Translations under genes and position numbers: made by a program
Source: a virus
Lineage: Duplodnaviria; Heunggongvirae; Uroviricota; Caudoviricetes
Virus record (IMG/VR): IMGVR_UViG_2541047165_000024
DNA: 9,704 bases
Strand: one strand, 5' to 3'
Shown: positions 1-9,704 of the stretch, one piece after another
How the letters are laid out: each line of letters opens with the position of its first letter
Position numbering within the stretch: the first letter of the stretch is position 1
Notes under the pieces: generated by a model
Told to the model about the DNA's origin: nothing
Database searches by the model: none
What the model saw: the letters and a program-made list of their open reading frames with translations, nothing else

Positions 1-1131
1 TCAAATGACCAGTTTTTTCCATTCCTTACCGCGTGCGTCGTTGTAAATATCGGTCATTTTTTGATTCGAATGGCCTAGCAAAATTTTGGTATCAACCCCC
101 TGCTCTCTGAACAATCGCTCTGATAAAGATCTCTGCTCATGGAAAGAGGGAGGGGTGCCATTAGCACGCCAGTTGTAATCCACAGAATCCCGGGCTTTTT
201 TAAATGCAACGGTTAATGTTGCTGGCTTAACCATCCCGCCGCGCTTAGCTGTCCCTTTCGCGTGATGGTGGTGCAATAGCCACGGACTAAGAACGCAATC
301 GCGGCAGGATGACACCACATCATCCAGGGTGAGATTTAATTTATCGCAACGCAGAGCCAGAGGGATGGCAATCCGGGTTCCTGTTTTTTGCTGTTCGACA
401 TGAAGATAACCATCCCGGATATCCGAAAATTGCATTTTGCAAATATCTGAAAGGCGCTGGCCTGTCATCAGTGCCAGCAGCATACCGCGCTGTAAAAAGT
501 AACCATCCTTTTCCGCTGCGTTATAAATCATCATCCACTCATCAAAAGTCAGTCGCTGTCTTGATATCCGCACCTGCGGTTTTTTTGCCGATTCTGCAGG
601 GTTAAAGCCTGGCGGGACATCGCCCGTTTGCTGAGCTTCCCGGAAAACATCGATCAGTACTTTCCTGAAAATTTGTCCCATTCTGTTATGTCCTCTGGCC
701 TTGTACTCTTCCAGTACTGATACCACATCTTTTACGGTTATGGCATCTAACGGTCTGGTGCCAAAACGTTCATCAAATACCCTGAGAGGGGCCGCTTTCT
801 GTTTCAGCGTGTTGAGTTTGATCTCGCCGTTTTCATATCTTTCCTGTTGAATTTTTCTGTAATTATTCAGAAAAATGGTAACGGTTGATGAACCGCCGGT
901 ATCACTAATAATTTTCTCCTGCAGACTGAGCATTTGTTCCATTTGCTGCCGGGCAAGACGGCTGTTCGCTTCTGCTGCAATAGTTTCTGCCAGTTTCTGG
1001 TCAATACTGCCGAGACCGTGATTTTTGCCTGTTATGGGATGCCTGTAACGCCAGTAAACTTTGTTATTTCTTTTGTCAAAATACGGAGATAATCCCGGAA
1101 CATCGGTTTTATATTTTCGCGGGCGCGCCAT
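1..1131 (-). CDS. int: Tyrosine-type site-specific integrase (phage integrase family), complete 376 aa
   Basis: Full-length minus-strand ORF whose stop codon is at bases 1-3. The C-terminal region has the catalytic-domain architecture typical of tyrosine recombinases (…LLGHSNQKMTDIYNDARG…). Its start overlaps the upstream xis-like ORF, the classical xis-int arrangement. Family assignment is from recalled motifs, not a search. Confidence 0.93.
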   Translation of the reverse strand: MARPRKYKTDVPGLSPYFDKRNNKVYWRYRHPITGKNHGLGSIDQKLAETIAAEANSRLARQQMEQMLSLQEKIISDTGGSSTVTIFLNNYRKIQQERYENGEIKLNTLKQKAAPLRVFDERFGTRPLDAITVKDVVSVLEEYKARGHNRMGQIFRKVLIDVFREAQQTGDVPPGFNPAESAKKPQVRISRQRLTFDEWMMIYNAAEKDGYFLQRGMLLALMTGQRLSDICKMQFSDIRDGYLHVEQQKTGTRIAIPLALRCDKLNLTLDDVVSSCRDCVLSPWLLHHHHAKGTAKRGGMVKPATLTVAFKKARDSVDYNWRANGTPPSFHEQRSLSERLFREQGVDTKILLGHSNQKMTDIYNDARGKEWKKLVI

Positions 1132-1357
1132 CTTCCAGTATCCTCTTCAAAGCAGGGTGATCTGTGGCGATCACCTCCGGCTTGTTTACCATTCCGACAA
1201 AGCGAGCTTGCGGATCCACTCGCCAGCGTCTTCCAACTTTTTTGGGGAGAGGAAATATCATTCCGGCTTTAGCGTATTTACTTAACGTACTCGGAGTTGG
1301 GACCGGTTCACTGAATTCCTCTTTTGCCCACTCAGTGAGCAGAATAAGTCTTGCCAT
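1109..1357 (-). CDS. xis: Excisionase-like small DNA-binding protein (Xis/AlpA-type)
   Basis: An 82-aa basic ORF immediately upstream of int on the same strand, overlapping the int start by 23 nt. Position and size fit a lambdoid excisionase. The exact start codon was not verified. Confidence 0.75.
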   Translation of the reverse strand: MARLILLTEWAKEEFSEPVPTPSTLSKYAKAGMIFPLPKKVGRRWRVDPQARFVGMVNKPEVIATDHPALKRILEDGAPAKI

Positions 1358-1421
1358 GAGCGTCGTTCGCTAATCATGGTCGCCGCCACTATAGCTGGTG
1401 GGCAACGACCGGGGTTGAACA

Positions 1422-1859
1422 TTAAAAATCAGCCTGATTCGGGATCAGTTTTTGCCAGATAACTGAAACGTATTTTGCCTGGTAACGGGCGTCATCAAGT
1501 GCATTATGGCGCTCACCTTCGAATGGAATAGCCGTTCTGGCATCGAAGTCTATGGCTTTCCCCAGCTCAACGATTGTGCGTACATCGCGATCGTTGTAGT
1601 AACGCCACGGGCAGGGGATCCCCTGCCGTTCGTATGAACGGCGCAAAATCGTGTTGTCGAAGTTGGCTCCATTTCCCCAGACCTGAACAAAAAATTCACC
1701 GGAGTTTTCGTCGATAAATTCCCGCAATTGTAACAGTGCATCATCTAACGGGATTTCATCGGTCATAATGGCAGATTGCGCTTCGCGTGATTGCTTAAGC
1801 CACCATTTAATGGTGTCCCTCGCCGTGTGCTTTCGTGTTGTGTGCCTGCTTTTTACCAC
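1422..1859 (-). CDS. DEDDh (DnaQ-like) 3'-5' exonuclease domain protein, apparently 5'-truncated (possible pseudogene or remnant)
   Basis: The translation contains an Exo II-like motif (VWGNGANFDNTIL) and an Exo III-like motif (HNALDDARYQAKY). No Exo I D-x-E motif is present. The frame opens with GTG at 1859, and translating upstream hits a stop after about 15 unrelated codons (around 1905-1907). The catalytic N-terminus therefore looks replaced by unrelated sequence. Confidence 0.65.
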   Translation of the reverse strand: MVKSRHTTRKHTARDTIKWWLKQSREAQSAIMTDEIPLDDALLQLREFIDENSGEFFVQVWGNGANFDNTILRRSYERQGIPCPWRYYNDRDVRTIVELGKAIDFDARTAIPFEGERHNALDDARYQAKYVSVIWQKLIPNQADF

Positions 1860-1883
1860 GTCAGGCGAGGTGGTCCCCGTTAT

Positions 1884-1929
1884 TCCCCAACAACAAGGAT
1901 CTTGTTAATCTGGATATCCCCAACAACAA
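1884..1929. repeat. Two direct copies of TCCCCAACAACAA spaced 33 bp apart, in the junction/promoter region upstream of the accessory ORF
   Basis: Read directly from the sequence: the 13-mer occurs at about 1884-1896 and 1917-1929. It sits between the truncated exonuclease and the divergent plus-strand ORF. Any function (regulator binding site or recombination scar) is inference. Confidence 0.6.
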
Positions 1930-1943
1930 TAAGAGTATTGAAT

Positions 1944-2459
1944 GTGATCGCTGAATTAACGGCAGCAATGACGGCTATTCGTGAAACCGCCCAGATTGCA
2001 AAACTAATGAACGAGGCAAAAACTCAAGCTGAAGTAAATGCGGCTATTGGTGAACTGAACTCAAAGCTTGCATCTATTCAGCGCGAATGCGTGTCTCTCG
2101 TTGAGCTGGTGGGCACTTATCAAGAAATAAATGCTTCTCTCAAAGCTAAAATTGCAGAATTTGAAAACTTTGAGGCTCAGACGGAAGGTTATATCCTTAG
2201 CCAACTTGAGTCGGGAACTTTTGTGTACTCGAAGGAGGTAACCGTGAACGGCGGCAGCATAATCATGCATCTTTGTCCAAAATGTTTTGGACAAAAGATA
2301 GTATCGATACTTCAGCCATTCCCGGTTAGAGAATATGAATTTTTTCATAAAAGCAGGTGCCTGTACTGTGAAAATCAGTTTCTTATGAATAAAAATCCGG
2401 ATTACGTATCACCTCCATCTATTGAAGAGTTGGCCAGAAAACTGAACGGCAATCTGTAG
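1944..2459 (+). CDS. Uncharacterised coiled-coil plus Cys4 zinc-ribbon protein (about 171 aa), candidate accessory or defence moron
   Basis: The long plus-strand ORF ends at TAG 2457-2459. The track's 1791 start overlaps the exonuclease gene and gives an implausible N-terminus. More plausible starts are GTG 1944 (preceded by AAGAG), TTG 1938 or ATG 1968. The N-terminal half is heptad-like and low in complexity (…AKLMNEAKTQAEVNAAIGELNSKLASIQRE…LKAKIAEFENFEAQ…). The C-terminal half carries CPKC and CLYC motifs about 25 residues apart. Codon composition is visibly AT-richer than the flanking genes, judged by eye and not computed. I recognise no named family. Confidence 0.6.
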   Translation: MIAELTAAMTAIRETAQIAKLMNEAKTQAEVNAAIGELNSKLASIQRECVSLVELVGTYQEINASLKAKIAEFENFEAQTEGYILSQLESGTFVYSKEVTVNGGSIIMHLCPKCFGQKIVSILQPFPVREYEFFHKSRCLYCENQFLMNKNPDYVSPPSIEELARKLNGNL

Positions 2460-2496
2460 ATTTTTACTGTTATGGATATCCAGATTGTTAAAGAGC

Positions 2497-2523
2497 ATGC
2501 CGGATGCTTGCTTGTGTCCGGCG
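2497..2523. terminator. Hairpin (GCCGGA-N12-TCCGGC) between convergent genes, a possible weak bidirectional terminator
   Basis: Inverted repeat at about 2499-2504 and 2517-2522, in the 114-bp gap between the plus-strand ORF (ends 2459) and the minus-strand small ORF (ends 2574). On the minus strand it is followed by AUGCUCUUU. There is no strong U-tract, so this is a weak call. Confidence 0.3.
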
Positions 2524-2573
2524 CGTGTGCACCACTCTCCCCCCGTGGAGGATTCCTTAATTACCAGATTTCA

Positions 2574-2804
2574 TTAGTCAGAGTTTCTTGCTAACCAGCG
2601 ACGCGCGCCAGATTCGGTTTTAAACGTTTTGCTTTTGGTATACGTCATCGCGGTGAACGTGCCGTCCTGGTTGGGAAACACGCCGCACACCAGAGATTCG
2701 TTGTTGCCAAGATCAAGAGTATCCATGCTGACCTCATATCCCCTTAACGCCGGGGTAGCGGAACAAAAACCTGCTGCATAGTTAAAGTTGAACCCTGCCG
2801 TCAT
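2574..2804 (-). CDS. Small hypothetical protein (76 aa), first gene downstream of the leftward pL-like promoter
   Basis: Minus-strand ORF with ATG at 2802-2804, preceded by GAGG about 9 nt upstream. It lies about 95 nt downstream of a near-consensus sigma-70 promoter that is overlapped by operator palindromes. It has no arginine-rich N-terminus, so it is not N-like. Function unknown. Confidence 0.5.
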   Translation of the reverse strand: MTAGFNFNYAAGFCSATPALRGYEVSMDTLDLGNNESLVCGVFPNQDGTFTAMTYTKSKTFKTESGARRWLARNSD

Positions 2805-2899
2805 GTTCTTACGCCTCGGGCTGGCTACTTAATCCCTGACCACTGCCGGGTAACTCTAGGTATTGCCCTGTATTGTGTGGGACGGGATGGGTTGGTATG

Positions 2900-2950
2900 G
2901 GAAAACTATAGGAAATGCCTAATTGCTTGTCAATAGGCTACGCCTAATGA
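2900..2950 (-). promoter_or_regulatory. Leftward pL-like promoter (-35 TTGACA, 17-bp spacer, -10 TATAGT) with overlapping operator sites (OL)
   Basis: On the minus strand the sequence reads TTAGGCgtaGCCTATTGACA-agcaattaggcatttcc-TATAGT. The -35 is at plus 2928-2933 and the -10 at 2905-2910. One operator palindrome abuts the -35 (about 2932-2947). A second TTAGGC half-site pair lies across the spacer and -10 (about 2908-2922). The layout is a mirror image of the cassette on the other side of the repressor gene. Confidence 0.6.
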
Positions 2951-3005
2951 TTTGGGTGCGACCTAATAGGTGATGGTTTGTGGGAGAGGTAGTAGGAGTT
3001 AACTA

Positions 3006-3027
3006 ACGGGAACTAGGAATTTCCCGT
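3006..3027 (-). terminator. Hairpin (ACGGGAA-N8-TTCCCGT) just downstream of the repressor stop, a candidate terminator or insulator
   Basis: Inverted repeat at 3006-3012 and 3021-3027, directly after the repressor stop (3042-3044) on the minus strand. The trailing sequence is only moderately U-rich (UAGUUAACU). Confidence 0.3.
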
Positions 3028-3041
3028 CGGACCATATAAGT

Positions 3042-3518
3042 TTAAGTTCCTGTCTTGGTGATGTTCTGGCTTTTCCGTTTTGATTCTTGATTTTTCAGAT
3101 AGTTAGCTACCTTCATTTCCATTGCGGCAATGTAGGCACGAACGTCATGATCAACCCAACTAGGCTCCGTAGCATTTCCAGATAAGAGGAAAGCCACAAT
3201 TGCTCTTTTTTCATCAGAGGCGGCTTGATAAAGGCTGTTTATGTCTAAAAGTTCACTTTTTGTATCTGAAGTGGATGGGGTTGGTATGGGGTATTCGTTA
3301 AGCCCCCAATGCTCTGGACCAACCACATCAGAAAAGAAACGCCATAGTTCTGGAAGTTTGTCTTTACTTATCGAACCTTTCTTAATCCAGTCATGGATTG
3401 ATGGTGGTTGGACTTTGAAATGACGTGCGATTTCCGCCTTTGATTTGACGGCTCCTGATGCAATTTTTTTGTTAATGGCCTGCTCTATCGCTCGGCCTAA
3501 GTCTTTACCACTAAGCAT
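3042..3518 (-). CDS. racR: Prophage immunity repressor, HTH (XRE/CI-like) without a LexA-type peptidase domain; RacR-like
   Basis: 158-aa ORF with an N-terminal HTH region (…KSKAEIARHFKVQPPSIHDWIKKGSISKDKLPELW…) and an AGGAGA RBS. It is divergent from a Cro-like gene and flanked on both sides by operator-bearing promoters. Size and context match the RacR position of Rac-type prophages. The symbol is given as a family-level analogy only. Confidence 0.85.
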   Translation of the reverse strand: MLSGKDLGRAIEQAINKKIASGAVKSKAEIARHFKVQPPSIHDWIKKGSISKDKLPELWRFFSDVVGPEHWGLNEYPIPTPSTSDTKSELLDINSLYQAASDEKRAIVAFLLSGNATEPSWVDHDVRAYIAAMEMKVANYLKNQESKRKSQNITKTGT

Positions 3519-3544
3519 TGCTTAATAGTCTCCTATGCGCATCG

Positions 3545-3616
3545 CATTAGGCAATACCTACTCTCGAAGCGTTAGGCATAGCCTATTGACAGTTGCATTA
3601 GGCTAAGCCTAATATT
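3545..3616 (+). promoter_or_regulatory. Rightward pR-like promoter (-35 TTGACA 3586-3591, -10 TAATAT about 3610-3615) with three operator-like palindromes (OR)
   Basis: Operators read from the sequence: TTAGGCaatACCTAC (about 3547-3561), TTAGGCataGCCTAT (3572-3586, abutting the -35) and the near-perfect TTAGGCtaaGCCTAA (3598-3612, overlapping the -10). This is a classical tripartite operator over divergent promoters. Confidence 0.65.
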
Positions 3617-3642
3617 ATTGTGTGTTTTTTGGAGTTCATTCG

Positions 3643-3966
3643 ATGAAAAAAGATAACTATTCATTCAAACGAGCTTGTGCTGTTGTCGGTGGGCAATCAG
3701 CAATGGCTAGGCTTTTAGGTGTATCTCCTCCAAGCGTAAATCAATGGATCAAAGGTGTACGTCAGTTGCCTGCTGAGAGATGTCCTGCGATTGAACGAGC
3801 AACAAAAGGTGGTGTCCTGTGTGAAGAACTTCGTCCTGATGTTGATTGGACATACTTACGACGCTCGTCATGTTATTCGCAGAATATGTCGATGAAGCAA
3901 CCAAATGACGAAAACGATCATACCCGAAGCATCAAGAGGCAAATGATTCATGAAAATCAAACATGA
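3643..3966 (+). CDS. ydaS: Cro-like HTH regulator of the YdaS type
   Basis: ATG at 3643 with GGAG 8 nt upstream. The track's GTG at 3622 gives an unlikely extension. The HTH region (…ACAVVGGQSAMARLLGVSPPSVNQWIKGVRQLPAERCPAIE…) is typical of Cro/YdaS-like proteins encoded divergently from the repressor. Confidence 0.8.
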   Translation: MKKDNYSFKRACAVVGGQSAMARLLGVSPPSVNQWIKGVRQLPAERCPAIERATKGGVLCEELRPDVDWTYLRRSSCYSQNMSMKQPNDENDHTRSIKRQMIHENQT

Positions 3967-4375
3967 GCACATCCGCATGGCGATGAATGCCTGGGCATAT
4001 CCTGATGGTGAGAAAGTTCCTGCAGCTGAAATAGCCCGGACTTATTTCGAACTGGGGATGACGTTCCCGGAACTGTACGACGACAGCCATCCGGAAGCCC
4101 TGGCTCGTAATACCCAGAAAATTTTCCGTTGGCTGGATAAAGACACCCCTGATGCTGTTGAAAAAATGCAGGCTCTGTTACCGGCGATCGAAAAGGCAAT
4201 GCCGCCTCTGCTGGTGGCCCGTATGCGCAGTCACAGCTCTGAATATTACCGTGAGATCGTCGAACGGAGGGATCGGCTGGTGAAAGATGTGGATGATTTT
4301 GTCGCAGCGGCGATCGCCTGGGGCACCCTGACTAACAGTGGGGGTCAGCCTGGTAATGCTGTTGTCGTGCATTGA
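3950..4375 (+). CDS. ydaT: YdaT-like protein (prophage toxin-like, repressor-controlled)
   Basis: 141-aa ORF overlapping the end of the ydaS-like gene by 17 nt, so probably translationally coupled. The N-terminus MKIKHEHI… and the position directly after the cro-like gene match the YdaT family of Rac-like prophages. Assignment is from recall, not a search. Confidence 0.78.
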   Translation: MKIKHEHIRMAMNAWAYPDGEKVPAAEIARTYFELGMTFPELYDDSHPEALARNTQKIFRWLDKDTPDAVEKMQALLPAIEKAMPPLLVARMRSHSSEYYREIVERRDRLVKDVDDFVAAAIAWGTLTNSGGQPGNAVVVH

Positions 4376-4437
4376 CCAACAATATTCATGCCGGATTTCT
4401 TCCGGATGTTCGAGGGTAAAGTTCGGTATCAGATGAG

Positions 4438-5481
4438 GTGAGTATGGCTAATGCCTGGCTCAGATTGTGGCATGACATGCCAAATGATCCCAAATGGCGA
4501 ACCATTGCCAGGGTCTCAGGACAGCCAATCGCAACAGTGATGGCGGTGTATATCCACCTTCTGGTGAGTGCGTCACGAAATGTCACGAAATGTCACGGCG
4601 AGTCACTACGTGGTCACATTGATGTCACGACGGAAGATTTAGCAAGTGCGCTTGATGTGACGGAAGACGTGATTGATTCAATTTTGCATGCAATGCAGGG
4701 GCGAGTTCTGGATGGCGATCTTATTTCCGGATGGGAAAAACGCCAGGTGATGAAGGAGGATAACGGTAATGTTTCGCAAACCGCAAAATCCCCGGCAGAG
4801 CGCAAGAGAGCGCAGCGGGAGCGGGAAAGACTGCGGGAGCAGAACACTGATTGTCACGATGAGTCACGACGCGTCACGCATATGTCACGACAAGTCACGA
4901 CAGATACAGATACAGATAAAGAATTAAACCCCACACATAACGCGCGCATGCGCGAGAGTGCTCCAGCCAGTGAGTCGAATGGCGCGCCGTTGCAGACAGC
5001 AGAACCTGAATACCCGGATGGCCTGAGCGAACCGATCGGGAAATTTCCGATGACTGGTGTCTGGCGGCCGTCGCTGGATTTTCGACAGCGGGCTGCATTG
5101 TGGGGTATGGCTCTGCCTGAGCCTGAGTTTACACCTGCTGAGCTTGCCGCATTCCGGGATTACTGGATGGCGGAGGGGAAGGTTTTCACGCAGGTTCAGT
5201 GGGAGCAGAAATTTGCCCGTCACGTGCAGCACGTCAGGGCACAGGTAAAACCAGTCAGCAAGGGGGTAAGCCATGCAGCACCAGGTGGCACCGCATCACG
5301 GGCAGTTCAGGAAATTCGGGCAGCACGTGAACAGTGGGAACGTGAAAACGGATTTATCAGCAACGGAAACGGCCTGGAAGCTGTGGGAACTTATGGGGGA
5401 GGTGTATTCGAACCGCTGGACCCAGAAGAACGGGGCTGCGCCGTCGAAGCTCTGGATTGCTCAGATTGGCGCGATGACTGA
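4438..5481 (+). CDS. Replication initiation protein (lambda O-like functional analogue or replisome organiser) with embedded origin iterons
   Basis: 347-aa ORF; the start is GTG 4438 or ATG 4444 after GAGGTG. It lies immediately upstream of a lambda P-like gene. The coding sequence contains two clusters of GTCAC repeats at helical spacing, the hallmark of an ori inside an O-type gene. Confidence 0.8.
   Translation: MSMANAWLRLWHDMPNDPKWRTIARVSGQPIATVMAVYIHLLVSASRNVTKCHGESLRGHIDVTTEDLASALDVTEDVIDSILHAMQGRVLDGDLISGWEKRQVMKEDNGNVSQTAKSPAERKRAQRERERLREQNTDCHDESRRVTHMSRQVTTDTDTDKELNPTHNARMRESAPASESNGAPLQTAEPEYPDGLSEPIGKFPMTGVWRPSLDFRQRAALWGMALPEPEFTPAELAAFRDYWMAEGKVFTQVQWEQKFARHVQHVRAQVKPVSKGVSHAAPGGTASRAVQEIRAAREQWERENGFISNGNGLEAVGTYGGGVFEPLDPEERGCAVEALDCSDWRDD
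4572..4628. repeat. Iteron cluster 1: six GTCAC(G) repeats at 10-11 bp spacing (putative ori component)
   Basis: GTCAC occurs at about 4572, 4582, 4592, 4602, 4613 and 4624, read directly from the sequence. Confidence 0.75.
4853..4918. repeat. Iteron cluster 2: five GTCACGA repeats at 10-11 bp spacing, followed by (ACAGAT)x3 and an A/T-rich stretch (putative ori core)
   Basis: GTCACGA occurs at about 4853, 4863, 4873, 4884 and 4894. It is followed by cagatacagatacagataaagaattaaa. Confidence 0.75.
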
Positions 5482-5935
5482 ACAGCAAATCCGGCAGGTC
5501 TGCCGTCAGTGCATGGACCGCTGCCGGGCGGGTGAAACGTGGCCTCCGGACCTGGCTGAGTTTGTGGCGTTGATTTCGGAGAGCGGGGCAAATCCATTTG
5601 GCCTGACGGTGGATGCCGTGATGGAGGAGTACCGTCGCTGGAGGAATGAATCCTGGCGGTACGACGGGAGTGATAAATACCCGTGGCCACAGCCGGTGCT
5701 GTACCACATTTGCCTCGAGATGCGTGACAGAGGGATTGAGCGGCAGATGACGGAAGGTGAGTTAAAACGACTTGCAGAACGGCAACTGACGAAATGGGCA
5801 AAGCAAGTTGGTAACGGGATGAGTATTCCCCCGATCCGGAGACAACTCGCATCGCCGAAGTGCCCGCAAGGGCCAACGCCAATTGAATTACTGAAACAGG
5901 AATACGAGCGCCGGAAGGCGGCTGGTTTTGTTTGA
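5273..5935 (+). CDS. Lambda P-like replication protein (helicase loader)
   Basis: ATG at 5273 is preceded by a strong AAGGGGG SD. The C-terminal half aligns by eye with lambda P (ours: WPPDLAEFVALI…DKYPWPQPVLYHI…MTEGELKRLAERQL; lambda P: LPSPGQFVAWC…ESYPWKSNAHYWL…LTDAELRRKAADEL). It overlaps the 3' end of the O-like ORF by about 209 nt in another frame. Confidence 0.8.
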   Translation: MQHQVAPHHGQFRKFGQHVNSGNVKTDLSATETAWKLWELMGEVYSNRWTQKNGAAPSKLWIAQIGAMTEQQIRQVCRQCMDRCRAGETWPPDLAEFVALISESGANPFGLTVDAVMEEYRRWRNESWRYDGSDKYPWPQPVLYHICLEMRDRGIERQMTEGELKRLAERQLTKWAKQVGNGMSIPPIRRQLASPKCPQGPTPIELLKQEYERRKAAGFV

Positions 5936-5968
5936 ATCTGAGAAACGATTTTGTCGGAGGAAATTTTA

Positions 5969-6685
5969 ATGGAAACCGTATCTGACGCACTGAAAGCACT
6001 GAAAAGAGCCTCTTCACATGTGGTGGCAGCTCGCCTTGGAATTAGTCGTGAAGAGGCTGTCAACGAACTGTGGAAACTGAAACGCCGTGGAGAAGCGGAT
6101 AACAAGGGGGCGATATGGTGGCTGACTCAGGCTGGTGAAAGTGAACCGGTGTCACCGGTACCGAAAGTGACGGCGCAAATGCTGACAGAGGCGATTGAAC
6201 AACATGGCCCACAAACGGCGGATGAACTGGCATTGATGTTCGGAATTACCTCCCGCCGGGCGAATTCATCGCTGGCAATGGCAATCAGCAAAGGGTGTCT
6301 GATTCGCGTGAATCAGGATGGTAAATTTCGTTACTGCATACCGGGCGTTGATTTACCGGCAGAGCCGAAAGCAGCATCCGTAGCTGAAACGGAGGGTAAA
6401 GCCCTTCCTCAGCCAGCTGGTGTTGCGTTACCAGTCCAGGAAACGGCTGCACAGGAAGAAATTAAAACAGAAGCGGTGGAGGACATTGTGAAGTTGCAGC
6501 AATCGTTCACTGAAGCGAAAGCAGATGACCTGATTCTACCATCGCTGCATGTGGCTAACCGCGAGCTGCGCCGGGCGAAAAGTAATGTTCAGAAGTGGGA
6601 GCGAGTCTGTGCTGCGCTACGGGAACTGAACAAACACAGGGATATTCTCCGGGATATTACCGCCACCAGAGAGCAGCAGCGGTGA
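5969..6685 (+). CDS. Hypothetical protein with two winged-helix-like repeats
   Basis: ATG at 5969 with GGAGG 8 nt upstream; the track's TTG at 5951 is unlikely. Two internal segments resemble each other (…[23 protein letters not shown]… and …[31 protein letters not shown]…). No Walker motifs are present. Confidence 0.65.
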
Positions 6686-6999
6686 GTGGCTGGAAGAAGT
6701 GGCGCTGGGCTGAAATCCTGATACTCCGGCAGTGTGCGGGAACGATGAGAGTCGAAAGCATCGGTTATCTGATTGGCCGTAGTGAGTCAGCCGTCAGGAC
6801 GAAAGCGCGGGAACTGGGTATCAGCATGATGTTACGGGGTGATTATCACCAGTCAGCCAAATGTTCACAGCGTGATATTGAGCTGGCGTGGCAACTGCAT
6901 CAGCGTGGTGTACCCCGACGGGAAATTGCCGAAAAGTTTGGGATGAAGTTGGGCGCAGTGAATAACTACGTTTATTTCGACAGGAGGGTTCAGGAGTGA
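6682..6999 (+). CDS. Small hypothetical protein with two HTH-like segments (possible DNA-binding)
   Basis: A GTG start at 6682 overlaps the upstream stop (GTGA), giving about 105 aa. The track's ATG at 6595 lies inside the upstream gene. The start choice is inference. Confidence 0.5.
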
Positions 7000-7298
7000 G
7001 GGTGAGGGTTTATATCGCCGGTCCGATGACGGGATATGAAAATTTTAACCGCGAGGCATTTCACAAAACGGAAGAGGTGCTGAAACGGGAAGGGCATACC
7101 GTTTTAAACCCGGCAGTACTTCCGGACGGGCTGACTCAGCCACACTACATGGATATTTGCATGGCAATGCTCCGTTGCGTGGATGCGGTTTACATGCTGA
7201 AAGGCTGGCAGCAGTCGGCAGGTGCAGGGGCTGAGCTGGCACTGGAGGAGAAACCGGGCCATGCGGTGATTTTTCAGGAGGTGGGCAGTGAATATTGA
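6996..7298 (+). CDS. DUF4406-like (nucleoside 2-deoxyribosyltransferase-like fold) protein
   Basis: N-terminal motif VYIAGPMTG…NFNREAF…VLNP, typical of this Rossmann-like family common in prophages. GTG start with GGAGGG upstream. Confidence 0.72.
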   Translation: MRVRVYIAGPMTGYENFNREAFHKTEEVLKREGHTVLNPAVLPDGLTQPHYMDICMAMLRCVDAVYMLKGWQQSAGAGAELALEEKPGHAVIFQEVGSEY

Positions 7299-7605
7299 CC
7301 CGGCGATAACGATTGATATGGCCCTGAACGCCGGCCTGGCACTTCTTGGTTATTTCTACATTATGTTCTGCAGCGGACGATGGCTGTCACTGTTGTTCAT
7401 GAAAAAATGGAATAAACGCCGTAAGCAGGAGCAACGCCAGAAGGCAATGGATGCATTTTTCGAAGCCTTCGGAATTGACGGCATGGAACCAGGGGATCCA
7501 GCTCGCGCAATCAGCAGAGGGGGTGTAGTAATCCTTGTATATCGGAGTGAAGAGAAAAATGACGATCACAAAACAACGTGTAGAAGAAATCATATCCCGC
7601 ATTGA
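7288..7605 (+). CDS. Small predicted membrane protein (single hydrophobic helix followed by a basic stretch)
   Basis: GTG at 7288 with AGGAGG 6 nt upstream. Hydrophobic segment ALNAGLALLGYFYIMFCSGRWLSLLF followed by KKWNKRRKQEQRQK. The 3' end overlaps the next ORF, so the true extent is uncertain. Confidence 0.45.
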   Translation: MNIDPAITIDMALNAGLALLGYFYIMFCSGRWLSLLFMKKWNKRRKQEQRQKAMDAFFEAFGIDGMEPGDPARAISRGGVVILVYRSEEKNDDHKTTCRRNHIPH

Positions 7606-7876
7606 AATGTATGGACATGGTGCAGGGTATATCGCAGACGAGGTTAATGATCTGGCTATACTGGCGCTGAATTTATCAAATATCGCGAACCTGAAGCGAT
7701 ACGAGCTTGATATGGGAGGTTGCGACTCGTGCGGTCAGGATTGTGGCGCTGATATGACTGAAGATCCTGATGGTGATTATGTCCTGTTTGATGACGTGGT
7801 TAAGTTGTTTGAATTTGATACAACCACTCAAAAGTTAGAAATCCCGGCAAAGGAGGCAGCCAGTGGGCAAGATTGA
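7559..7876 (+). CDS. Hypothetical phage protein with an acidic C-terminus
   Basis: ATG at 7559 after GAAGAG; the track's TTG at 7535 is less likely. No recognisable motif. Confidence 0.55.
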   Translation: MTITKQRVEEIISRIEMYGHGAGYIADEVNDLAILALNLSNIANLKRYELDMGGCDSCGQDCGADMTEDPDGDYVLFDDVVKLFEFDTTTQKLEIPAKEAASGQD

Positions 7877-8300
7877 CTATCAGGCACTGCGTGAGGCAGC
7901 ACAAAACTATCAATCGACGCTGGCGTGGTATCAGGCTACCCCGGACAGCCCAAATGCTGAACGGGATTGTGATGCGGCTCTTGCTGCGTTTAAGCGTCAC
8001 ATCCGTCATCGGGAAGCGGATATTATCGCTGATTTGCTGGATGGACTGGAAGAAGCAAAATCACAACTCAACGAGCAGCGTGAGTATTACGAAGGCGTTA
8101 TCTCTGATGGGAGCAAGCGTATTGCTGAACTGGAAGCGCGGGAAGTTCAATTACCGACTCGCTACGACCTTCGATATGGACACCCGATAAATGCAGATGA
8201 GCGACATGTCATGATACCTAAAGAAAATGGCAGTTGGCTTTACCTGATTGACCTAGAACACGCATTACGCGTCGCTGGCATTCGCATCAAAGGAGAGTGA
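7863..8300 (+). CDS. Hypothetical coiled-coil phage protein (Ea22-region-like)
   Basis: GTG at 7863 with AAGGAGG 6 nt upstream. It overlaps the upstream stop and is tightly packed with its neighbours. Confidence 0.65.
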   Translation: MGKIDYQALREAAQNYQSTLAWYQATPDSPNAERDCDAALAAFKRHIRHREADIIADLLDGLEEAKSQLNEQREYYEGVISDGSKRIAELEAREVQLPTRYDLRYGHPINADERHVMIPKENGSWLYLIDLEHALRVAGIRIKGE

Positions 8301-8301
8301 G

Positions 8302-8493
8302 ATGAACGGACAAATATCAATTGTTCGACCAGGAGCATGTGACGATCGCGAAATACGAATGATTATTCGTCTGGCGATGGGGAAAACAATAACTGCTCTC
8401 ATTACTCCAGAAAATCTCGCATTAGCATTAACAGGAAAGTCAGACATGCCAGTAGAGCTAAAGCTGCGAAATGTTGAGATTAAGGTGAAATAG
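8302..8493 (+). CDS. Small hypothetical phage protein (63 aa)
   Basis: ATG at 8302 with AGGAG 6 nt upstream, 1 nt after the previous stop. Confidence 0.6.
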   Translation: MNGQISIVRPGACDDREIRMIIRLAMGKTITALITPENLALALTGKSDMPVELKLRNVEIKVK

Positions 8494-8495
8494 CT

Positions 8496-9083
8496 ATGAC
8501 CACTATTACCAAAGATCGACTGCTGACAATCCAGCATTGGCGCGAAACATACGGACCGGGTAGCAACGTTGTGCTTCCAGCAGAAGAAGCGGAAGAGCTG
8601 GCACGGATTGCGCTGGCATCACTGGCAGCAGTATCGGATGAACGAGCAGCCTATGAATTATTTATGGAGAAGCGTTTCGGAGAATCTGTAGATCGCCGCA
8701 GAGCAAAAAATGGCGATAGAGATTACATGGTATGGGATATGGCGCTTGGCTGGATTATCTGGTGTCACCGCGCCGCCATGCTTCAGGCTGGAAACTTTCG
8801 GGAAAATAAGGGTTCGTCAACCAATAATTTTCGGGAAATCTCGGAAACGTCAACCAACTATCCGGTAACTCCGGATGGTTGGATAAGCTGTAGTGAGCGA
8901 ATGCCGGATGATGGTCAGCACGTAATTATTTTATGTGATGGCGCATTCGTTCTTTATGCGCAATATCGAGACGGTGAGTTTTTTGATGTAGTCCGTAATG
9001 GTGATGAATTTTTCGAAACACAGAGCCGCAATGTAACCGACTGGATGCCGCTACCAGAACCGCCGCAGGAGGTGCGCCAATGA
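8496..9083 (+). CDS. DUF551-domain phage protein
   Basis: The C-terminus carries the characteristic DUF551-type motif (…WISCSERMPDDGQHVIIL…NVTDWMPLPEPP). ATG at 8496 with AAGGTG upstream. Confidence 0.75.
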   Translation: MTTITKDRLLTIQHWRETYGPGSNVVLPAEEAEELARIALASLAAVSDERAAYELFMEKRFGESVDRRRAKNGDRDYMVWDMALGWIIWCHRAAMLQAGNFRENKGSSTNNFREISETSTNYPVTPDGWISCSERMPDDGQHVIILCDGAFVLYAQYRDGEFFDVVRNGDEFFETQSRNVTDWMPLPEPPQEVRQ

Positions 9084-9163
9084 TCTGGCCTGAAGCCTTT
9101 GCAATTACAGGCGTTGCTATAGCTATTGATTTTTTAGTATATGTTATTTGTCGGTGGGGGTAA
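9080..9163 (+). CDS. Putative 27-aa hydrophobic peptide (MIWPEAFAITGVAIAIDFLVYVICRWG)
   Basis: Not in the ORF track because it is under 60 aa. ATG at 9080 overlaps the upstream stop (ATGA) and has AGGAGG 7 nt upstream. Predicted single transmembrane helix. Confidence 0.35.
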   Translation: MIWPEAFAITGVAIAIDFLVYVICRWG

Positions 9164-9198
9164 AAACGTTCGCCGGGATTCACACCAAAGGAGGGAAT

Positions 9199-9303
9199 AT
9201 GTCGGATGATATTTCACTGGCAATGGAAGGTGCGCTGGCTGTTATTGCTGTTGTGGGCGTTTACTGCCTGGTTGTGTTTTTGATGGATCGACTAGGGAAC
9301 TGA
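9199..9303 (+). CDS. Putative 34-aa hydrophobic peptide (MSDDISLAMEGALAVIAVVGVYCLVVFLMDRLGN)
   Basis: ATG at 9199 preceded by AAGGAGGG; stop TGA at 9301-9303. Predicted single transmembrane helix. Too short for the ORF track. Confidence 0.4.
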   Translation: MSDDISLAMEGALAVIAVVGVYCLVVFLMDRLGN

Positions 9304-9311
9304 ATTCATTA

Positions 9312-9333
9312 CGATATGGGAATTCCCATATCG
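9312..9333. repeat. Perfect 22-bp palindrome CGATATGGGAATTCCCATATCG
   Basis: Read directly from the sequence. It lies 9 bp after the stop of the 34-aa peptide ORF and upstream of the hok leader. It is not followed by a T-tract. Function unknown; it may be a protein-binding site or an RNA hairpin. Confidence 0.7.
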
Positions 9334-9434
9334 GGTAAAAACGGTTTGCGGTAAAGCGAGAGTTAAGTAGAATTGCTGCGGGTGCTTGAGGCTGTCTGCC
9401 TCGGGCATGCCACCGTAAGGTAGACAGAGAAAAG

Positions 9435-9505
9435 CCCCAGTTAACATTACGCGTCCTGCAAGACGCCTAACATTAATCTGAGGCCAATTTCATGCTAGAC
9501 ACATG
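9435..9505 (-). ncRNA. sok: Predicted sok-like antisense RNA of the hok locus
   Basis: This is inference. A candidate minus-strand promoter (-35 TTGCCT at plus 9530-9535, 17-bp spacer, weak -10 TAACCT at 9507-9512) would start a transcript near 9500. That transcript would be antisense to the mok SD (GAGG about 9480-9483) and start codon (9492), as in hok/sok loci. The 3' end and terminator were not identified. Confidence 0.3.
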
Positions 9506-9704
9506 TAGGTTAGCCTCTTACGCGCCGAAAGGCAAGGAGAAGCAGGCTATGAAGCAGCAAAAGGCGATGTTAATCGCCCTGATCGTCATCTGTATCACCG
9601 TCATAGTGACGGCACTGGTAACGAGGAAAGACCTCTGCGAGGTACGAATCCGAACCGGCCAGACGGAGGTCGCTGTCTTCACAGCTTACGAACCTGAGGA
9701 GTAA
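9492..9704 (+). CDS. mok: mok-like reading frame (in-frame N-terminal extension overlapping hok)
   Basis: ATG at 9492 with GAGG 8 nt upstream. It reads in frame through hok to the same stop, consistent with the mok/hok arrangement in which mok translation is coupled to hok expression. Confidence 0.65.
   Translation: MLDTCRLASYAPKGKEKQAMKQQKAMLIALIVICITVIVTALVTRKDLCEVRIRTGQTEVAVFTAYEPEE
9549..9704 (+). CDS. hok: Hok/Gef family type I toxin (HokD/RelF-like), 51 aa
   Basis: Translation MKQQKAMLIALIVICITVIVTALVTRKDLCEVRIRTGQTEVAVFTAYEPEE is unmistakably Hok/Gef family. ATG at 9549 with AAGGAGA 8 nt upstream. The stop TAA is the last codon of the window. Confidence 0.92.
   Translation: MKQQKAMLIALIVICITVIVTALVTRKDLCEVRIRTGQTEVAVFTAYEPEE

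Follow-up and report, generated by a model that had tools for sequence, protein, structure and literature searches.

Seven prophages of Escherichia coli O157:H7 Sakai, Sp6 among them, were described by Asadulghani et al. (2009; PMC2669165) as carrying an Exo VIII-type recombination system, intact in Sp10 only; Sp6 is marked 'D' for general recombination in the table of that paper. The Sp6 gene is annotated in Sakai as ECs_1503, a 114-aa "exodeoxyribonuclease VIII", and is listed by PGAP as a pseudogene, "3'-5' exonuclease; incomplete; missing N-terminus", in strains EDL933 (EDL933_RS08260) and TR01 (EEL45_RS07305). The nearest known systems besides this one are the 823-aa prophage exonuclease (WP_000048416, WP_000048551; phrog_2082; the gene of phage PPompW is similar to ECO26_1771), the Rv2179c-like family of DEDDh nucleases (PF16473; solved structure 8kel), and RecE of the Rac prophage. 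No experimental characterisation of the 823-aa exonuclease was found, nor any literature on Rv2179c combined with prophage.

The stretch of DNA analysed here (the window; 9,704 nucleotides, IMG/VR virus record IMGVR_UViG_2541047165_000024) carries a remnant of the 823-aa exonuclease gene. The remnant is already known and is a case of ordinary prophage decay; in Sp6 it bears a pseudogene annotation. The Sp6 pseudogene has the same junction as the window, and its DNA is 99.9-100% identical to window 1413-9704. The two differ to the left of the remnant, where Sp6 has the integrase and excisionase of the potC site and the window those of the ompW site; positions 1-1412 are of the ompW type, 100% identical to the ompW prophages of O157:H7 strain TR01 (L008) and PPompW_EH2246 (L004). 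The 823-aa exonuclease of ompW prophages has the same xis-int neighbours as the window, and its 3' end is 99.8-100% identical to window 1422-1819; the N-terminal region, the RecE-like centre, the Cys-rich segment, and Exo I of that protein are lacking in the window. Of the DEDDh family, the remnant conserves Exo II, Exo III, and the C-terminal two thirds of the domain; it lacks Exo I and the start of the fold profile, and is therefore not an intact member. The central region of the full-length parent is homologous to the middle of RecE, and older annotations as well as PMC2669165 speak of an 'Exo VIII-type' enzyme; the C-terminal domain of the parent is of the DEDDh family instead, and the remnant in the window has no RecE-like part at all.

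The remnant lies in a GTG-started ORF on the minus strand (window 1422-1859; 145 aa), the sole Pfam match of which is the Rv2179c-like 3'-5' exoribonuclease domain (PF16473, E=1.2e-46). Residues 6-135 of the ORF align with profile positions 47-177 of 177, so that 131 of the 177 positions are covered and positions 1-46, which carry Exo I, are missing; the parent covers positions 2-177. This truncation signal is far beyond chance. Exo II (NGANFD) conforms to N-x2-3-F/Y-D with its conserved aspartate, and Exo III (HNALDD) to H-x4-D; the D-x-E expected close to the domain N-terminus is absent from the ORF, the corresponding MIDLETMG of the parent belonging to the deleted part. The ORF matches positions 685-823 alone of the 823-position family phrog_2082, and is thus not a full-length member; phrog_8783 (114 positions) matches ORF aa 32-145, i.e., from an internal Met, its length being that of the Sakai call. 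Matches in the phage collection share aa 14-145 alone, as part of far longer genes. The RecE equivalog NF007259 (NCBIfam) had no match in the remnant.

A preliminary description, made from the letters of the window, had recognised an exonuclease with Exo II and Exo III and without Exo I, had placed a stop about 15 codons 5' of the GTG in sequence unrelated to exonucleases, and had concluded that the 5' end of the gene was lost by a DNA rearrangement. All of this was borne out; the in-frame TAA lies exactly 15 codons upstream. That description had named an overlooked upstream D-x-E segment, or a full-length family naturally devoid of Exo I, as grounds on which it would fall: no such segment was found in the six frames of the window (tblastn with a full-length 823-aa relative, of which the C-terminal part alone matched), and no such family was found.

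The intact parent gene (2,472 bp, 823 aa) directly adjoins xis and int; the copies examined were those of strain M1/5 (L003, WP_000048416), O157:H7 TR01 (L008, WP_000048551), and phage PPompW (L004). The protein of M1/5 (L003 6001-8472, minus strand) is a composite of an N-terminus without Pfam match, a RecE-like centre, a Cys-rich segment (CTACG...CPDCG), and a DEDDh domain at the C-terminus, where RecE is annotated as another type of nuclease. Residues 642-813 form the DEDDh domain (Pfam profile positions 2-177, E=2.2e-67), and phrog_2082 is matched end to end (1-823) by the M1/5 protein. Exo I of the parent (MIDLETMG, residues 644-651, including D646 and E648) aligns with IIDFETMG of the solved exodeoxyribonuclease 8kel, and lies 41 residues before R692, the residue at the junction. 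Homology to the non-catalytic middle of RecE extends over residues 447-625 (NF007259 positions 440-602), with 279 bits in this central region alone against a curated cut-off of 1269 bits, so that the parent is not a RecE/exodeoxyribonuclease VIII equivalog; the old name "exodeoxyribonuclease VIII" is due to this homology. The gene is very common in E. coli prophages, matches to the fragment being present in about 4,100 of 5,426 complete genomes. The window keeps residues 692-823 and has lost 691 of the 823 codons (84%), and not approximately 50 codons of a gene of approximately 200 aa.

The end of homology to the parent is sharp (Table 1). Window 1-1819 is 100% identical to PPompW_EH2246, with a collapse to random-level identity from 1820; the M1/5 copy is 99.8% identical up to exactly 1819; and in about 3,800 genomes homology is lost at exactly query position 130, which corresponds to window 1819. 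The junction, which can be placed to within 0-2 bp, thus falls 40 bp into the ORF and is straddled by codon 14 (Arg, AGG). Because homology to every full-length copy ends at this position, the first 13 codons (MVKSRHTTRKHTA) are foreign to the exonuclease gene, in DNA as well as in protein alignments. Alignment to full-length exonucleases and related prophages, as the preliminary description had proposed, therefore upheld the truncation and moved the breakpoint from the 1860-1905 given there to 1819/1820, inside the ORF. Microhomology at the junction is 0 bp relative to the potC-site prophages of strains JNE131328 (L005) and AJ1 (L007), and 2 bp (CC) relative to the TR01 ompW prophage; no mobile element is present at 1819/1820. 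A similarity of the form ATTTAA(T/C)G, 7-14 bp left of the junction and farther upstream of the endpoint in the right-hand parents, was regarded as chance.

Just right of the junction lies a 33-nt element (window 1843-1874) of which 97% identical copies are found in PPompW-type prophages (L008 11803-11835; L004 1988-2020), about 4 kb further in and directly 5' of ydfC. It may represent a conserved sequence of the leftward operon, either at a module boundary or with a regulatory role.

Table 1 Features of the left part of the window. Positions are those of the window; the strand is left empty for junctions and shared segments.
Feature	Position	Strand	Details
Integrase, ompW-type module	1-1131	-	ORF and annotation of ompW prophages
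Excisionase, ompW-type module	1109-1357	-	Pfam Exc E=1.3e-7; 100% identical to xis of O157 TR01 ompW prophage
Segment shared by ompW-type and Sp6-type (potC) prophages	1413-1819		407 bp; join of the two parents within 1439-1733
Exonuclease gene remnant	1422-1819	-	Stop codon and parent codons 692-823; C-terminal two thirds of DEDDh (Rv2179c-like) domain
Exo III HNALDD (H-x4-D)	1491-1508	-	ORF aa 118-123, parent aa 796-801; aligned with full-length copies
Exo II NGANFD	1656-1673	-	ORF aa 63-68, parent aa 741-746; aligned with full-length copies
Junction of the proposed deletion	1819-1820		Left parent (exonuclease) goes on GATC... past 1819; right parents (spacer 5' of dicB) unrelated before 1820
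ORF codons 1-13 and one base	1820-1859	-	From non-coding spacer 5' of dicB; collinear with L005 5001-5040 and L007 5001-5040
Open codons and TAA	1860-1907	-	15 codons, in-frame TAA at 1905-1907 5' of the GTG; spacer DNA
Accessory ORF, 171 aa	1944-2459	+	PGAP CDS coordinates transferred from L002; phrog_1244 (unknown function) E=1e-57
DUF1391 (ydfA-like) gene	2574-2804	-	Pfam PF07151 E=6.6e-30; first gene of leftward early operon; PGAP shorter, 2574-2726
PL-like sigma-70 promoter match	2905-2933	-	TTGACA-17-TATAGT, 11/12 consensus; consensus match alone

The two potC-site prophages named above served as intact comparators. Both have the order int, xis, full-length exonuclease (814 aa in L005, 823 aa in L007), DUF1482 (ydfD-like), dicB, a spacer of about 400 bp, the accessory ORF on the plus strand, and further leftward genes including DUF1391. 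The window aligns with the JNE131328 prophage in two collinear blocks, window 1413-1819 with L005 1676-2082 and window 1820-2897 with L005 5001-6078; the interval absent from the window (L005 2083-5000) holds the 5' part of the exonuclease gene, DUF1482, dicB, and the spacer. The AJ1 prophage gives the same two-block pattern, and both relatives start matching at exactly 1820. The missing interval measures 2918 bp relative to L005, 2943 bp relative to L007, and 2952 bp relative to the PPompW-type prophage of TR01, in which an 18-bp match (L008 10772-10789) puts the right endpoint 5' of dicB. Elsewhere in the window, tblastn found no further part of the exonuclease and no dicB or ydfD.

We consider the ORF to be a pseudogene remnant left by a single illegitimate deletion of about 2.9 kb, a reading to which we assign a probability of about 0.9. 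Near-identity to the window on both flanks of the junction was seen in no relative: L005 has 87% identity left of it and 94-97% right of it, and PPompW, at 100% on the left, departs from the window about 20 bp beyond it. We therefore infer the single step from collinearity with intact relatives within a mosaic family rather than see it in a direct ancestor. That ancestor would have been a lambdoid prophage of the Rac/Qin-like immunity type (racR-ydaS-ydaT), with a leftward early operon of the order PL, DUF1391, accessory ORF (opposite strand), spacer, dicB, DUF1482/ydfD, 823-aa exonuclease, xis, int. One illegitimate event with 0-2 bp of microhomology would then have joined the spacer 5' of dicB to exonuclease codon 692, removing dicB, the ydfD-like gene, exonuclease codons 1-691 with D646 and E648, and about 400 bp of spacer, and leaving 132 DEDDh codons fused by chance to 13 open spacer codons that start with GTG. 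DicB is annotated as a cell-division inhibitor, and the products of dicB and of the ydfD-like gene are toxic; their loss might have been of selective benefit to the lysogen.

The preliminary description had taken the junction for the left boundary of a replacement that removed the 5' end of the gene, probably together with the rest of a recombination module, and introduced the accessory ORF from another source. Such a cassette exchange is what a comparison restricted to PPompW-type prophages suggests: these prophages (L003, L004, L008) have a different plus-strand gene in the slot of the accessory ORF, and window 1820-2580 has almost no match to them, so that the region looks replaced. The potC-site comparators tell against it, since in both of them this accessory ORF, identically placed and oriented, stands beside an intact exonuclease, DUF1482, and dicB, and a single gap interrupts an otherwise collinear alignment of the window with them. 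The first 18-20 bp beyond the junction also occur upstream of dicB in the PPompW-type prophage of TR01, so that the boundary of the accessory slot, which lies right of the deletion endpoint, is a separate and older mosaic boundary. As to a lost recombination module, no recT/bet-like partner gene is present in the intact relatives examined, and what was co-deleted is the ydfD-like DUF1482 gene and dicB. We regard an exchange of cassettes as very unlikely.

The small RNA DicF (77 bits) is found 5' of dicB in the ompW prophage of M1/5 (L003 9116-9167, minus strand); it is below the Rfam gathering score in L005, L007, L008, and the window, and absent from L005 at E<=1 as well. DicF thus appears to be variably present in this prophage family.

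The identical junction, CCACCATTTAATGGTGTCCC joined to TCGCCGTGTGC, is present as an uninterrupted 100% match in 267 of 5,426 complete E. coli genomes and in 3 IMG/VR contigs; the junction-bearing genomes, among the matches listed, are O157:H7 or O157 strains with an Sp6 prophage. The 145-codon frame is accordingly kept open in hundreds of genomes, which carries little weight because these genomes are near-identical over the remnant stretch.

Two observations favour a functional short protein of 145 aa, or of 114 aa from Met32, such as an inactive binding module or a naturally short exonuclease: the open frame, which Sakai annotates as a 114-aa CDS, and the 114-position family phrog_8783 matching aa 32-145. 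Set against them are the loss of Exo I and of the first 46 positions of the fold profile, an N-terminus of 13 spacer-derived codons, and the pseudogene call of PGAP. No Shine-Dalgarno-like sequence was seen before the GTG at 1859 or the internal ATG at 1766 when the sequence was read directly, and aa 14-145 are shared by phage matches solely within much longer genes. A working short protein is, in our judgement, highly improbable. In DEDDh enzymes the Asp and Glu of Exo I are two of the four metal ligands, and mutation of either leads to loss of activity. With both residues and the start of the profile gone, and no recognisable ribosome-binding site, no DEDDh exonuclease action is predicted; the fragment most likely does nothing, and probably does not fold.

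The promoter match listed in Table 1 sits between the racR-like repressor gene and DUF1391 and points through DUF1391, the remnant, xis, and int; it is likely to be the PL of the prophage. Judged from this match to the consensus, the remnant is probably transcribed merely as a spacer between PL and xis-int.

The window as a whole combines two prophages. Window 1-1819 equals the ompW prophage of TR01 except at position 1734, and window 1413-9704 equals the Sp6-like prophage of the same strain (L009) except at position 1438; the diagnostic bases are T at 1438 (ompW-type) and C at 1734 (Sp6-type). The two TR01 prophages have only the 407-bp remnant in common, with 99.5% identity. The SNPs together with the extent of sharing therefore place a crossover, or an assembly mis-join, within 1439-1733. 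A sharp module boundary is seen at 1412/1413, 9 bp downstream of the exonuclease stop codon: to its left the ompW-type and potC-type int-xis cassettes are unrelated, and to its right all exonuclease alleles align.

In TR01 the two parents have the same orientation and are about 192 kb apart, and the join of an ompW int-xis module to an Sp6 body would be the outcome expected of unequal crossover (tandem duplication) or of an excised circle. The arrangement as one piece is absent from complete E. coli genomes and from the phage collection, and the combination of the ompW-type xis flank with the junction within about 410 bp had no matches in IMG/VR, JGI metagenomes, or GTDB representative genomes. 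Alternatively, this arrangement may be the older one, as PPompW of O145 matches 1-1819 at 100%, including C at 1734. Prophages at ompW and elsewhere are reported to recombine with one another (PMC8112680). Three origins of the window are conceivable: a genuine recombination between prophages, a duplication junction, or a mis-join in assembly. We put forward only tentatively, as somewhat less probable than its opposite, that the dead 407-bp remnant, to which the live gene of a co-resident ompW prophage is still 99.5% identical, acted as a recombination hinge: a crossover within 1439-1733 would have equipped the Sp6 body (immunity, replication, Rip1-like gene, hok/sok) with a new integrase-excisionase module, yielding either a real hybrid prophage or the junction of a duplication of about 192 kb.

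That the 1819/1820 junction is itself a by-product of this two-prophage join, recent or made in assembly, and not an inherited deletion has a negligible probability: the window is indeed a two-parent mosaic of an arrangement absent from all collections searched, but the join lies within 1439-1733 and the junction is unchanged in the 267 genomes and 3 contigs, which have a different int-xis module, so that it is older than, and independent of, the mosaic join.

The accessory ORF beside the remnant had no significant Pfam, NCBIfam, or PADLOC match; the search of solved structures alone (phmmer) gave Rip1, ring interacting pore 1 (PDB 9oox_L, E=3.6e-7), aa 14-150 aligning with 28-159 of 164. The alignment spans most of the length, and both C-terminal Cys pairs are conserved (CPKC with CAQC; CLYC with CHRC). 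Rip1 is a single protein encoded by prophages; it assembles into a pore around small-terminase or portal rings of phages and causes premature lysis, and its relatives are widespread in proteobacterial prophages (2026 review, PMC13434031). The accessory ORF resembles it distantly but over nearly the full length, and is likewise prophage-borne; Rip1 of Pseudomonas lies between terminase genes, whereas the accessory ORF belongs to the early-left region, beside the repressor. The ORF is also present in L005, L007, and L006, the last being an unrelated prophage type in which it lies beside a LexA-like repressor. From this similarity, it is probably an anti-phage defence gene of the Rip1 family. At the other end of the window (9380-9704, plus strand) there is a hok/sok type I toxin-antitoxin module, with an Rfam sok match at 9380-9554 (114 bits, E=1e-25) and a hokD CDS (9549-9704) that ends exactly at the window edge.

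The correct label for the 145-aa ORF is pseudogene fragment of the 823-aa exonuclease gene; names such as short exonuclease, "exodeoxyribonuclease VIII", and novel enzyme without Exo I do not apply, and beyond its correct annotation the remnant matters little. A domain-level reading can spot such a truncation and yet miss its scale about tenfold, and its mechanism, if the architecture of the parent is unfamiliar. Short pseudogene remnants of this kind, shared by co-resident prophages of O157:H7, offer sites at which prophages can recombine or assemblies can be mis-joined.

Follow-up and report, generated by a model that had tools for sequence, protein, structure and literature searches.

The window, meaning the whole stretch of 9,704 nucleotides that was analysed, is the integrase-proximal end of a Rac-like Escherichia coli prophage. 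Five minus-strand genes form its backbone here (int, xis, a remnant of an exonuclease gene, a DUF1391 gene and a racR-like repressor gene; see Table 1), and past the repressor the plus strand carries ydaS/ydaT-like genes and replication genes. Positions 1413-8850 share 99.96% identity with the potC-adjacent prophage of E. coli O157:H7 EDL933, and positions 1-1819 share 100% identity with ompW-adjacent prophages in O26, O103 and O145 strains. The window is therefore a mosaic.

Only one gene between xis and the repressor lies on the plus strand. The program-made list of open reading frames (ORFs) gives it as 1791-2459 (+), and we have re-set its start to the GTG at 1944. We regard this as the true start because RefSeq holds the same coding sequence (WP_000559928.1), the N-terminus 'MIAELSAAM' is kept in aligned homologues and the motif AAGAG stands at 1932-1936. 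The GC content of the ORF is 0.39-0.44, against 0.46-0.52 in its flanks, a modest but real difference. The initial annotation, made from the letters of the window, had described an ORF at about 1944-2459 running against the leftward operon and AT-richer than its neighbours; the ORF list, the RefSeq entry and the base composition bear out both statements.

Table 1. Positions of genes, protein regions and sequence elements at the locus
Feature	Position	Strand	Remarks
int	1-1131	-	
xis	1109-1357	-	
Truncated exonuclease ORF	1422-1859	-	
3' remnant of 2.47-kb exonuclease gene	1422-1819	-	Junction 1819/1820
Conserved upstream region of cassette, presumed regulatory	1820-1943	+	Three-way alignment with C012
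30-nt element	1844-1873	+	One occurrence in the window
Direct repeat TCCCCAACAACAA, two copies	1884-1896, 1917-1929		13 nt; upstream of ORF
Imperfect inverted repeat, left arm; core AATCTGGATATCC with palindrome GGATATCC	1907-1932		26 nt, 81% complementary
Shine-Dalgarno-like AAGAG	1932-1936	+	7 nt before GTG; conserved in three cassettes
Rip1-family gene (171 aa, 516-nt CDS)	1944-2459	+	GTG start; TAG 2457-2459; RefSeq WP_000559928.1 'hypothetical protein'
N-terminal helical region, residues 1-79	1944-2180	+	pLDDT 76-97
C-terminal beta-rich Cys4 domain, residues 84-150	2193-2393	+	Six strands, pLDDT 93-97
First CxxC pair, C111-P-K-C114	2274-2285	+	Invariant; same pair in HK446 Rip1
Second CxxC pair, C139-L-Y-C142	2358-2369	+	Invariant; same pair in HK446 Rip1
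Second hairpin, across stop codon	2448-2489		Fold; without following T-run
Inverted repeat, right arm (GGATATCCAGATT)	2461-2486		Directly 3' of stop codon
GC-rich 10-bp stem-loop	2498-2523		Between convergent Rip1-family and DUF1391 genes; fold
DUF1391 gene	2574-2804	-	
racR-like repressor gene	3042-3518	-	

The truncated exonuclease gene and the flanks of the cassette

Of the 177 positions of the Rv2179c-like domain, the product of the minus-strand ORF 1422-1859 aligns with 47-177 only (E = 1.2e-46), and RefSeq flags it as 'incomplete, missing N-terminus'. The start of the catalytic domain has indeed been lost, as the initial annotation had it. Its further claim, that the accessory gene was inserted at the broken exonuclease gene, is contradicted by the position of the junction (1819/1820) relative to prophages with a full-length exonuclease gene. 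The 100% identity to these prophages stops at 1819, and homology to the region 5' of a related copy of the gene in strain C012 begins at 1818. At this point the window reads GGTGTCCC/TCGCCGTG, the O26 exonuclease gene GGTGTCCC/GATCAATG and C012 CAGCTACC/TCGCCGTA, where the slash marks the junction. In comparison with a C012-like layout approximately 2.96 kb are missing, namely the 5' 2.08 kb of the exonuclease gene, the DUF1482 gene, dicB and a spacer. To judge from these alignments, the break is a deletion of about 3 kb that ended at the left edge of an already resident cassette. The interior of the exonuclease gene now runs directly into the conserved stretch that precedes the accessory gene, or moron.

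This upstream region is better conserved than the coding sequence. Mean column identity in a three-way alignment with C012 is 88% over positions 1800-1975, which are mostly upstream of the ORF, versus 74% identity to C012 for the cassette overall (1818-2318), and this suggests regulatory constraint. The 30-nt element also lies 5' of an unrelated moron of the zinc-binding ECs_2282 family in sister prophages, and the core of the inverted repeat is likewise conserved in other cassettes. One portion of the repeat is palindromic and hence its own complement, so that the repeat is a direct one as well. We considered whether the inverted repeat could be the ends of a transposable element and rejected the idea, as the homology of the cassette continues for 70 nt past the left arm (1836 versus 1907) and the repeat is in part its own complement.

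The gene had also been portrayed as insulated, with repeats on its upstream side and a convergent hairpin downstream. Repeats and hairpin are both present. However, consensus scans recognised no sigma-70 promoter and no intrinsic terminator near the ORF, so the insulation is an impression only; expression of the gene by the prophage is likewise an assumption made here. The stem-loop at 2498-2523 has no T-run after it on either strand, was not scored as a terminator, and is retained in an O26 prophage where the cassette is absent (L009, 11339-11405). The fold z-score is only -1.6, and a search of positions 1750-2650 against Rfam returned no match. A manual look for a promoter of the ORF turned up weak -35/-10 candidates only, which are not counted among the features.

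Membership of the Rip1 family

Searches of conventional libraries give little. Scans of Pfam, NCBIfam and PADLOC (2023) returned sub-threshold coiled-coil noise only, and in PHROGs the protein falls in phrog_1244, of 'unknown function' (E = 1e-57). Homologues formed 109 clusters in a first search and 188 in a profile search, all of them unnamed. When the profile search was made exhaustive, 3,878 cluster representatives (50% identity) came out at E <= 1e-3 and 2,563 of these at E <= 1e-10; nearly all family representatives are 145-180 aa long.

Profile and fold searches, on the other hand, do supply a name. Just two matches from a Foldseek search of the PDB are significant, namely 9oox_M and 9oox_L, with E values of 4e-7 and 7e-7 (probability 1.00; TM 0.70, target-normalised; 28% identity), and a fold search of BFVD gave nothing significant. 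According to its title, PDB entry 9OOX is Rip1 in complex with the small terminase of phage T6. A 49-member profile of the family matches 9oox_L, 'ring interacting pore 1 (Rip1)', with E = 1.6e-30, and the alignment runs from profile position 4 to 151 and from chain residue 14 to 159, spanning both CxxC pairs. In BLASTP comparisons the window protein is 27% identical to gp37 of phage HK446 (AFH20665.1; E = 5e-13), whose residues match the 9OOX chain sequence wherever both are displayed, and 30% identical to gp30 of Pseudomonas phage JBD30 (E = 6e-20). By sequence, fold and architecture we are very confident that the product belongs to the Rip1 family, and the gene is an unannotated, divergent addition to it. 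The initial annotation had found no named family for the protein and had treated its function as undescribed. This does not hold, and of the remote-homology check that it advised, the library scans yielded nothing and the profile and fold searches gave the answer.

An AlphaFold2 model of the monomer, built with the 49-sequence alignment (mean pLDDT 90.6), has helices at residues 2-24 and 28-79, six strands within residues 84-150 and a short helix at 160-167. A coiled coil followed by a CPKC...CLYC Cys4 domain had been predicted, and this architecture is what the modelled helices and the four invariant cysteines display. C111, C114, C139 and C142 do not vary in any of three alignments (21, 35 and 49 sequences); in the model they lie within or adjacent to strands or turns of the beta domain, and they form a putative zinc-binding site. 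Y95 and Q46 are invariant too, a V-Y...ILQP signature is nearly so, and the conserved residues of the C-terminal domain include V94, Y95, I122, L123 and P125. The N-terminal part is amphipathic, with hydrophobic moments of 0.37-0.44 in windows within residues 7-54; neither a signal peptide nor a transmembrane segment was found (the maximum Kyte-Doolittle mean over 19 residues is 1.13). By homology, residues 1-79 would be the pore-forming part and residues 84-150 the part that contacts the phage ring.

Among known systems, Rip1 of HK446 and the Rip1 of a Pseudomonas aeruginosa prophage (Patel et al. 2026) stand nearest to the window protein. The likeness to HK446 Rip1 (gp37) covers nearly the full length of the proteins, which have 164 and 171 aa. 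They share a predicted fold and the same two parts (an amphipathic helical N-terminus and a Cys4 beta domain with the four cysteines kept), and each is encoded at the same type of locus, by a solitary antisense moron of a temperate phage. Apart from the low identity, two differences stand out. The window gene lies in a Rac-like prophage beside DUF1391 and racR-like genes, whereas that of HK446 lies in the early-left operon of a lambdoid phage with N antitermination. Furthermore, the window protein has an extra C-terminal tail (residues 152-171, with the helix at 160-167) that its own clade has and the HK446 and JBD30 proteins lack. HkaP of phages HK620, HK629 and HK630 is also a member of phrog_1244 (about 29% identity in tblastn, E = 1e-12) and its gene has the same plus-strand place in a leftward early operon, but it belongs to a separate clade. 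The HkaP proteins are uncharacterised and carry the annotation 'unknown / putative superinfection exclusion protein'; a literature search on hkaP returned only unrelated papers.

Would the same architecture not suit a regulator? Cys4 zinc ribbons frequently bind nucleic acids or RNA polymerase, and the combination of a coiled coil with a C4 domain is loosely like the layout of DksA and TraR, in which case the coiled coil could be a dimerisation arm of a modulator of transcription or replication. The conserved palindrome-bearing repeat on both sides of the ORF could be read in the same sense. However, no Pfam match to PF01258 (zf-dskA_traR) or to any DNA-binding family is seen at E <= 1, Rip1 is the sole significant fold match, and the C-terminal part is built as a beta domain of six strands, not as the globular domain of DksA. 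We consider a regulatory, nucleic-acid-binding role highly unlikely.

A variable slot for defence genes

The position of the gene beside the DUF1391/racR module was found in four states. In K-12 Rac it is occupied by sieB, which is antisense to the early-left operon and adjoins the DUF1391 gene ydaF; homology to the window restarts at 2593, inside the DUF1391 gene. An O26 prophage with identical int, xis and exonuclease 3' end has no Rip1 homologue, and carries a full-length (frameshifted) exonuclease gene, a DUF1482 gene and dicB. In strain C012 the copy, which is 74% identical, is split into two ORFs. The window itself has an intact copy in which every family-invariant residue is kept. This shows that the site in Rac-like prophages is one at which defence genes are swapped, being held by sieB, by a Rip1 homologue or by neither. 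The gene is thus, as first proposed, an accessory moron in a variable slot that houses defence genes in other strains, and it is not uniformly conserved at this position across related prophages.

Of 5,426 complete E. coli genomes, 738 have the gene, in every case on the chromosome; 287 of the carriers have it at an identity of at least 99% and 316 at 90-95%. Unrelated prophages of the yfdP/yfdQ type have a 661-bp cassette in common with the window (1836-2496; 93.6% identity), and there too it adjoins the repressor, on the strand opposite to it. Temperate phages of very different kinds carry homologues as stand-alone antisense morons. In HK446 (gp37) and HK620 (hkaP) the moron is a plus-strand gene flanked by cIII and N within the leftward early operon, and JBD30 gene 30 is antisense between the terminase genes.

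A comparison with a 94.6%-identical allele from O103 gives a dN/dS of 0.14, and the gene is under purifying selection. Nine of the ten amino-acid differences between the two alleles are in the C-terminal domain, six of them at residues 129-145, between the CxxC pairs. Such clustering would fit a specificity surface.

These data also bear on whether the gene is merely a decaying, functionless remnant in a degraded prophage that is already short of about 3 kb of its early-left operon. The neighbouring exonuclease gene is truncated, the related copy in C012 is split and the consensus scan recognised no promoter, all of which would be expected of such a remnant. An ORF that is intact down to its invariant residues, a dN/dS as low as that above, the hundreds of genomes in each of the two identity classes and an upstream region better conserved than the coding sequence would not, and we judge decay to be an improbable explanation.

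Proposed mechanism and comparison with other defence systems

Rip1, a prophage-borne anti-phage defence that consists of one protein, was published in 2026 (Patel et al., Nature 651:1060). It is summarised in a review of the same year (PMC13434031, section 8) and in a meeting report (PMC12908700), with which PMC13601566 agrees. [quoted passage not shown] According to the same review, 12 Rip1 subunits assemble round an 11-mer ring of small terminase, the N-terminal part being an amphipathic helix and the C-terminal half touching the ring. The complex is described there as having a pore, letting dye escape from liposomes and perforating cells, which leads to premature lysis, and relatives of Rip1 as widespread in Proteobacteria and chiefly prophage-borne (PMC13434031). 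In Valentova et al. (2024), the entry for JBD30 gp30 reads 'moron gene; blocks phage genome injection (Tsao et al. 2018)'; this older remark is about the same family of Pseudomonas proteins and was made before the mechanism had been worked out.

By homology with the reported proteins we propose, with a probability of roughly 0.8, that the copy in the window is a ring-triggered, pore-forming abortive-infection defence. The resident prophage would make the protein, which by homology should be harmless on its own. At a late stage, a superinfecting phage would assemble a ring-shaped packaging protein, either the small terminase (E. coli phages) or the portal (Pseudomonas phages). The Cys4 beta domain (about residues 84-150) would bind round this ring, which would in turn template a Rip1-type oligomer. 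The amphipathic N-terminal helices (about residues 1-79) could then be gathered into a pore in the inner membrane, and early permeabilisation of the cell would abort the infection before progeny are finished. We are less confident in assigning the trigger to any specific phage ring. As the protein has only 27-30% identity to the relatives compared, its trigger specificity, and even its activity, may differ from theirs. The initial annotation, which had named superinfection exclusion and abortive infection among the usual roles of such genes, was pointing in the right direction, although it placed the gene as one without a named function.

This assignment has some practical value. The gene occurs in E. 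coli O157:H7 and in many other pathogenic E. coli, RefSeq labels it a 'hypothetical protein', and it now has a concrete candidate function, the sensing of small-terminase or portal rings followed by pore formation. A role of this kind matters for phage therapy and for the biocontrol of Shiga-toxin-producing E. coli (STEC), and for the competition among the numerous lambdoid prophages that such strains harbour. Little in this is novel, since both the Rip1 family and the way it works were described in 2026; the result is of use for annotation and for STEC phage biology, and is not a new kind of system.

Classical superinfection exclusion, in which the protein would be a functional analogue of SieB and block DNA entry at the envelope, is a different reading of the same slot. 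SieB is an inner-membrane protein that is expressed by the prophage and aborts superinfecting phages. The occupation of the slot in K-12 Rac by sieB, the words 'putative superinfection exclusion protein' attached to hkaP of HK620 and the wording 'blocks phage genome injection' for JBD30 gp30 (Valentova et al. 2024) all lean this way. However, the hkaP annotation is positional guesswork, and the window protein is similar to SieB neither in BLASTP (E = 40) nor by a Pfam SieB match. SieB resides in the inner membrane, but the sequence of the window protein shows neither a transmembrane segment nor a signal peptide. Its solved homologue is bound to the T6 small terminase, which is cytoplasmic and made late. 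Moreover, escape mutations in the portal and small terminase, as reported in PMC13434031, are incompatible with a block at DNA entry. We regard exclusion at the envelope as quite improbable and retain ring-triggered pore formation as the preferred reading.

A further possibility, which we put forward tentatively and think rather unlikely, concerns what may set the enterobacterial clade apart. This clade might recognise another class of phage oligomer than HK446 and Pseudomonas Rip1 do, an idea raised by the 27-30% identity, the extra helix at 160-167 and the allelic substitutions between the CxxC pairs. The conserved upstream element and the inverted repeats might, in addition, control expression. 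Taken together, these could amount to a module, as yet undescribed, that prophage defence morons share for their expression or mobility.

Two other systems deserve comparison. RAZR (ring-activated zinc-finger RNase, PD-T7-4) has a sensor of the Cys4 zinc-ribbon type that forms an outer ring on ring-shaped packaging proteins of phages (portal, Gp77), upon which its effector is activated (PMC13017515, PMC13434031). This effector is a HEPN RNase, whereas that of Rip1 is a pore. A search of Pfam for the features of RAZR gave no DUF4145/HEPN match, and the window protein ends after its Cys4 domain. The PADLOC library, which presumably includes a PD-T7-4 model, gave no match to that system, only a spurious one to REase_I at E = 0.04, and no RAZR chain is among the listed fold matches. 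The likeness to RAZR is an analogy, not membership.

The second is Tab (tail assembly blocker, JBD26 gp31), a protein of 83 residues with an anti-Tab partner gene and the tape-measure protein as its target; it is described as lacking similarity to other proteins and as confined to close relatives of JBD26 (PMC10884400). Identity with Tab was suspected since Pseudomonas homologues of the window protein occupy the Tab slot. It was ruled out, as Tab has 83 aa and needs anti-Tab, whose gene adjoins that of Tab downstream of the one for the small terminase. The window protein, at 171 aa, is about twice that long and is encoded without a partner gene. In addition, phage DMS3 has a homologue of the window protein and yet is sensitive to Tab.

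Mosaic structure and the slot beside the DUF1391 gene

The window is mosaic in structure. At positions 1-1819 lie int, xis and the 3' end of the exonuclease gene (exo), and this segment matches prophages next to ompW in O26, O103 and O145 strains at 100% identity; positions 1413-8850 share 99.96% identity with the potC-adjacent prophage of O157:H7 EDL933. The int and xis genes of this EDL933 prophage are unrelated to those of the window. Among the top matches listed, no complete E. coli genome contains window positions 1-2000 in one piece.

The Rip1 homologue of the window (1944-2459) and sieB of the K-12 Rac prophage (L008, 7172-7660) occupy the same antisense slot adjoining the DUF1391 gene, and in an O26 prophage this slot is empty. 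In Rac-like prophages the slot thus behaves as a swap site for defence genes.

A related copy is found in the prophage of E. coli C012, which retains dicB and an intact exonuclease gene (823 aa). The Rip1-like gene of this prophage (L006, 3824-4384) is probably a pseudogene, because it is split into two ORFs of 75 and 97 aa.

Elements flanking the Rip1-family gene

The candidate regulatory features around the gene are listed in the table.

Candidate regulatory features in the window and in sister prophages
Feature	Location	Strand	Details
30-nt element GCCTGCTTTTTACCACGTCAGGCGAGGTGG	window 1844-1873		upstream of Rip1-family gene
Copies of GCCTGCTTTTTACCACGTCAGGCGAGGTGG	L006 (C012 prophage) 5395-5426; L009 (O26 prophage) 12304-12336		sister prophages, ~97% identity
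26-nt imperfect inverted repeat	window arms 1907-1932 and 2461-2486		flanks Rip1-family ORF
Near-consensus sigma-70 promoter	window 2905-2933	minus	TTGACA-17-TATAGT, 11/12; promoter scan

In C012 the 30-nt element lies ~40-70 nt 5' of a plus-strand gene annotated as an 'ECs_2282 family putative zinc-binding protein', which is unrelated to the Rip1-family gene. The element matches nothing in Rfam and shows no clear consensus promoter. Different morons, i.e. accessory prophage genes, may share it as a regulatory module.

The inverted repeat has an exact core of 13 nt, AATCTGGATATCC, which hosts the palindrome GGATATCC and is kept in the 74%-identical Rip1-like cassette of C012. The repeat could act as an operator pair, or its arms could support pairing between the 5' and 3' UTRs. 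A further reading, that it marks a transposon end, looks unlikely, since the homology of the cassette runs past the left arm.

The predicted sigma-70 promoter sits between the DUF1391 gene and the racR-like repressor gene. Transcription from it would run leftward and converge on the Rip1-family gene from the 3' side of that gene.

Allelic variation and a terminal hok/sok-type locus

When the O157-type allele is compared with the O103/other allele, 9 of the 10 amino-acid differences fall in the C-terminal Cys4 domain (residues 84-150, window 2193-2393). Six allelic differences lie between the two CxxC pairs, at residues 129-145. From this pattern of substitutions, the Cys4 domain, and residues 129-145 especially, may form a specificity-determining surface.

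At the far end of the window (9380-9704) there is a hok/sok-type toxin-antitoxin locus. Rfam identifies a sok RNA (RF01794) on the plus strand at 9380-9554 (114 bits, E 5e-26), and this match overlaps the 5' start of a Hok-like ORF, 9492-9704, that reaches the window end.

Follow-up and report, generated by a model that had tools for sequence, protein, structure and literature searches.

The window, a stretch of 9,704 nucleotides, belongs to a Rac-type prophage of E. coli O157:H7 inserted between potC and potB. The region described here is the lysogeny-control (immunity) region of this lambdoid prophage, and its features are collected in Table 1. The product of its central gene, racR, reaches 246.8 bits with the NCBIfam equivalog NF049929, whose cutoff is 200, and is 92% identical over 158 aa to RacR from K-12. 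The ydaS-like gene to its right, transcribed divergently from racR, encodes a homologue of K-12 YdaS, and the product of the following gene on that strand matches PDB entry 8bt1 (E=8.7e-80) and is 31% identical to K-12 YdaT. On the other side of racR, RefSeq annotates a shorter DUF1391 reading frame (2574-2726), and the left arm of the prophage is largely deleted, with the exonuclease gene present as a pseudogene. The only Rfam match in the window is sok (9380-9554). When the region is aligned with the Rac prophage of K-12, the mean column identity is 92%, and all sites and both promoters are kept.

Table 1. Genes, promoters and operator sites of the RacR immunity region (positions in the window)
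Feature	Position	Strand	Basis
DUF1391 (YdaF-like) gene, first gene downstream of PL	2574..2804	-	PF07151 E=6.6e-30, PHROG 751
PL-like -10, TATAGT	2905..2910	-	consensus scan
OL1 ATAGGAAATGCCTAA, covers the spacer of PL and the first three -10 bases	2908..2922		2 mismatches
PL-like -35, TTGACA	2928..2933	-	consensus scan
OL2 ATAGGCTACGCCTAA, abuts the PL -35 with 1 base shared	2933..2947		perfect fit to (T/A)TAGGC-n3-GCCTA(T/A)
Invariant decamer ACCTAATAGG, two everted overlapping half-sites	2961..2970		conservation in Escherichia
racR, repressor, 158 aa	3042..3518	-	NCBIfam equivalog, K-12 identity, RefSeq annotation
Isolated half-site GCCTAA within the racR coding sequence	3495..3500		match 3486-3500
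Site over the racR ATG CTAAGCATTGCTTAA, the published O3, degenerate in Escherichia	3511..3525		3 mismatches
Probable -10 GAGACT of a leaderless racR promoter	3527..3532	-	homology to K-12 PracR3 GAGAAT
Extra right site TTAGGCAATACCTAC, over the likely racR -35	3547..3561		2 mismatches
OR2 TTAGGCATAGCCTAT, abuts the -35 of the rightward promoter	3572..3586		motif search, inverted repeat
PR/PydaS: TTGACA (3586-3591), 18 bp spacer, TAATAT (3610-3615)	3586..3615	+	10/12 matches
OR1 TTAGGCTAAGCCTAA, perfect palindrome that covers the spacer and -10 of PR	3598..3612		0 mismatches
ydaS-like gene (Cro analogue)	3643..3966	+	PF15943 E=3.8e-30, P22_Cro; 85% identical to K-12 YdaS
ydaT-like gene (CII analogue), CP-933P type, not Rac type	3950..4375	+	PF06254 E=2.6e-10

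RacR begins with an XRE-type HTH domain, which a disordered linker (about residues 80-90) connects to a helical domain at the C terminus. Its AlphaFold (AF2) model is all-helical without strands (mean pLDDT 79.4), and a Pfam-type domain search found no Peptidase_S24 (PF00717) even at E<=10, in agreement with the first-pass annotation, which had described a repressor without a LexA-like cleavage domain. PF00717 is, on the other hand, present in relatives that have the N-terminal domain of RacR, among them P0102 and the VW-6S repressor. A fold search returned weak matches to XRE-HTH proteins alone (E>=0.08) and none for the C-terminal domain. The K-12 orthologue behaves as an octamer in size exclusion (PMC11014345). 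K-12 has few essential transcription factors, RacR being one of them, and according to the literature the RacR regulon lacks a detailed characterisation.

The window was searched for TTAGGCNNNGCCTAA (TTAGGC-N3-GCCTAA) with up to three or up to two mismatches, and the counts were compared with shuffled sequences. With up to three mismatches 11 matches were found where 3.06 are expected, a number reached by none of 200 shuffles, and eight of them fall within 2908-3612. The stricter threshold left five matches (2908-2922, 2933-2947, 3547-3561, 3572-3586 and 3598-3612) against a Markov-shuffle mean of 0.29, and all five flank racR, with two to its left and three to its right. Three pairs of sites are spaced by 25-26 bp, an arrangement absent from 300 shuffles. 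Chance clustering is thus excluded by the statistics. The two sides are related by a 25-nt inverted repeat whose arms (2928-2952 and 3567-3591) are 88% complementary. On each side the final T of GCCTAT is also the initial T of a TTGACA -35 element, and a second palindrome overlaps the first three bases of the -10. Mirror-image operator/promoter modules on both flanks of the repressor gene, with one TTAGGC palindrome abutting the -35 and another covering the spacer and -10, had been read from the sequence in the first-pass annotation, and the site statistics, the inverted repeat and the shared promoter register all bear this out. Its operator consensus likewise agrees with the one published for RacR, and the search for further sites that it proposed was carried out here: at up to two mismatches none occurs elsewhere in 58.6 kb that cover the complete prophage together with some flanking host DNA. 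A consensus scan of both strands of 2500-4000 for promoters gave exactly two promoter-like sites, a count no higher than the mean of 2.0 in shuffled sequences. The weight of these two matches rests on their identical register with the operators and not on their number.

The right-hand operator cluster is not new, as it has already been published for the Rac prophage of K-12. EMSA, ChIP-qPCR, DNase I footprints and reporters have demonstrated that K-12 RacR binds the right-hand sites and represses PydaS (PMC5700373, PMC9638921), which confirms for the orthologue the predicted control of the rightward ydaS/ydaT-like operon. The published operator consensus is (T/A)TAGGC-n3-GCCTA(T/A), and the PydaS hexamers, TTGACA and TAATAT, were mapped via primer extension, with a -10 mutation abolishing activity (PMC9638921). 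In the footprints the ydaST promoter was protected at the lowest RacR concentration, protection of OR occurred at about 30-300 nM RacR, and OR2 lies within the footprinted region (PMC9638921). The same study reported a fourth site, O3, over the racR ATG and one additional single half-site inside racR (PMC9638921). Given the 92% identity of the repressors and the identical half-sites, we infer that RacR of the window binds the right-hand sites and represses PydaS in the same manner.

The prediction of a third, weaker site on the right, nearest the repressor start, was half correct. Site 3547-3561 is real, but the site nearest the start is the degenerate one at 3511-3525. This fourth, ATG-overlapping site had been missed in the first reading, as had the prior publication of the right half. 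Sites of the 3547-3561 type were found in Escherichia-type regions only; in distant loci OR2 is followed directly by the ATG site at a spacing of 35 bp. There the ATG site reads TTAGGCAATGCTTAG/A, a far better match, in all distant loci except the Aeromonas locus L014 and also in the phage loci, with a terminal C in the Pseudomonas phages. The site at 3511-3525 is probably an autoregulatory site of the leaderless racR transcript.

The left cassette is the part for which we found no published description of RacR sites or of a promoter downstream of racR; the RacR papers examined cover the racR-ydaS spacer and do not include it, and the older kil/sbcA literature may hold a description. The PL-like promoter has a 17 bp spacer and matches the consensus at 11 of 12 positions (TTGACA at 2933-2928, TATAGT at 2910-2905). 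Its -10 is nearly invariant in 57 Escherichia-type sequences and identical in K-12, where it lies at 2127-2132 and the cassette occupies 2130-2169 of locus L002. OL1 has one mismatch to the published degenerate consensus, with ATAGGA as the core mismatch in the window. A candidate third left operator at 2952-2966 (3 mismatches) was rejected on account of the free variation in its left half and spacer; only the decamer ACCTAATAGG is conserved there, and it is absent from distant loci. Between racR and PL, the search for a terminator gave just one hairpin of 8 bp, which lacks a U tract (z=-1.18), and no structured RNA was found in the PL leader (z=0.04). A 13-nt direct repeat (2889-2901 and 3278-3290) is not conserved.

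Conservation was assessed at two distances. Two IMG/VR scans gave close Escherichia relatives only, and the within-species set comprised 57 distinct Escherichia sequences. Variable positions made up 6 of 60 in the half-sites, 9 of 15 in the N3 spacers and 84 of 209 in the remaining intergenic sequence, so that the half-sites are significantly less variable than either the other intergenic positions (Fisher, p=4.6e-6) or the spacers (p=1.2e-4). Farther away, the cassette TTAGGC-N3-GCCTAT|TGACA-N5-TTAGGC-N3-GCCTAA|TAT sits downstream of RacR-type repressors, pointing away from them, with unrelated flanks. Its hosts are E. ruysiae, Mixta, a Pseudomonadota MAG, Proteus, two Achromobacter and locus L176, together with Klebsiella phage KpF5 and three Pseudomonas phages. 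The TGACA following GCCTAT is conserved across these distant loci, and the site in the OL1 position is kept in Mixta, Proteus, Achromobacter, KpF5, the Pseudomonas phages and L176. In KpF5 and Achromobacter the cassette lies 1.4-2.3 kb beyond the repressor. The OL pair was missing within the roughly 2.5 kb of flank examined in the Klebsiella locus L010, the Nitrosomonas locus L012 and the Aeromonas locus L014. The RacR-type DNA-binding domain and the operator half-site hardly differ between the lineages found, and a near-invariant domain fits an unchanged operator sequence.

These data bear on whether the left cassette could be a chance cluster or a non-functional relic, for instance a copy of the OR2-PR segment that arose by duplication in a prophage undergoing decay. 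The degraded left arm with its exonuclease pseudogene and the 88% similarity of the two cassettes over 25 nt would suit a relic. However, chance is excluded by the site statistics, and a relic is contradicted because the half-sites are kept while the spacers and flanks drift and because the cassette recurs in intact isolated phages (KpF5, VW-6S) and in other bacterial classes. We therefore give this explanation hardly any credence. The sequence comparisons instead identify the left cassette as a real element, the expected lambda-style left operator, apparently undescribed.

Repression of the leftward operon by RacR is strongly supported by this conservation, and it is consistent with RNA-seq in K-12, where ydaG, ydaF, kilR, ydaE, racC, recET, xisR and intR rise upon RacR depletion. 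This rise could be partly indirect, via YdaS/YdaT or prophage excision, and our literature search found neither a direct demonstration of RacR at the left sites nor a mapped PL transcription start. We infer that RacR occupies OL1 and OL2 and that PL is an active promoter.

A Cro-like use of the left sites, mainly or solely by YdaS to turn off early-left transcription after induction, with RacR silencing the left arm indirectly, must be weighed here. The HTH of YdaS is related to that of RacR (41% over 29 residues that include PPS(I/V)xxWIK), the probable recognition helix included. Moreover, in prophage CP-933P of E. coli O157:H7, where a PL with -35 and -10 identical to those of PR and with operators OL1-3 lies next to the repressor operon, GFP fusions demonstrated that YdaS represses PL933P (PMC8630535). 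Yet the same fusions demonstrated repression by the repressor PaaR2 as well (PMC8630535), and the left sites of the window and OR2 fit the consensus footprinted with RacR equally well. In addition, lysogens, which contain no detectable YdaS, keep the leftward genes silent (PMC5700373), and RacR depletion raises the expression of these genes. RacR and YdaS probably share the left sites, YdaS is unlikely to have them to itself, and the scheme in which RacR acts there only indirectly is very improbable.

CP-933P otherwise resembles the present region as a lambdoid switch with YdaS and YdaT (Jurenas 2021, PMC8630535), and the YdaT of the window is of the CP-933P type. Its repressor PaaR2 and its operator, with GTTTAGTAA-type repeats, differ from those of RacR, and its repressor transcript also carries the toxin-antitoxin pair paaA2-parE2 (PMC8630535). 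With the Rac prophage of K-12 the region shares orthologous RacR (92%) and YdaS (85%), the operator consensus and the PydaS hexamers; the racR-ydaS spacer of K-12 holds equally many sites in the same order, and the left cassette is present there as well. Differences from K-12 Rac are the host, O157:H7, the insertion site between potC and potB, the CP-933P-type YdaT, the largely deleted left arm, and GAGACT instead of GAGAAT as the racR -10.

The likeness to lambda lies in the architecture. Operator clusters of one consensus flank the repressor gene, each overlapping an outward early sigma-70 promoter, the repressor transcript is leaderless, weaker sites lie on the repressor's own promoter, and an octamer has been reported for RacR. 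The position of lambda OL beyond rexAB resembles that of the cassette beyond the repressor in KpF5 and Achromobacter. Centre-to-centre, operators are 23-24 bp apart in lambda and 25-26 bp apart here, and lambda OL lies about 2.4 kb from OR compared with about 0.65 kb here. Apart from the XRE-type HTH fold the two systems share no sequence similarity, and the operator is 15 bp long with an N3 centre, in contrast to 17 bp in lambda. Lambda has three left and three right sites, whereas two firm left and four right sites are present here, and the C-terminal domain of RacR is helical and not of the S24 type, making RecA-mediated cleavage impossible. A uniform three operators per cluster was not found: the left side has two firm sites and the conserved decamer, and the right side four sites and the lone half-site (PMC11014345).

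The reported octamer and the distance of 640-690 bp between OL and OR raise the question whether the left sites are mere auxiliary anchors of a long-range loop that tightens repression and autoregulation at OR. In that case PL would have no significant promoter activity, and transcription of the leftward genes would start elsewhere. The PL call comes from the consensus alone, and the promoter-like count is not above that of shuffled sequences. Against this, both hexamers, -35 and -10, are retained along with the operators even in very distant loci, and an 11 of 12 sigma-70 match in the operator register, mirrored at the verified PydaS, is hard to explain otherwise. In the Pseudomonas phage loci a boxA-like cgctctttaa is found downstream of the cassette, as expected of an early-left transcript. 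An anchor role without a significant promoter is therefore considered improbable. RacR octamers may nevertheless bridge OL and OR as lambda CI does, an idea of pure reasoning by analogy.

Taken with the published right half, the left cassette very probably completes a lambda-like switch in which RacR acts at both OR and OL and silences PR and PL. In this switch RacR, as a dimer-of-HTH unit, would bind the 15-bp palindromes (T/A)TAGGC-N3-GCCTA(T/A). Occupancy of OR1 and OR2 would block RNA polymerase at PR/PydaS and keep ydaS, ydaT and the replication genes silent, and the weaker sites at 3547-3561 and 3511-3525 on the racR promoter would most likely serve autoregulation. Occupancy of OL2 at the -35 and of OL1 at the spacer and -10 would similarly block the strong outward promoter PL. 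Once unblocked, PL is predicted to transcribe the early-left genes, here the DUF1391 gene, the exonuclease remnant, xis and int, and in K-12 Rac ydaG-ydaF-kilR-ydaE-racC-recET-ralR-xis-int. YdaS, with its related HTH, would compete with RacR for the same sites. Overall, the switch is of the ordinary lambda-like kind, its left half being a modest addition, and the known picture of lambdoid switches is unchanged.

Because RacR has no S24 domain, RecA-stimulated self-cleavage cannot drive induction, which would instead proceed via loss or titration of RacR or via a putative antirepressor, the latter also suggested in the first-pass annotation. In this respect RacR (158 aa) resembles the Gifsy-type repressors of about 150 aa without a cleavage domain (Lemire 2011, PMC3121763). 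That study lists RacR and DicA in the Gifsy-type group as candidates for antirepressor control, put forward as a hypothesis (PMC3121763). Two Ant-like genes are annotated in the prophage (L015 5090-5659 and 23119-23997). Two differences from the Gifsy type are that RacR has no known antirepressor and that no convincing LexA box (CTGT-N8-ACAG with an AT-rich centre) was found near the Ant-like genes or elsewhere in the 58.6 kb. An antirepressor encoded by another prophage is possible.

A broader and more tentative reading, which we hold to be conceivable but on balance doubtful, is that the RacR-type DNA-binding domain and the OR/OL cassettes form a portable immunity module combined with at least three C-terminal types, and that the helical form needs an octamer loop. 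The three types would be no C-terminal domain, a helical oligomerisation domain and an S24 self-cleavage domain. If such a module exists, phages that share immunity specificity would differ in their inducibility by DNA damage. The RacR octamer would then bridge the left and right cassettes ~0.65 kb apart, and tight silencing of kilR, recET and xis-int would depend on this loop, as would autoregulation through the weak racR-promoter sites.

A defined left operator and promoter would provide a direct mechanism for the silencing of KilR, a division inhibitor, of RecET and of xis-int by RacR, and the cassette supplies the exact bases for mutation. For O157:H7 it predicts that a prophage with the type III effector genes nleL, espN and espK is held by RacR. 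Rac-type prophages are further predicted to be mutually immune; the immunity region is carried by 1086 of 5426 complete E. coli genomes, about one in five.

The RacR region is best supported as a lambda-like switch, and its right half is already known from K-12 Rac. E. coli O157:H7 chromosomes contain the window at 100% identity (e.g. EC4115 at ~1,488,013), within a lambdoid prophage that sits between potC and potB; the effector genes nleL, espN, and espK lie on the same prophage. Its RacR shares 92% identity with the K-12 protein, which the cryptic prophage Rac encodes. Divergently from racR run the YdaS/Cro-like and YdaT/CII-like genes, followed by the replication genes. To the left of racR, an 80-bp gap precedes the left cassette, past which lie, in order, a DUF1391 (YdaF-like) gene, an opposite-strand gene, an exonuclease pseudogene, xis, and int. 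The K-12 Rac immunity region aligns with 92% mean column identity and keeps all sites.

Features of the window and of related loci
Feature	Locus	Coordinates	Strand	Basis or remark
racR	window	3042-3518	minus	annotated; NCBIfam RacR equivalog, 246.8 bits (cutoff 200)
YdaS/Cro-like gene	window	3643-3966	divergent from racR	PF15943, E=3.8e-30
YdaT/CII-like gene	window	3950-4375	divergent from racR	PF06254
PL-like promoter	window	2933 to 2905	minus	promoter scan, TTGACA-17-TATAGT
Rightward promoter	window	3586 to 3615	plus	promoter scan, TTGACA-18-TAATAT
OL1 and OL2, candidate left operators	window	2908-2922; 2933-2947		≤2 mismatches
OR2 and OR1, right operators	window	3572-3586; 3598-3612		≤2 mismatches
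Weak third right site	window	3547-3561		≤2 mismatches
CTAAGCATTGCTTAA, degenerate palindrome	window	3511-3525		over racR ATG
Lone half-site	window	3495-3500
ACCTAATAGG, decamer	window	2961-2970		between racR 3' end and OL2
GGGTTGGTATGGG, exact 13-nt direct repeat	window	2889-2901; 3278-3290		predicted PL transcription start; racR linker-coding region
ATGATTCATGAAAATCAA, YdaT-box-like	window	3943-3960		over ydaS stop and ydaT start
3'-5' exonuclease pseudogene	window	1422-1823		RefSeq; ORF list up to 1859
171-aa gene	window	1944-2459		PHROG 1244; head-on to PL-like promoter
sok antisense RNA beside hok-like ORF	window	9380-9704		Rfam RF01794, 114 bits
Two Arc-family genes, then Ant gene	L015, larger locus of same prophage	22342-23997		among tail genes
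Second antirepressor-like gene	L015	5090-5659		within lysis cassette
S24-fused RacR-type gene	L173, Pseudomonas phage	3501-4352
S24-fused RacR-type gene	L174, Pseudomonas phage	3501-4361
S24-fused RacR-type gene	L176, further genome locus	3501-4208
DUF450 gene	L172, Klebsiella phage KpF5	4149-5303
LexA-box-like/boxA-like region	L173	~6450-6650
LexA-box-like/boxA-like region	L174	~6920-7110
LexA-box-like/boxA-like region	L175, Pseudomonas phage	~5565-5750

In K-12, three variant GCCTAA/TTAGGC repeats were described in the 123-bp racR-ydaS spacer, together with three EMSA complexes, ChIP-qPCR enrichment, and repression of a ydaS reporter (Krishnamurthi et al. 2017, PMC5700373); a later paper counts four inverted repeats in this spacer and finds RacR octamers on size exclusion (PMC11014345). 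A single PydaS start with the hexamers TTGACA and TAATAT and three racR promoters, one of them leaderless, have been mapped, and RacR footprints gave protection at the ydaST promoter at the lowest concentration (Wisniewska et al. 2022, PMC9638921). The same study lists nine half-sites with the consensus (T/A)TAGGC-n3-GCCTA(T/A) and names the PydaS site O1 and the racR ATG site O3. The operator motif that the first-pass annotation had deduced from sequence alone is thus the published RacR motif, and the action of the repressor on the rightward ydaS operon that it had predicted is borne out by the K-12 EMSA, ChIP-qPCR, reporter, and footprint results (PMC5700373, PMC9638921).

A search of the window for TTAGGC-N3-GCCTAA with at most three mismatches gave 11 matches against 3.06 expected, a number reached in none of 200 shuffles, and eight of them fall within 2908-3612. 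At most two mismatches leave five sites (0.29 expected), all flanking racR, which form three pairs at 25-26 bp spacing, an arrangement absent from 300 shuffles. The promoter scan of 2500-4000 returned two promoter-like sites and no more. At either one, the end of one palindrome is the first T of the -35 hexamer, and the second palindrome starts 10-11 bp further on and overlaps the -10 hexamer in its first three bases. Between left and right, the -35 together with the palindrome next to it makes up a 25-nt inverted repeat, 88% complementary. Because the register is alike at both promoters, the description of mirror-image promoter/operator cassettes on both sides of racR is accurate. A weak third right site had also been proposed as the one nearest the repressor start; the site exists, but the degenerate palindrome over the ATG lies closer.

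Conservation was assessed in 57 distinct Escherichia sequences of the region by counting variable positions per class. Within the five firm sites, 6/60 half-site positions vary, compared with 9/15 positions in the N3 centers (Fisher p=1.2e-4) and 84/209 other intergenic positions (p=4.6e-6). The PL hexamers show almost no variation. The RacR DNA-binding domain is almost constant across the lineages compared, with the stretch PPSIHDWIKKGSISKDKLPELW nearly invariant, in keeping with the constant half-site. A site at 2952-2966 (three mismatches) was considered as a third left operator and found unconvincing, as only its ACCTAATAGG part is invariant. This decamer, in the palindrome ACCTA-A-TAGGT, is kept in 57/57 Escherichia-type sequences and K-12 despite varying neighbors, is absent from distant loci, and resembles a pair of everted RacR half-sites that overlap. 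The GGGTTGGTATGGG repeat is conserved neither in K-12 nor across the Escherichia sequences and is therefore probably fortuitous.

Loci encoding RacR-type repressors were further compared at greater distance, each read so that the repressor gene is on the plus strand. A shared cassette, TTAGGC-N3-GCCTAT/TGACA-N5-TTAGGC-N3-GCCTAA/TAT, lies downstream of the repressor and directed away from it, within unrelated flanks, in E. ruysiae, Mixta mediterraneensis (64% protein identity), a Pseudomonadota MAG (58%), Proteus mirabilis (61%), two Achromobacter genomes, Klebsiella phage KpF5, three Pseudomonas phages, and L176. One locus each from Klebsiella, Nitrosomonas, and Aeromonas had no such operator pair in the limited flank examined. 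In KpF5 and Achromobacter the repressor-to-cassette distance is 1.4-2.3 kb, with other genes between, resembling lambda OL beyond rexAB. The DUF450 gene of KpF5 occupies the place held by rexAB in lambda and may be a lysogen-expressed accessory or defense gene; PADLOC gave no match for it. In the Pseudomonas phage loci, a boxA-like cgctctttaa lies 50-60 nt downstream of the left cassette, as expected for an early-left transcript. LexA-box-like palindromes (tactgtttatttaaacagta; ctgtatatccatacag) were seen 80-100 bp upstream of it.

Strong comparative evidence argues that the left half is, as expected, a lambda-type left operator and promoter. It would be the new part of the switch: the searchable literature, which did not include the 1996 kil paper or older work on sbcA, yielded no account of a promoter or of RacR sites downstream of racR. 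According to PMC11014345, the RacR regulon still lacks a detailed characterization, and the racR-proximal ydaFG operon is named there as uncharacterized. A RacR-repressed leftward promoter would predict exactly the strong rise of ydaG, ydaF, kilR, ydaE, racC, recE, recT, ralR, xisR, and intR upon RacR depletion published in three transcriptome studies.

RacR on OR1 and OR2 occludes PR, as shown in K-12, and on OL2 and OL1 it would occlude PL. Autoregulation would involve the weaker sites at the ATG and at 3547-3561, the latter covering the probable -35 that belongs to the leaderless racR promoter; footprint protection of these racR-side sites when more RacR is present has been published (PMC9638921). 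The reported octamer makes a putative OL-OR loop across 640-690 bp plausible. Because xis and int lie in the direction of PL, excision should be promoted when RacR is lost, and this is reported for K-12 Rac. YdaS probably uses the sites of RacR, judging from the alignment of their HTH motifs (41% across 29 residues) and a weak match of RacR to the YdaS Pfam model. In the sister prophage CP-933P, PL933P is repressed by the repressor and by YdaS alike (PMC8630535). The analogy to Cro is incomplete, since, as reported, YdaS does not repress racR (PMC9638921).

That the repressor lacks a LexA-like cleavage domain, as stated in the first-pass annotation, proved right. No match to PF00717 was obtained even at E≤10, the AlphaFold model (mean pLDDT 79.4) consists of two helical domains with a disordered linker between them and contains no strands, a fold search gave weak XRE-type HTH matches only, and relatives do carry the domain. 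The same N-terminal domain and OR/OL cassettes occur with Peptidase_S24 in Pseudomonas phages vB_PaeS-D14H and VW-6S, in L176, and among database proteins, namely P0101 (Pectobacterium aroidearum), P0102, and P0114. The N-terminal domain stands alone (77-93 aa) in Achromobacter, Nitrosomonas, and Aeromonas. A tentative idea, to which we give somewhat less than even weight, makes the RacR DNA-binding domain and both cassettes one traveling immunity module with interchangeable C-terminal parts, octamer looping from one cassette to the other being needed for tight repression. Antirepressor control of RacR was suggested earlier as a hypothesis (Lemire et al. 2011, PMC3121763). L015 contains a P22 immI-like gene set and a second gene with an 'antirepressor N-terminal domain', neither Ant-like gene having a RacR site or LexA box close by. 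Across 58.6 kb of the prophage region, a LexA box search found none, and the additional RacR sites that had been thought worth seeking did not turn up at a limit of two mismatches.

YdaT of the window is of the CP-933P type (PDB 8bt1, E=8.7e-80; 31% identity to K-12 Rac YdaT), its RacR and YdaS being Rac-type, which places a mosaic junction within the ydaS-ydaT operon. ATGATTCATGAAAATCAA has one mismatch to the published CP-933P YdaT box TTGATT-N6-AATCAA, and its placement is that published for the CP-933P OM site (ydaS end/ydaS-ydaT junction). The early-left arm (1422-2459) is decayed, the exonuclease pseudogene having no N-terminus. The 171-aa gene gave no PADLOC match and takes the same place as sieB in K-12 Rac. 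The hok-like toxin ORF beside sok continues past the window end and is annotated as hokD in EC4115.

Follow-up and report, generated by a model that had tools for sequence, protein, structure and literature searches.

A probable lysis-lysogeny switch of Rac type, with a ydaT gene of the CP-933P type, in a lambdoid prophage

Genes and control sites of the racR-ydaS-ydaT region

The stretch of phage DNA analysed here (the window, 9,704 nucleotides) carries two small genes on the plus strand, ydaS (3643-3966, 107 aa, ATG after GGAG) and ydaT (3950-4375, 141 aa, ATG after AAGAGG), which overlap by 17 nt (3950-3966). A sequence-only reading of this DNA had described a Cro-like helix-turn-helix (HTH) gene followed by an overlapping YdaT-like gene, and both open reading frames lie exactly where that reading placed them. 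The ydaS product matched the Pfam family YdaS_toxin (PF15943, E=3.8e-30, 103.9 bits with a cut-off of 30) and also P22_Cro (PF14549, 1e-8, 35.3 bits with a cut-off of 30.2) and HTH_3, and in PHROGs it belongs to phrog_35, a family of transcriptional repressors (6e-34). YdaS is 85% identical to its K-12 counterpart at the protein level. The gene is 13 codons longer than K-12 ydaS, because the K-12 stop codon TGA reads CGA in the window, and it runs through the YdaT-box described below.

The ydaT product matched YdaT_toxin (PF06254, E=2.6e-10, 41.1 bits with a cut-off of 21) in Pfam, phrog_163, a CII-like transcriptional activator family (3e-47), in PHROGs and the PDB sequences 8bt1 (E=8.7e-80) and 3c4r (E=1.9e-75). 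It shares 122 of 140 residues (87%) with the crystallised YdaT of CP-933P, and the recognition helix (residues 50-63), including R60 and W61, is identical to that in 8bt1. The identity to K-12 YdaT (P76064) is only 31% and homology to Rac at the DNA level stops about 13 nt past the YdaT-box, which argues against orthology between these two genes.

Divergent from ydaS lies racR (3042-3518, minus strand), encoding a repressor of 158 aa that corresponds to CI. The protein is 92% identical to K-12 RacR and passes the NCBIfam equivalog NF049929 (246.8 bits with a cut-off of 200), which alone named it, as searches of Pfam, PHROGs and PDB sequences gave no match. The C-terminal S24 peptidase domain that marks a LexA/CI-type, SOS-cleavable repressor was not detected in RacR with Pfam, where no family matched at all. 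The repressor of prophage Sp6 of strain Sakai has been described as having no peptidase domain, and mitomycin C fails to induce this prophage (PMC2669165). In O157:H7 genomes, RefSeq labels the three genes racR, HTH protein and toxin YdaT family protein.

Three RacR-type operators form an OR cluster (3547-3612) in front of ydaS: TTAGGCAATACCTAC (3547-3561), TTAGGCATAGCCTAT (3572-3586) and TTAGGCTAAGCCTAA (3598-3612). They are TTAGGC-N3-GCCTAA-like inverted repeats spaced 25-26 bp apart, and the last one is a perfect repeat. Both the operator consensus, (T/A)TAGGC-N3-GCCTA(T/A), and the RacR footprint have been determined in K-12 (PMC9638921). A weak operator, CTAAGCATTGCTTAA (3511-3525), lies over the racR start codon with three mismatches to the consensus and is the equivalent of K-12 O3, whose sequence contains the same 15 bases (PMC9638921). 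On the other side of racR, an OL-like cluster (2908-2947) holds two putative RacR-type operators 25 bp apart, ATAGGAAATGCCTAA (2908-2922) and ATAGGCTACGCCTAA (2933-2947), to which RacR would be expected to bind. This cluster is also conserved downstream of racR in K-12 Rac, and its arm at 2928-2952 repeats the OR arm at 3567-3591 in inverted orientation with 88% identity. Across the 9.7-kb window, sites with at most two mismatches to the 15-mer were the three of OR and otherwise only the two at 2908-2947, so that operator-like sites are restricted to two clusters flanking racR, each overlapping a near-consensus promoter.

The promoter at OR, the PR analogue PydaST, has the elements TTGACA-18 nt-TAATAT (3586-3615, plus strand) and lies within the three operators, as expected from the earlier claim of an operator-controlled rightward promoter upstream of the pair. 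The mapped K-12 PydaST has the same hexamers and spacing (PMC11879457). The PL-like promoter, TTGACA-17 nt-TATAGT (2905-2933, minus strand), fits 11 of 12 consensus positions, lies within the OL-like cluster and is conserved downstream of racR in K-12 Rac. Promoter-like sites are not enriched in the region 2500-4600 (2 found, 2.7 expected from shuffling), and the promoters are credited here by their placement in operator clusters and by identity to the mapped K-12 promoter. A putative PRE-like promoter inside ydaS (3733-3765, minus strand) is the counterpart of K-12 PracR4, whose elements have been mapped and which is activated 29-fold in a YdaT-dependent manner (PMC11879457). Its -10 element TACGCT (3738-3733) is conserved, the -35 element is CTGACG (3765-3760) compared to TTGACG in K-12, a change of 1 nt, and the spacer has an unusual length of 21 nt. 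At the ydaS/ydaT junction lies the 18-bp YdaT-box ATGATTCATGAAAATCAA (3943-3960), with the ydaT start codon within its spacer. The box matches the footprinted K-12 Rac site in every base (PMC11879457) and is 1 nt off the OM site of CP-933P, TTGATT-N6-AATCAA (PMC9986795).

The region has these parts of a Rac module: a RacR-family repressor divergent from ydaS, several operators overlapping the ydaS promoter, a YdaS-family Cro-like first gene, a YdaT-family second gene with Arg-Trp in the recognition helix and a YdaT-box inverted repeat at the junction of the two. The Rac-type architecture proposed by the sequence-only reading is borne out by gene order, operators, promoter and orthology to K-12 Rac, and the features it described are real and far above chance expectation. 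Between racR and ydaS, mean column identity to K-12 is 94%, with operator cores and promoter hexamers conserved. Since RacR, the intergenic region and YdaS are all orthologous to K-12 Rac, where repression of ydaS-ydaT by RacR has been studied (PMC5700373, PMC9638921), we can safely infer that RacR represses ydaS-ydaT here as well.

Prophage context and mosaic origin

Rightward of ydaT follow an O-like replication initiator with a DnaT domain (4438-5481, plus strand, RefSeq start 4444), which contains iteron-like repeats at 4572-4597 and 4853-4902, and a lambda P-like helicase loader (5474-5935, plus strand, PF06992, phrog_109, a RefSeq CDS). Further downstream, Sakai Sp6 has an annotated Q gene and a lysis cassette. 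Positions 1413-9704 (85% of the window) are found in one place in 276 complete genomes and show 1 difference from O157:H7 EC4115 and 4 differences from Sakai Sp6, three of them, at 3556, 3570 and 3592, within a 37-bp stretch of OR; gene content is shared with Sp6 from the exonuclease fragment to hok/mok. Positions 1-1412 (int, xis) match the prophage at the ompW site in these strains without a difference, and an assignment of the whole window to Sp6 at potC was rejected since this part belongs to the ompW-site prophage. The YdaT-family gene of that prophage was also considered as a CP-933P-type copy and rejected, as it is of a different, frameshifted YdaT type and has no canonical box.

The left operon is heavily deleted, with a truncated exonuclease gene (1422-1859) and with kil and recET absent, and head and tail defects have been reported for Sp6 (PMC2669165). 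From this it could be argued that the prophage is dead and that its switch genes are decaying remains with no current regulatory role. We find this very unlikely since the three regulator reading frames, the operators, the promoter and the YdaT-box are all intact, the near identity to EC4115 over 1413-9704 and the number of complete genomes with that part do not suggest decay, and Sp6 still excises spontaneously, transfers to K-12 and lysogenises it (PMC2669165).

The module is a mosaic, consisting of a racR-OR-ydaS cassette of Rac ancestry and a cassette of ydaT and the O gene of CP-933P/phage Evi ancestry. The ancestry switches at a conserved block of about 35 bp that contains the 18-bp YdaT-box, with similarity to K-12 Rac DNA collapsing just past the box. 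Phage vB_EcoS-683R6 (Rac type) has the same gene order; phage Evi has the same order and the same ydaT type but a different repressor and cro. The ydaT type of the window is present in 2959 of 5426 complete E. coli genomes while racR and ydaS are found in about 1090, showing that ydaS and ydaT are not inherited together. Compared to racR, it is found in about 1870 additional genomes, with as many as 6 copies in a genome, and it is also combined with other repressors; racR and ydaS co-occur almost perfectly (1086 versus 1090 genomes). An O157:H7 genome has four copies of this ydaT type and a single copy of racR. In the O157 genomes, a search for a second homoimmune racR found none, with one place per record, at megablast sensitivity, where more distant paralogues could remain.

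The independent recombination of ydaS and ydaT also speaks against a true type II toxin-antitoxin pair in which YdaS would be the antidote to a toxic YdaT. Such a pair is supported only by the Pfam names (PF15943 and PF06254), the small overlapping genes and the RefSeq label for ydaT, and the toxin names come from computational prediction that experiments did not bear out (PMC5917428, PMC9986795). YdaT binds DNA at a defined operator as a POU-like tetramer (PMC9986795), the toxicity of K-12 YdaT is unchanged by co-expression of YdaS (PMC11014345), and a PADLOC scan of nine window proteins gave no match to a defence system. Here, a third protein, a repressor with operators of its own, would govern the pair, the two genes differ in ancestry, and the YdaT is 87% identical to the DNA-binding tetramer. 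We find such a pair hardly credible at this locus.

The joint itself, comprising the YdaT-box and the first eight codons of ydaT, might serve both for cassette swapping and as a regulatory node shared between prophages, where the derepression of one prophage would raise repressor synthesis in heteroimmune others, including the one controlled by RacR. We put this forward tentatively and consider it rather doubtful. It could be possible because O157:H7 has four copies of the ydaT type and because the two types of YdaT, only 30% identical, act on one another's boxes, both of them activating the YdaT-box-dependent promoter (PMC11879457). If true, such cross-talk would couple lysogeny decisions across the whole prophage pool of O157:H7, and the YdaT-box joint together with the multicopy ydaT family is a modest lead in this direction.

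The probable lysis-lysogeny switch and the question of toxicity

With the gene identities, operators, promoter, YdaT-box, mosaic junction and genome distribution established above, the locus is very probably where a Rac-like lambdoid prophage decides between lysis and lysogeny, an immunity switch in which RacR, YdaS and YdaT are the analogues of CI, Cro and CII. The same roles have been demonstrated for RacR/YdaS/YdaT and for PaaR2/YdaS/YdaT (PMC8630535, PMC11014345, PMC5917428). For the locus studied here, we infer all binding and regulatory activities from orthology. RacR would bind the TTAGGC-N3-GCCTAA operators in OR and keep the strong rightward promoter off, and it probably acts also at the twin OL/PL operator-promoter cluster on its other side. 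When repression lapses, a single mRNA from the rightward promoter would give both YdaS and YdaT, and the transcription unit is predicted to run on through the replication genes (O-like, P-like) to Q and lysis. The K-12 YdaS is known to repress its own expression and to promote excision. YdaT, with its POU-like helix-turn-helix tetramer, for which the structure of the operator-binding CP-933P protein has been solved (PMC9986795), would bind the YdaT-box, which spans the start codon of ydaT, and switch on the leftward promoter inside ydaS, thereby raising racR expression, opposing ydaS transcription and moving the cell back toward lysogeny.

The analogy with lambda has its limits in K-12, where YdaS did not repress racR (PMC9638921) and where Rac excision was unaffected by YdaT (PMC11014345). 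The altered -35 element and the 21-nt spacer of the PRE-like promoter also count against the switch reading.

The sequence-only reading had gone further and claimed a latent toxic pair held silent by the repressor in an addiction-like arrangement. This claim is partly supported: the Rac architecture stands, while a latent toxic pair finds no support in that form, as the YdaT is of the CP-933P type that has been reported to be non-toxic; rather than toxins, ydaS and ydaT are counterparts of cro and cII in an immunity region of lambdoid type (Jobling, PMC5917428; Jurenas 2021, PMC8630535). In its strict form, the claim makes ydaS and ydaT the lethal effectors of a toxin-repressor addiction module and RacR conditionally essential through them. 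In its favour, K-12 racR could not be deleted unless ydaS-ydaT was removed (PMC5700373), an observation that also sits uneasily with a plain switch. Furthermore, the silencing of racR led to filamentation and death (PMC5700377; a 2026 preprint), and K-12 has close orthologues of RacR, the operators, PR and YdaS. The single copy of racR in O157 genomes and its near-perfect co-occurrence with ydaS point in the same direction, although such linkage is expected of any immunity cassette.

However, K-12 lethality maps mainly to the K-12-type YdaT, whose toxicity goes through the host rcsA promoter (PMC11879457; PMC11014345). With 31% identity to that toxic form and 87% to the CP-933P form, the window YdaT belongs with a protein that gave no toxic effect (PMC8630535) and does not activate the rcsA promoter (PMC11879457). 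The toxicity of K-12 YdaS is disputed, being lethal in one study (PMC5700373) and not toxic in another (PMC11014345). The spread of this ydaT type beyond racR, in several copies and under other repressors, does not fit a module held by RacR, and excision offers the cell an escape route (PMC11014345; PMC2669165). Because the YdaT falls in the clade reported to be non-toxic, the addiction reading does not carry over to the allele studied here, and we regard the addiction module as unlikely.

It is nevertheless plausible that the repressor is conditionally essential here, since there is one racR copy per O157 genome and since Q and lysis genes lie downstream in Sakai Sp6. Such essentiality would be no more than the need of any lysogen for its repressor, from which the cell could escape by excision, which is spontaneous in Sp6 (PMC2669165). 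The loss of RacR may well be harmful, with ordinary prophage derepression as the more likely route. Under the switch reading, lethality would come mainly from the general derepression of replication, Q and lysis, possibly with an overdose of YdaS, and a toxic action of YdaT is not expected to be its source. A specific share of ydaS-ydaT, especially of YdaS, is possible given the requirement in K-12 for removing the pair before racR could be deleted.

A Rac-type switch is already known in E. coli O157:H7 and the genes are already annotated, and the finding is real but ordinary. Its main value is corrective, as the toxin labels in Pfam and RefSeq together with the story from K-12 suggest an addiction module. 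For the engineering or curing of an Sp6-type prophage in O157:H7, ordinary derepression and excision are to be expected upon the loss of racR rather than killing driven by YdaT.

Relation to K-12 Rac, CP-933P, lambda and Sp6

K-12 Rac (b1356-b1358) has racR, ydaS and ydaT in the same order and orientation as the window and shares with it RacR (92%), YdaS (85%), the intergenic region (94%), the TTGACA-18-TAATAT promoter, the 18-bp YdaT-box and the OL-like cluster. In K-12, a gap of 22 nt separates ydaS from ydaT, whereas in the window the K-12 ydaS stop is lost and the genes overlap by 17 nt. The replication genes of K-12 Rac are ydaU and ydaV (DnaC-like) compared to the DnaT-domain O and lambda P-type genes in the window, and kilR, recET and ralRA, found left of racR in K-12, are absent from that position in the window.

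The closest relative of the YdaT is in paaR2-ydaS-ydaT of CP-933P (Sakai Sp12, O157:H7), with 87% identity, an identical recognition helix and a ydaS/ydaT junction operator 1 nt off that of the window (PMC9986795), and the CI/Cro/CII logic is lambda-like in both (PMC8630535). In contrast, the repressor is PaaR2 in CP-933P and RacR in the window, and paaA2-parE2 toxin-antitoxin genes lie behind the former but not the latter. The window YdaS is of the Rac type, while the YdaS of CP-933P is about 26% identical to K-12 YdaS (PMC8630535). The integrase of CP-933P is disrupted and excision is not expected, in contrast to Sp6, which excises (PMC2669165).

Lambda and the window are alike in having a repressor and a cro gene divergent around a three-operator OR, a second operator-promoter cluster beyond the repressor, a CII-type gene after cro, a site at the cro/cII junction where the activator would bind and switch on a leftward promoter and, next, O-like and P-like genes with internal iterons. 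They differ in that no sequence homology to CI and CII can be detected for RacR and YdaT, with only YdaS matching a Cro family (P22_Cro), in that Pfam shows no S24 peptidase domain in RacR and mitomycin C does not induce Sp6 (PMC2669165), and in that no N-like gene is evident left of racR in the window. The site of YdaT is an inverted repeat, bound by a symmetric tetramer, while lambda CII binds direct repeats (PMC9986795). Sakai Sp6, in which the loci concerned are ECs_1506 (repressor), ECs_1507 (ydaS) and ECs_1508, differs from the window in positions 1-1412 (int, xis), which are not Sp6.

Genes and control sites of the racR-ydaS-ydaT module

The ORF list gives two genes on the plus strand, ydaS (3643-3966, 107 aa) and ydaT (3950-4375, 141 aa), which overlap by 17 nt, and racR (3042-3518, 158 aa) on the opposite strand. 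In Pfam, the ydaS product matched YdaS_toxin (PF15943, E=3.8e-30), with secondary matches to P22_Cro and HTH_3, and the ydaT product matched YdaT_toxin (PF06254, E=2.6e-10); their PHROGs assignments were phrog_35, a transcriptional repressor family, and phrog_163, a CII-like activator family, respectively. The 158-aa product scored above the NCBIfam RacR equivalog cut-off (246.8 bits against 200) and had no match in Pfam or PHROG. In a DNA alignment with K-12 Rac, the ydaS stop codon TGA of K-12 is CGA in the window, so that the gene runs on for 13 more codons, giving the overlap with ydaT that had been seen in the sequence-only reading.

Between racR and ydaS lies the rightward promoter PR (TTGACA-18-TAATAT, 3586-3615), embedded in the OR operators, three TTAGGC-N3-GCCTAA-like inverted repeats (3547, 3572 and 3598, 25-26 bp apart). 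ORFs, Pfam and PHROGs matches, promoter and repeats together confirm the description of a Cro-like HTH gene and an overlapping YdaT-like gene downstream of an operator-controlled rightward promoter. Across the whole window, the only sites with two or fewer mismatches to the operator 15-mer were those of OR and two sites on the other side of racR (2908 and 2933). The latter belong to a cluster 3' of racR (2905-2947), where a near-consensus leftward promoter, TTGACA-17-TATAGT, overlaps two operator-like repeats. This cluster, which lies beyond the coordinates of the sequence-only finding, is kept in K-12 Rac, and its layout is that expected of OL/PL; the repeats are candidate RacR sites. In the literature examined, RacR binding is described for the racR-ydaS intergenic region only. 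The left operon contains a DUF1391 gene, an unknown gene in the opposite orientation and a truncated exonuclease, with no kil, dicB, recT or recET genes, and is largely deleted in this element.

The inverted repeat at the ydaS/ydaT junction, the YdaT-box ATGATTCATGAAAATCAA (3943-3960), has the ydaT ATG inside its spacer, as in K-12, and agrees in every letter with the site DNase I footprinted with K-12 YdaT (PMC11879457). It differs by 1 base from the high-affinity site of CP-933P YdaT, TTGATT-N6-AATCAA (PMC9986795). The K-12 box mediates a 29-fold YdaT-dependent activation of PracR4, a leftward, PRE-like promoter inside ydaS, leading to more racR expression, and PracR4 is activated by the Rac and CP-933P YdaT proteins alike (PMC11879457). 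The PracR4 counterpart in the window retains the -10 TACGCT and has CTGACG at -35 versus TTGACG in K-12, and is likely to be functional. The spacer of this promoter also contains AATCAA and GATCAA (3739-3752), hexamers that resemble YdaT half-sites; situated about 190 bp from the YdaT-box, they could be a secondary contact for a YdaT tetramer.

Source prophages and neighboring genes

The segment 2800-4440 was 100% identical to many Escherichia coli O157:H7 chromosomes, where RefSeq annotates, adjoining potC, racR, an HTH protein and a "toxin YdaT family protein." The Sakai record assigns the region to prophage Sp6, with ECs_1506 (phage repressor), ECs_1507 (ydaS antirepressor) and ECs_1508 (transcriptional regulator). 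The possibility that the window is plain Sp6 was rejected: Sp6 of EC4115, at potC, matches positions 1439-9704 without a difference, and positions 1-1733 (integrase, excisionase and 3' end of the exonuclease) are those of another prophage of these O157:H7 strains, at ompW, again with full identity. The two prophages have 1413-1819 in common, and diagnostic SNPs place the crossover between 1438 and 1734, within the exonuclease fragment that both contain. No complete E. coli genome carried the window in full at a single place (best coverage, 85%); it is thus either a recombinant that arose naturally between prophages or a chimera of the assembly. The ydaS-ydaT region is not affected by this.

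The exonuclease fragment (1422-1859, minus strand) is what is left of a protein of ~820 aa, namely, its C-terminal 145 aa with an Rv2179c-like domain; it is a RefSeq pseudogene, and homology to the full-length gene of the ompW-site prophage stops at ~1820. In strain TR01, the ompW-site prophage has another repressor-cro pair followed by a more distantly related YdaT-family gene (MKITTEQV...; 14111-14661 of its locus). This gene is frameshifted and lacks a canonical YdaT-box, so that the same genome also contains a naturally inactivated family member. Over 1413-9704, four positions separate the window from Sakai Sp6, and three of them (3556, 3570 and 3592) are clustered in a 37-bp stretch of OR. 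The first lies in the operator at 3547-3561, whose GCCTA half-site is better with the G of Sakai; the second precedes by 2 nt the TTAGGC half-site of the next operator (3572-3586); and the third adjoins the PR -35. Through these differences, the switch may be set differently in different O157 lineages.

A 171-aa ORF of unknown function (1944-2459, plus strand; phrog_1244; two CxxC pairs) runs against the left operon and occupies the position of sieB in K-12 Rac. It had no NCBIfam or PADLOC match and, in Pfam, a weak coiled-coil match alone; it may be a moron or exclusion gene. The right end of the window (9380-9704) is a genuine type I toxin-antitoxin locus, with a sok RNA (RF01794, 9380-9554, 114 bits against a gathering score of 59) and a hok/mok ORF ending at 9704 (RefSeq hokD or MokC).

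A mosaic module with an exchangeable ydaT

RacR and YdaS of the window are 92% and 85% identical to those of K-12 Rac, and the racR-ydaS intergenic regions have 94% mean column identity, with operator cores and promoter hexamers conserved, whereas the YdaT proteins are just 31% identical. The window YdaT instead matched the crystal structure of CP-933P YdaT (8bt1, E=8.7e-80), and also 3c4r. With CP-933P YdaT it shares 122 of 140 residues, among them R60, W61 and the whole recognition helix (residues 50-63); the differences lie in helices 1-2 and the C-terminal tail. DNA identity to K-12 is high from upstream of racR to ~3973 and then collapses. A four-way alignment of the window, K-12 Rac, the Rac-type phage vB_EcoS-683R6 and phage Evi, which has a different repressor and cro, revealed a ~35-bp block, (A/T)TGATTCATGAAAATCAA(G/A)CATGA(G/A)CACATC, in all four sequences. 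The window is Rac-like to the left of this block and Evi-like to its right, indicating a mosaic whose two parts meet where ydaT begins.

Of 5426 complete E. coli genomes, 1086 had racR together with its operators (one per O157 record) and 1090 had Rac-type ydaS, compared to 2959 with the CP-933P-type ydaT body, present in up to six copies per genome (four in O157:H7); 530 had the hybrid module in full (80% or more of 2800-4440). These counts point to racR and ydaS as one immunity cassette with ydaT as an exchangeable neighbor, which is what one expects of mosaic modules in lambdoid elements. If ydaS and ydaT were a co-adapted toxic pair, they should travel together.

A probable lysis-lysogeny switch and its relation to known systems

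The module is very probably a lysis-lysogeny switch. RacR would keep PR, and probably PL, shut; firing of PR would yield one transcript for the Cro-like YdaS and CII-like YdaT and then an O-like initiator and a lambda-P-like loader, and YdaT, acting via the YdaT-box on the PRE-like promoter, would restore RacR. No peptidase domain was detected in RacR (no Pfam family matched), which fits the behavior of Sp6, reported to undergo spontaneous but not mitomycin C-triggered induction (PMC2669165). Iteron-like tandem repeats in the O-like gene (GTCACGAAAT x2.6 at 4572-4597, GTCACGACAA x4.9 at 4853-4902 and ACAGAT x3.8 at 4900-4922) are probably the prophage replication origin, and further downstream Sakai Sp6 has annotated Q, holin, endolysin and Rz genes. 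The long P-like ORF and the O-like gene share 209 nt in different frames (5273-5481; RefSeq P start, 5474), and phrog_15931 (482 positions) spans both proteins as if fused, its positions 279-347 being matched by both.

The sequence-only reading had proposed a toxic pair held silent by the repressor. In K-12, racR could be deleted only if ydaS-ydaT was also removed, and that study also reported overexpression of YdaS to be lethal (PMC5700373). Other workers identified YdaT and not YdaS as the killer, with a requirement for host rcsA, and found that YdaS triggers excision of Rac, which rescues the cells (PMC11014345). K-12 YdaT binds the rcsA promoter directly, but the CP-933P homologue is unable to activate it (PMC11879457), and no toxic effect was seen for CP-933P YdaT (PMC8630535). 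The toxin-antitoxin label itself is a computational prediction to which experiments gave no support (PMC5917428; PMC9986795). Since the window YdaT belongs to the CP-933P clade and has the identical recognition helix, the K-12-specific mechanism of YdaT toxicity is not expected to apply to this allele. Of the sequence-only reading, the Rac-type architecture is supported; a latent toxic pair, as stated there, is not. That ydaS and ydaT are specific lethal effectors is improbable, and what likelihood the idea has comes mostly from YdaS. Loss of RacR would likely be harmful, as in any lysogen whose replication and lysis genes still work, and excision with curing would offer an escape.

Much of the system is already known: RefSeq and the Sakai record carry annotations of these genes, the family has been taken apart in genetic, biochemical and structural work, and excision and transfer of the prophage have been subjects of earlier study. 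Our additions to this picture are small, namely, the hybrid of a Rac-type racR-ydaS with a CP-933P-type ydaT and the location of the joint at the YdaT-box.

Follow-up and report, generated by a model that had tools for sequence, protein, structure and literature searches.

Two one-turn-spaced GTCAC arrays within the initiator gene of an Escherichia coli O157:H7 prophage probably belong to a two-part replication origin

We analysed a 9,704-nucleotide stretch of Caudoviricetes DNA (IMG/VR record IMGVR_UViG_2541047165_000024), hereafter called the window. A prophage of E. coli O157:H7 matches the window at 100% identity. It is located between potC and potB, and its right arm carries the type III effector genes nleL, espN and espK. 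The genes of the window are arranged in the following order:

First in the gene order: integrase and excisionase
1422-1859, minus strand: truncated 3'-5' exonuclease (Rv2179c-like), a pseudogene without N-terminus according to RefSeq
3042-3518, minus strand: RacR-type repressor
3622-3966: YdaS/Cro-like gene
3950-4375: YdaT/CII-like gene
4444-5481, plus strand: replication initiator gene (345 amino acids)
5474-5935, plus strand: lambda-P-like helicase loader gene, whose first 8 nt overlap the end of the initiator gene
After the loader gene: DUF1627 gene and small early genes

The identity of the loader gene is consistent across databases: RefSeq names it 'replication protein P', Pfam detects Phage_lambda_P (1.6e-16) and PHROG 109 corresponds to 'P-like helicase loader'. 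Several other features of the prophage were recorded. A perfect tandem duplication of a 9-mer (GCACTGAAA x2) occupies positions 5987-6004, near the start of the DUF1627 gene. The only match of an Rfam scan, far from the repeats described below, was the sok antitoxin RNA (RF01794, 114 bits), which overlaps the start of a hokD-type toxin gene (9380-9554, plus strand, and 9492-9704); the early region of the prophage thus contains a hok/sok type I toxin-antitoxin locus. The RusA, DUF6645 and portal genes, which lie more to the right, are truncated or frameshifted. Because these genes and the exonuclease gene are damaged, the prophage is probably defective.

The initiator gene contains two arrays of short direct repeats, together with three further sequence elements:

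4572-4629, plus strand: block 1, the distal array, six direct GTCAC(G) units 10-11 bp apart
4657-4661, minus strand: single inverted core, reading GTGAC on the plus strand, 33 bp past the last unit of block 1
4853-4899, plus strand: block 2, the proximal array, five direct GTCACG units 10-11 bp apart
4900-4928, plus strand: purine/A-rich hexamer tract, (ACAGAT)x3 followed by AAAGAATTAAA, a candidate DNA unwinding element
4941-4954, no strand assigned: G+C-rich palindrome CGCGCATGCGCG, directly after the A-rich tract

The GTCAC cores of block 1 start at 4572, 4582, 4592, 4602, 4613 and 4624 (spacing 10, 10, 10, 11 and 11 bp) and those of block 2 at 4853, 4863, 4873, 4884 and 4894 (10, 10, 11 and 10 bp). 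Nine of the 11 copies read GTCACG, and an extended consensus, rTGTCACGMnr, is common to both blocks. To assess this periodicity, we searched 300 dinucleotide-preserving shuffles of the window for runs of any 5-mer spaced by 10-11 bp. The longest run was 2 in 288 shuffles and 3 in the other 12, against the observed runs of 6 and 5, which bears out the sequence-only reading of two clusters of six and five repeats at helical spacing. The total number of GTCAC copies in the window is unremarkable (22 versus 14.9 expected), the signal residing in their clustering and period. The blocks had been described as about 280 bp apart; this holds from first copy to first copy (281 bp), while the gap between them is 229 bp. 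A search of the other 34.6 kb of the prophage revealed no further array. For helical phasing between the two blocks across the family, the Rayleigh p value ranged between 0.003 and 0.5 according to the period that was assumed, and growth of the arrays by whole units partly builds such phasing in.

Because of the 10-11 bp period, each block uses all three reading frames (offsets 2, 0, 1, 2, 1, 0 in block 1 and 1, 2, 0, 2, 0 in block 2). The encoded peptides therefore share only the dipeptides that GTCAC can specify (VT, xH and xS) and contain no true peptide repeats, contrary to the earlier proposal that the repeats lie in frame and generate matching peptides.

The tract that follows block 2 was recovered by Tandem Repeats Finder (4900-4922, 3.8 copies), the three ACAGAT hexamers noticed there occupying 4900-4917. 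The A/T-rich stretch noticed at this place is present, yet its character is modest: 68% A+T over 4900-4939. No 40-mer of the gene is less stable, but in the window as a whole it ranks only 12th for low stability (z=2.25). The tract adjoins block 2 only. In almost every relative it starts with (C/T)AGATA(A/C)AGAT, whatever the iteron word, and its GAT and AAA codons are nearly fixed. Its length varies: from 0 to 9 A[CA]AGAT units were counted among initiators that are otherwise 89-100% identical (IMG/VR loci L060-L139), so that it behaves as an in-frame microsatellite. A promoter and terminator scan of positions 3400-5600 detected no promoter-like site within the gene, and the G+C-rich palindrome was the sole structure. 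This palindrome is a possible origin element. Like the tract, it goes with the C-terminal module of the protein: both are present in ydaU of Rac-SA53, whose N-domain is different. The Rac-SA53 locus (L140, 1016-2086) and the window (4900-5481) are about 90% identical at the DNA level from exactly the start of the tract, so that the putative unwinding element coincides with the point at which initiator modules were joined by recombination. No comparable periodic array was seen in Rac-SA53 YdaU, which combines other upstream repeats and an unrelated N-domain with the same DnaT-like C-domain.

The initiator had been called O-like in the sequence-only reading, a label that does not hold: it has no similarity to lambda O, and only the downstream gene is P-like. 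Pfam detects the DnaT single-stranded DNA-binding domain alone (residues 201-267, 4.5e-17), with no match to Phage_rep_O. This domain was confirmed by a PDB sequence search and by both fold searches, and it was the only part matched by Foldseek against the PDB. In a fold search, the N-domain resembled the N-terminal winged helix of DnaD. PHROG matched other initiator families, 'replisome organizer' and 'DnaD-like', weakly. The AlphaFold model has a low mean pLDDT (60.8), with blocks of the N-domain at 80-90. It places helices at residues 2-14, 16-25 and 29-48, a low-confidence loop at 48-62, and helices 63-70 and 74-84 which form a winged-helix-like unit with a hairpin. A basic helix (117-134) and a disordered segment (136-194) precede the DnaT domain. 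The predicted domain organization is:

Residues 1 to about 100: putative DnaD-like winged helix
Residues 136-194: linker
Residues about 197-268: DnaT-like domain

Block 1 encodes residues 43-62, the loop between helices 29-48 and 63-70, where pLDDT falls below 50 at residues 48-58. Block 2 and the tract map to the disordered linker, and the DNA between the blocks (30-57% A+T) encodes a folded domain. Judging from the model, both blocks appear to sit where the protein tolerates almost any sequence, in a surface loop and in an inter-domain linker.

In order to determine if this layout is shared, we searched protein databases with the N-terminal 193 residues and obtained 1418 clusters, for which the NCBI name is 'phage replisome organizer'. 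An alignment of 16 proteins showed a conserved N-domain and, immediately beyond the TDKD repeat, mosaic C-terminal domains. The window protein carries 7-residue insertions in both blocks compared with most relatives; at the DNA level, the insertion in block 1 measures exactly 21 bp, that is two units or seven codons. A scan of one genome per species yielded 58 loci, of which 53 contain a full-length gene, from Enterobacteria, Pseudomonas, Bordetella, Stenotrophomonas, sphingomonads, Acidobacteria and a metagenome-assembled Gemmataceae genome (Planctomycete). About 43 of the 53 full-length genes show two periodic clusters of one 5-mer, at nt ~125-190 and ~340-460, so that the comparison with relatives proposed earlier finds both clusters widely conserved. 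Block 2 comprises 3-7 units in the relatives. A few genes possess block 2 only (0+7 units in L036, 0+4 in L047, and L038); three others (L027, L028 and L040) show no more than two units, degenerate in sequence, and none is visible in L045/46. Among 80 close relatives from IMG/VR, the arrays are 6+5 in 68, 6+4 in 10 and 6+6 in 2.

At the DNA level, Megablast against phage genomes matched the C-terminal half of the gene and the P gene only, leaving the N-terminal half unmatched; tblastn retrieved 24 phage records, none of them a studied model. Two genes from Serratia and Pantoea (L044 and L056) are without both arrays and the A-rich tract. Palindromic words resembling TACTACGTA cluster at gene nt 320-370 instead, and the C-terminal part that comes next is different and longer. 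Many database entries for the initiator are labelled 'partial' and end inside the gene on short contigs, which suggests that assemblies often break there. These breaks are probably due to several prophages per genome sharing parts of the replication module, parts that were matched at 3-6 places per O157 genome.

We then asked whether the repeats are conserved as DNA, using 20 genes of the GTCAC group from many genera. At third bases lying in a core, one codon is used in 98.5% of sequences, compared with 54.8% at 76 other conserved degenerate columns (Mann-Whitney p=5e-7, related sequences not being independent observations). Frozen codons include Val47 (GTC in 20/20), Gly57 (GGT in 20/20) and His58 (CAC in 19/19). 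Val72 is encoded by GTG in 16/16 sequences, which preserves the inverted copy; the latter is kept at the same place in the GTCAC group and is invariant in alignment A3. The only other columns close to fixation are the first GAT of the tract and the ACG codons, which contribute the last G of GTCACG.

The repeated word itself differs between clades: GTCACG in the clade of the window, GTAACG in L021, L023, L033 and L037, GAACGC in a large second clade and GTGACG in L055. Within each gene, the word is identical in both blocks. On an N-domain tree built after masking the loop encoded by block 1, the word follows the phylogeny, even though the C-terminal domains are mosaic, and it switches several times, as in the sister pair L021 (GTAAC, 4+4) and L022 (GTCAC, 6+6). 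The cores of L022, from Erwinia phyllosphaerae, are in part packed head to tail with 5-bp spacing (GTCACGTCACGTCAC) in both blocks (nt 160-181 and 412-451), and L021 has GTAAC at the matching places.

The repeats are thus conserved as DNA and co-vary with the DNA-binding domain of the initiator. The period, the use of three frames, the frozen synonymous sites and the concerted word switches together indicate that a single sequence-specific binder, evolving together with the N-domain, recognizes both arrays, and from these comparative sequence data the pattern is hard to explain except in this way. The initiator itself is the obvious candidate for the binder. We consider it likely that both blocks are initiator-binding arrays, that block 2 and the tract form the origin core, and that block 1 is auxiliary. 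Block 2 is assigned to the core because it alone abuts the conserved candidate melting tract, in the linker-coding segment of the gene. Block 1 is regarded as auxiliary rather than as a second origin because no melting tract follows it and because it is absent in some relatives.

The role of block 1 is the point on which the main alternatives differ. It could instead act in negative control, through autoregulation, initiator titration or handcuffing with block 2, and not belong to the firing origin, a reading that we find possible but clearly less probable. Extra iteron clusters serve such titration or handcuffing control in the plasmids RK2 (oriV), P1 (incA) and F (incC). Block 1 shares the word of block 2 without a melting tract. 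It begins 128 nt into the coding sequence, so that a bound array would face transcription from the early promoter, and it is dispensable in nature, as seen in the block-2-only genes. However, it is not obvious why a phage in lytic growth or after induction would require copy control, and the retention of block 1 in most full-length genes fits a positive role equally well. The origin could also be truly bipartite, the distal array being needed in cis and looping to the proximal array to open the tract; the distal iterons would then encode the loop that precedes the helix-turn-helix reading them. The bipartite origin suggested by the sequence-only reading is kept plausible by the selection acting on both arrays as DNA and by the easily melted tract beside the second alone, but the relatives that lack block 1 argue that it is auxiliary and not indispensable, and we judge the strict form unlikely. 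If true, a change of iteron word would automatically change the N-domain loop, coupling the evolution of the DNA site to that of protein specificity.

It is very improbable that the blocks represent two independent or duplicated origins, each with its own core, the other possibility raised from the sequence. The two arrays are similar in size with an identical word, and SPP1 provides a precedent with two separate initiator-binding regions, oriL and oriR (PMC5737612). Against this, the conserved A-rich tract follows block 2 only and follows block 1 in no relative: the sequence just after block 1, which codes for the helix-turn-helix, is 50-57% A+T. The two blocks also have flanks that are unrelated to each other, and the layout is ancient and family-wide rather than the product of a recent duplication. 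We give as little credit to the repeats being a by-product of protein conservation or binding sites for a host factor, the phage repressor or yet another protein. The peptide encoded by block 1 (SASRNVT..RGHxDVT) is indeed highly conserved, and its (E/T)RG motif is kept even in relatives without block 1 repeats. But synonymous freezing is confined to the cores, whose units use all three frames, and a switch of word affects both blocks together although the protein segments they encode are unrelated. As for other binders, GTCAC is absent from the repressor/cro intergenic region, no DnaA box occurs in the initiator gene at up to one mismatch, the count in the window being that expected by chance. 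A host-specific factor is also difficult to reconcile with a word that tracks the N-domain in hosts ranging from Escherichia to Acidobacteria.

The most likely arrangement, as judged from sequence comparison, is therefore a two-part form of the familiar origin inside an initiator gene. The putative N-terminal winged-helix domain of the initiator would bind the GTCAC iterons of both blocks, with one molecule for each helical turn and all molecules on the same DNA face. The origin core would consist of block 2 and the purine/A-rich tract, perhaps with the G+C-rich palindrome. The tract beside block 2 would melt, and the C-terminal DnaT-like domain, together with the P-like loader, would recruit the host DnaB. 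Block 1, about 230 bp upstream, would most likely act by looping of the DNA and by protein-protein contacts with block 2, and would either aid the loading of the origin or limit initiator supply and firing. The initiator as binder, the site of melting, the looping and the sign of the block 1 effect are what we infer here.

This arrangement can be compared with known origins. Lambda and Stx-phage origins contain 4 or 6 iterons and an AT-rich region in the middle of gene O (PMC7466680). They share with the prophage gene an array in the linker-coding middle of the initiator gene (here block 2) with an A/T-rich tract directly after it, a P-like loader downstream, a variable iteron number and recombination joints at the origin. 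In lambda a palindrome also follows the A/T-rich tract, as it does in the window. Here, however, the initiator is unrelated to O, and the units are direct repeats of 10-11 bp with an asymmetric core, GTCACG, whereas the ~19-bp iterons of lambda are internally symmetric and bound by dimers. Lambda has a single block; the prophage gene has a second array about 230 bp upstream, in the region coding for the DNA-binding domain.

Two clusters of the same sites are found in the iteron plasmids RK2 (oriV), P1 (incC/incA) and F (incB/incC) and in P4 (ori/crr). The first cluster adjoins the melting region; the second, at a distance from it, is regulatory through handcuffing or, in P4, required in cis. 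Such clusters either are intergenic, flanking the rep gene, or lie kilobases apart. In contrast, both blocks described here are inside coding sequence, with the consequence that their copy number changes in 21-bp steps.

An origin within the linker-coding middle of an initiator gene is also known for Rep of pSK41, which has one central set of four boxes and is not reported to have a second array (PMC5703833). Unlike RepA_N plasmid initiators, the prophage protein has no RepA_N match in Pfam, and it differs from pSK41 Rep in belonging to a Gram-negative prophage, in its DnaT-like C-domain and in its P-like loader. The replisome organizer G38P of SPP1 recognizes oriL (AB boxes and DUE) within its own gene and also binds the separate oriR (PMC5737612). 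The position of the putative origin within its own gene and the NCBI name of the relatives recall G38P, and at the sequence level the matches were weak PHROG hits to the 'replisome organizer' and 'DnaD-like' families; the second site of SPP1 lies far off in the genome, whereas the second array of the prophage is in the same gene. In origins of the PICI/SaPI type, two iteron sets flank an AT-rich region (PMC6092414). The prophage gene likewise has two sets of short iterons, but these are separated by DNA that is not AT-rich and specifies a folded domain, and the A-rich tract lies outside the pair, 3' of block 2. None of the plasmid, P4 or PICI arrangements matches the geometry seen here.

An iteron origin inside an initiator gene is thus of a known kind; what sets the present candidate apart is the initiator family, the very short, asymmetric one-turn units and the second array in the region coding for the DNA-binding domain. 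Open-access literature yielded no description of the origin of this initiator family, of the GTCACG word or of two-cluster phage origins of this type, and an older account in a subscription journal may exist. The family is common in E. coli, with a near full-length initiator match in 658 of 5426 complete genomes, and it occurs in prophages of many Proteobacteria and beyond. The comparative data provide a concrete and testable map of a proposed origin for O157:H7 prophages that carry type III effector genes. They also indicate that cis-acting sites can hide in the loop- and linker-coding parts of a gene, where steps of 21 bp in an array keep the reading frame. Finally, the GTCAC/GTAAC/GAACG/GTGAC series could be used to study how initiators and their sites co-evolve and how incompatibility groups arise.

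Follow-up and report, generated by a model that had tools for sequence, protein, structure and literature searches.

Two unrelated putative membrane microproteins encoded directly upstream of a prophage hok/sok locus

The region upstream of the hok/sok locus in the window analysed here, a stretch of viral DNA of 9,704 nucleotides, probably codes for two genuine single-pass membrane microproteins which are not related to each other, with ORF1 coupled to a phage early gene, ORF2 linked to hok, and both proposed to act as membrane modulators. The following features are relevant for this reading (SD, Shine-Dalgarno sequence).

8496..9083, plus strand: EaA/Ea22-like early gene whose product carries DUF551 at its C-terminus (Pfam DUF551, E=4.5e-21; annotated as WP_000207955.1)
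9067..9072, plus strand: SD of ORF1, AGGAGG, 7 nt 5' of the ATG, read from the sequence
9080..9163, plus strand: ORF1, putative 27-aa single-helix microprotein of the family 'M-x-W-P-E-A-F ... Y-S-I-C-R-W-G'
9158..9168, plus strand: 11-nt direct repeat GGGTAAAAACG, left copy, covering the ORF1 stop codon and forming the left cassette edge
9188..9194, plus strand: SD of ORF2, AAGGAGG, read from the sequence
9199..9303, plus strand: ORF2, putative 34-aa single-helix microprotein, subtype A (WP_001278450.1; ECs_5710 of strain Sakai; core of XECs145)
9312..9333, no strand assigned: CGATATGGGAATTCCCATATCG, a perfect palindrome of 22 bp separating ORF2 from the hok promoter
9333..9343, plus strand: 11-nt direct repeat GGGTAAAAACG, right copy, resembling what remains of the 3' end of an ORF1 (..GGG TAA AAACG..)
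9346..9373, plus strand: hok promoter (-35 TTGCGG at 9346-9351, 16-nt spacer, -10 TAGAAT at 9368-9373)
9380..9554, plus strand: leader of the hok mRNA together with the sok antisense region (Rfam RF01794, 114.1 bits, E=4.6e-27)
9492..9704, plus strand: mok, with the nested hok toxin gene at 9549..9704 (HOK_GEF, E=2.4e-23; annotated as hokD)

As proposed in a first-pass annotation of this DNA, ORFs of 27 and 34 aa with strong SDs are indeed present directly 5' of hok, and the ATG of ORF1 at 9080 overlaps the TGA stop codon of the DUF551 gene at 9081-9083 (ATGA). The SD of ORF1 is encoded by the last codons of the DUF551 gene (..CAG GAG GTG..). ORF1 ends with a TAA codon at 9161-9163 and its product is MIWPEAFAITGVAIAIDFLVYVICRWG (27 aa), while ORF2 extends from the ATG at 9199, not at 9200, to the TGA at 9301-9303 and codes for MSDDISLAMEGALAVIAVVGVYCLVVFLMDRLGN (34 aa). 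The single TM helix predicted for each peptide by the same annotation is backed by hydropathy, as the best hydrophobic 17-mers show Kyte-Doolittle means of 2.32 for ORF1 and 2.95 for ORF2. A search of both strands of the whole window for ATG or GTG ORFs of at least 20 aa carrying a GGAGG core at most 15 nt upstream yielded 10 ORFs, compared to 1.8 +/- 1.4 in shuffled sequences, and two of these ten are located within the 224 nt of ORF1 and ORF2; the co-occurrence of SD and ORF is far above chance. Both peptides combine the features of the microprotein class (at most 50 aa, one TM helix, purifying selection), with the evidence for translation confined to ORF2.

The previous description of the peptides as unannotated and missed by pipelines largely applies to ORF1, which is annotated only sporadically, and does not hold for ORF2, which is represented by a RefSeq entry and by published RIBOseq data. 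ORF1 is absent from the annotation of the RefSeq records carrying WP_001278450.1 or Sakai Sp6, and the exact protein occurs in a few GenBank entries only, such as ASL59204.1. Some records contain annotated spurious ORFs of the opposite strand in its place.

A view on the contexts of ORF1 shows an (A/G)TGA overlap with the preceding gene in all copies retrieved (192/192), and a GGAGG-like SD precedes nearly all alleles, irrespective of the upstream gene. At least five C-terminal types can be distinguished among the proteins encoded upstream, several of them lacking DUF551, and directly 3' of the stop codon the sequence switches completely, as ORF1 may be followed by ORF2, by the hok promoter, by a DUF4222 gene or by intrinsic terminators. 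Homology between the contexts stops at the ORF1 stop codon, and the breakpoints of the mosaic coincide exactly with the SD and the stop codon. Copies are also found far from any hok locus, and one is present in a virulent phage of the Vequintavirinae. ORF1 and its upstream gene form an overlapping gene pair, in which the start overlaps the stop, the SD lies within the upstream coding sequence and the arrangement is conserved in homologues. As judged from the conserved SD and overlap, ORF1 is predicted to be translationally coupled to the upstream gene, and the conserved SD and start suggest that it is translated. ORF1 may be regarded as a portable unit of SD and ORF, which is always joined by (A/G)TGA to the 3' end of the preceding early gene, whether this codes for an EaA/Ea22-like protein, carrying DUF551 or lacking it, or for an unrelated one; ribosomes terminating on the upstream gene would re-initiate on ORF1, which would make it the last product of the phage early operon.

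Conservation at the amino acid level, which had been named as a check on the peptides, is apparent as constraint in both of them, with in-frame pN/pS values of 0.47 for ORF1 and 0.23-0.53 for ORF2. The value for ORF1 compares with 0.94 and 2.0 in the two other frames, and the variability of its codon positions follows the order 3>1>2 (third about 0.20, first 0.12, second 0.05). These values are based on 54 distinct DNA alleles from IMG/VR and GenBank phages, 53 of which have the standard length of 84 nt; they were gathered by a degenerate DNA pattern fixing WPEAF and RWG, the codons of which were excluded from the statistics, and represent a biased sample of non-independent alleles analysed with kinship ignored. 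Decayed copies of ORF1 contain a TAG at codon 3 (phage POCJ13), ..CR* truncations or, in one case, a 1-nt deletion, suggesting that ORF1 is dispensable in some prophages.

Two other interpretations of the ORF1 region were rejected. An 85-aa ORF on the minus strand (8926-9183) is not regarded as a true gene, because the homology blocks end at the boundaries of ORF1 and selection acts in the plus frame. Likewise, a continuation of the DUF551 protein into ORF1, by programmed frameshifting or as a C-terminal extension, is not compatible with the ATG or GTG start and the SD being kept behind unrelated genes, and no common slippery sequence was seen. As a separate observation, one minus frame across ORF1 is open in 50 of the 53 alleles.

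ORF2 is already known to be annotated, and to be translated as XECs145 (PMC5597208). It is identical to RefSeq WP_001278450.1 ('hypothetical protein') and to ECs_5710 of prophage Sp6 of E. coli O157:H7 Sakai, and its exact sequence is present on about 1000 contigs. XECs145, the core of which corresponds to ORF2, has been described as an intergenic ORF that is translated and codes for a predicted inner-membrane protein, with an RNA RPKM of 79, a ribosome RPKM of 346, an RCV of 4.35 and a coverage of 0.99 in LB, and an RCV of 1.14 in BHI, values to which reads multi-mapped across several prophage copies may have contributed (PMC5597208). ORF2 is accordingly translated in uninduced, exponentially growing lysogens (PMC5597208). 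The published entry describes a 54-codon frame with a non-canonical upstream start (PMC5597208), whereas the RefSeq entry and the conserved form comprise 34 aa behind the AAGGAGG SD. Only ORFs of at least 30 aa were considered in the Sakai RIBOseq study (PMC5597208), a limit which the 27 aa of ORF1 do not reach. A literature search for WP_001278450 returned nothing, and no description of the linkage of ORF2 to hok, of the subtype B relatives or of the cassette structure was found in the literature searched. No mention of an ORF upstream of hok was found in the hokW paper (PMC8621323), the supplements with TSS data of strain EDL933 (PMC10469882) contained no matching sequence strings, and neither peptide matched the supplements of an Enterobacteriaceae smORF catalogue (PMC11188072).

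Two subtypes of ORF2 can be distinguished, which share about 65% DNA identity and the pattern ALA.xAV..(V/I)YCL...LM(D/E)(R/H)L, including the conserved C-terminal LMDRL motif. The open frame, the start and a strong SD are kept in both, with CAGGAGG at the equivalent site in subtype B. The in-frame pN/pS values are 0.45-0.53 between and 0.23-0.32 within the subtypes, as calculated from small counts (about 13 synonymous and 19 non-synonymous differences), and subtype A shows very little diversity. The charge distribution predicts opposite topologies for the two subtypes.

In this window, ORF2 is part of a 175-bp cassette, which is located 3' of the ORF1 stop and 5' of the hok promoter and is flanked by the 11-nt direct repeat GGGTAAAAACG (two matches in the window vs 0.01 expected). 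In the alignment with phage 933W, which lacks ORF2, the 3' end of ORF1 is located directly 5' of hok, like the right repeat copy. The distance from ORF2 to the hok leader which follows it is fixed in 112 of the 122 loci of subtype B and in every subtype A locus that is not truncated; hok/sok adjoins about 90% of the copies examined, one junction type of subtype B being devoid of hok. Conversely, hok loci commonly occur without ORF2, as in 933W, and 623 of the 4782 hok-matching genomes carry this ORF2-hok arrangement. The link to hok implied for both peptides by the first-pass annotation holds well for ORF2 only, which is nearly always hok-adjacent, ORF1 being tied to the 3' end of the preceding early gene and occurring also far from hok. 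The linkage of ORF2 to hok could also reflect common descent rather than function.

Database searches assigned neither peptide to a known family. In Pfam and NCBIfam, only a sub-threshold match to SecE was obtained at E<=1, PHROGs gave only weak matches, either to unrelated proteins or to families without an assigned function, and PADLOC returned only a sub-threshold match to Cmr5. The two peptides are not paralogues (hhalign probability of 1.8%), and no relatives of ORF2 were found in the PDB. A resemblance of ORF1 to KdpF in the features ITGV.., LVY.. and xEAF did not hold up (BLASTP E=14, no Pfam match). For ORF2, phmmer recovered only seven matches, all near-identical, among 1.8 billion representatives, and only five loci were found in 185,579 species genomes. 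Both ORF families appear to be largely confined to phages of Escherichia and Shigella.

KdpF, AcrZ, MgtS and CydX of E. coli are single-pass membrane regulators or accessory subunits of about 30 aa with very short tails. By comparison with what is established for them, ORF1 and ORF2 are similar to these proteins in size, in the single hydrophobic helix, in the strong SD and in genuine translation, which is predicted for ORF1; they differ by the lack of homology and by being phage-borne instead of chromosomal. The most reasonable reading of ORF1 and ORF2 is the predicted role of membrane modulators. With one hydrophobic helix, each peptide should insert into the inner membrane, where the helices may bind and modulate a membrane partner in the manner of KdpF, AcrZ or MgtS and would probably not form pores. 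The ORF2 family is located almost exclusively just 5' of prophage hok/sok promoters, and the most evident candidate for its partner or target would be the Hok system next to it.

Morons are accessory genes which lambdoid phages express from separate promoters, for example bor and lom of phage lambda. ORF2 of subtype B is similar to these genes in carrying its own conserved promoter and in being located between phage modules beside another lysogen-expressed cassette, and ORF2 also shares translation in lysogens with them. This promoter is sigma-70-like (TTGAA(T/G)-17-CATATT), is located 37 nt 5' of the start in 106 of 120 loci and occurs with different spacers. In contrast to morons, no terminator belonging to ORF2 was found, and the copy in this window is devoid of an evident promoter (none convincing in a promoter scan) and follows ORF1 in the early operon. 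Morons carry a promoter and a terminator of their own and are expressed from the repressed prophage; subtype B has the promoter, with no terminator found, and subtype A is without a recognisable promoter, yet translated in lysogens.

The first-pass annotation had also considered that the peptides may be toxins or holin-like proteins. These readings are not supported, and a membrane-damaging function of one or both peptides, either type I toxin-like or holin/antiholin-like and aiding Hok in killing or lysis, seems unlikely. It would fit with the small size and strong hydrophobicity of both peptides, with the functional class of type I toxins adjoining their genes and with the nearly constant linkage of ORF2 to hok; moreover, hokW-sokW of prophage Sp5, a relative, functions as a TA system which aids phage release (PMC8621323). 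With 27 and 34 aa and one TM helix each, the peptides are also within the limits of type I toxins (less than about 60 aa, one TM helix). Type I toxin families are represented by Hok/Gef, Ldr, TisB, Ibs, ShoB, DinQ and Zor. Neither peptide belongs to a known toxin family, including Hok/Gef, according to Pfam, NCBIfam, PADLOC, hhalign and BLASTP, and no convincing match was obtained in PHROGs. Rfam revealed no antitoxin RNA over ORF1 or ORF2, the sok model being confined to 9380-9554, and no conserved antisense promoter was found over the ORFs, since promoter-like sites occur at chance level and are not common to the subtypes; for example, a candidate at 9223->9196 (TTGCCA-16-CATATT) is of chance-level quality and absent in subtype B. 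Strong SDs precede both ORFs, and the start region, as analysed for ORF1 only, folds no better than shuffled sequence. Finally, translation of type I toxins is kept off in growing cells, whereas lysogens in exponential growth translate ORF2 efficiently (RCV 4.35 in LB, 1.14 in BHI; PMC5597208), which is unlike a repressed toxin. There is no positive evidence for the toxin idea.

ORF1 and ORF2 share with Hok/Gef itself the type of product, a small single-helix membrane peptide, and the locus, and the use of overlapping reading frames for translation in mok-hok is reminiscent of ORF1 and its upstream gene. They are not related to it in sequence, a search for an antisense RNA of ORF1 or ORF2 found none, and a fold-back mRNA architecture as in hok is missing; moreover, Hok consists of 51 aa, compared to the 27 and 34 aa of ORF1 and ORF2, which are almost without a periplasmic domain, and ORF2 differs from Hok by its translation in growing cells. 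Holins combine one or more TM domains with a charged, hydrophilic C-terminal domain and are encoded beside endolysin and spanin genes. The tails following the helices are RWG (3 aa) in ORF1 and DRLGN (5-6 aa) in ORF2, and such tails of three and six residues are unlike the charged holin C-termini. No holin family profile of Pfam, NCBIfam or PHROGs matched either peptide. Both genes are located outside of the lysis cassette, which has its own holin about 4 kb away, the class II holin, lysozyme and lysis protein of the same prophage being encoded about 4-6 kb downstream (L002 14058-16667).

A more specific extension of the preferred membrane-modulator reading, in which ORF2 is a third component of the hok/sok cassette tuning Hok, directly or via read-through, and ORF1 a module of SD and microgene grafted onto early genes, is improbable as a whole. 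As a component that had gone unrecognised, expressed in lysogens from a promoter of its own, ORF2 might tune Hok directly by helix-helix contacts within the membrane, so that the lysogen is protected or the moment of Hok-assisted lysis and phage release is set, or indirectly by transcription reading into the hok/sok control region. The ORF1 module would have been grafted repeatedly by recombination onto the 3' ends of unrelated early genes, including sites directly 5' of hok promoters.

It also appears quite improbable that ORF2 acts mainly in cis, as an upstream transcription unit reading into hok/sok with an incidental peptide, which could work by transcriptional interference at the hok/sok promoters or by providing extra Sok-target RNA. 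The conserved promoter of subtype B, the position of its ORF2 stop about 13 nt 5' of the hok -35 region with no terminator found in between, and the rare occurrence of ORF2 without hok are in line with such a function. However, purifying selection on the amino acids and the LMDRL motif persist across subtypes which are only 65% identical in DNA, and ORF2 of this window has no recognisable promoter and is separated from hok by a stable palindromic hairpin, indicating that the peptide is conserved and the cis arrangement is not. The palindrome at 9312-9333 was rejected as an intrinsic terminator, since a T-tract is missing on either strand, and the same 22-mer CGATATGGGAATTCCCATATCG recurs in unrelated contexts.

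Very improbable is a non-functional nature of the ORFs as chance ORFs or as decaying remnants kept by linkage to selected DNA nearby, with the footprints reflecting pervasive translation: their taxonomic range is narrow (seven near-identical phmmer matches among 1.8 billion representatives and five loci in 185,579 species genomes for ORF2), several ORF1 copies are disrupted and subtype A of ORF2 has very low diversity, but this is opposed by the 53 standard-length ORF1 alleles with their 3>1>2 pattern and breakpoints at SD and stop, by the frame, start, SD and residue pattern of ORF2 kept across divergent subtypes, by the co-occurrence of SD and ORF far above chance and by the high ribosome coverage value of ORF2.

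Tiny genes of phages are often ignored by annotation, and the locus provides two clean conserved examples with a clear expression logic. ORF1 is widespread in temperate phages of E. coli and Shigella and present in at least one virulent phage, while being almost never annotated. In EHEC, ORF2 is a candidate for a factor modifying a type I toxin system, because hok/sok adjoins it in about 90% of cases and hokW-sokW of Sp5 helps the release of Stx phage (PMC8621323). Even if no phenotype should be associated with the peptides, the annotation would gain by the addition of ORF1 and a corrected start of ORF2. As to the downstream locus, the starts of the hok promoter and of the hok mRNA are at about 9346 and 9380, respectively, the -10 region of the promoter is invariant in the alignment, and in phage Tritos the promoter scan scored the homologous site as TTGGCG-17-TAGAAT.

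Two tiny ORFs lie directly before the hok locus, ORF1 (27 aa) and ORF2 (34 aa, subtype A), and both are conserved at the protein level, preceded by canonical initiation signals and predicted to form one hydrophobic helix each. The ORFs, their SDs and the ATGA overlap of ORF1 with the DUF551 gene were confirmed as described in the first-pass annotation, the hok locus beginning directly after ORF2:

8496-9083, plus strand: DUF551 gene; its TGA stop is overlapped by the ORF1 ATG as ATGA
9067-9072, plus strand: SD of ORF1, AGGAGG, 7 nt ahead of the ATG
9080-9163, plus strand: ORF1, product MIWPEAFAITGVAIAIDFLVYVICRWG
9188-9194, plus strand: SD of ORF2, AAGGAGG
9199-9303, plus strand: ORF2, product MSDDISLAMEGALAVIAVVGVYCLVVFLMDRLGN
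9346-9373, plus strand: hok promoter TTGCGG-16-TAGAAT
9380-9554, plus strand: sok/hok leader (Rfam model match)
9492-9704, plus strand: mok
9549-9704, plus strand: hok

The single helix claimed for each peptide corresponds to one strongly hydrophobic segment. Since ORFs of 20 aa or more that have a GGAGG core upstream are rare (10 on both strands of the window vs 1.8 expected from shuffles), two SD-bearing ORFs within 224 nt are not regarded as a chance occurrence. Many E. coli O157:H7 chromosomes match the last 805 bases of the window at 100% identity. In strain TR01, the region is part of a lambdoid, Rac-like prophage adjoining potC, whose genes run from replication and Ea22/EaA-like genes through a DUF551 gene and the gene of a 34-aa 'hypothetical protein' to hokD, then on to a rem-like and a DUF968 gene, with a lysis cassette about 4 kb downstream; the counterpart in strain Sakai is prophage Sp6.

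The description of both peptides as unannotated largely holds for ORF1, which is missing from the RefSeq records inspected and appears just in isolated GenBank entries or within calls over-extended at the N-terminus, but not for ORF2, which is identical to WP_001278450.1 (RefSeq) and ECs_5710 (Sakai), with the exact sequence on record for about 1000 contigs. ORF2 also corresponds to XECs145 of Hücker et al. (2017; PMC5597208), listed there with a longer upstream start and a predicted location in the inner membrane. The values reported for XECs145 are an RNA RPKM of 79.1, a ribosome-footprint RPKM of 346.1, a ribosome coverage value (RCV) of 4.35 and an ORF coverage of 0.99 in LB, and 121, 150, 1.14 and 0.84, respectively, in BHI (PMC5597208); the footprints may multi-map among the several O157 prophage copies. 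ORF2 is ribosome-occupied in lysogens. ORF1 falls outside these data because the study was limited to ORFs of 30 aa or more (PMC5597208). Under combined cold and osmotic stress (BHI), the corresponding values are 73.3, 1.1, 0.01 and 0.37, the RCV falling from 4.35 to 0.01 at unchanged RNA (79 vs 73 RPKM); a comparable fall is visible for other novel ORFs in the same table (PMC5597208 S2 Table).

ORF1-like peptides were detected by tblastn in 92 phage records, and the carriers include the Stx phages 933W, Sakai VT1/VT2 and BP-4795, other lambdoid phages and one virulent Vequintavirinae phage. IMG/VR searched with a degenerate DNA pattern, together with the other loci, gave 192 copies (54 distinct DNA alleles), and the consensus reads M-(T/N/S/I)-W-P-E-A-F-x-x-V-G-I-A-M-A-V-A-L-V-V-Y-S-I-C-R-W-G. 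The start codon (ATG, or GTG in two alleles) plus the following A overlaps the TGA stop of the upstream gene in every one of the 192 copies, and a GGAGG-like SD is located 5-8 nt before the start in nearly all alleles. Because the upstream proteins belong to at least five unrelated C-terminal types, several without a DUF551 domain, ORF1 goes with the 3' end of whichever early gene precedes it and not with DUF551 itself. Homology stops at the ORF1 stop codon, which is followed by ORF2, the hok promoter (933W), a DUF4222 gene (BP-4795) or assorted intrinsic terminators; this boundary and the start overlap define ORF1 as a portable SD-plus-ORF module of about 100 nt, which would be translated through termination-reinitiation at the end of a phage early operon. 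The substitution pattern is supportive, not definitive, of a coding sequence, because the sample is redundant and uncorrected for phylogeny: leaving out the codons fixed by the search pattern, pN/pS is 0.47 in frame vs 0.94 and 2.0 in the two remaining frames of the plus strand, and mean variability is about 0.20, 0.12 and 0.05 at third, first and second codon positions, respectively. ORF1 can also be lost, as seen from damaged copies with a TAG for the Trp-3 codon in Shigella phage POCJ13 (L003:1231-1314), without the last two codons (..CR-stop) in about 10 IMG/VR loci (L032, L060 and related ones), or with a 1-nt deletion (L022).

The range of ORF2 is much narrower. A phmmer search of 1.8 billion representative proteins returned only seven near-identical sequences, and scanning a single genome for each species gave five loci, all from Escherichia or Shigella, or on short MAG contigs. 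Searching phages by tblastn recovered subtype B (ORF2B), a divergent sister form that is unannotated; it encodes (V)LVLKCALAIAAVMAIYCLAVVLMDRLSD (29-30 aa, GTG start, SD CAGGAGG), is present in phages Tritos, mEp460 and HannyBb, and occurs in at least 128 copies in IMG/VR. The subtypes share about 65% DNA identity over aligned codons, as well as the frame, start, SD and the motif ALA-x-x-AV-x-x-(V/I)YCL-x-x-x-LM(D/E)(R/H)L. The in-frame pN/pS, from small counts, is 0.45-0.53 between and 0.23-0.32 within subtypes, below the other frames, so that conservation at the amino-acid level, named as a check in the first-pass annotation, is found for ORF2 as for ORF1.

The location of ORF2 is its most conspicuous property. 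All untruncated loci of subtype A have the hok mRNA 5' motif 76 nt past the ORF2 stop, apart from a plasmid locus with 74 nt, and for ORF2B the motif comes at a fixed distance of about 42-45 nt in 110 of 122 loci, with a point variant in two more. Ten copies of ORF2B, together with its predicted promoter, lack hok and share a single recurrent junction (L093, L228, L249, L270, L297 and others) adjoining chromosomal-looking genes for a LysR regulator and an MFS transporter; one is in a Shigella flexneri chromosome, and the junction resembles what a deleted prophage would leave at its edge. Upstream, ORF2B is flanked by a minus-strand gene, by ORF1 plus a terminator or by other sequence, and TTGAA(T/G)-17 nt-CATATT is found 37 nt ahead of the GTG in 106 of 120 loci:

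L008:1440-1520 (also L009, L010, L105, L109): sigma-70-like ORF2B promoter, predicted from sequence conservation

Because this element is kept despite varying flanks and spacer sequences, it is read as a predicted promoter of ORF2B itself, and in L105 and L109 it is located 3' of the intrinsic terminator that comes after ORF1. No terminator was found between ORF2B and the hok -35 element, which begins about 13 nt past the ORF2B stop. Subtype A is preceded by ORF1 in all cases, and a scan of the window gave no convincing sigma-70 promoter for it. ORF2 would be, or descend from, an independently promoted accessory gene travelling with hok/sok.

In 933W, ORF1 sits directly before the hok promoter, and alignment of the window with 933W points to an insertion: a probable cassette of 175 bp, reaching from just past the stop of ORF1 to about 9343, placed between the two. 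It is bracketed by an 11-nt direct repeat, GGGTAAAAACG (9158-9168 and 9333-9343; two matches vs 0.01 expected), whose right-hand copy resembles the '..GGG TAA AAACGG..' ending ORF1 in 933W; 933W-type phages contain one copy, between ORF1 and the hok promoter. The repeats look like a scar of short-homology recombination or target duplication. The cassette also contains a perfect 22-bp palindrome, CGATATGGGAATTCCCATATCG (9312-9333), which folds to a 9-bp hairpin and is not a canonical terminator, as it has no T-tract.

Neither peptide gave an above-threshold Pfam or NCBIfam family; PHROGs returned weak matches to families of unknown function (best E=0.01) and PADLOC a sub-threshold Cmr5 match. 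No relationship links one family to the other (hhalign probability 1.8%), nor either of them to Hok or any solved structure. By analogy to KdpF, AcrZ and MgtS-type microproteins, both products would act as membrane-embedded helices modulating a partner. The most interesting possibility is ORF2 as a Hok modifier, because hokW-sokW of the related prophage Sp5 is a functional TA system promoting phage release (PMC8621323); the linkage to hok may also reflect mere shared descent, and the frequent absence of ORF2 from hok loci argues against a Hok-modifying role. The proposal of toxins or holin-like proteins is not supported, and modulators are favoured, because the searches gave no signal of a toxin family, no antisense RNA and no holin architecture, the hydrophilic tails comprise just 3-6 residues, the prophage carries its own lysis cassette elsewhere, and growing cells translate ORF2 well. 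The novelty lies in defining both families, in recognising ORF1 as a portable unit with predicted translational coupling, and in the organisation of ORF2, which is linked to hok, resembles a cassette and has its own predicted promoter in the sister subtype. The finding is modest, its chief use being annotation and a cheap experimental lead on hok/sok biology in EHEC prophages.

Some further features of the region were observed. The palindrome CGATATGGGAATTCCCATATCG recurs identically in unrelated contexts (L007:2204-2225, L122:4764-4785, L172:4584 / L199:4445, L216:1516-1537): upstream of another hok promoter in L122, after a paa/adfO insertion that deleted most of ORF2 in PPompW prophages, and, in phage vB_EcoS-666R9, within the coding sequence of a KilA-N-type 'DNA-binding protein', as the codons for ..RDMGIPIS.., the antisense strand of that gene resembling about 36 nt around the window copy. 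Possible roles of the palindrome are a hotspot for recombination or a site of protein binding. In the hok leader (9384-9425), the window shows CTGTCTGCC...GGTAGACAG, vs CTATCTGCC...GGCAGATAG in 933W, Tritos and HannyBb (columns ~245-295 of their alignment, A3), paired differences that would fit compensatory substitutions in a 5' stem of the hok mRNA. An 85-aa GTG ORF on the minus strand (8926-9183), antisense to the DUF551 3' end and ORF1, is not tracked by the homology blocks and is probably spurious; one minus frame stays free of stops in 50 of the 53 alleles of ORF1, which is to be expected on the strand facing hydrophobic codons. The opposite-strand 'hypothetical proteins' gp73 and gp72, annotated over and beyond the ORF1 region in the POCJ13 RefSeq record, likewise look spurious. 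The genes preceding ORF1 (8496-9083 in the window; L006, L047, L152, L205) form a mosaic family of 120 to 409 aa with a common N-terminus, MTTITKERLLTIK.WRETYG...LARIALASL, and swappable central and C-terminal modules, DUF551 or none.

What the first reader, a model, noticed from the sequence alone, without database searches (positions are those of the whole stretch)
9340..9704. Apparently complete mok/hok/sok-type type I toxin-antitoxin locus at the right edge
The Hok toxin is unmistakable and is preceded by an in-frame mok-like extension with its own SD. A minus-strand promoter-like sequence is positioned so that its transcript would be antisense to the mok SD and start, the defining geometry of sok. 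Many chromosomal hok loci are inactivated by insertions or rearrangements. This copy retains its upstream leader, so it may be functional. The 3' end of the hok mRNA, including the fold-back element, lies beyond the window.
Basis: partly seen in the sequence, partly recalled or inferred. Interest (0 to 1): 0.5.

Follow-up and report, generated by a model that had tools for sequence, protein, structure and literature searches.

The report
Intact prophage hok/sok toxin-antitoxin cassette

Summary
Confirmed and already known. [quoted passage not shown]
- a weak hok promoter;
- the hok mRNA leader (Rfam RF01794, 114 bits against a cut-off of 59);
- the tac, ucb and dcb boxes;
- a mok ORF (9492-9704, in frame with hok) with its own SD;
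- the hok CDS (9549-9704; Pfam HOK_GEF, E = 2e-23);
- a convergent sok gene on the minus strand (about 9500 to 9430), with promoter hexamers identical to those of the tested sokW of phage 933W/Sp5.

The window stops at the hok stop codon. In O157:H7 genomes identical over 1413-9704, the flank supplies the fbi box, complementary to the mRNA 5' end, and a terminator. The tac/fbi pairing covaries across 108 intact homologues.

The cassette is 92% identical to hokW-sokW, a proven TA pair. It is the intact counterpart of K-12 hokD/relF, which has lost everything upstream of the hok SD.

RefSeq annotates the CDS as hokD. O157 genomes are known to carry 12-18 hok copies.

One side observation may be worth more. 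The 22 nt that encode the Sok 5' tail are about five times more variable than the rest of the cassette, which fits paralogue orthogonality.

The parts
9345..9373 (+). Putative hok promoter: -35 TTTGCG (9345-9350), 17-nt spacer, -10 TAGAAT (9368-9373). It is weak by consensus, as expected for hok.
   Evidence: Read from the sequence. The -10 is invariant among 70 close relatives and the region is conserved with 933W. Not called by the consensus scan.
9380..9391 (+). hok mRNA 5' end and tac element, GGGUGCUUGAGG.
   Evidence: First position of the Rfam RF01794 match. Pairs with the fbi box in the full-length MFE fold. Covaries with fbi at tac positions 4 and 12.
9392..9427 (+). 5' leader hairpin. 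It overlaps the partner of the alternative metastable tac hairpin (9382-9392 with 9398-9408).
   Evidence: Folds. Compensatory changes at 9394:9425, 9383:9407 and 9391:9399 in 87 distinct leaders.
9432..9440 (+). ucb, the anti-SD box AAGCCCCAG. It pairs with the mok SD in the full-length (closed) mRNA and with tac in the 3'-truncated (open) mRNA.
   Evidence: The tac/ucb helix is the first helix of the Rfam consensus.
9430..9500 (-). Predicted Sok antisense RNA, about 71 nt: a roughly 9-16 nt single-stranded 5' tail, then a long hairpin followed by CUUUU.
   Evidence: Coordinates transferred from the annotated sokW of 933W. Fold -32.9 kcal/mol, z = -6.3. Stem covariation at 9442:9475 and 9443:9474. 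The transcript itself has not been observed.
9480..9483 (+). mok Shine-Dalgarno GAGG.
   Evidence: 8 nt upstream of the mok ATG. Invariant. Pairs alternately with ucb and dcb.
9485..9506 (+). Sok 5'-tail / target-loop / mok-start segment, the hypervariable recognition stretch.
   Evidence: Mean pairwise difference 0.306 against 0.064 for the whole cassette; 0 of 5000 permutations reach this value. Co-resident paralogues differ by 27-41% here and 2-8% elsewhere.
9492..9704 (+). mok reading frame, 70 codons, in frame with hok and sharing its stop codon.
   Evidence: Same length and layout as the annotated mokW. The in-frame arrangement is found in 84 of 108 intact homologues.
9507..9535 (-). sok promoter: -10 TAACCT (reverse complement of 9507-9512), 17-nt spacer, -35 TTGCCT (reverse complement of 9530-9535). 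The + strand of 9513-9517 (GCCUC) is the dcb box.
   Evidence: Hexamers identical to sokW. Primer YO-421 of PMC8621323 changes this -10, and the resulting construct lost antitoxin activity. SD/dcb pairing holds in 87 of 87 leaders.
9536..9539 (+). hok Shine-Dalgarno GGAG.
   Evidence: 9 nt upstream of the hok ATG. Homology with K-12 hokD begins here.
9549..9704 (+). hok toxin CDS, 51 aa, annotated in RefSeq as hokD (WP_001303917.1).
9687..9690 (+). TACG motif at the Tyr47 codon, a candidate TadA A-to-I (Tyr to Cys) editing site.
   Evidence: Sequence. Editing at the equivalent Tyr codon of K-12 hokD is reported in PMC5630033. K-12 hokD is identical over this stretch.

Best explanation
This is a complete hok/mok/sok type I toxin-antitoxin cassette of about 460 bp, from window ~9337 to about 95 nt past the window end. 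It sits in the early/nin region of a Rac-like lambdoid prophage of E. coli O157:H7.

Proposed mechanism. Steps 1-5 are inferred from sequence, folds, covariation and homology to R1 hok/sok and hokW-sokW. None has been shown for this copy.

1. A weak promoter (TAGAAT at 9368-9373) makes a stable hok mRNA of roughly 420 nt starting at G9380.
2. While the mRNA is nascent, tac (9380-9391) is held in a local metastable hairpin. In the full-length RNA it pairs with fbi in the 3' UTR. Meanwhile ucb (9432-9440) sequesters the mok SD (9480-9483). The mRNA can then be neither translated nor bound by Sok.
3. Slow 3' trimming removes fbi. tac re-pairs with ucb, and the mok SD moves into the SD/dcb hairpin (9480-9484 with 9513-9517). 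This exposes the mok start region.
4. While the cassette is present, the unstable Sok RNA of about 71 nt (9500 to 9430 on the minus strand, from TTGCCT-17-TAACCT) binds through its 5' tail. It blocks mok translation, and hok translation with it because the two are coupled. The duplex is then degraded.
5. If Sok supply stops (loss of the element, transcription arrest or prophage induction), the truncated mRNA is translated. Hok, a 51-aa inner-membrane peptide, depolarises and kills or lyses the cell.

The likely physiological role is stabilisation of the prophage and/or help with lysis on induction.
For: - Family and leader: Pfam HOK_GEF E = 2.4e-23. Rfam RF01794 114 bits over 9380-9554.
- tac/fbi: the full-length MFE pairs 9380-9391 with CCUCAA-GCACCC 50-62 nt after the stop codon. 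The fold scores -174.7 kcal/mol, z = -7.7. An intrinsic terminator follows.
- Alternative folds: 3'-truncated folds give tac/ucb, SD/dcb and the metastable hairpin.
- Homologues: almost all of the 108 intact homologues from IMG/VR and GTDB genomes show a tac/fbi duplex at the same place. Compensatory changes occur at tac position 4 (U-A to C-G) and position 12 (G-C to A-U). Covariation is also seen in the metastable, 5' hairpin, ucb/SD and Sok stems.
- Sok: stable hairpin with z = -6.3. Promoter hexamers are identical to sokW.
- Experiment on the closest relative: hokW-sokW is 92% identical in DNA and 90% in Hok protein. It is a working TA pair. Mutating this same -10 abolishes protection, and sokW RNA is seen on Northern blots (PMC8621323).
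- 3' end: the whole cassette including the 3' end is found at >=99% identity in 357 complete E. coli records.
- The R1 mechanism is summarised in PMC9841398.
Against: - No transcript, processing or killing data exist for this copy.
- The sok and hok promoters fall below the threshold of the simple consensus scan.
- The fbi box and terminator lie outside the window, and no complete RefSeq genome contains the whole window in one piece. The 3' end is therefore inferred from genomes identical over 1413-9704.
- The host prophage carries pseudogenes (exonuclease, RusA, a DUF6645 fragment). An induction-linked role may therefore not apply.
Confidence: 0.87

Rival explanations
1. The cassette is structurally intact but physiologically silent. 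It is transcribed and kept off, and never delivers a killing dose. In that case it is a selfish passenger that spreads with lambdoid prophage modules and serves no maintenance, lysis or defence role. Full toxicity might also need TadA editing of Tyr47 to Cys.
For: - Intact chromosomal hokA, hokB and hokC failed to give PSK or rifampicin activation (cited).
- The promoters are non-consensus.
- O157 carries 12-18 hok copies, so any one copy is redundant.
- An editable TACG codon sits at 9687-9690, and K-12 hokD is edited there.
Against: - All regulatory pairings are preserved with compensatory changes. The hok CDS is nearly invariant, with pairwise difference 0.016. Both point to ongoing selection.
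- The sister cassette hokW-sokW has measurable phenotypes from its native prophage (PMC8621323).
- A single chromosomal copy of R1 hok is lethal without Sok (PMC9841398).
Confidence: 0.25
2. The main role is induction-coupled lysis assistance, as for hokW-sokW, rather than addiction. The cassette is co-oriented with the early rightward operon (replication genes, then nin, then Q). Read-through on induction would run against the convergent sok promoter and lower Sok, releasing Hok.
For: - hok lies on the same strand as the DnaT-like and P replication genes upstream and the DUF968 and RusA genes downstream.
- In Sp5, sokW RNA disappears and HokW appears after mitomycin C in a RecA-dependent way, and phage yield halves without the locus.
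Against: - The transcriptional-interference step is pure inference.
- This prophage looks defective.
- hokW sits in a different part of the 933W genome, so the position is not conserved.
Confidence: 0.3
3. The cassette acts as an abortive-infection, phage-exclusion module. Host transcription shut-off by an infecting lytic phage depletes Sok and triggers Hok.
For: R1 hok/sok on a high-copy plasmid reduced T4 plating and plaque size (cited in PMC8621323). hok genes are enriched about four-fold in prophages.
Against: hok is not enriched near defence systems. The T4 effect was modest and was obtained at high copy number. No data exist for this clade.
Confidence: 0.15

Closest known systems
hokW-mokW-sokW of Stx2 phage 933W / Sakai prophage Sp5 (AF125520; Takada et al. 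2021, PMC8621323)
   Same: - 92% DNA identity from the hok promoter to fbi.
- Same 213-nt in-frame mok and 51-aa Hok (90% identical).
- Identical sok -35 and -10 hexamers, tac, ucb, dcb and fbi boxes, and the same extended Sok hairpin.
   Different: - 6 of 22 positions differ in the Sok 5'-tail/target stretch. Predicted duplex energy for the 16-nt tail is -25.0 kcal/mol with the cognate target and -11.2 with the hokW target.
- The Hok C-terminus differs (FTAYEPEE here, FVDYESEK in HokW).
- The sequence after fbi differs: this copy has a clean GC hairpin and T-run terminator.
- The position in the phage genome differs: the nin region here, beyond the late genes in 933W.
hokD (relF) of E. coli K-12 cryptic prophage Qin
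   Same: The toxin is 98% identical (one conservative difference, I16 here and L16 in K-12). The hok SD, 3' UTR, fbi and terminator are nearly identical. RefSeq therefore names this CDS hokD.
   Different: In K-12, homology starts only at the hok SD. The hok promoter, tac, ucb, the Sok gene and promoter, and the mok start are replaced by the end of relE. The copy studied here is the intact form and is not next to relBE.
hok/sok (parB) of plasmid R1, the paradigm
   Same: Same set of elements and the same alternative pairings: tac/fbi, ucb/SD, tac/ucb, SD/dcb and the metastable 5' hairpin. The Sok gene is convergent, with its promoter inside mok.
   Different: - HokW is 44% identical to R1 Hok, so this Hok is at a similar distance.
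- From my recollection of the R1 sequence, which I did not check here, mok is out of frame with hok in R1. It is in frame here. All three frame arrangements occur among the homologues examined.
- The Sok hairpin here carries an insertion of about 16-24 nt relative to the Rfam consensus.
- The carrier is a prophage, not a plasmid.
gef / hokC of E. coli (orf69 leader)
   Same: A chromosomal hok-family locus. The 933W record describes mokW as similar to 'Gef + leader'. From my own knowledge, its mok-equivalent (orf69) is an in-frame N-terminal extension of the toxin.
   Different: It belongs to a different Hok subfamily. From my own knowledge, hokC in K-12 is inactivated by an IS element; I did not test this here.

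Membership tests
hok/sok (Hok/Gef) type I toxin-antitoxin family | Small hydrophobic Hok/Gef toxin of about 50 aa | tested here: met
   Pfam PF01848 E = 2.4e-23, 81.9 bits against a cut-off of 22, covering profile positions 1-42 of 42. The NCBIfam Hok subfamily models match below their curated cut-offs (48 bits against 73).
hok/sok (Hok/Gef) type I toxin-antitoxin family | Overlapping mok reading frame with its own SD upstream of hok | tested here: met
   ORF 9492-9704 with GAGG at 9480-9483. A mok ATG is present in 107 of 108 intact homologues. Translational coupling cannot be tested with these tools.
hok/sok (Hok/Gef) type I toxin-antitoxin family | hok mRNA leader with the conserved sequence and structure | tested here: met
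   Rfam RF01794 114.1 bits (gathering score 59), full model 1-157. The match is on the hok (+) strand, because the model describes the leader that contains the Sok target.
hok/sok (Hok/Gef) type I toxin-antitoxin family | cis-encoded antisense Sok gene: a convergent promoter inside mok, complementarity to the mok translation-initiation region, and a hairpin terminator | tested here: met
   TTGCCT-17-TAACCT is identical to the mutationally validated sokW promoter. Hairpin -32.9 kcal/mol, z = -6.3, followed by CUUUU. This is sequence-level evidence only. The consensus scan is negative.
hok/sok (Hok/Gef) type I toxin-antitoxin family | Long-range tac/fbi pairing between the mRNA 5' end and the 3' UTR | tested here: met
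   tac lies in the window. fbi lies 50-62 nt past the window end in genomes identical over 1413-9704. The pairing appears in the MFE fold, and compensatory changes are seen among 28 distinct tac/fbi combinations. The actual source genome could not be inspected.
hok/sok (Hok/Gef) type I toxin-antitoxin family | Alternative ucb/SD (closed) and tac/ucb plus SD/dcb (open) pairings, and a metastable 5' hairpin | tested here: met
   All four pairings appear in full-length or truncated folds. They are kept in 73-87 of 87 distinct leaders, with covariation at 9439:9479, 9383:9407 and 9391:9399.
hok/sok (Hok/Gef) type I toxin-antitoxin family | Expressed Sok RNA, 3' processing of hok mRNA, RNase III cleavage of the duplex, and killing when Sok is lost | not testable with these tools
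   Shown for R1 (PMC9841398) and in part for hokW-sokW (PMC8621323). Not shown for this copy.
hokD/relF locus of E. coli K-12 (the name RefSeq gives the CDS) | Same locus: downstream of relBE in the Qin prophage, and lacking mok and sok | tested here: not met
   Here the gene follows a DUF551 gene and small ORFs in a Rac-like prophage next to potC, and it keeps the full leader. K-12 homology starts at the hok SD. The name reflects 98% protein identity, not the same locus.

The most novel reading that the evidence does not exclude
The 22-nt stretch 9485-9506 encodes the Sok 5' tail, the loop of its target and the first mok codons. It may be a specificity determinant under diversifying selection. 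That would keep the many hok/sok cassettes co-resident in poly-lysogenic genomes such as O157:H7 from cross-neutralising one another, so each prophage keeps its own private addiction or lysis switch.

Sok and its target are read from the same DNA, so any mutation there keeps cis complementarity while reducing cross-reaction in trans.

The data show that the stretch is about 5 times more variable than the cassette average and about 3.4 times more variable than the 3' UTR segment (0.089). The terminator stretch (0.136) is the next most variable after it. Co-resident paralogues differ by 27-41% in this stretch and by 2-8% elsewhere.

The neutral alternative is not excluded. This may simply be the only weakly constrained stretch in a heavily constrained RNA. 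Discrimination by variable recognition domains is, from my own knowledge, already known for the Sib/Ibs type I family. I did not find it reported for hok/sok, and the 2026 Hok survey states that it left Sok and mok unanalysed.
Probability: 0.45. Interest if true: 0.4.

Novelty: already known. Interest (0 to 1): 0.12.

Why it matters
The main value is correct annotation. RefSeq marks only the Hok CDS under the misleading name hokD. It omits mok, Sok and the mRNA boundaries.

The copy is a clean natural example of what K-12 hokD/relF looked like before the rearrangement that removed its leader. It adds one more intact cassette to the 12-18 hok loci of EHEC, where such modules may stabilise prophages or tune lysis and phage release, including Shiga-toxin phages.

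The hypervariable Sok-tail stretch gives a directly testable handle on how many paralogous antisense-controlled toxins can coexist without cross-talk.

Tried and rejected
- Consensus promoter scan of the locus. It returned no sigma-70-like site, so neither the hok nor the sok promoter is called. I rely instead on identity to the mutationally tested sokW promoter.
- Finding the exact source genome. No complete RefSeq E. coli genome holds the window in one piece. Positions 1413-9704 match the potC prophage of O157:H7 at 100%. Positions 1-1450 match a different prophage of the same genomes at 100%. The 3' flank is therefore taken from genomes identical over 1413-9704.
- Reading the copy as orthologous to K-12 hokD. 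Rejected: only the hok SD, CDS and 3' UTR are shared.
- Reading the + strand Rfam 'sok' hit as a sense-strand Sok gene. Rejected: the model spans the hok leader as far as the hok ATG.
- A decayed or IS-disrupted copy. Rejected: there are no interruptions, and leaderless forms are seen only in other loci (L007, L008, L048, L086, L110, L131, L139).
- NCBIfam gave only sub-threshold Hok subfamily hits. Pfam found nothing for the two small upstream ORFs.
- MMBR review PMC2593563 is not held.
- I did not retrieve the other hok copies of the same O157 genome, because the search tool lists one place per record. Within-genome comparisons therefore used S. flexneri SFBU1023 and IMG genome 643348545.
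- The TadA-type hairpin around A9688 is weak in a 29-nt fold (-3.3 kcal/mol). I did not pursue it.

Full report
**What is in the sequence**

The last 360 nt of the window contain a 51-codon ORF at 9549-9704. Its product is MKQQKAMLIALIVICITVIVTALVTRKDLCEVRIRTGQTEVAVFTAYEPEE. It matches Pfam HOK_GEF over the whole profile (E = 2.4e-23, 81.9 bits, cut-off 22).

An ATG at 9492 lies 57 nt upstream in the same frame. It opens a 70-codon ORF that ends at the same stop codon. GAGG at 9480-9483 lies 8 nt before it. GGAG at 9536-9539 lies 9 nt before the hok ATG.

Rfam's only gathering-level hit in the whole window is RF01794 ('sok'). It covers 9380-9554 on the + strand at 114.1 bits, against a gathering score of 59 (E = 5e-26), and spans the full model. 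The model describes the hok mRNA leader that contains the Sok target. That is why the hit is on the hok strand.

The window ends at the hok stop codon.

**Where the window comes from**

Positions 1413-9704 are 100% identical to a prophage next to potC in many E. coli O157:H7 genomes (TR01, EC4115, TW14359 and others). The gene order there is:
- integrase, excisionase, RacR, a YdaT-family protein;
- DnaT-like and P replication proteins;
- a string of small early genes, including DUF551;
- two small hydrophobic ORFs;
- hok;
- DUF968, a RusA pseudogene, then lysis and terminase genes.

hok is co-oriented with the early rightward genes. RefSeq annotates only the CDS, as 'hokD' (WP_001303917.1).

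Positions 1-1450 match a different prophage of the same genomes. No complete genome holds the window in one piece. The source is therefore a mosaic variant, and the 3' flank has to be inferred.

**The missing 3' end**

In the identical genomes, the stop codon is followed by three features:
- a stable hairpin (GGCGAGGGAGAAAUCCCUCGCC);
- the box CCUCAACGCACCC, 50-62 nt after the stop;
- an intrinsic terminator, AACCCGCTTCGGCGGGTTTTGTTTTTT.

The box is the complement of the mRNA 5' end, GGGUGCUUGAGG (9380-9391), with a one-base bulge. The minimum-free-energy fold of the 420-nt RNA closes the molecule with exactly this 5'/3' helix (-174.7 kcal/mol, z = -7.7). The full cassette including this 3' end occurs at >=99% identity in 357 complete E. 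coli records. The fold-back element is therefore intact wherever this sequence has been seen.

**The regulatory switch**

The R1 mechanism is summarised in PMC9841398. It has four parts:
- tac/fbi locks the full-length mRNA.
- ucb sequesters the mok SD.
- 3' trimming lets tac pair with ucb and lets the SD pair with dcb.
- A metastable 5' hairpin prevents translation during transcription.

All four pairings are present here. In the full-length fold, GCC-CAG (9434-9440) pairs with CUG-GGC (9478-9484) across the mok SD. In truncated folds, GGG-GCUU (9380-9387) pairs with AAGC-CCC (9432-9438), which is the first helix of the Rfam consensus. GAGGC (9480-9484) pairs with GCCUC (9513-9517). GUGCUUGAGGC (9382-9392) can also pair with GCCUCGGGCAU (9398-9408).

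**Comparative support**

One scan of IMG/VR and one of GTDB genomes returned 140 loci. Of these, 108 have an intact leader. In almost all of the intact loci, the 5' end forms a duplex with a box 40-55 nt after the stop codon.

Among 28 distinct tac/fbi combinations, position 4 switches between U-A and C-G, and position 12 between G-C and A-U. In 87 distinct leaders, compensatory changes also occur in these helices:
- the metastable hairpin (9383:9407 U-A/C-G; 9391:9399 G-C/G-U/A-U);
- the 5' hairpin (9394:9425);
- the ucb/SD helix (9439:9479 A-U/G-C);
- the Sok stem (9442:9475 and 9443:9474).

Loci whose aligned 5' end lacks tac also lack the pairing. These include the K-12-type hokD copies L086, L131 and L139.

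**Sok**

On the minus strand, TTGCCT (reverse complement of 9530-9535), a 17-nt spacer and TAACCT (reverse complement of 9507-9512) point to a start near 9500. The 933W record annotates sokW at the equivalent place, which transfers to 9500-9430 in this window.

The predicted 71-76 nt RNA has a free 5' tail and a long hairpin followed by CUUUU (-32.9 kcal/mol, z = -6.3). The hairpin carries an insertion relative to the Rfam consensus. That insertion is shared by 56 of 87 relatives.

The simple consensus scan does not call the promoter. However, both hexamers are identical to those of sokW. In PMC8621323 the 'pro-less' construct was made with primer YO-421, whose sequence changes exactly this -10. 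That construct lost protection against HokW. Protection was partly restored by sokW supplied in trans, and sokW RNA was detected by Northern blot.

**Relation to known loci**

Homology to hokW-mokW-sokW of 933W/Sp5 runs from about 9337 to just past fbi at 92% identity, and stops there on both sides. The unit is therefore a discrete cassette of about 460 bp placed in different phage contexts.

K-12 hokD (relF) shares only the hok SD, the CDS (one conservative amino-acid difference) and the 3' UTR with fbi and terminator. Everything upstream is the end of relE. The copy studied here is thus the intact form of the gene that K-12 holds as a remnant.

hok-like sequence is found in 4723 of 5426 complete E. 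coli genomes, with a median of 2 places and up to 10 at megablast sensitivity. The literature counts 12-14 Hok genes in EDL933 and Sakai (PMC2887945) and up to 18 in an O157:H7 chromosome. It also reports four-fold enrichment of hok in prophages (bioRxiv 10.1101/2025.08.07.668861).

**Function**

What is shown here is sequence-level completeness and evolutionary maintenance of every element. What is inferred is activity.

In favour of activity:
- The sister cassette works from its native prophage. It speeds lysis and doubles Sp5 release after mitomycin C.
- A single chromosomal R1 hok is lethal without Sok.

Against activity:
- Intact chromosomal hokA, hokB and hokC gave no post-segregational killing.
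- The promoters are non-consensus.
- This prophage has pseudogenes.

I put 0.87 on 'bona fide complete hok/sok cassette working by the R1 mechanism'. I leave the physiological role open between prophage addiction, lysis assistance and exclusion.

**Side observations**

- Among 69 distinct close cassettes, mean pairwise difference is 0.306 in 9485-9506 and 0.064 overall. It is 0.016 in the hok CDS and in the mok SD, and 0.017 in fbi. No 22-nt window in 5000 site permutations reaches the observed value.
- Co-resident paralogues differ by 27-41% in that stretch and 2-8% elsewhere.
- The 16-nt Sok tail of this copy is predicted to bind its own target at -25.0 kcal/mol and the hokW target at -11.2 kcal/mol. 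This fits orthogonality between paralogues, but relaxed constraint on a loop is not excluded.
- The mok frame varies across the family: in frame at 57 nt in 84 of 108, a long +1 ORF at 58 nt, or a 19-codon ORF at 56 nt. This agrees with the view that the act of translating mok matters, not the Mok product.
- Tyr47 is encoded by TAC within TACG (9687-9690), the TadA editing motif reported for K-12 hokD.
- A perfect 22-nt palindrome lies at 9312-9333, just outside the cassette.

**Verdict**

The finding is a textbook element that is already catalogued, so interest is low. The only lead with some novelty is the hypervariable Sok-recognition stretch.

Noticed in passing
window 9485-9506: The stretch encoding the Sok 5' tail, the target loop and the first mok codons is by far the most variable part of the cassette. 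Pairwise difference is 0.306 against 0.064 overall, and 0 of 5000 permutations reach this value. At least 8-10 alleles sit on backbones that are otherwise more than 80% identical. Paralogues within one genome differ by 27-41% here and 2-8% elsewhere.
   Followed up: partly
window 9312-9333: A perfect 22-nt palindrome, CGATATGGGAATTCCCATATCG, lies immediately left of the cassette border. It has no adjacent T-run on either strand. It is present in 18 of 143 fetched loci, always about 216 nt upstream of the hok ATG. Its function is unknown; it could be a protein-binding site or an RNA hairpin that insulates hok from upstream transcription.
   Followed up: partly
window 9080-9163 and 9199-9303: Two small hydrophobic ORFs lie between the DUF551 gene and hok. 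One is 27 aa (MIWPEAFAITGVAIAIDFLVYVICRWG), whose ATG overlaps the DUF551 stop codon. The other is 34 aa (MSDDISLAMEGALAVIAVVGVYCLVVFLMDRLGN; RefSeq hypothetical WP_001278450.1). Neither has a Pfam hit. 933W has a related small ORF (MTWPEA...ICRWR) directly before hokW (primer YO-432).
   Followed up: no
window 9687-9690: The Hok Tyr47 codon TAC sits in a TACG motif, the TadA A-to-I editing site (Tyr to Cys) reported for K-12 hokD, hokC and hokE (PMC5630033). Editing could add a second cysteine to pair with Cys30. A short local fold puts the motif in a loop, but the hairpin is weak (-3.3 kcal/mol).
   Followed up: partly
window 1-1412 versus 1413-9704: The integrase/excisionase end of the window is 100% identical to a different prophage of the same O157:H7 genomes (for example TR01 1679541-1680990). 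The rest matches the potC prophage. No complete RefSeq E. coli genome holds the window in one piece, so the source is a mosaic or recombinant lambdoid prophage.
   Followed up: partly
L001 2123-2524, 11915-12148 and 12144-13445 (the O157:H7 TR01 prophage that matches the window): The host prophage carries a truncated 3'-5' exonuclease, a truncated RusA and a DUF6645 fragment fused after it. It is probably defective.
   Followed up: no
loci L003-L142 (hok homologues): The mok reading frame is not fixed across the family. It is in frame with hok at -57 nt in 84 of 108 loci. In the others it is a long +1-frame ORF at -58 nt, or a 19-codon ORF at -56 nt that ends near the hok start. One locus has no mok ATG.
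   Followed up: yes
H26, Actinobacillus phage vB_Apl-pPE4 (PP818812.1) 13180-13556: A phage record attributed to Actinobacillus pleuropneumoniae carries a hok cassette 93.7% identical to this E. coli one. This is odd for a Pasteurellaceae host and may indicate an E. coli-type phage or a host misassignment.
   Followed up: no
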